A stretch of 26,140 bases of DNA from a virus (Duplodnaviria; Caudoviricetes), in the IMG/VR virus record IMGVR_UViG_3300022178_000090, positions 1 through 26,140 of that record, one strand, 5' to 3'. Made by a program: the position numbers and the translations under genes. Below are positions 1-26,140 of the stretch, piece by piece (position 1 is the first letter of the stretch; the number at the start of each line of letters is the position of its first letter). Below the pieces are notes generated by a model, which saw nothing but the letters and a program-made list of their open reading frames with translations, was not told the DNA's origin and searched no databases.

Positions 1-165
1 TGGGTAGACGTAAGAGCCGCCATCGTTCCACAATGTTTCAAAAGAATCACCGACATCACGGTTGAATCCAAAGATGTTTAAAGGCTTTAAGTTGTTGTAA
101 TGACCTCTAGCAACGTCAAGGAAGACGTTGGTTGTTGTCATGTGTTCGTCAAGTTGGTAGGCCAT
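1..165 (-). CDS. Phage hypothetical protein, N-terminal 55 aa (runs off window edge)
   Basis: Manual translation from ATG at 165: MAYQLDEHMTTTNVFLDVARGHYNNLKPLNIFGFNRDVGDSFETLWNDGGSYVYP, open to position 1. AAGAGG SD-like sequence upstream. Not in the ORF track. Confidence 0.75.
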   Translation of the reverse strand, partial: MAYQLDEHMTTTNVFLDVARGHYNNLKPLNIFGFNRDVGDSFETLWNDGGSYVYP

Positions 166-168
166 TGC

Positions 169-231
169 TTATTTCCTCTTTTTCTTATTACGCCCTGAAC
201 GCTCGTTGCGCTTTGGTAGGTCTCTTTTCAT
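169..231 (-). CDS. Very basic 20-aa microprotein (MKRDLPKRNERSGRNKKKRK)
   Basis: ATG overlaps the upstream stop (ATGA at 228-231), AAGGTGA lies just upstream, and the stop is 3 nt before the next ATG, so it fills the gap exactly. Confidence 0.55.
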   Translation of the reverse strand: MKRDLPKRNERSGRNKKKRK

Positions 232-671
232 AATTCACCTTTCGTCGTAATAAGCCAGATGAGTCCAGCAACAATGATTAACCCAGTTACCACCGAGATG
301 ATAATTAGAGCGCCGTTTATCCAAGCCCACACCAATTGTTTGCGTTTGTAGATTGCCAACGCTTTCTCACGTTCGGCTTGGTCTCGCTCACGTTTCTTTT
401 TGGCTTGGTGGGCAAGAAAATCATCGTAGAGCGATGGGCGACCGCAGTATATAAGTAGCGTTTTTAACTCAGCCTCTGCTTCCCGCAGACTTTCCAGCGC
501 CCAGAACTCTTCCGAGTCGCTACCCTTTGCAGATGCCTTCTTTGCTATCTCAGCCTTGAGGCCGAAATACTCGCCTAGCTTTGCACCACAGGCGGCTATC
601 TCTGAACCATTTTGCAGGCTGGTCTTAATGACTGCGAACGCGGCATTAGCCGCCGCCAACTCAAGTAGCAT
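228..671 (-). CDS. Membrane-anchored phage protein (lysis-module candidate)
   Basis: 147 aa with a charged helical middle and a long C-terminal hydrophobic segment (LVWAWINGALIIISVVTGLIIVAGLIWLI). Coupled to the upstream gene (TAATG) and located after the tail fibres. Confidence 0.7.
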   Translation of the reverse strand: MLLELAAANAAFAVIKTSLQNGSEIAACGAKLGEYFGLKAEIAKKASAKGSDSEEFWALESLREAEAELKTLLIYCGRPSLYDDFLAHQAKKKRERDQAEREKALAIYKRKQLVWAWINGALIIISVVTGLIIVAGLIWLITTKGEL

Positions 672-859
672 TATTTAGGCAGAGAGCCGTTTGAGCCAAG
701 CCACATGAATAATCCAACGACAGCCGCGCCCACCATCCACGTCAACTTAGTCAACACCGATTTGCCAACATTCTGATAAATCTTTTGGAACGCACGTTCA
801 GCCGCCTTCTCAGCGATAGCGTCAATCTGTGCGTCAGTTAGTTGGACTTCGTTGGACAT
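671..859 (-). CDS. Small single-TM membrane protein, holin-like candidate
   Basis: 62 aa with C-terminal TM (LTWMVGAAVVGLFMWLG), directly downstream of the tail fibre genes. Holin function is positional inference. Confidence 0.6.
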   Translation of the reverse strand: MSNEVQLTDAQIDAIAEKAAERAFQKIYQNVGKSVLTKLTWMVGAAVVGLFMWLGSNGSLPK

Positions 860-862
860 GGT

Positions 863-1402
863 TTAATTTTCCCAGTTCTGAGCGCTCACAACGGCTATCA
901 GTTGCTCAACATTTTCGCACAACTTAATCGCCGCTTCAAGTCGGTCGGCTTCTGCCACAATCGCCGCACGCTTGGCTACTACGCTATCAGGGATAGCCAC
1001 GTCACGCTCTGCCTTGCGAATCACCATCCAGTCAGTACCCGCCAGCATTGTGCCAGCAGTAGCCTTGACCTGAGCAATCCAGTTGGACTTCAAGCCCTTA
1101 GCGACCAGACGCTCATCGCTGTCCACCATAGCAGGCTCACCATCCACTTCACCCAGCACCTTGACATACATGGGGTTGCCATCTTCGTCGACTTCCTCAC
1201 GGTCTTCTATAGCCTTAGGGTTGTTGATGTCGCCATTCCAGTAGAAGCGGTCGTCAGCACGCGCTGGTTCAGCTTCCCATGTAATACCCAAGGCTAGTCG
1301 AGCAATAGCTGTTGACCTGCGTAACCAGTTACTTGGGTATTGAATGTCCCCCAACGTAAAGGCACGGTCGAGTGGTAGAGGTTTGTTGTTTACTTTGTAC
1401 AT
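863..1402 (-). CDS. Tail fibre assembly/chaperone-like protein
   Basis: 179 aa directly after the fibre gene. C-terminal L..TDW.V.R..E....P....R motif resembles phage tail-fibre assembly chaperones. AAGGA RBS upstream. Confidence 0.6.
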   Translation of the reverse strand: MYKVNNKPLPLDRAFTLGDIQYPSNWLRRSTAIARLALGITWEAEPARADDRFYWNGDINNPKAIEDREEVDEDGNPMYVKVLGEVDGEPAMVDSDERLVAKGLKSNWIAQVKATAGTMLAGTDWMVIRKAERDVAIPDSVVAKRAAIVAEADRLEAAIKLCENVEQLIAVVSAQNWEN

Positions 1403-1411
1403 ATGTTTTCC

Positions 1412-3781
1412 TTATCGTGCGAGGGAATTTTTGAATGGGTTTTCAGCGAAGGCCATGTAGATGTATGTACCGCCGCTTGCGTTTTGGTCTACTCCAGCTC
1501 TGGTGTTTTTGAAGCCGTTTGAAAGCAAATCGTAGGTATCAACTCCACCGTATTCTTTGTTGGCAAGATGAGGGTATAAATACGGGTCGTCTGGGTTGTA
1601 TGCTCCCCTAGTTGAATCAAATAGGTGCCACCCTCCAGCAGAGTCAGAACGCTTCGTTAGCAGATAAGCGGGCCTAAATCCCAGATACACAAAAGTCCCG
1701 TCTGAGGAACCATTGCCCGTGTAGCTACCGAACTTGCTATACCCTTCTACTTCGGCGAAACAGTAGGCTACATAATCGTAAGTTGATTGATTTACTGAGT
1801 TTTCGTTGCCTAAAGTAAACACCGTGCTTGAAGGGTTTGTGTTATTCCAAACTGTGCTTCCAGTTTGGTCTCTGAGTGCTTGATCAAGGTATATAAATTT
1901 TGTACCCCCCAACTCACCGTGATACACAAACCAACTTCTGGCAATCCCATTCGGCGTTCCTCTAGCTTTAACAATCACCATTTTAGGCTCTGCCCCAAGC
2001 GAGTGAGCAACGGTTGCCCCGCTAGTTGAGTTACCCGTATAAGTCACAATGCTAAAACCAGCGTCTTGGTTCACCGACCCCACGCTTGCAATTGTTGCGC
2101 CGTTAGTCCCCGCGTCGTTGCTAAAGGCTGTGCCAGCTTTCCAGTTCCAAGCTACCATACTATCGCCTGACGCATTTAACTGATAGACATTAGAGCCAAG
2201 CGTAAAGCCGTCAGTATTAAATCCCGTTAGCTCCCCACCAGTAAGTTCTTGGGTTGTGCCATTAGTAAGAAGCATATTACCAGCACCGCGCACAGAATCA
2301 TATAAGTTGTGGTTTCTAACATTAGTTCTGCTTTTACCCCAAACAAAGTCAGGCTGGAATTCAAGACCAGTTATGCTCTGACCTGTACCATTACCCGTGT
2401 AAGTCAGCACATCAAAATACTCACTCCCATCCACAATTGCGCTGTCTGGCAAGTTACCCGTGTGTAAGGGCAAGAAGCCTGTGGGTGGCGTGTAGGCGAA
2501 TGGGCGTTGACCGAAGTTCCAATTTGATGTGCTGTTAATGTGACCAGTTGCAAAGTAAAATTCACCAGCAGTTAAACCTGAATTAGCGGCTGTATAAAAC
2601 TGAGTTTGTAAGGTGTTGTTTTTGTAAAATTTAATTGTTAAATTATCAACGTCAAGTTCAATACCAATCACATCTCCGGTAGTAAATCCTGCTTGTGTTG
2701 GAGTAAGTTGGGTGCTGTTGTAATACAAGCCGCCATCACTGTTGTAAGCCCAAGTGTTTGCTTGAAAACCCAAACGTGATGTGGGCGAATAACCGAGTTT
2801 TGCAATACCACAAGTACCAGCATAAGTGTTTGACCCAACAGTCATTTCGGCATACCATTTGCCAGAAGTTACTCCAATAGACGAAACAGTAGTTACAAAA
2901 GCACCAACCTCCGTCATAGTCAAATTAGCGTTAGATAAGGTTACTGTGCTACCTAATGACAACGGATTCAACACAGCATAATTTCCACCGTCTGCATAAA
3001 TCGTAGGCGTGTCTGTCATGCTGTCGTAAGTAACACCAGCCGTCAGCGAGATGCCGTTGGGTGTCCAGTCGTTACCGTTGCCACTTGAGTCAGCCGCCAA
3101 GGTTGTCGTGGTCGTTGCATCGCTAAAGGGCAGGTAGAAGCCGTTTGTGCCGTATGTGCCTTCGTAGGCGGCTGGTTGCCATACGCCTGTGTCTTCGTTG
3201 TACTCACCAAAGGCGGATGCGTCTAGGGCTTGTCCGTCAATGTTGTGCACCTCGGTCATGTAACCATCCCAGTACGCAGATAGCCCATCATCACCTCGTG
3301 CTCCAATGTATTGTGCAACCGTGTTATTCCAATCCGTGTTAAAGTTCTGAGAGGGGTAAGTAGATGACGAAAAAGAAGTTACTTGTACTCCGTTGACATA
3401 CAGTTTTACACGGTTTGCGGCGGTTGCTTGGGTAGTATCAAATGCAATAACAATGTGATACCACGCAGAAGGGTCACGATATAGAGCACGAGTTACTAAA
3501 TATATAGAAGTGCCTCCTCCAGCAACTATTTCAATATCAGCGGGTGTGCTGTTGATATAAACAGTTCCTTGAGAGCCGAACCCAAACAAAGCAGTTCTTG
3601 TTGTAACAGACCCACGCTTAACCCAACCACTCCATGTCCAAGTCTTGCGGTTTCCAGCGGATGCAGGAGTCCTACTCAGGTAAGCAGACGCACTTGAGCG
3701 AAAGCGCAGGGAGTTCTCAATGGTGTAGCCCCCACCTTGACCCGATGCGCCCGCTAGTATGTTTGAACCAATAATACTCAT
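1412..3781 (-). CDS. Tail fibre / receptor-binding protein (ConA-like LamG domain, SPRY-like domain, YTGNG-repeat C-terminus)
   Basis: About 789 aa, G/T/S/N-rich. WTWSGWVKR...WYHIV...LYVNG is LamG-like, SGKWYAEM...GDVIGIELD is SPRY-like, and YTGN occurs three times. Start moved to ATG 3781 because it overlaps the upstream stop (ATGA). Confidence 0.85.
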   Translation of the reverse strand: MSIIGSNILAGASGQGGGYTIENSLRFRSSASAYLSRTPASAGNRKTWTWSGWVKRGSVTTRTALFGFGSQGTVYINSTPADIEIVAGGGTSIYLVTRALYRDPSAWYHIVIAFDTTQATAANRVKLYVNGVQVTSFSSSTYPSQNFNTDWNNTVAQYIGARGDDGLSAYWDGYMTEVHNIDGQALDASAFGEYNEDTGVWQPAAYEGTYGTNGFYLPFSDATTTTTLAADSSGNGNDWTPNGISLTAGVTYDSMTDTPTIYADGGNYAVLNPLSLGSTVTLSNANLTMTEVGAFVTTVSSIGVTSGKWYAEMTVGSNTYAGTCGIAKLGYSPTSRLGFQANTWAYNSDGGLYYNSTQLTPTQAGFTTGDVIGIELDVDNLTIKFYKNNTLQTQFYTAANSGLTAGEFYFATGHINSTSNWNFGQRPFAYTPPTGFLPLHTGNLPDSAIVDGSEYFDVLTYTGNGTGQSITGLEFQPDFVWGKSRTNVRNHNLYDSVRGAGNMLLTNGTTQELTGGELTGFNTDGFTLGSNVYQLNASGDSMVAWNWKAGTAFSNDAGTNGATIASVGSVNQDAGFSIVTYTGNSTSGATVAHSLGAEPKMVIVKARGTPNGIARSWFVYHGELGGTKFIYLDQALRDQTGSTVWNNTNPSSTVFTLGNENSVNQSTYDYVAYCFAEVEGYSKFGSYTGNGSSDGTFVYLGFRPAYLLTKRSDSAGGWHLFDSTRGAYNPDDPYLYPHLANKEYGGVDTYDLLSNGFKNTRAGVDQNASGGTYIYMAFAENPFKNSLAR

Positions 3782-4401
3782 CGCTTGTAATCTCCAGTCC
3801 ACACAGCATGGATTTCGCTTGCACCTTTAACAATGTAGTCAACACGGTCAACAGCGTCACCAGCCGTGCTTAGGGTGGGTACAGTACCCGTAGCAAACTT
3901 CCACGCTGTATTCCAGCCTAATATGTTGCCGCCCCCTGAATCTTGCACGATAAAGATTGAACCACTCTGACCAGCCACCGCATTGGTTGGCGCGCCTACG
4001 GCTGTCGCCGTGCCCGTTAGCGTGACCGTGAAGTTGTTACTCAAGGCCAAGTCAACCGCGATTGTGGCGGTCTCGGATAGCGTAGCAACAGCACCGCGTT
4101 GGGCGGCTGTAAAGGTCTGCACGGCATCGCTTACGATGACCTTGGCTAACTCTACGCTGTCAATGTATGTAACCGCATCGGTTGTCTGGTCAAACGTGGC
4201 AAGGCTAATCCAAGCGTCATTGTCCTCATTGCGAACCTTGAGGATGTGGTTTGTTGTGTCCATCCATAATTGATTGGCATAAGGTACGCTTGGAGCGCTT
4301 GCGCCGCTAGATGTGGATGCAATAGCGCCCAAAGCATCATTTAAGTCTGCTCGGAAAGCGGGAAAGCCTTGATTGGCGATGGAAAAGTCGTGCTGTGCCA
4401 T
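3778..4401 (-). CDS. Proximal tail fibre / fibre adaptor protein
   Basis: 207 aa. N-terminal MAQHD...NQ.FPAFRADLN.AL and C-terminal GQSG.I.IVQD..G...W...KF..GT.PTLST...D resemble phage tail-fibre modules. GGAG RBS. Confidence 0.75.
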   Translation of the reverse strand: MAQHDFSIANQGFPAFRADLNDALGAIASTSSGASAPSVPYANQLWMDTTNHILKVRNEDNDAWISLATFDQTTDAVTYIDSVELAKVIVSDAVQTFTAAQRGAVATLSETATIAVDLALSNNFTVTLTGTATAVGAPTNAVAGQSGSIFIVQDSGGGNILGWNTAWKFATGTVPTLSTAGDAVDRVDYIVKGASEIHAVWTGDYKR

Positions 4402-4409
4402 TTTTACTC

Positions 4410-7295
4410 CTATGCGGTGGCTAATTCGCCATAACCTTTGGCGACATAATCGAATGTGCGGCTAACCGCTGAACCGCCTGAGTTTCTAAATGTAATTGTA
4501 AACCCAGACGCTGATTTTGAGGTGATTTCGTAGTAGTCGCCTTGCGCTAAATTCTCGGCGGCAATTGCTACGGCTGGCGTCTGTTTAAACGCTTTACCAT
4601 AGGTCACAACATAGGCTCCAGCACCACTCGCAAGATTGTCCCCAGAGATAACTCGATCAGGCATATCAATGCTGACGCTCAAAGCCTCCAATTGAGGGCT
4701 AGACTCGCCTGATTTGCTGGTAAGAACCGCTTTAAACTTAAATGCGCGTGCCTTGTAGTCCCCAACAAAGAATTGCCGCCAATCACTCCAAACTGGGTCG
4801 CCAGCAGGGTCATCCTCTGTCGTTGAGATATAAAGAATAACGTTTGTATCGCCGTAGCTATTCGGGTCGCCATCAAACAAGCCAACTCTTTCATCAAAGT
4901 TGCCTGTCGCATCGTCAAACAAATTAACGTAATCCAATCTGGTTACGGTTATATTTGATGTAACTCGGCTGGTGTAAACCTGAGACAAATCAAAATAATT
5001 GGCAAACTCGTAGGTTCCAGTTGTTGAAACGCTACCTCCACCACCATCGAAGTCGCCATCAGCGTCGTCAAACAGCCCTGTAATGTCATCAAAGTCTGTG
5101 GAGGTATCCAAGACTAGGTAGCCTTCTTCTGTGACGCTACACTCGGTTTTAGAGCCTGAGAACAATGGGCTTTCTGTGATTGCCTCAACTACATTGAGGT
5201 CTTTAATGCCTTCAATGATTGCCACGGTTGAGGTTGATTGCAAGGATTCGTTGCCCAGCTTGTCAATTGCCTTGATAAAGTACGTCCCCGTCATAGCGGG
5301 AGCAATGGCAAATGTAGCGGGGCGAGATACCTTGGGAATTAGATCAACAGCGTTGGCATAGTTAGCCCCAACCGTTTCACGCGCATGACGAATCCGATAG
5401 TGCGACAAATCAAGGTCAGGCACAGGAGTCCAAGTCAGATAAGCCTGCGTGCCAATAATGTTGATTGTGAAGTCGCTTATGTTCTGAGGCGGCGCTGTCT
5501 TTCCAATGACCTCATGGTTTTCATAAGACCATTCAGACGTAATCCCAAGTATGTTGATTGACCGAGCGCGAATGTTATACAAAGCGCCATCAATGACGTT
5601 AGCCAATTGGAACGTGTTGCCAGATGCCTGACCAAGGTTTAGCCACTCGGTTTCAGTTGATGGCTTTGCCTGTACTTCGTATCGATCTTGAAATGTAGCT
5701 GTGCCAGTCAAAGTGGCGACCAATTTAGTCACAATCGTTTCGGCATTGATCTCAAGAGTGTCTGTGCTGAGTATCGATGGCGGCGTTAAGTTGAAGACGC
5801 TTGGCAGACTTGTATTTGGCGCTGGGTCGTAAGGCGACTCCTCACTTGTTGCCCAGTCATAGACGTTTGATGCCACTTCACGCAACTCAAGATCAACCCC
5901 AAGAATCTCACCAAATGAGATTTGAGACCCAACCACCTCAAAAGGCTTGTTTGACCAACCCATTCTTGTGTTGTTAATTTGCACAATATCACCGACTTGA
6001 GCCTTGAGGCCAGTTAGCTTCATTGGCAAGGACGTTGTAATCTGCTGTCGTGCGCGTAGCAATTCAATCTTTGCCAAGCGTTGCGCCATGCTTGCTGATG
6101 TAGTCCAAGGCAACTCAATTGACTTGAGGTTTTCTTCGCCGTTGTCTTGAGCCACAAACGTGGTTGATGTAATCGCTGGGAAGTCGGTTACAACATAGTT
6201 GTCAGCAGGCGATAAGAATACGCCCTTTACGCCGTTGAAACTCTCACGGCGGCTAACCAATGACTGAACTCGAAAACCACCTCTTAGATCGTTTTCGTTA
6301 AAGGACAATGTTGGTGTGTAGTAAGCCCCAGCCAAGATGCGCCAAACGCCACCAGACCAAATGCACCTGCCAGCCATTGAGGAAACAATTTGATTGATTA
6401 CGTCTTCTGGCTTGCTTGATGTTGGGAATGCGCCGTTAGCCTCATATCTGTTTTCAGTCCCGCCTGCGACAAGTGACACATCCTCATCGCAGATATTGGC
6501 GGCGGCGGCTAATGAAGTCTCATCAATCTCTGTGGCGTAATCAGCGCCCATGCCGTACTTGGTATTTGTTAAGTAATCAGATAAGCAAAGGGCTGGGTTT
6601 GCTGACCAAACAGTTGTCTCGGTGCGTGGGTCATAAACCTTTTTGCCGCGAATCAATGCCGAAACGTTAGGCATACCGTTGTAATAGACGTTTTGATCGT
6701 ACTCAAGGCGAACGTAAAGCAAAGCGCGACCGCGAACACGATGGTTTGCAGTCCATTTGCCAGCAGACTCAGCCACTAGGTCATCAAAAGCCGTTTGATC
6801 GGCAGTACCCAGCTTGTACTTAATCCGAGCCTTATTAGCATATTGCCCAGAGGTTACGTTGCCTGAGCCATCAATGACTACCTCATCCTCATTGAAGTAA
6901 ATCTTCTCTACGCCATCAATCTCATGCCCAGTAAGGGCAATGACCATGTGGAGATACTTGTTTGAGTTTGTTGACTCAAGATAAAGAATCGTGCCGCCCA
7001 ACCGAGTGCGACCATAGGTAATAACGTGAGGTGCAATTGGTTGCCTTGACGTGACAGTCCTGTCTTGCAGGGTGATTGAGCCGCCGCCTATCGTTGGCTT
7101 TTTTGCCAATGCCGCCGAAACCCCGCTGAGAACTAATGAGGTTACAAAACTGGTAGCAAAGTAAGCGGTTGCACCCGTCAAAGCCAAACTACCAACGGCA
7201 AATGTGGCAGAACCAACAGCCGCAAGACCAACCACCATGCCGACACCAGTAGCGACTGCGGCGACAACTAAGGCGGCTTTAACGTACTTTGCCAT
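4410..7295 (-). CDS. Tail tip / host-specificity protein (lambda J-like, Fn3-like domains)
   Basis: 961 aa. Hydrophobic N-terminus, YGRTRLGG, GKKVYDPR, WSANPALCL.DYL, MAQRLAKI.L motifs typical of siphophage tip-attachment proteins, with beta-rich Fn3-like segments. Confidence 0.88.
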   Translation of the reverse strand: MAKYVKAALVVAAVATGVGMVVGLAAVGSATFAVGSLALTGATAYFATSFVTSLVLSGVSAALAKKPTIGGGSITLQDRTVTSRQPIAPHVITYGRTRLGGTILYLESTNSNKYLHMVIALTGHEIDGVEKIYFNEDEVVIDGSGNVTSGQYANKARIKYKLGTADQTAFDDLVAESAGKWTANHRVRGRALLYVRLEYDQNVYYNGMPNVSALIRGKKVYDPRTETTVWSANPALCLSDYLTNTKYGMGADYATEIDETSLAAAANICDEDVSLVAGGTENRYEANGAFPTSSKPEDVINQIVSSMAGRCIWSGGVWRILAGAYYTPTLSFNENDLRGGFRVQSLVSRRESFNGVKGVFLSPADNYVVTDFPAITSTTFVAQDNGEENLKSIELPWTTSASMAQRLAKIELLRARQQITTSLPMKLTGLKAQVGDIVQINNTRMGWSNKPFEVVGSQISFGEILGVDLELREVASNVYDWATSEESPYDPAPNTSLPSVFNLTPPSILSTDTLEINAETIVTKLVATLTGTATFQDRYEVQAKPSTETEWLNLGQASGNTFQLANVIDGALYNIRARSINILGITSEWSYENHEVIGKTAPPQNISDFTINIIGTQAYLTWTPVPDLDLSHYRIRHARETVGANYANAVDLIPKVSRPATFAIAPAMTGTYFIKAIDKLGNESLQSTSTVAIIEGIKDLNVVEAITESPLFSGSKTECSVTEEGYLVLDTSTDFDDITGLFDDADGDFDGGGGSVSTTGTYEFANYFDLSQVYTSRVTSNITVTRLDYVNLFDDATGNFDERVGLFDGDPNSYGDTNVILYISTTEDDPAGDPVWSDWRQFFVGDYKARAFKFKAVLTSKSGESSPQLEALSVSIDMPDRVISGDNLASGAGAYVVTYGKAFKQTPAVAIAAENLAQGDYYEITSKSASGFTITFRNSGGSAVSRTFDYVAKGYGELATA

Positions 7296-7685
7296 TTATA
7301 TGCTCCAAGCGTTGATTGCTTCTCGCATTGAGATAAGAACCAATCCAGTTTCTGTGACCACAGCCATTTTATCGCCGACACAGACGCCAAGGGCTAAATC
7401 ATCGCCAGATTTAACCAGCACAGCATCGCCGCGTTTAGCCAAAAGAGGCTTTTTAGGCTCTCCAAATGAGTTAATAGCAACACCTTCGACGCCACCATAC
7501 TTTAAAAGCCTTCTAGCGGCTCCCTTAGACGTTTTATATCCACGGTAAGGCTTGGCGTAGTCCACGCCAGAAATCGCCTCTGCGACCCTAAAAACGAACA
7601 TACAGCAATCGTTTGTGCCCCACTCAAAAGCGCCAGTTTCCTCTAACGCTTTATTGAGTTTGAATTCCCAGCCCTCTAGCCTCAT
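7296..7685 (-). CDS. Tail tip NlpC/P60-like protein (DUF6950-like)
   Basis: 129 aa from ATG 7685 (ATGA overlap). F.WG..DCC.F motif and A.RGD...LGVC.G; standard position before the tip protein. Confidence 0.75.
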   Translation of the reverse strand: MRLEGWEFKLNKALEETGAFEWGTNDCCMFVFRVAEAISGVDYAKPYRGYKTSKGAARRLLKYGGVEGVAINSFGEPKKPLLAKRGDAVLVKSGDDLALGVCVGDKMAVVTETGLVLISMREAINAWSI

Positions 7686-8239
7686 GAGCGACCCCATGTA
7701 AGCGTAACTTCTTTCATCGCTGGTACGAACTCGCAACCCAAGTCTCCATCGTACTCGCGCTGTTGCTCCTCATTGGTAAACCGCGACTCCCTTGAGCGTT
7801 GCAGGTTTATCAGACGCGACTCGTAGGTAACAGAAATAGTGGATGTTTCGCCTTCTTCTTGAATGGCTGGAATATCTAACTTGCCCTCAAATATCATTGT
7901 AGGGTCAGCAATCACACCGCTTTCGTCTAAAAAGCCCAGATAAACCTTGCCTGACTTACCTTGCTCTGATTCCTGCAAGGCCAAAGAAATCAATTCAGAC
8001 GGTATGCCATTCATCGTGACTGTGATGCCATTGGCCTGTATCTCGCTTGTCTCTTGAACGGCTGAGATGCCCATCAAGTTACCGACACCAGTCCAAGTGC
8101 GGGCATCCCAAACAATGTCACCGTAACCAGACCACATCCTGACGTAGCCAGAAGAAAACAGCCCCTCAAATAGCAAAAAAGGCTGAACTTGCGTAGCCTC
8201 AATTGCTGTCTGTACGCCTGACGTTAAATCTCTACTCAT
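7682..8239 (-). CDS. Minor tail protein (hub / lambda L-like)
   Basis: 185 aa between the distal tail protein and the NlpC-like gene. R.WSG.G....W.G.G and RFT.EEQ...Y.GD.G.EFV motifs. Confidence 0.75.
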   Translation of the reverse strand: MSRDLTSGVQTAIEATQVQPFLLFEGLFSSGYVRMWSGYGDIVWDARTWTGVGNLMGISAVQETSEIQANGITVTMNGIPSELISLALQESEQGKSGKVYLGFLDESGVIADPTMIFEGKLDIPAIQEEGETSTISVTYESRLINLQRSRESRFTNEEQQREYDGDLGCEFVPAMKEVTLTWGRS

Positions 8240-8856
8240 AAAGCCTCCGCACAGGCAAAGGTCATGCCGTAAATACTCATGTTGTCAATGGAATATTCTG
8301 TTTCGTTACTGACCAACCGCCACAAACCTTGCGTGTTGCTTACAGTAAGTGCGGCATCATCATCTGGTGATGAGCGTAAGTTAGGGAATATGTTGATGGT
8401 CGCATTGCCAGAACCGTCGCTGTTTACGTCATCCAGTACTTTGTAAAGGCGTGTGGTTGACCCAGAGCCTAACTGAATCCAGTCTCCAGCCTTTAGGATG
8501 CCTGTGGTGCTGATTGTCCAGCCATCGGTGATTAACTCATCGCCTGTCTGTGATGCACCGTTTACCAATGGCGTACCTGTACCAACCCCACGGGTAGATG
8601 GATTGGCTTTGTCGCCCAACAAGAACGTGCCATATTGACCATTCATTTTCAGCAAGAAAGCAATTACTTGCTCAGCATCTGCACGCTTCATAGGCGGCAA
8701 AGAGACTTCAGCCTCCCACCATTGACCCTGATGCTTGTAAACCTGTTGCTGTCCCGTAAATGGCGAAGCGTTAACCCCAACAACGGTACGCGCCCGAATG
8801 TTTAGGTTTGCAAAGCCAATGCTTGCTGGAAATGAGACAGGATATGTAATAGCCAT
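8236..8856 (-). CDS. Distal tail protein (Dit-like)
   Basis: 206 aa immediately after the tape measure. SPFTGQQQV...GQWW.A...LPPM pattern. Confidence 0.75.
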   Translation of the reverse strand: MAITYPVSFPASIGFANLNIRARTVVGVNASPFTGQQQVYKHQGQWWEAEVSLPPMKRADAEQVIAFLLKMNGQYGTFLLGDKANPSTRGVGTGTPLVNGASQTGDELITDGWTISTTGILKAGDWIQLGSGSTTRLYKVLDDVNSDGSGNATINIFPNLRSSPDDDAALTVSNTQGLWRLVSNETEYSIDNMSIYGMTFACAEAL

Positions 8857-8859
8857 TTT

Positions 8860-10686
8860 TTACCCCAAGGCGGCGGCATATGAACCACCGCGCAGTTTTG
8901 CATCAGCAACAGCAGACTTGGCGGCGTTAGCAATCTGCGGCATCAAGGTCATTATCTCAGCCCTGACCGTCTGTTGCACGCCCGTTGTGACATTTATGTT
9001 TTGCACAATCGTTGTTCCACCGCCACCACTAGATAGTCGGTTGCTTGGGATGATTGAACCAGACTGGTTAGGCACGAACATCTCAGCGCCACGCTCGCCA
9101 ACCATGTAGGGCTTGCCAGACTGCACAGAACCACCAATGGCTTTACCACCACCGCTAAAGAATCCATCCATAGCGCCAGCAATCGGACCAGTTATGGACT
9201 TCTGAATCATTATGCGAATCAGGTCATTGATGATACTGCTTGCCATTGATCTAAAGGCATCCTTGGCGCTCATAGTACCATTCACCAAACTGACAAGCGC
9301 ATCTTCCATTGACTTCAAGCCACTCAGCGCCACGTTTTGCAAACTTGCTTGCACATTGTCCACACTCTCCGCGTATTGTTGCAAGGGTGACTTTGACGCC
9401 TCAAGAGTTTCTTTAATAATTTCTAGTTCTGCTGGCAATGTGTTTTGCCTCTTGCCGCGTTGAGCAGGGTCATAGAAGCCACCAGTTTGCGCTACCTTCA
9501 AATCATCCAAGGCTTTTTTAGTGTCTTCAATTACCTTCAAACGGTTGCGTGCATTACGCTCGCTACCAGTCATCGCCCCAGCCCAATGAACCTCGGCATC
9601 AATGATTGACTTGTTGTAATTGTCTATCGCCTTTTGCTGATCCTTAGAGACGGTGGCTGTTGGCAATGCTTTGACTGGGGCAGTAATTGCTCTTCTAGGT
9701 GTAAAGCCAGAAATTCCAGCCGCATTTCTTTCAGACTCCAGCAAGATGTTTATCTTTTTTCGAACATCCTCAATTTCTTGGTTTGAATTTGTTAAATCAA
9801 GACCTAAAAACTCTAATATGCTTCTGCCTTTTTTTAGCGTTTCCAGTTCTTTTCTGTAAACTTTTAATGACTCGGTTGCGTCGCTAAAAGCCTCGCGCAA
9901 GGTTATTCCAATGACATCTATTAAGCCTAGGTTTGCCTTGGTTGCCTGCGTTGTCACGTTTATTAAGCGGCTCATCTCTCTTGTAGTTTGTACAAGGAAA
10001 TCATTTAAGCCAGCCTCACCAATCGCCACACTAAGCGTTGAAATTGAGTCGCCGAAATTAGAAAAAGCGCCGCCAATTGTGTTTGCTTGTCGCTCAATCG
10101 AGCCAGCAAACTTTGTCTGCCCAAGTTGCTCAAGATAGGCAAGCATCTCCTGTGAGTTCTTGCCAATGGTTTTTGTAACGCCACCAAAGGTAAGGGAAAC
10201 TTTGTCGCCCTCAGACGCGGCCTTTATACCGAACTCTTTAAGGCGCTCAAACTCACCAACAGCCGCATCAGCCACCGCCTCAATAAACTGGTCTAGGCTC
10301 TTGCCTGTACCAGAAGCAATGTTTCCAAAAGCGGTCAGAGACTCAATGGATGGGTTGATACCCCTAGCAATCAGCTTGTTGAAGCCTCCAACAACTTCCT
10401 CTAAAGCAAAGGGAGTCGTTGCGGCAAACTTCTGTAAGACCTCAAACTGAGCCGCCGCCGCTTCAGCAGAGCCTGTAAACGTAATCAGGCTTGCTTGTAG
10501 GCTTTGGAATGATTTGTTGGCGTTGACGATAGTGCCAACAACAGCGCCGCCGACTATGCCAGCGATTGCACCTTGAACACTAAAAACCGCGTTCTTTAGT
10601 CCACCAAGTGAACCTTTAACGCTCTTGAAAGCATTAGCGGTTTCGTCTTTGGCTCTTAGCCGAATATTAACGTCATTGACCGCCAT
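8860..10686 (-). CDS. Tape measure protein
   Basis: 608 aa, Ala/Gly-rich and helical. FAATTPF.LEEV and GEFERLKEFGI tape-measure motifs, C-terminal GG.V..G.PY.VGERG.E.F.P...G.I.P. Follows the tail assembly chaperones. Confidence 0.92.
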   Translation of the reverse strand: MAVNDVNIRLRAKDETANAFKSVKGSLGGLKNAVFSVQGAIAGIVGGAVVGTIVNANKSFQSLQASLITFTGSAEAAAAQFEVLQKFAATTPFALEEVVGGFNKLIARGINPSIESLTAFGNIASGTGKSLDQFIEAVADAAVGEFERLKEFGIKAASEGDKVSLTFGGVTKTIGKNSQEMLAYLEQLGQTKFAGSIERQANTIGGAFSNFGDSISTLSVAIGEAGLNDFLVQTTREMSRLINVTTQATKANLGLIDVIGITLREAFSDATESLKVYRKELETLKKGRSILEFLGLDLTNSNQEIEDVRKKINILLESERNAAGISGFTPRRAITAPVKALPTATVSKDQQKAIDNYNKSIIDAEVHWAGAMTGSERNARNRLKVIEDTKKALDDLKVAQTGGFYDPAQRGKRQNTLPAELEIIKETLEASKSPLQQYAESVDNVQASLQNVALSGLKSMEDALVSLVNGTMSAKDAFRSMASSIINDLIRIMIQKSITGPIAGAMDGFFSGGGKAIGGSVQSGKPYMVGERGAEMFVPNQSGSIIPSNRLSSGGGGTTIVQNINVTTGVQQTVRAEIMTLMPQIANAAKSAVADAKLRGGSYAAALG

Positions 10687-10831
10687 GTTTTTCTTCTTTC
10701 AATTCAAAGTAGGCAATCCATTCGTGCAACTCGGTCAGAGATATTTCTTCAATCTCCTCAATCGTCTTGTGCAAACGGTCTGCAAGCGCAATCAAGTTGA
10801 GCCGCAATCCGTCTGCCTTCAGTCGTTTCCC
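10673..10831 (-). CDS. -1 frameshift extension of tail assembly chaperone (gpT-like part of G-T fusion)
   Basis: Slippery heptamer G GGA AAC (minus strand, 10825-10831) one codon before the chaperone stop. The -1 frame reads RLKADGLRLNLIALADRLHKTIEEIEEISLTELHEWIAYFELKEEKHGGQ* to 10673, has no ATG of its own and overlaps the TMP start. Confidence 0.85.
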   Translation of the reverse strand, partial: GKRLKADGLRLNLIALADRLHKTIEEIEEISLTELHEWIAYFELKEEKHGGQ

Positions 10832-11160
10832 AGTTGCTCTATCGATTCAACGGTTGCGAACATTTGCCCAGAGATGTTGGAGATGAGCGTAACTGGCTCC
10901 CGCATCAAAAAAGGCTTGTCTTCCAACGTAAACAGCTTTTCGCCGTCTTTGTCTTCAGCTTTCATAATGAGCAAATCAACCATTGCCGCAACGGTTGGGT
11001 TGCTCATAAAGTCCTTATGCTTGCGTTGCAATTTGTCAACGTCAGCACAGGTAAGCGAACCCGTATAAATGGCTAGTGGAGCATCATCACCCCACTCAGC
11101 CACTTCAATCATACTGCGGTTGCTTTGCCGCTTGGCGGCGATTCGTGCGCCTAAACTCAT
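10819..11160 (-). CDS. Tail assembly chaperone (gpG-like)
   Basis: 113 aa between the major tail and TMP genes. V.EW motif, TGATG coupling to the tail tube gene, slippery site at the 3' end. Confidence 0.85.
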   Translation of the reverse strand: MSLGARIAAKRQSNRSMIEVAEWGDDAPLAIYTGSLTCADVDKLQRKHKDFMSNPTVAAMVDLLIMKAEDKDGEKLFTLEDKPFLMREPVTLISNISGQMFATVESIEQLGND

Positions 11161-11549
11161 CAGACGGTCGTGGTAGTCAATGCGCCGTTACCTTGAACGG
11201 TAATCGATGCCTCAACCATTCCATCAAAAGATGAATTGACTGTGCTACCAGTAACGATTGCAGAACCCGTGTAGTAGTAAGCGCCAGCGCCGTCACCCTC
11301 TGGGTAAGCGTTTAGCGTAACTTCTGCACCAACAGCTAAAGCCAGTTGACCAGCGGTGTCTGTTTCGTCCCAGTACACTTCAACCGAGCCACTCCAAGAG
11401 GTTAGGCTGGGCTTGTAAGTGCGTGCGGAGTCACCCATCGTGGTGTCTTCCACGGTGTCGCCAGTTTGTGAAATTGAGAATGAACGAATTTCAGCGACGG
11501 CATCTGAGCCGACTTTGATAGTTCCTTCTGAGCCTTTATGTGTAGCCAT
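11160..11549 (-). CDS. Major tail (tube) protein
   Basis: 129 aa, Thr/Ser/Gly-rich beta protein (EDTTMGD..RTY...L..WSGS; S.DG.VEASI..QG.GAL), positioned before the chaperones. Confidence 0.85.
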   Translation of the reverse strand: MATHKGSEGTIKVGSDAVAEIRSFSISQTGDTVEDTTMGDSARTYKPSLTSWSGSVEVYWDETDTAGQLALAVGAEVTLNAYPEGDGAGAYYYTGSAIVTGSTVNSSFDGMVEASITVQGNGALTTTTV

Positions 11550-11574
11550 GATATTGCCTTTCGGTTATCGGAAC

Positions 11575-12009
11575 TTATACAGTCCCACGGGTGAAATTAT
11601 ACTGAACTCTTGCGGTTACGATAACCCCTCCAATCGGGTCAATTGAGCCTTCGTCGGTCTCTACTGAAATGATTTGAGTGTCAAGCGCATAGCCCCCGCG
11701 AGTTCGGTCTACGTCTAGCGCGTTCTCCATCGCTTCAACCAGTTGATTGCGTGCGGTGTCCAATGAGGTAGCCTTGACGTAACCAATCATTTGGTAGTCA
11801 ATGCTTCCCTCGCGTAATATGTCTGAGCCGCCTATCGTGGCATCTTCCCGTGTCTCAGTAGAGGACTGAACCAAAATGGCTGGGAATTGAGCGTTGGATA
11901 GCTTCGTGAAATCAAACGGCTCGCGGGTGATGTACTTGGCTTGGACAGGCGTAGTCATAGCCGTCAGCGTAGCTACGATGTTTGCGGCAATGGACTCTCG
12001 CTTGCTCAT
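11575..12009 (-). CDS. Tail terminator / tail completion protein
   Basis: 144 aa upstream of the tail tube gene. MS.RE.I...I...L and FPAI.V pattern. Confidence 0.7.
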   Translation of the reverse strand: MSKRESIAANIVATLTAMTTPVQAKYITREPFDFTKLSNAQFPAILVQSSTETREDATIGGSDILREGSIDYQMIGYVKATSLDTARNQLVEAMENALDVDRTRGGYALDTQIISVETDEGSIDPIGGVIVTARVQYNFTRGTV

Positions 12010-12467
12010 AATTTAAACCTGTTTGCAAAGAAATTCCGCAATTTGTTTTGCTCTGATACGTTAAAGCCAAAGAAAGGTCTGGTTTTATTGTTAAACGCCG
12101 CCTTCTTCGCCTCTGTTGACCTTGTAAAGTAAATCCTAGCCACGCCAGTTTTTACCTTCTTGCTTGCCATTGCACCCAACATTTCGCCGCGCAACATTAA
12201 GTTAACGGGGCTGGTGGGTGCGCCACCAAAGCCTCTGGTTCTATTGGTTGATGACCAGCCCTGACCCTTGCGCTTAACGTACTCGGGCGTGTAGGGCTTG
12301 AATTTACCTTCGTAGCCGACACCTCTTTCGGTTCGGTCTAAGATCAAATTTGTACCAAACTGAGAGGTTTGAATCAATGCTTTGTCCACAGCCGCTGGCA
12401 TTTCCCTCAATAGCTTGTCGAGTCTTCTGTCTAATTTTTTAGCATCAAACTCTATACTTGTTCTCAT
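12006..12467 (-). CDS. Neck / virion morphogenesis protein
   Basis: 153 aa, basic. F.PY...Y..RK, VNL...G.ML and C-terminal RPFFG motif; position in the head-tail joining block. Confidence 0.7.
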   Translation of the reverse strand: MRTSIEFDAKKLDRRLDKLLREMPAAVDKALIQTSQFGTNLILDRTERGVGYEGKFKPYTPEYVKRKGQGWSSTNRTRGFGGAPTSPVNLMLRGEMLGAMASKKVKTGVARIYFTRSTEAKKAAFNNKTRPFFGFNVSEQNKLRNFFANRFKL

Positions 12468-12877
12468 CGGATTAAACGCCCGTGGTTAAGTGGTCGCTTT
12501 TCCTCATCTGTCACAACAGAGTCATCGTTGGCATCGTACTCAACGCCATCCTGCAACACGCTCTCAAGTTCCTCAGAATATCGGCTCTTGTAGAACTCAA
12601 TCATGTTTTGGAAACGGTCGCCATCAACCCAGTTTGTGAGTTTAGGCAATGCGTACTTCCACAGCACCAGATAAGACGCTGTTTTAGTCCATTGGGAATC
12701 GGTCAACAGGGTTGCGTCCATCTCAGACGTTAATTGCAGTTTGGGATACCACTTTGCCCGAATGACGCGCTCAATGTCGGCTTGCGCCAATGCGTGCTCA
12801 TCAGCGAATGAGGCAATGCCAAAGTCCAAGATGTCAGGGACTATCGCTTGCAAGTCTGTGTCTGTGCTAAACGCCAT
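12464..12877 (-). CDS. Head-tail adaptor / connector
   Basis: 137 aa, first gene after the major capsid gene, GAGG RBS. Function inferred from position. Confidence 0.65.
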   Translation of the reverse strand: MAFSTDTDLQAIVPDILDFGIASFADEHALAQADIERVIRAKWYPKLQLTSEMDATLLTDSQWTKTASYLVLWKYALPKLTNWVDGDRFQNMIEFYKSRYSEELESVLQDGVEYDANDDSVVTDEEKRPLNHGRLIR

Positions 12878-12892
12878 TTTTAATCCTCAGTT

Positions 12893-12926
12893 AAAAGATG
12901 CCCCCACACCACTATGATGCAGGGGC
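12893..12926 (-). terminator. Intrinsic terminator/attenuator after major capsid gene
   Basis: Minus strand GCCCCTGCATCA-TAG-TGGTGTGGGGGC hairpin (with G-U pairs) followed by ATCTTTT, about 10 nt after the capsid stop. Confidence 0.65.
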
Positions 12927-12936
12927 TTCCTCTTAC

Positions 12937-13770
12937 TTACAGACCAGCGTCGTAGTACATTTCCACGCCGTAGGAGTCATCCAACTCACCGACACCGTAG
13001 ATGGCGGTTGCGTTCAACTCAAATGCGCGGTTAGAAGCATCACGCTGTGGCTCGATGTTGAAGTCGCGCTTCATAGCCAAGGCAAATGCCTCTGGTGAGA
13101 AGACAGCGCCCTTGGCATCGCCTGAGCCGTCGATGGTCACGTTGGCAGACTCGAAAATGTCGATACCAGCAATGGTAGCAACATAACCAGTACGCATCGC
13201 TTCGTTTTGCAGATCGCCGCCGTTAGGGTTGACCATTGTGTTGGTCAGGTTAGCCTTCAGGGCGTATGTCTGGTAGGGGTGGAACACACCAACGATGCGA
13301 CCCATTACCTTATTGGCACGCAGGGTAGCGGCGGCTTGGAACAAAGCGGCAACCGTCAACTCGGTAGTCGTTGCACCTTGTGAGGCGCTCAAACCGTCGA
13401 ACAGAGCGATTAGGTCTTTGTCCATCTTGGTAGCGATAGCGTTACCCAACACCGTGCCGAGTTCGTCAGCAGGGTTGCCAGCGCCCATTGCGGCAAGGTC
13501 AGTCAACAACACTTGTGCGCCAACTTCACCAACCGTGATGGACACGCTAGAAGTTGAAACAGTCGTTGAAGACATATCCGTGCCTTCGGTCAGCGCGGCG
13601 GCTGTGATGGCTGGGTACTTGGGGACTTGCACAGTCTTGCCAGCTTGACCATCGATGTTGTACATCGTGACAAGGTTACGCATCAAAGATTGCTCTTCAG
13701 CGGTAAAACGTGCTTGGGCGACGATTGCAACAAACAGATCGTCTAAGGTACTTGAGGTGGTAGCGGCCAT
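12937..13770 (-). CDS. Major capsid protein
   Basis: 277 aa after the scaffold. GKTVQVPKY...A..LTEG.D and C-terminal YGVGEL.D..GV resemble HK97-fold capsids. GGAG RBS, followed by a terminator. Confidence 0.9.
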   Translation of the reverse strand: MAATTSSTLDDLFVAIVAQARFTAEEQSLMRNLVTMYNIDGQAGKTVQVPKYPAITAAALTEGTDMSSTTVSTSSVSITVGEVGAQVLLTDLAAMGAGNPADELGTVLGNAIATKMDKDLIALFDGLSASQGATTTELTVAALFQAAATLRANKVMGRIVGVFHPYQTYALKANLTNTMVNPNGGDLQNEAMRTGYVATIAGIDIFESANVTIDGSGDAKGAVFSPEAFALAMKRDFNIEPQRDASNRAFELNATAIYGVGELDDSYGVEMYYDAGL

Positions 13771-13799
13771 GATTTAACTCCAGAAAAAAAGAAAGTGGT

Positions 13800-14465
13800 T
13801 TATTTGCGCTTTTTACTGGCGGCAAAGGCTTCACGCCCACCGTTTTCCCAGTTACTTAGCATATCAGCCACAGAACTTGGCTTCTGTGTCGAGCCTCCAG
13901 CGTTCCCACTTGAGCCTGAACCACCTGCGGAGGCTCTGACAAAATGAGGGTTTGCCGTTAGAAATTCTTCCATCAGTTCATTGACTGATAGCAGATCACC
14001 GTTGTCATTGTAGCGAATACTGCCAGACTTATCAAGAATTTCCACTTGACCGTCATCGCTCAATCTTGTATTGCCTTTTAACAAGGCCGATACCTGCTCT
14101 GGTGAAACTGCGTTTTTGGTAGATGCGGCATTAAGTAACGCCCCGTCCACCTGAATCTGGTGCAACTTGCTTGTCAGCGATTGAATGGTCATGTCTTTTT
14201 TCTCGACAGTCTTTTTCAATACGTTTTCAAACTCGCCACGCTCCTTCTGACGTTCTAACTCGGCTTGCTCACGTTCTGCTAAAACGCGCTTGGCTTCGTC
14301 AATGTCTACGCCATCGGTCATCTTCTCGAACCGCTTACGCTCTCGCGCTAAACGTTGCTCAAGAATCTTATCGACATCTGCTTGCGTAAATGTCTTACTT
14401 ACCCCACCGCTTTGGTCGCCCTCTGCTGGTGTATTTACTTCATCATCCATGATTTCATCGCTCAT
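13800..14465 (-). CDS. Capsid scaffolding protein
   Basis: 221 aa. Acidic N-terminus, KTFTQ.DVD.I...RL.RE, coiled coil, NPHF and GSGS tail; directly before the MCP. Confidence 0.85.
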   Translation of the reverse strand: MSDEIMDDEVNTPAEGDQSGGVSKTFTQADVDKILEQRLARERKRFEKMTDGVDIDEAKRVLAEREQAELERQKERGEFENVLKKTVEKKDMTIQSLTSKLHQIQVDGALLNAASTKNAVSPEQVSALLKGNTRLSDDGQVEILDKSGSIRYNDNGDLLSVNELMEEFLTANPHFVRASAGGSGSSGNAGGSTQKPSSVADMLSNWENGGREAFAASKKRK

Positions 14466-14517
14466 GTGCGTATCCTCTTTCGAGTGGTTAAAAACAGTTG
14501 AAATATATCACAACTTA

Positions 14518-14697
14518 CTAAGTTGAAACACCATCTGGAACTTCTTGCTCCACATAAGGGACTTCAGCGGCAATCGCCTCAAGAATCAAATCCTCAATAT
14601 CGCCAGAGATTGCGTAGTTGATACCAGTAACAATTGGCTCTACGCCAAATTTATCAATGTGCATCTGAATAATGTCTTGATATTCAAGAACCTTCAT
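14518..14697 (-). CDS. 59-aa acidic protein, candidate immunity partner of MuF-metallopeptidase
   Basis: Manual translation MKVLEYQDIIQMHIDKFGVEPIVTGINYAISGDIEDLILEAIAAEVPYVEQEVPDGVST. AAGGAG SD upstream, overlaps the MuF 3' end by 14 nt. Just below the ORF-track length cut-off. Confidence 0.8.
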   Translation of the reverse strand: MKVLEYQDIIQMHIDKFGVEPIVTGINYAISGDIEDLILEAIAAEVPYVEQEVPDGVST

Positions 14698-16300
14698 CTA
14701 AATACTCCTTAGTTATTTCATCAAGCCTTTTTGCCATGTTGGGCATCCTTTTTTGCACAAGTTCCCAATACTTTGTATTCCTCAATGCAAAGAGGTTGGC
14801 AAAAGCCTCTTGTTGGCGAGTGCCCTTCCGTTTGAAATAGGTTACGCCGTGACCAAAGCCACCAAACATTTTTTGCATCTTGCCGTGGCTTAATGCGTCA
14901 ACAATGTCAGAGTAGTTGCCAAGTTCGTCGTTCTTTAATACCTTTTTTTGCCTCGTACCAAAAGCAGTTTTTACTTCTTCAAAATCATAAATCTCGGCTT
15001 GAAGCGACTTAATCGAATCCTCAAACATTGCTGTTTTATGCAGATTCAAACCTTTTCTGTCTAGTTCATAAGCCTCAATAAAAGCCTTGTCGGTAGCTGA
15101 CACACCAAAAAAACCAGCATTGCCAACTTTGCGCCCTATTTCAAAGTCAACGTGGTGTCCATACTCATGCCTAACGATTGCACCATTTTCCTTTAATGGT
15201 TGAGCGACCAGCTTTCTTCTTGCCGCCTGATAGTAGCCTCTTTGACTTTCAATGGCATATTCTTCAATAGGCGGCAACTTATTGACAAGCCTTATTTGGT
15301 CGTCAGAAAGTGCGTTCATTGAAGTGGCAAAATCGCCAATTTGGCTTGATGATTGCAGGTTGGCAGGAATTTGATATAGGGGTTTACCCTGAGTTGTGTC
15401 TTCTACAACAGGCGGCGAATCCTCTAACTCGGTAAACACAGGTCGCCAATGATGACGGCAGTTGTATCCACCTCGGACAATGAACGGGTCTCCTGATGCC
15501 TTACCAGCCCAGTTTTGCGTCCACAGTTCTCTGATTTCTTCCTCTGTGTAAACTTTTCCAGAGTGCTGTCTGCACCAGTCGCGGGTATCGTTTATGTTGG
15601 AACCGTAGTACTTCCAAGCGTCTGCACCTGAGTCAAAGCCTGTCTTTGTGACCACAGAAGCGTCAAACTGCATCAGCGAGTCATGCACCATCTGGCTTGA
15701 ATAGCGGCGCATATTGTTACCCAGCTTATCAGCGGCATAAATGCTGTGTAGTTGCTTGATGGCTTCCTCTGCGGCGGCTCCACCTGCGTTGGCAATGTTT
15801 ACCAGCCGCTGGATTTCCACTTGGTCTGACTGGGCATATACGCCATTGATCTTCTGTCTAATAGCCTTCACCGATTCAGCCGCGCTACGTCCAGAGATGG
15901 TGTTTTGATAGACCTCGGTAGCTATTTCGTTGAGGAATGTCCCAGCAATATCTTGAAACCCTTGGAAAGACTGACTCTTTAACGCCCTAATAACATCATC
16001 GCTCACCCCAACAAAGTCGCCATACTGGTTGAGCATAGTCCCAGCGGAAGTGGCGGCTTGGGTGTACTCGTTAACAATCCTGCTTGACTCTGTAAGGTAT
16101 TCGCTTTGTATTGCCGCTGAGATGTCTTTGCGTGCCGCTACCGCCCACTCAAGGTCAAACAAAGCACCCTGCTTTAAAGGCGCTTGACCAATCAACTCTG
16201 CCAGTTTGTCTTCTAAGGATGACAATGCGCCGACAATGCGCCTATCATGCGCCTCGCCTAGTTGCTCAATAAACCTAGCGTGGTCGGAATCTGATGCCAT
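14684..16300 (-). CDS. Minor head morphogenesis protein (MuF/SPP1 gp7-like) with C-terminal zincin metallopeptidase domain
   Basis: 538 aa after the portal. Y.G....TR.WC and GGYNCRH.W.P minor-capsid motifs end near aa 290, then a Pro/acidic linker, HEYGH (aa 378-382; nt 15155-15169) and distal EAFA (aa 498). Confidence 0.85.
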   Translation of the reverse strand: MASDSDHARFIEQLGEAHDRRIVGALSSLEDKLAELIGQAPLKQGALFDLEWAVAARKDISAAIQSEYLTESSRIVNEYTQAATSAGTMLNQYGDFVGVSDDVIRALKSQSFQGFQDIAGTFLNEIATEVYQNTISGRSAAESVKAIRQKINGVYAQSDQVEIQRLVNIANAGGAAAEEAIKQLHSIYAADKLGNNMRRYSSQMVHDSLMQFDASVVTKTGFDSGADAWKYYGSNINDTRDWCRQHSGKVYTEEEIRELWTQNWAGKASGDPFIVRGGYNCRHHWRPVFTELEDSPPVVEDTTQGKPLYQIPANLQSSSQIGDFATSMNALSDDQIRLVNKLPPIEEYAIESQRGYYQAARRKLVAQPLKENGAIVRHEYGHHVDFEIGRKVGNAGFFGVSATDKAFIEAYELDRKGLNLHKTAMFEDSIKSLQAEIYDFEEVKTAFGTRQKKVLKNDELGNYSDIVDALSHGKMQKMFGGFGHGVTYFKRKGTRQQEAFANLFALRNTKYWELVQKRMPNMAKRLDEITKEYLDEGS

Positions 16301-17659
16301 TTAGAATTGACCGATTACCTGCGTATTCTGCTCAATCTCTGCATATGCGCGGGTTAACTCCTCATCATCCAGCACCAAGTCGGCAATACGCTTGTCCACT
16401 TCTTGCTGGAACGTGCGAGAGTTTACGCCAGATGCCTTTGCGCCCTGTAAGAATTGCAGTTCGTTTGGATAGTCGCGCACATCAAATGAATCTGGGTAGA
16501 ACACTTGAACGTCTGGGGTCGCATCCTGCCAAATGGCAAACAACGCCCAAACCTGCTCTTCTGCCAACTCCAAGATGTCTGCCTTTTCTGACAAACGTGC
16601 GTTAAGCATCTGGAACTCGGTCTGTAAGGCAATGCCTGACTTGGTTTGCTCCTGAGTCCCACGAATGGCGCTCATGTGAGCCATACGGTTGATGGCCTCC
16701 ACCTTATCGCCAATAGCCGCCCTTACTGCGTCCAAGTTTCCACCGTTGGGCTGGATTTGGTAAGGTTTGAGGTTGGCGTCCAAGTCATCAGGCATATTGA
16801 TGATTGAGCCAGCCCCAGCAGTAGCGTCTGTGTCAAATGTCTTAACCAAAGTCGGGTGATTACTGATGCGGATAAGTTGCTCAATCTCGCTTAGTTCCTC
16901 ATAGATAGCCTTCTGCATTGAGGCAATGTCTGTGAGGTCGCTAATGCCAATGCCACGCTTAATCGAGCGTTGCGCTGGAACGTGTACAGCAGGGATTACA
17001 CCAATCGGGTTGTCCATCTCCTCAACCAGTCGCTCTTGCTCATTAGTGACTTCGTATAGCTTGATGGTTTCTTTTGTCCACACCCTAAAGGTTTGCTTAA
17101 CGTCTGTCGCTGTGTCTCGCACAATAGACTCACGCACCTTGAGATACGATAGCTGAAACCTACCAGACGGCAGTCTTTCATAGCGCCAATCAAAGACGTT
17201 CTCAGGCGTGAAAAGGTTTATGTATGGTCGGATGCCTTGTGATAACTCATCTGCTCGCGTACCAGCCACAGACTTTGGCTTGTCTATCATCAGCCAAACG
17301 TGACCATACACAGAAGACCAGATTTGCGCCTCACGCATAAATGAGTCAAATGAGCGACCGTCTAAGTCAGCATCTTTTAAGAACCACTCAAGGGACTGGT
17401 TGTTTTCTAGTGAACCAAACTCACGCTTTGGCGGTACACGCCACAGGTAGCTGGAGTAGATGTGGACAATGTTGCGGCAATGGTTGTCAATCGGTGTCAG
17501 CAACAAGCGACGGTTGTATTCGTCTTTGTCTTCGTTTATGTAACGGGTTAAAAAGTTCCCGCCCTGATAATCCTCGCCGCCGAGGTAGCTACGCAAGTAA
17601 AATTCCCAGCGATTTTGATTGTCATCATAGTCAGGGTGCTTGTCTGTAAATTTACTCAT
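16301..17659 (-). CDS. Portal protein
   Basis: 452 aa directly after terL. H..Y....W.....Y.GG, DADLDG, RPY and SGIAL..EF motifs of phage portals. Confidence 0.9.
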   Translation of the reverse strand: MSKFTDKHPDYDDNQNRWEFYLRSYLGGEDYQGGNFLTRYINEDKDEYNRRLLLTPIDNHCRNIVHIYSSYLWRVPPKREFGSLENNQSLEWFLKDADLDGRSFDSFMREAQIWSSVYGHVWLMIDKPKSVAGTRADELSQGIRPYINLFTPENVFDWRYERLPSGRFQLSYLKVRESIVRDTATDVKQTFRVWTKETIKLYEVTNEQERLVEEMDNPIGVIPAVHVPAQRSIKRGIGISDLTDIASMQKAIYEELSEIEQLIRISNHPTLVKTFDTDATAGAGSIINMPDDLDANLKPYQIQPNGGNLDAVRAAIGDKVEAINRMAHMSAIRGTQEQTKSGIALQTEFQMLNARLSEKADILELAEEQVWALFAIWQDATPDVQVFYPDSFDVRDYPNELQFLQGAKASGVNSRTFQQEVDKRIADLVLDDEELTRAYAEIEQNTQVIGQF

Positions 17660-18874
17660 TTATGTCCACCTAGTCGGCTGGGTTGCTTCATATTGTCTGT
17701 GAATGGGGTGCAAGTAGTCAACCAGATAGCCGAGCGCATCGTTCATGTGGTCAAAGCCAGAATCTTTATCTGGTTGGCTAGTGCCTTCCTTATAAACTTG
17801 TCTTTCAAGGCTCTTGATCGTTTGCTTGCATTTCGGGTCAACAAATAAATGCCGCCGCCCATCCGCTGATTTTAGTCTAGCGTTTACAGCGTTGATTCTA
17901 TCGCGGATTGCAGAATGAGCGTTTCTAGATTTAACCACAAATCCAGCGTTTTGCAAAATGGATAAGTCTGTGCGCCCACCCGCTGACGTTTTGCGCTGTC
18001 GGCTTGCTGGGTCTGGGTAAATCACAATCTGCCGATTCCTGTATCTGGTTTTAATCTCGTCCACCATTTCATCGGTGTTTGAGCCGTAGATCACAATTTC
18101 GTCTAGTGCCTTTAACGTGCCGCCATCACGGATGCAGACTACCGCGCTCATTGGGTCTAGGTTGAAGTCCATCCCAATGTGCAGGGTTGAGCCATCGTCC
18201 TCCACCTTGGAAACAGTTTCGTCTCGGTGGAAGTTGTAATAAATGATGCCAGCATAGTTGACAAATGCCGCCTCAAACTCTTGTTTGAACGTGCGCTCAT
18301 CCATATCGGCTTTGGCTGACTCAACTTCACTTTGCGCCACGTTGCCGCCTTGCAAGGTTGTAAACTGCCAAGACGCCCAATGTTCTTGGCCATCAACCCC
18401 ACGCGCCCATAAATCCCTAAAGTGGTTCATGCCCTTTGGGGTTCCAATCCACATAGCAGAGCCTTGCCTGTCAGCCAACGCAGGACGAATAACCTCAAAC
18501 CACGTTTCTGGTTTCATGTCGGCAAACTCATCCATCACTACAAAATCCAATGATCGACCACGGAGATTGTTTGGCTTCTCGGCACCTTTTAGGCTAATTT
18601 TGGAGCCGTTTAGCAGGGTTATGGTCAGGCTGGACTCGTTGCGTTTTGCTATGTATTCAGCGGGTATTAACTCAAGGAACATATCCCAAGCAATCTCCTT
18701 TGCCGCCCCATAAGTCGGCGCAACGTACCAGCAATGTTTATTTTTGCCAGATACCGCCGCACGCATCAACTCGGCGTTGCTTAGAAACGTCTTGCCAAAA
18801 CGCCTGCCAGCCACAACAACACGCCAGCGGCTTTTGCTGTTGAATATCTCGCTCTGAGCGTCAGTTAGTTCCAT
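17660..18874 (-). CDS. terL: Terminase large subunit
   Basis: Walker A VVVAGRRFGKT, LRG and Walker B FVVMDE, coupling motif GTP, RNase-H-like nuclease GMDFN...DH..DA..Y. Start placed at ATG 18874. Confidence 0.95.
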   Translation of the reverse strand: MELTDAQSEIFNSKSRWRVVVAGRRFGKTFLSNAELMRAAVSGKNKHCWYVAPTYGAAKEIAWDMFLELIPAEYIAKRNESSLTITLLNGSKISLKGAEKPNNLRGRSLDFVVMDEFADMKPETWFEVIRPALADRQGSAMWIGTPKGMNHFRDLWARGVDGQEHWASWQFTTLQGGNVAQSEVESAKADMDERTFKQEFEAAFVNYAGIIYYNFHRDETVSKVEDDGSTLHIGMDFNLDPMSAVVCIRDGGTLKALDEIVIYGSNTDEMVDEIKTRYRNRQIVIYPDPASRQRKTSAGGRTDLSILQNAGFVVKSRNAHSAIRDRINAVNARLKSADGRRHLFVDPKCKQTIKSLERQVYKEGTSQPDKDSGFDHMNDALGYLVDYLHPIHRQYEATQPTRWT

Positions 18875-19232
18875 CGTTACGAACAACAATATTGATTGGC
18901 GGCAAGTCTCGCTCTGCTTCTTTATCTTCTTTCCATCCAGCCTGTGTTTTTAAGTAAAAAATAGCCGCACTAATATTTCCCATTTGAGCCTGACTTATTA
19001 AGTTCTTGGCCACATTACCGATAGCTTTGGCCTTGCCTCTTTTATACGCCTCAGAAACCTCAGGTTGTCTTTCCTCTATTTCTCGCAAGGTATTCTCGCT
19101 AATGCTGAAATAATCAGCCATCTGGCCTTTAGATAGTACAGCGGCAAGCGCTTCTACTTGTGCGGTCTGTGCCTCATCAAACACTACGGGTGGTCGGCCT
19201 CCACCATCGCCTTGGTTGCCTACTTTAGCCAT
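18861..19232 (-). CDS. terS: Terminase small subunit
   Basis: 123 aa overlapping terL. GRP, HTH-like ADYFSISENTL, and G...AAIFYLK...GW motif. Confidence 0.85.
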   Translation of the reverse strand: MAKVGNQGDGGGRPPVVFDEAQTAQVEALAAVLSKGQMADYFSISENTLREIEERQPEVSEAYKRGKAKAIGNVAKNLISQAQMGNISAAIFYLKTQAGWKEDKEAERDLPPINIVVRNDGTN

Positions 19233-20430
19233 TTACAACCTCCGCAAAGGCTTCACCAGTCACCTCATGGTAGGCAGTCTTACCTGTGAACTCTTGCCAC
19301 CGTTTAATGATGACGTCGCAGTATTTTGAATCAAGTTCCATTATTCGAGCATGGCGACCAATTTTCTGAGATGCAATCAAAGTGCTACCAGAGCCTCCAA
19401 ATAAATCAAGAATTACATCGCCGCCTTTGCTAGAGTTGTTAATTGCTCTTTCAACCAAGCCAACTGGTTTTGGCGTTGTATGACCAACAACTCTTTCTTT
19501 ATCAAATCTCCAAACAGATGTTTGCTTGCGGTCTGAATACCAACTGTGTTTTCCATTGTCCATCCATCCGTAAAGGCATGGCTCATGCTGACTTTGATAG
19601 TCTGTTTGACTTAATGTAAGACTATTTTTAGTCCAAATAATCATTGAACTAAAATGAAAGAACTCTCTAAATACTTTGTGGAATACATCCGCGCATCGGT
19701 CTGAATGAAAGCAATAAATTGACGCCCCTGATTTAGAGGTTGCAATATAGTTAGCAAAGACTTCTCTAAGTAAATCCTCTAGACCATCTCTTGAGTCGTT
19801 ATTTATACCTTTGTAGTCCACTCCATAAGGCGGGTCGGTGAAAACCATATCGGCCTTCTGACCACTCATCAGCTTATCCACCGCATCAATGCTGGTGCTG
19901 TCCCCGCACATCAACCGATGGTTGCCAAGTATCCAAACGTCACCCTCAACGGTTACGGGTGTTTCTGGTAGTTCTGGGACTTCATCCTCATCGGTCAAGC
20001 CTTCTACCTGCTCAGGCTCCAGTAGGTTTGCCAACTCATCAGCATCAAAGCCAATTAGGGACAAGTCAAAGTCCAAGTCTTTTAATTCTGACAATTCAAC
20101 CTTGAGCATCTCATCGTCCCACCCTGCGTTTAGAGCCAGCTTGTTGTCGGCAATGATGTAGGCTTTCTTTTGCGCCTCTGACAAGTAAGCCAACCGTAAG
20201 CAAGGCACTTCGTCCAGCCCCAGCTTGCGTGCCGCTAACGTGCGACCGTGGCCAGCAATAATGCCGCCATCTTCGTCAATCAGTACGGGGTTGGTAAAGC
20301 CGAACTCTTTAATGCTTGCGGCTATCTGCGCGACTTGCGCGTCTGAATGTGTGCGGCTGTTCCGAGCGTAGGGAATCAGCGCATCAATGCTAATGCTTTC
20401 TAAATTCCCGACTTTATCCATAGTCGTCAT
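19225..20430 (-). CDS. ParB-like domain fused to N4/N6 DNA methyltransferase (beta class)
   Basis: N-terminal L.PY.RN.RTH...SI.EFGFTNP...IIAGHGR...ADNK (ParB/Srx fold). Catalytic FTDPPY precedes SAM-binding LDLFGGSGST, with H.T.KP between them. Confidence 0.92.
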   Translation of the reverse strand: MTTMDKVGNLESISIDALIPYARNSRTHSDAQVAQIAASIKEFGFTNPVLIDEDGGIIAGHGRTLAARKLGLDEVPCLRLAYLSEAQKKAYIIADNKLALNAGWDDEMLKVELSELKDLDFDLSLIGFDADELANLLEPEQVEGLTDEDEVPELPETPVTVEGDVWILGNHRLMCGDSTSIDAVDKLMSGQKADMVFTDPPYGVDYKGINNDSRDGLEDLLREVFANYIATSKSGASIYCFHSDRCADVFHKVFREFFHFSSMIIWTKNSLTLSQTDYQSQHEPCLYGWMDNGKHSWYSDRKQTSVWRFDKERVVGHTTPKPVGLVERAINNSSKGGDVILDLFGGSGSTLIASQKIGRHARIMELDSKYCDVIIKRWQEFTGKTAYHEVTGEAFAEVVNG

Positions 20431-20458
20431 GTATATCCCCTAAAACAAAGGTATATGT

Positions 20459-20486
20459 ATTTTACCCAAAAAAACGCCCACCGCAA
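20459..20486 (-). promoter_or_regulatory. Candidate sigma70 promoter for the packaging/late operon
   Basis: Minus strand TTGCGG (20481-20486), 16 nt, TAAAAT (20459-20464), about 30 nt upstream of the ParB-MTase ATG. Confidence 0.45.
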
Positions 20487-20495
20487 GGCAGGCGT
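20468..20495 (-). terminator. Intrinsic terminator after ninG
   Basis: Minus strand ACGCCTGCC-TTGC-GGTGGGCGT hairpin running into a T7 tract. Confidence 0.85.
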
Positions 20496-20526
20496 AAGTT
20501 GGTTAGACCAACAAGGAGAAGTAGGT

Positions 20527-21069
20527 TCAGTTTAGACCCTCTTTGGTCAGTTGTCTAGCCTGTTCGTTGTAATGTCTGGCTATCTCAATCAAGGCTTCTT
20601 TGGTGTACTTCCTTAGAGTTCCGTCAGTCTCTAGAAGTTCCAATTGCCTTTCACCTATTCGCTCCAGTAGGCGCTTGCGGTACTCAACGTGGTTGCCTGC
20701 CAGCCAGTTGTTGCAATGTTTGCATTGACCGTGGACGTTATCCTCCACAAATCGCATATGGGAAGCCGAGCCAACCGAACGATAGTGACCAGCGTCGAAC
20801 GTGTTAGCGCCGCCGTCCAAAGGTTTATCACAGCTTATGCAAGGCTTTCCAACATCCCTCGCCCTGATATAAGCGTTAAAGGCTGTCTGGGCTTTCTTGA
20901 CCAGTTGGGGCTTGGTCTGCATAGCGTCCAGCTTTAGCTTGGTTTCTTTTTTTTCAGCCTTGTCTACCACCTGCCTTGCGACCTTCATAGCGCAGACTGG
21001 GCTACACACCTTTTGCATTGGCCTGACAGGAGTGAACTGGACGCCACAGGACTTGCACTTCTTACTCAT
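20527..21069 (-). CDS. ninG: NinG/Rap-like recombination endonuclease
   Basis: CKSC...F.P.R..QKVCS..CA, FNAYIR.RD...PCISC, DAGHYRS.G....RF.EDN.H.QC..CN are the lambda NinG signature. Confidence 0.9.
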   Translation of the reverse strand: MSKKCKSCGVQFTPVRPMQKVCSPVCAMKVARQVVDKAEKKETKLKLDAMQTKPQLVKKAQTAFNAYIRARDVGKPCISCDKPLDGGANTFDAGHYRSVGSASHMRFVEDNVHGQCKHCNNWLAGNHVEYRKRLLERIGERQLELLETDGTLRKYTKEALIEIARHYNEQARQLTKEGLN

Positions 21070-21469
21070 GGATGGTTACCCCATTCTCAGCACACCAAGC
21101 CATCAGCCACTCTGAAAATTCTGAGGCTTGTGCTTTTGTAAATTTTCGTGTTTGAAGACCCAATTGGACAATACCATCCCCTGTCAAATTGGGAATGACT
21201 TGCCCCGAACTTTGCCCAATCTCTCTGGTGTAGGTATCAACCAGAAGCCGCTTCCAAGATTCGGTGTCCCAAGTAGAACCCAAATGGCGAGCCTGTTTAG
21301 CGATCTGGTTGATGATGGAATGATACAGCGCGTTTTGGTCTTGCGTGCGGGTTTCCTTGTCAACTTGAACCACCAAAGCAACACCGTTATCCAGCGCTGG
21401 CTTCATCTTTTCCCACAGTTGGCGCATCTGCTCCACCCCCTGCTGGCTGTTCCGTAATGTCATTTTCAT
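21062..21469 (-). CDS. ninB: NinB/Orf-like recombination mediator
   Basis: RT.DQNA.YH.....IA.Q, WK, and G..T.K......SEF.E...A motifs; adjacent to ninG. Confidence 0.85.
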   Translation of the reverse strand: MKMTLRNSQQGVEQMRQLWEKMKPALDNGVALVVQVDKETRTQDQNALYHSIINQIAKQARHLGSTWDTESWKRLLVDTYTREIGQSSGQVIPNLTGDGIVQLGLQTRKFTKAQASEFSEWLMAWCAENGVTIHE

Positions 21470-21764
21470 ATTCGTTTTCCCTAACTGCCGTCATGCAAGT
21501 TCGAATGTTTTGAGCGTGCCCAGCCCCCCGCTTACTGGCGATACGGTTTAACGCCTCTCGTAGCCAAGGGTTTCGCTCGGCTTTGTCTCTGGCATAGAAC
21601 ATCTGCACCAACTCACGCGCCGTTGCCATATCGTCGATTTGCTTTTGTTGGGCGGCAACCTTTTCAAAGTGGGCACGTTGCTCATCAGTAAATGGGGATT
21701 TCCAAGTCGCCCGTTGCTTTGAGGGCTTCGTCAACGACGTGGGGAGGGTAGATTGCACCATCAC
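21387..21764 (-). CDS. Hypothetical protein (true start uncertain)
   Basis: Open frame filling the gap between the 39-aa ORF and ninB; overlaps both. Confidence 0.55.
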   Translation of the reverse strand: MMVQSTLPTSLTKPSKQRATWKSPFTDEQRAHFEKVAAQQKQIDDMATARELVQMFYARDKAERNPWLREALNRIASKRGAGHAQNIRTCMTAVRENEYENDITEQPAGGGADAPTVGKDEASAG

Positions 21765-21804
21765 GAATCCTGTTTAATATTTTGTTGGCTAGTTCGCGGC
21801 TCAT
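21685..21804 (-). CDS. 39-aa hypothetical protein
   Basis: Manual translation MSRELANKILNRIRDGAIYPPHVVDEALKATGDLEIPIY. Starts 6 nt after the previous stop, with GGGTG upstream. Confidence 0.65.
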   Translation of the reverse strand: MSRELANKILNRIRDGAIYPPHVVDEALKATGDLEIPIY

Positions 21805-21810
21805 TCGTAG

Positions 21811-21930
21811 TCACCCGCACGCGAGTGCATAAGCAACGCCAGCATAAAAACAAACAGTATGAACGATAAATATAAAAACCAAACAGACCATGAAATCAAC
21901 ATATATTTGCTCCTTCAGATATTCGTGCAT
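21811..21930 (-). CDS. 39-aa single-TM membrane peptide
   Basis: MHEYLKEQIYVDFMVCLVFIFIVHTVCFYAGVAYALACG from ATG 21930; hydrophobic core. Confidence 0.55.
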   Translation of the reverse strand: MHEYLKEQIYVDFMVCLVFIFIVHTVCFYAGVAYALACG

Positions 21931-22276
21931 TTTCTTCTGCCCTTTCCTTTTTTTGTAACCTTGCTTGCTTTCTCTCCTCTTTCCTGCGCTCGTACTCAAG
22001 GCGACGGTCAAGGTTCGTTTTACGCGGCTTTGGCTTGTCTAGCTTATCGCCAGCGGCGTACACAGGAGTCTGATAGCGTCCAAGGGTATCTCGCCGCCAA
22101 TCACAAATGTGAATCAAGCCTTGACCGTGTAACGCTCTTATCCACCGCCAAGAGGTCAAGATGGCTATCTCCAAAGTGTCAGCCAAGTCATGAGCGCTCA
22201 TCTGCTTTTCGTAATGCTCAAACAACTTCCACGTTTTCGCCAGCATGATGTGGTCGATTTGGATTAACTTACGCAT
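21896..22276 (-). CDS. Winged-HTH DNA-binding protein
   Basis: MSAHDLADTLEI...TSWRWIRALH.QGLIHI..W pattern typical of wHTH domains; basic tail. Confidence 0.7.
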   Translation of the reverse strand: MRKLIQIDHIMLAKTWKLFEHYEKQMSAHDLADTLEIAILTSWRWIRALHGQGLIHICDWRRDTLGRYQTPVYAAGDKLDKPKPRKTNLDRRLEYERRKEERKQARLQKKERAEENARISEGANIC

Positions 22277-22736
22277 CGATTACTTTCCCCTTTTTCTGTT
22301 TTAGTGTTGCCGCAATGGTGTCTAACGCTTTGTCAAGCATCGCCAAAGTACACACCTCCATTTGTGCGTCATGCACCTCATAACCCGTTTTTATGGCAGA
22401 AAGTTCCTCGCCACGGCAAACGAACCTGTCGTTTAACTCAAGAGACCGCTTACAAACGGCGTAGAGGGCGCTAGAAGCGTCTAAAACTAGTTGGCGGTAC
22501 TCTACCCCTACCCCAAGCATACAAAGCGCCTCAGCGACGTTTATGACCCCGATAATGATGTCGGCTTCTTGTCGTGTTGCCGTGCCTTTTGTCAGCGAGT
22601 CAAGCGCACTCATGTTTTTCAGGTGCATGGTGACGTACTCGGATTCCTTGGCGGATACCTTTGTCATCCCGCTGACCACCCAATGCATTGCGTCAAGGCG
22701 CACGCCCCTTGGTTTGTATTTTGACTTCTTACGCAT
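22269..22736 (-). CDS. Hypothetical protein downstream of replication initiator
   Basis: 155 aa from MRKKSKYKPRGV (ATG 22736, 1 nt after the initiator stop, GAGGG upstream). Confidence 0.75.
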   Translation of the reverse strand: MRKKSKYKPRGVRLDAMHWVVSGMTKVSAKESEYVTMHLKNMSALDSLTKGTATRQEADIIIGVINVAEALCMLGVGVEYRQLVLDASSALYAVCKRSLELNDRFVCRGEELSAIKTGYEVHDAQMEVCTLAMLDKALDTIAATLKQKKGKVIDA

Positions 22737-22737
22737 C

Positions 22738-23505
22738 TCAAGCCCTCTTGAATGCTGAGTTAATCTGGTCTCGGATATGCGCTGGCATCGGAACAGCTTT
22801 CTTCCTGTCAGCCATAATCTCTTTGAGCGCGGCGTCCTGACCCGCTGGGGCTGGCACAGTAGTCCGAGCAACGTCAGCGGCAACTTGTGCAAACGTCTGT
22901 TTTTCTTTCACCCATTCAGCGTTAAACCCAGTCCAGCCCCTAGCGCATATTTCTGCCAAGGCGTCCTCAAGTGACCAGCCAGCCTTTTCTGCTTGGTTGC
23001 GAATCTTCGTGATGACCGTATCGCTGACAGGAGCCTTCTTAGCTTTGCGCTGTTTGACAAAATCATCCCAAACAGATTGTGATACGCCGTCAGGCGGTGT
23101 ATTACTTGGTTTATGGTTATTGGTTATTGGTTTATGGTTAGGTGGCGATTCGTCAACGACTTGTGCACGGTTCGTGCGATTCTCTCTACGCTTCGCCTCC
23201 CTTTCAATGGCAATCGTTTTGTTTTTGTCTGCCTTTGAGTGGTAGTCAAGTAATTCAGCAAGGATTCTTTCTTGCACATACTCGCCATCTTCACCGAGCG
23301 TGAAGAACCGACTTAAGACAAATTTGACAGCCTCAATCTCGGCTTCTGTGCTTGCCCATGTCCATTCAATTGCTTGCTCAAGCGTTGGGAACTTTTCACG
23401 GTCGTAACACGAATCAATAAGAAGCGTGTACGCGCCGTGCTGGAGCATGGTCAAGCGACCAGTCTTTTTAGCGTAGTCGCCAAGATTTCTTTTGTAGTAG
23501 TGCAT
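22738..23505 (-). CDS. Replication initiator (DUF1376/YdaU N-terminal domain, lambda O analogue)
   Basis: MHYY....GDY...T..L...HGAY.LL.D..Y..E motif, low-complexity linker with DNA repeats, C-terminal W.DF...RK.KKA....RGW.GF..EW. AAGGTGAG SD before ATG 23505. Confidence 0.85.
   Translation of the reverse strand: MHYYKRNLGDYAKKTGRLTMLQHGAYTLLIDSCYDREKFPTLEQAIEWTWASTEAEIEAVKFVLSRFFTLGEDGEYVQERILAELLDYHSKADKNKTIAIEREAKRRENRTNRAQVVDESPPNHKPITNNHKPSNTPPDGVSQSVWDDFVKQRKAKKAPVSDTVITKIRNQAEKAGWSLEDALAEICARGWTGFNAEWVKEKQTFAQVAADVARTTVPAPAGQDAALKEIMADRKKAVPMPAHIRDQINSAFKRA
23107..23141. repeat. Five tandem 7-bp repeats, putative origin iterons inside initiator gene
   Basis: TGGTTTA TGGTTAT TGGTTAT TGGTTTA TGGTTAG, located in the inter-domain linker as for lambda ori within O. 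Confidence 0.7.
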
Positions 23506-23538
23506 ATTGCTCACCTTTTCATCGCTCCCTAGATGAAA

Positions 23539-23605
23539 GAAACGACGGCGGGAGAGGGAGGAACTCCATTCGGTCTGCTCATGACTTCAGACCTAGCCGC
23601 GTTTC
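23539..23605 (-). ncRNA. Three-way-junction structured RNA, C4/c4-2-like phage riboregulator candidate
   Basis: Minus strand closing stem GAAACG-CGGC/GCCG-T-CGTTTC, P2 GGTCTG/CAGACC (loop AAGTCATGAG), P3 GGAG/CTCC (loop TTCCTCCCT). Begins 5 nt after a TAGAAT -10-like box. Family resemblance is from memory, not a search. Confidence 0.65.
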
Positions 23606-23608
23606 AAA

Positions 23609-23797
23609 CTATTCTACATCAACAACTTGATGTTGAAGCAAGGCTTCGTATTCTTTTTTAAGAAAATGAATCCAGTCGACCAAAGCGTCGGCTTGGACAA
23701 CCCAGTCTTGCTCTTTAAAGTCATTCATAAAAGCAACCTTGCCTTCGCCACTTTCGTTGCTAAAGCTAAGTTTTGCGTATTGGTATGTGTGTCTCAT
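23609..23797 (-). CDS. Hypothetical protein (62 aa)
   Basis: ATGA-coupled to the DUF3310 gene, AGGAG SD. Confidence 0.7.
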   Translation of the reverse strand: MRHTYQYAKLSFSNESGEGKVAFMNDFKEQDWVVQADALVDWIHFLKKEYEALLQHQVVDVE

Positions 23798-23997
23798 TTT
23801 TGTCTCCTTTGAATCTCGCGTTGTAAGTACCAGACTGCCTTCTCCAAGTCTTCAATGGCGTCGTTTTTGAGGTCGGCGCGCCAGATGTACTTGACAGCAT
23901 TGCCAAGGCAGAAGTTCATATGCTCGGTTATGTCTATGCACTCAACGTGGCTGGGGTGAGCCATGTAGTGCGCTGGGTTGTTTACTGGGTCGTGCAT
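23794..23997 (-). CDS. DUF3310 family (T7 gp1.7-like nucleotide kinase family) protein
   Basis: DPVN.P.HY......ECID......F.LGNAVKYIWRA..K....EDL.KA.WYL.REI signature; GGAGG SD. Confidence 0.88.
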   Translation of the reverse strand: MHDPVNNPAHYMAHPSHVECIDITEHMNFCLGNAVKYIWRADLKNDAIEDLEKAVWYLQREIQRRQK

Positions 23998-24173
23998 TAG
24001 TCTGTTCCTCCAAAGTTTTCCTTGTTTAAGTCGTTGCGTTGGATAGTCTCAATGGCCATGACGCAGTTGAATTGCAAGCTGTTAAGCCACAATACAGCCT
24101 CAATCTCTGTGTCGGGCTGTTGCCGCACAAGGGCGTTCAGGTCAGCCATAAAGTCTTGAAATGTTGGGTTCAT
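23997..24173 (-). CDS. 58-aa hypothetical protein
   Basis: Manual translation MNPTFQDFMADLNALVRQQPDTEIEAVLWLNSLQFNCVMAIETIQRNDLNKENFGGTD. Abuts the MTase stop, TAATG-coupled downstream, AAGGA SD. Confidence 0.75.
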   Translation of the reverse strand: MNPTFQDFMADLNALVRQQPDTEIEAVLWLNSLQFNCVMAIETIQRNDLNKENFGGTD

Positions 24174-24932
24174 TTAAATATCCTTAGTTAAGATTTGCCA
24201 AGCTGTTGCTGCCACTTCTGGAACTTGCCCGTTTCCACAGGCTTTAACTCTGTCCAATCTTGAGGCCATCCCATCATCCATTCCGAGAAATTCGCTGGCA
24301 AATGACTTCCAGTCATCAGTCGATAAGCACTTGTTAGCTTCGCTCCAAACTCCGTGCCAGTTTTTTGACTTGTCCTCACAAATCTTTTGCCTGTATAAGT
24401 TATCCCGCTTGTTTGGCCTGTCATGTGGTCTGTTGCTACGGGAGTTGGCCACCAACCAAAATCGTTCCCTTCTATGGGGTGCGCCAACGAAATCTGCTCC
24501 CACAATACCCCATCTTGCATCAAACCCCAATTTGGAAAGGTCTGCAAGCACTCTGCCAAGTCCGTTATTAACGAGCATTGGGGAGTTTTCCACAAAAACG
24601 AATTTGGGTCTAACTTCGCCAATAACCCTCCCCATCTCTCTCCATAATCCACTTCGCTCCCCGTCAAGTCCTGCGCCTCCACCTGCGGCTGACAAATCTT
24701 GGCATGGAAAGCCGCCAGATACGACGTCAACAATTCCTCGCCACGGTTCCCCGTCAAAGGTTTGTACGTCATCCCATACTGGGAAAGGCGGGAGAAGTCC
24801 GTCATTTTGTCGGGCGCACAGTACGCTTGCTGGGTAGGGTTCCCACTCGACTGCACAGACGGTTCGCCATCCAAGCAACTTGCCCCCAAGTATTCCTCCA
24901 CCAGCGCCTGCGAATAAAGCCAACTCATTCAT
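24174..24932 (-). CDS. C5 cytosine DNA methyltransferase, alpha polypeptide
   Basis: Motif I LFAGAGG, IV GGFPCQD, VI ENS, VIII H.RER, X GNGQVP. Only 252 aa and no recognisable motif IX. Confidence 0.92.
   Translation of the reverse strand: MNELALFAGAGGGILGGKLLGWRTVCAVEWEPYPASVLCARQNDGLLPPFPVWDDVQTFDGEPWRGIVDVVSGGFPCQDLSAAGGGAGLDGERSGLWREMGRVIGEVRPKFVFVENSPMLVNNGLGRVLADLSKLGFDARWGIVGADFVGAPHRRERFWLVANSRSNRPHDRPNKRDNLYRQKICEDKSKNWHGVWSEANKCLSTDDWKSFASEFLGMDDGMASRLDRVKACGNGQVPEVAATAWQILTKDI
24188..24928 (-). CDS. Alternative-frame beta polypeptide of the C5 methyltransferase
   Basis: 246-codon open frame nested in the alpha gene, with ATG 8 nt from the AAGGAGG SD. C-terminal WPTP.A.D and LPANFSEWMMGWPQDWT resemble motif IX. 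Confidence 0.75.
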   Translation of the reverse strand: MSWLYSQALVEEYLGASCLDGEPSVQSSGNPTQQAYCAPDKMTDFSRLSQYGMTYKPLTGNRGEELLTSYLAAFHAKICQPQVEAQDLTGSEVDYGERWGGLLAKLDPNSFLWKTPQCSLITDLAECLQTFPNWGLMQDGVLWEQISLAHPIEGNDFGWWPTPVATDHMTGQTSGITYTGKRFVRTSQKTGTEFGAKLTSAYRLMTGSHLPANFSEWMMGWPQDWTELKPVETGKFQKWQQQLGKS

Positions 24933-24956
24933 TTGTCCTCCTTAAAAAGATAGGCT

Positions 24957-24986
24957 ATTCTATGGTCTTGTAAATTTTTTACGCAA
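24957..24986 (-). promoter_or_regulatory. Leftward early promoter
   Basis: Minus strand TTGCGT (24981-24986), 18 nt, TAGAAT (24957-24962), upstream of the MTase SD. Confidence 0.55.
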
Positions 24987-24987
24987 T

Positions 24988-25001
24988 TAGGGTTATCCCT
25001 A
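24988..25001. promoter_or_regulatory. Operator-like palindrome between divergent units
   Basis: TAGGG-TTAT-CCCTA inverted repeat adjacent to the leftward -35 box. Confidence 0.5.
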
Positions 25002-25026
25002 GTAAAGCGAGTTGTTGTTTTGTGGT

Positions 25027-25055
25027 TAGAATATACCTGTGGCAAACGTAGCCAC
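25027..25055 (+). promoter_or_regulatory. Rightward -10 box and 5' leader hairpin
   Basis: TAGAAT at 25027-25032 with no clear -35. GTGGC-7 nt-GCCAC hairpin (25039-25055) at the expected start site. Confidence 0.4.
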
Positions 25056-25071
25056 TTAAAAGGGAAAAGTT

Positions 25072-25266
25072 ATGGCAAAGAAACTTTACACGTTGAATGA
25101 GCAAGGTCAGGCTTTGCTCAAGACGTTGGTAGACCCATACTCATCGTTCTACATCGATGCGGTTATGGACTTGGAGGAGGCCATTGAGAATGAGGATATC
25201 CCGCATTTTGAGGGCACGATATTCGGTGGTGAGTTGTTTGACGAAATTAAAAGGGAATTCAAATGA
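25072..25266 (+). CDS. Small acidic hypothetical protein (64 aa)
   Basis: First rightward gene, AAGGGA SD, ATGA-coupled to erf. Confidence 0.75.
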   Translation: MAKKLYTLNEQGQALLKTLVDPYSSFYIDAVMDLEEAIENEDIPHFEGTIFGGELFDEIKREFK

Positions 25267-25877
25267 AAAACTTAGCAACGGCCTTGGTCAAGGCACAAAA
25301 GGCTTTTAGCCCAGCGCTGAAGAACAGCACCAACCCGCATTTTAAATCGCGCTACGCAGACCTTGCGACCTGTGTTGAGGCGGTGATGGATGCGCTAAAC
25401 GACAACGGCATCGCCCTTATTCAGAAGTCTTATGACTGCCCAACTGGCGTAATGGTTGAGACTGTATTTATGCACGAAAGCGGCGAGATTTATGAGGCTG
25501 GCATTTTGCAGTTTCCAGCAAGCAAGCAAGACCCCCAAGGATATATGAGCGCCTTGACCTATGCTCGTAGAGGCTCTTTGATGGCGGCGTGTGGTATTGC
25601 TCCAGAAGACGACGACGGCAACGCGGCCTCACGCAAGCCAGCGCAACCAAAGACTACCCCAGTCATCACGCCTAACCAAGGCGCTAGGGAAGAAGTATCA
25701 CCAGATGAGTTGCCTTACTTGGAGGAGTTGGCGGCAGAGGTTACACAGATATGCCTGCAAAGCCCACAGGACGCCCGACAGCGCGTTTTATCTGATGGCT
25801 TGGATGATGGGCAGTATCGAGCCTTGTGGACGTTCCTAGACGCACCTACGCGCCGCAAGTTAAAGGAGGCGAAATGA
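25263..25877 (+). CDS. erf: ERF-family ssDNA annealing protein
   Basis: K...NPHFKS.YADL, H.SGE, Q...SALTYARR..L....GIA.EDDDGN is the ERF signature. Confidence 0.92.
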   Translation: MKNLATALVKAQKAFSPALKNSTNPHFKSRYADLATCVEAVMDALNDNGIALIQKSYDCPTGVMVETVFMHESGEIYEAGILQFPASKQDPQGYMSALTYARRGSLMAACGIAPEDDDGNAASRKPAQPKTTPVITPNQGAREEVSPDELPYLEELAAEVTQICLQSPQDARQRVLSDGLDDGQYRALWTFLDAPTRRKLKEAK

Positions 25878-26140
25878 CCGAGGCACAGGAAAAAGCCGTG
25901 TTCGGTACGTTCTGGAAGTGGCTTGCCAGAAAAGACTCACCAGACACCTCGGTGGCGGCGGCGAAAGCCGTGGACTCCAAGGGTCTGGAAAAGCAGGTCT
26001 ACGACATCATTGCCTGCTTTAAAGGAGACGGGTGCATCCAAGATGACGTACTCAATGAATTGTCTTGGTTGCCCTATTCGAGCGTCACGGCTCGGTTTGC
26101 GGCACTCAAGCGAAAGGGACTTGTACAGCTAACAGGCGAA
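25874..26140 (+). CDS. Winged-HTH-like hypothetical protein, truncated at window end
   Basis: ATG 25874 (ATGA overlap, AAGGAGG SD), open for 89 codons: MTEAQEKAVFGTFWKWLARKDSPDTSVAAAKAV...SSVTARFAALKRKGLVQLTGE. Confidence 0.75.
   Translation, partial: MTEAQEKAVFGTFWKWLARKDSPDTSVAAAKAVDSKGLEKQVYDIIACFKGDGCIQDDVLNELSWLPYSSVTARFAALKRKGLVQLTGE

Follow-up and report, generated by a model that had tools for sequence, protein, structure and literature searches.

An int-alpA-type leader RNA ahead of a phage DUF1376 gene: a covarying palindromic loop, two downstream partner sites and a possible gene-dosage sensor

Introduction

The C4 RNA of phage P1 (Rfam RF01695) is a small structured RNA derived from the very transcript that it controls, in which it has two complementary sites, and RNAs of the C4/CI type are recognised by their RNase P processing from a precursor. 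In the plasmid repZ/repA pseudoknot leaders (IncI, IncB; PK-repZ) a leader loop pairs near the ribosome site of the initiator gene, control being exerted by a counter-transcribed antisense RNA together with a leader peptide. A third structured RNA, int-alpA, whose name implies a position near integrase or alpA genes, reportedly stems from the Weinberg 2017 survey. The word 'alpA' is absent from the main text of that survey, and in the literature searched, beyond which the survey's supplement lay, int-alpA is catalogued without known function and no mechanism was found for it.

According to the accessible parts of the sources, the CI RNA of phage P4 is cut from inside a precursor and has targets on both sides (PMC4825925, PMC3632133), and a short terminated form of IsrK, from the Salmonella prophage Gifsy-1, exerts its effect in trans, on the read-through mRNA of IsrK itself (PMC4825925). 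Palindromic kissing loops are described, likewise in accessible excerpts, for HIV-1 DIS, MoMuLV GACG and OLE L9.3 (PMC7357161, PMC5874298, bioRxiv 10.1101/2024.12.08.627333); the retroviral GACG loop forms a two-pair kiss (PMC5874298, PMC7357161), and in the OLE RNA switching between GGCC, GAUC and AGCU marks an intermolecular kiss observed by cryo-EM (bioRxiv 10.1101/2024.12.08.627333). Natural functional RNA dimers are rare, in the words of the part available (PMC7357161).

The leader RNA considered here precedes a DUF1376 gene in a 26-kb phage record of 26,140 nt, the whole of which was analysed and is called the window. It resembles C4 and CI in being a small structured RNA from the transcript presumed to be controlled, with two complementary sites in that transcript, and differs from them in lying at the 5' end with both shown sites downstream, in having no covariance-model match and in being carried by phages mostly without lysogeny genes; its position 5 nt past a -10 box (the gap between TAGAAT and the three-way junction) leaves no room for an upstream target in its own transcript, although RNA reading through from upstream may contain one. 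With the repZ/repA leaders it shares a loop that matches a site by the initiator ribosome site, whereas it has no Rfam match to them and carries a palindromic loop for which an antisense RNA would have no need. The likeness to IsrK, as far as the accessible text of that source extends, is that of a phage 5' RNA whose short isoform would set the translation of the read-through mRNA, but IsrK is an activator that works by displacing a strand over an upstream ORF, and no palindromic kiss is described in that text (PMC4825925). What HIV-1 DIS, MoMuLV GACG and OLE L9.3 have in common with the leader, again from partial sources, is a loop, self-complementary over 2-6 nt, by which two RNA copies are joined; GACG tetraloops as in MoMuLV occur in the leader family, as does the palindrome switching known from OLE. 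Those three join genomes or large non-coding RNAs, whereas here the loop would belong to an mRNA leader and stand alongside a second loop that matches the ribosome site.

The window and the layout of the leader

The window, of about 75% completeness, carries tail, capsid, portal, terminase, NinG, NinB, DUF1376 and methyltransferase-like genes on its - strand; an ERF gene lies on the + strand. The initial annotation had placed a replication initiator of the DUF1376 type next to the leader; the gene, with its ATG at 23505, matches Pfam PF07120 (E 1.4e-21) and, in PHROGs, both primosomal protein and replication initiation O-like families, the names on which the designation of its product as a replication initiator rests. 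Upstream of it, at 24174-24932 (-), two long frames overlap on the same strand, one (252 aa) a C5 methyltransferase by Pfam and the other (246 aa) belonging to PHROGs methyltransferase families.

Every feature named in that annotation lies where it was placed, on the - strand (Table 1). Of 135 family members, 130 have a TAnnnT box within the 17 nt searched upstream, with a single spacing in 89; the TAGAAT of the window is not among the predictions of a sigma-70 promoter scan. The promoter spacer holds an inverted repeat (23617-23636, ACATCAA-4-TTGATGT), a possible operator, and such spacer repeats show a modest enrichment (35/123 vs 13%), ATCAA..TTGAT itself being seen again in 15 of 123 distinct upstream regions. 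Folded alone, the junction reaches -24.4 kcal/mol. The P2 loop consists of three purines, the palindrome UCAUGA (TCATGA, 23584-23579) and one further purine, and the P3 loop includes CTCCCT (23560-23555). The U-rich tract that follows has 6-7 U per 8 nt in 117 of 134 leaders and 5 in the remaining 17; a terminator scan of the window did not list it among its predictions.

Table 1. Features of the leader and of the gene downstream, in window coordinates
Feature	Position	Strand	Basis or remark
-10 promoter box TAGAAT	23611..23616	-	sequence; TAnnnT box common in the family
int-alpA-type three-way junction, long-P2 variant	23539..23605	-	Rfam, fold, covariation
P1 of the junction	23605-23596 paired with 23549-23539	-	
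P2 hairpin, predicted intermolecular kissing site	23572..23593	-	palindrome switching, adjacent-column changes, background control
P3 hairpin	23552..23566	-	variable recognition loop UUCCUCCCU at 23563-23555
U-rich tract, P1 3' strand and beyond; possible leaky terminator or trimming end	23532..23543	-	
Site 1 (AGGGAG), predicted cis pseudoknot partner	23525..23530	-	perfect P3-loop complement
Local hairpin displaying site 1	23517..23538	-	-5.3 kcal/mol; lineage-specific
Site 2 / Shine-Dalgarno (AGGUGAG)	23510..23516	-	second P3-loop complement, one bulged base
DUF1376 / O-like replication-initiator gene, 255 aa, presumed regulated gene	22738..23505	-	Pfam PF07120, PHROGs

A single-sequence fold of the leader is within chance (z -1.03; 27 of 200 shuffles equally stable); the support for the leader comes from its relatives, in which the junction and the loop complement covary. 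In the junction strands themselves (23567-23571 and 23550-23551, -) the window lineage has GAAUG/CC and 133 of 137 members have GAAAA/CU, an A-U to G-C double change which, as one event, hints at a junction pair.

Conservation and int-alpA membership

Against the Rfam int-alpA model (RF02996) the junction scores 28.0 bits (E 8.8e-4) over model positions 1-71, that is the full length, which falls short of the gathering cut-off of 35.8 bits. At gathering level Rfam gives no match anywhere in the window and just 2 in 20 related loci, both of them short-P2 copies. The window copy has the same junction as int-alpA, with the same CUAG, GAAAAG and CCUG strands; its low score follows from a P2 that is longer than in the Rfam model (6-7 bp with a loop of 8-10 nt, vs about 4 bp and 5 nt). 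The short-P2 relatives exceed the cut-off in 10 of 20 cases and match below it in 6 more, and our model R1, built mostly from long-P2 copies, also retrieves them. Because the short-P2 copies pass in this way, the window junction is best regarded as an int-alpA variant with a long P2, lying under the formal threshold. The integrase or alpA neighbourhood that the family's name implies is not what surrounds these copies: the downstream gene has a DUF1376-like start in 109 of 137 long-P2 members, and an integrase is present in 2 of 33 records. The structure line of the Rfam family includes no pseudoknot, second site or intermolecular pairing, all three of which are proposed here. Membership of the C4/CI group, with which the initial annotation had drawn a parallel, was not borne out, the region 23300-23800 having no match to isrK, C4 or c4-2 at E<=10 and int-alpA being its best match.

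The same annotation's structured leader fared better. Relatives of the initiator are encoded at 80 IMG/VR loci, 72 of which were searched after 8 near-duplicates had been left out; model R1, itself built partly from these same 72 loci, places the element upstream on the same strand in 54 of them, 44 times directly before the gene and 10 times farther up, ahead of a different gene in the same run. A further 240 loci came from two pattern scans. The patterns fix the linker strands, which are therefore conserved by construction in these loci, and place no constraint on P2, P3 or the downstream leader. Aligned in 68 rows, the copies pair in 90.6% of cells, and both-sided changes are seen at 15 of the 22 tested pairs, above what shuffled and slid controls give. 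These comparisons confirm the int-alpA-type leader as a real element, conserved 5' of the initiator gene.

The P3 loop and its two downstream sites

In the window, sequence complementary to the P3 loop had been pointed out close to the ribosome site of the initiator; covariation between the loop and the sequence downstream was examined across the family. From 157 matches, 142 of them unique, 137 members were usable, 5 having been dropped for broken stems or want of a start codon, and these hold 50 distinct P3 loops. Loops and sites were compared using one member per distinct loop (n=50), kinship beyond identical loops being ignored, and site 2 was sought in the last 15 nt before the start codon. 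With site 1 the mean Watson-Crick run is 5.60 (permuted 3.61), and runs of at least 5 contiguous bp are formed by 46 of 50 cognate combinations vs 15% of non-cognate ones; with site 2 the mean is 4.74 (permuted 3.42), and such runs occur in 24 of 50 vs 11%. For neither site did any of 20,000 permutations reach the observed mean. The short-P2 form replicates the result, at site 1 in 38 of 39 and at the second site in 34 of 39 at >=4 bp. That the P3 loop pairs both with site 1 and with site 2 is shown by this comparison across the family. The second complement, bulged and lying on the Shine-Dalgarno sequence, is an addition to the earlier account.

Mean pairing energies are -8.75 kcal/mol for site 1 and -7.02 kcal/mol for site 2; in the window they are -9.5 and -5.8 kcal/mol, and site 2 with the anti-Shine-Dalgarno motif gives -6.9 kcal/mol. 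Site 1 ends 12-24 nt upstream of the start codon and in 88 of 134 leaders begins just 4-5 nt beyond P1. In 99 of 134 leaders site 2 shares bases with the Shine-Dalgarno pairing, and in the other 35 it lies clear; it is bulged in 24 of 50, it falls below 5 contiguous bp in 26 of 50, and some of its duplexes amount to only about -3 kcal/mol. The second hairpin which the initial annotation had drawn around site 1 is present in the window but is not conserved, a stem enclosing site 1 being found in 17 of 134 distinct leaders vs 12% of shuffles, that is at chance level. A conserved second hairpin whose loop would meet the P3 loop was for this reason rejected.

A palindromic P2 loop

The remark that the P2 loop is self-complementary turned out to concern the most informative feature of the leader. 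The loops were collected as 166 unique instances from 321 sequences, genome-collection hits being excluded, and comprised 36 distinct forms, from which 4 longer than 11 nt were dropped. A palindrome of at least 4 nt is present in 24 of the remaining 32, vs 10.4 +/- 2.4 in shuffles (0/20,000), and takes ten cores: GATC, AGCT, AATT, TGCA, CATG, GCGC, CGCG, GGCC, TTAA and TCGA. Such palindromes occur in 4 of 73 P3 loops. The 8 distinct loops without a 4-nt palindrome include the common TGCT type, which has a U-U mismatch, and tetraloops, which occur in four forms; in TAGC, TTGC and GACG the last two bases are self-complementary.

Among the 68 aligned rows, both-sided change affects the two innermost pairs of the palindrome in 36 and 23 rows, the second of these pairs lying at adjacent columns, and the central adjacent columns of the loop switch jointly between A-U and G-C (40 and 23 rows). 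Neighbouring bases being unable to pair within one strand, this covariation points to RNA-RNA pairing between molecules. A second copy of the palindrome core as a partner in cis was considered and ruled out, there being no excess of such copies downstream (0.36 vs 0.39). Predicted self-pairing is very weak in some loops (-0.8 kcal/mol for the AATT type), and one cross pair, AGCT with the TGCT type, is predicted to be stronger than both self pairs. Across the family the comparison shows the P2 loop to stay self-complementary while its letters change, and the leader RNAs probably form homodimers through these loops. The covarying palindromic P2 loop is a new point for int-alpA-type leaders; no dimerising int-alpA loop was found in the literature searched, though the Weinberg 2017 supplement may mention one.

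The palindrome might instead act as DNA, as an operator or methylation site past the promoter, or be a neutral product of template switching in an inverted repeat. GATC, AGCT, CATG, GGCC and GCGC are typical methylation or restriction words, and the window has two methyltransferase-like genes. We nevertheless hold this to be highly improbable, since the P2 stem tolerates G-U pairs and the core changes freely, since 1-3 unpaired purines are retained 5' of the palindrome, and since the tetraloops hold no more than a 2-nt self-complementary end, like that of the retroviral GACG kiss; moreover, the other hairpins of the same loci have palindromic loops in just 18% of cases (216/1202), vs 66 of 73 P2 hairpins in the same scan.

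A further possibility is that the leader works in cis only, the P3 loop of one mRNA alternating between an on state at site 1 and an off state at site 2 under the influence of folding kinetics, ribosome traffic, a protein or a ligand, with P2 dimers, if any, serving something else, for example RNA stability. Such a switch would agree with the covariation of both sites with the loop of the same molecule and with junction strands that are nearly invariant, like a binding pocket, this invariance being partly fixed by the search patterns. What makes it unlikely in our estimation is that it leaves unexplained why P2 is self-complementary over ten cores despite their avoidance genome-wide (the window under-uses GATC, AGCT, CATG and GGCC, with observed/expected ratios of 0.23-0.49), and that no trigger is evident, the same leader serving initiators and HNH nucleases.

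Modularity, extra copies and gene context

P2 cores and P3 loops mix freely, 83 combinations occurring in 137 members, and 18 of the 21 P3 loops with several members are found with at least 2 P2 cores. Two or three copies of the leader are present in 6 of 50 whole records, and the four extra copies whose genes were scanned all precede HNH nuclease genes. In the 5 records readable in full (the second copy of G031 being excluded), co-resident copies have different P2 loops and different P3 loops; one record, G047, has two copies with similar P3 loops. The HNH genes at L482:175-672, L475:176-679, L476:176-700 and L472:174-698 each have their own -10 box and int-alpA-type leader and encode HNH_3 domains, some with AP2 or NUMOD4; gene, box and leader together apparently constitute a portable expression cassette. 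One bacterial genome (G052) holds two long-P2 copies (L484:1500-1600 and L486:1500-1600) before unrelated genes, with different palindromes, TAGCTA and TCGCGA.

Among 33 related records, neither a tyrosine integrase nor an S24 repressor is matched in 31 (30 of the 32 near-complete ones), and resolvase and ParA are matched in none. HTH_3 matches occur in 10 of the 33, above cut-off only in the two records (G028 and G034, short-P2 carriers) that encode both integrase and repressor. Most carriers thus look non-integrating, to judge by gene content, and this scarcity of lysogeny genes weighs against the RNA-based prophage immunity that the initial annotation had envisaged and towards the metering of dosage-sensitive genes. 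In an immunity of the C4/CI kind, the small RNA of a prophage would silence the initiator of an incoming phage of the same loop type, and in favour of it are the high diversity and modularity of loops seen among close relatives, as well as the lysogeny genes of the two short-P2 records; the P4 CI RNA, too, has two pairing partners within its own transcript, according to the part of the source available (PMC4825925). Besides the gene content, the lack of any C4-family match, the position of both sites downstream and the copies that precede HNH genes render this very unlikely.

Occurrence, RNA data and other leaders

The strict pattern matches about 1,500 IMG/VR stretches and a looser one about 6,000, estimates in which chance matches are included. 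In bacterial genomes the pattern hits were mostly chance, R1 scoring at 5 of 100 loci tested (120 fetched); one of these loci, from a Betaproteobacteria MAG, is followed by a DUF1376-like gene, and model R2 matches in 5 of 151 genomes of that MAG's order. The cultured phage records searched contained no real match. Of the words, 6-10% occurred in four RNA runs, and in 2 of 3 RNA runs compared contigs of relatives, which show neither ends nor strand, cover the leader. One contig of 99 nt ends at 23599, near the predicted start, and another extends upstream, both being assembled and strandless.

A different structured leader was seen before DUF1376 initiators at L023:2375-2500 (+), L028-L030, L033, L045, L060-L062, L064 and L068. 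By eye it has the nested pseudoknot order of an HDV-like ribozyme, with two bases at the position of the catalytic strand, followed by a U tract; 16 of its 31 predicted pairs are both-sided in 7 sequences, and the best E against Rfam, for L023, is 0.66. Records G040-G042 and G044 have this leader and no int-alpA-type copy, and the record of L068 has one elsewhere. Here an uncatalogued motif possibly replaces the int-alpA-type leader. A third hairpin-rich leader, with repeated GTACCAG/CTGGTAC, precedes the same gene at L005:2350-2500 (+) and L071:2350-2500 (+).

A possible dose-sensing brake

We propose, at about an even chance of being right, that the leader is a dose-sensing brake, in which a second RNA docks through a P2-P2 kiss and occludes the ribosome site. 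Transcription would begin at or just before P1, and on a lone mRNA the P3 loop would be occupied by site 1, which is transcribed first and is the stronger on average, leaving the Shine-Dalgarno sequence at site 2 free and the initiator translated. Since all 134 leaders have a U-rich tract after P1, termination or trimming there could yield a short RNA: leaky termination or 3' trimming would release a stable species of about 70 nt that has both loops and neither site. As template and RNA accumulate, the short RNA would kiss the mRNA leader P2 to P2, the free P3 loop of the docked RNA would cover site 2 and translation would be switched off, the two loops of a dimer thus serving the two tandem sites. 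The palindrome type together with the P3 loop would decide which RNA silences which gene. Copy or dose control of the initiator is plausible; that docking represses is what we infer, whereas IsrK, the tested precedent, activates.

With the direction reversed, a lone mRNA would be off, its loop resting on site 2, and a docked RNA would bind site 1 and free the ribosome site, so that the synthesis of initiator and HNH nuclease would have a threshold or timer. A cell that contains several genomes is where HNH nucleases are of use, a point in favour of such activation, and the evidence for the dimer and for the two sites supports it too. Site 1, so close to P1 in many leaders, may be too near for pairing in cis, and IsrK itself works in the activating direction, as the accessible part of its description has it (PMC4825925). 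The earlier synthesis of site 1 and its greater average strength speak the other way, and an initiator that needs many RNA copies would suit a single infecting genome less well; on balance we regard activation as decidedly unlikely.

Returning to the brake, its extension to the family is advanced more tentatively still, namely that int-alpA leaders at large may be RNA-only concentration sensors, composed of a kissing dimer, two recognition loops on tandem sites, of which one is the ribosome site, and an orthogonal code of palindrome by loop. If they are, thousands of phages would count their own genomes or transcripts and so limit the synthesis of initiators and homing nucleases without a protein repressor, the family offering natural orthogonal variants. 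A leader of 70 nt that controls translation through pairing between its own copies would, if true, be a new kind of gene-dosage sensor, and would explain how the initiator is metered in lambdoid-like phages that have neither CI nor integrase.
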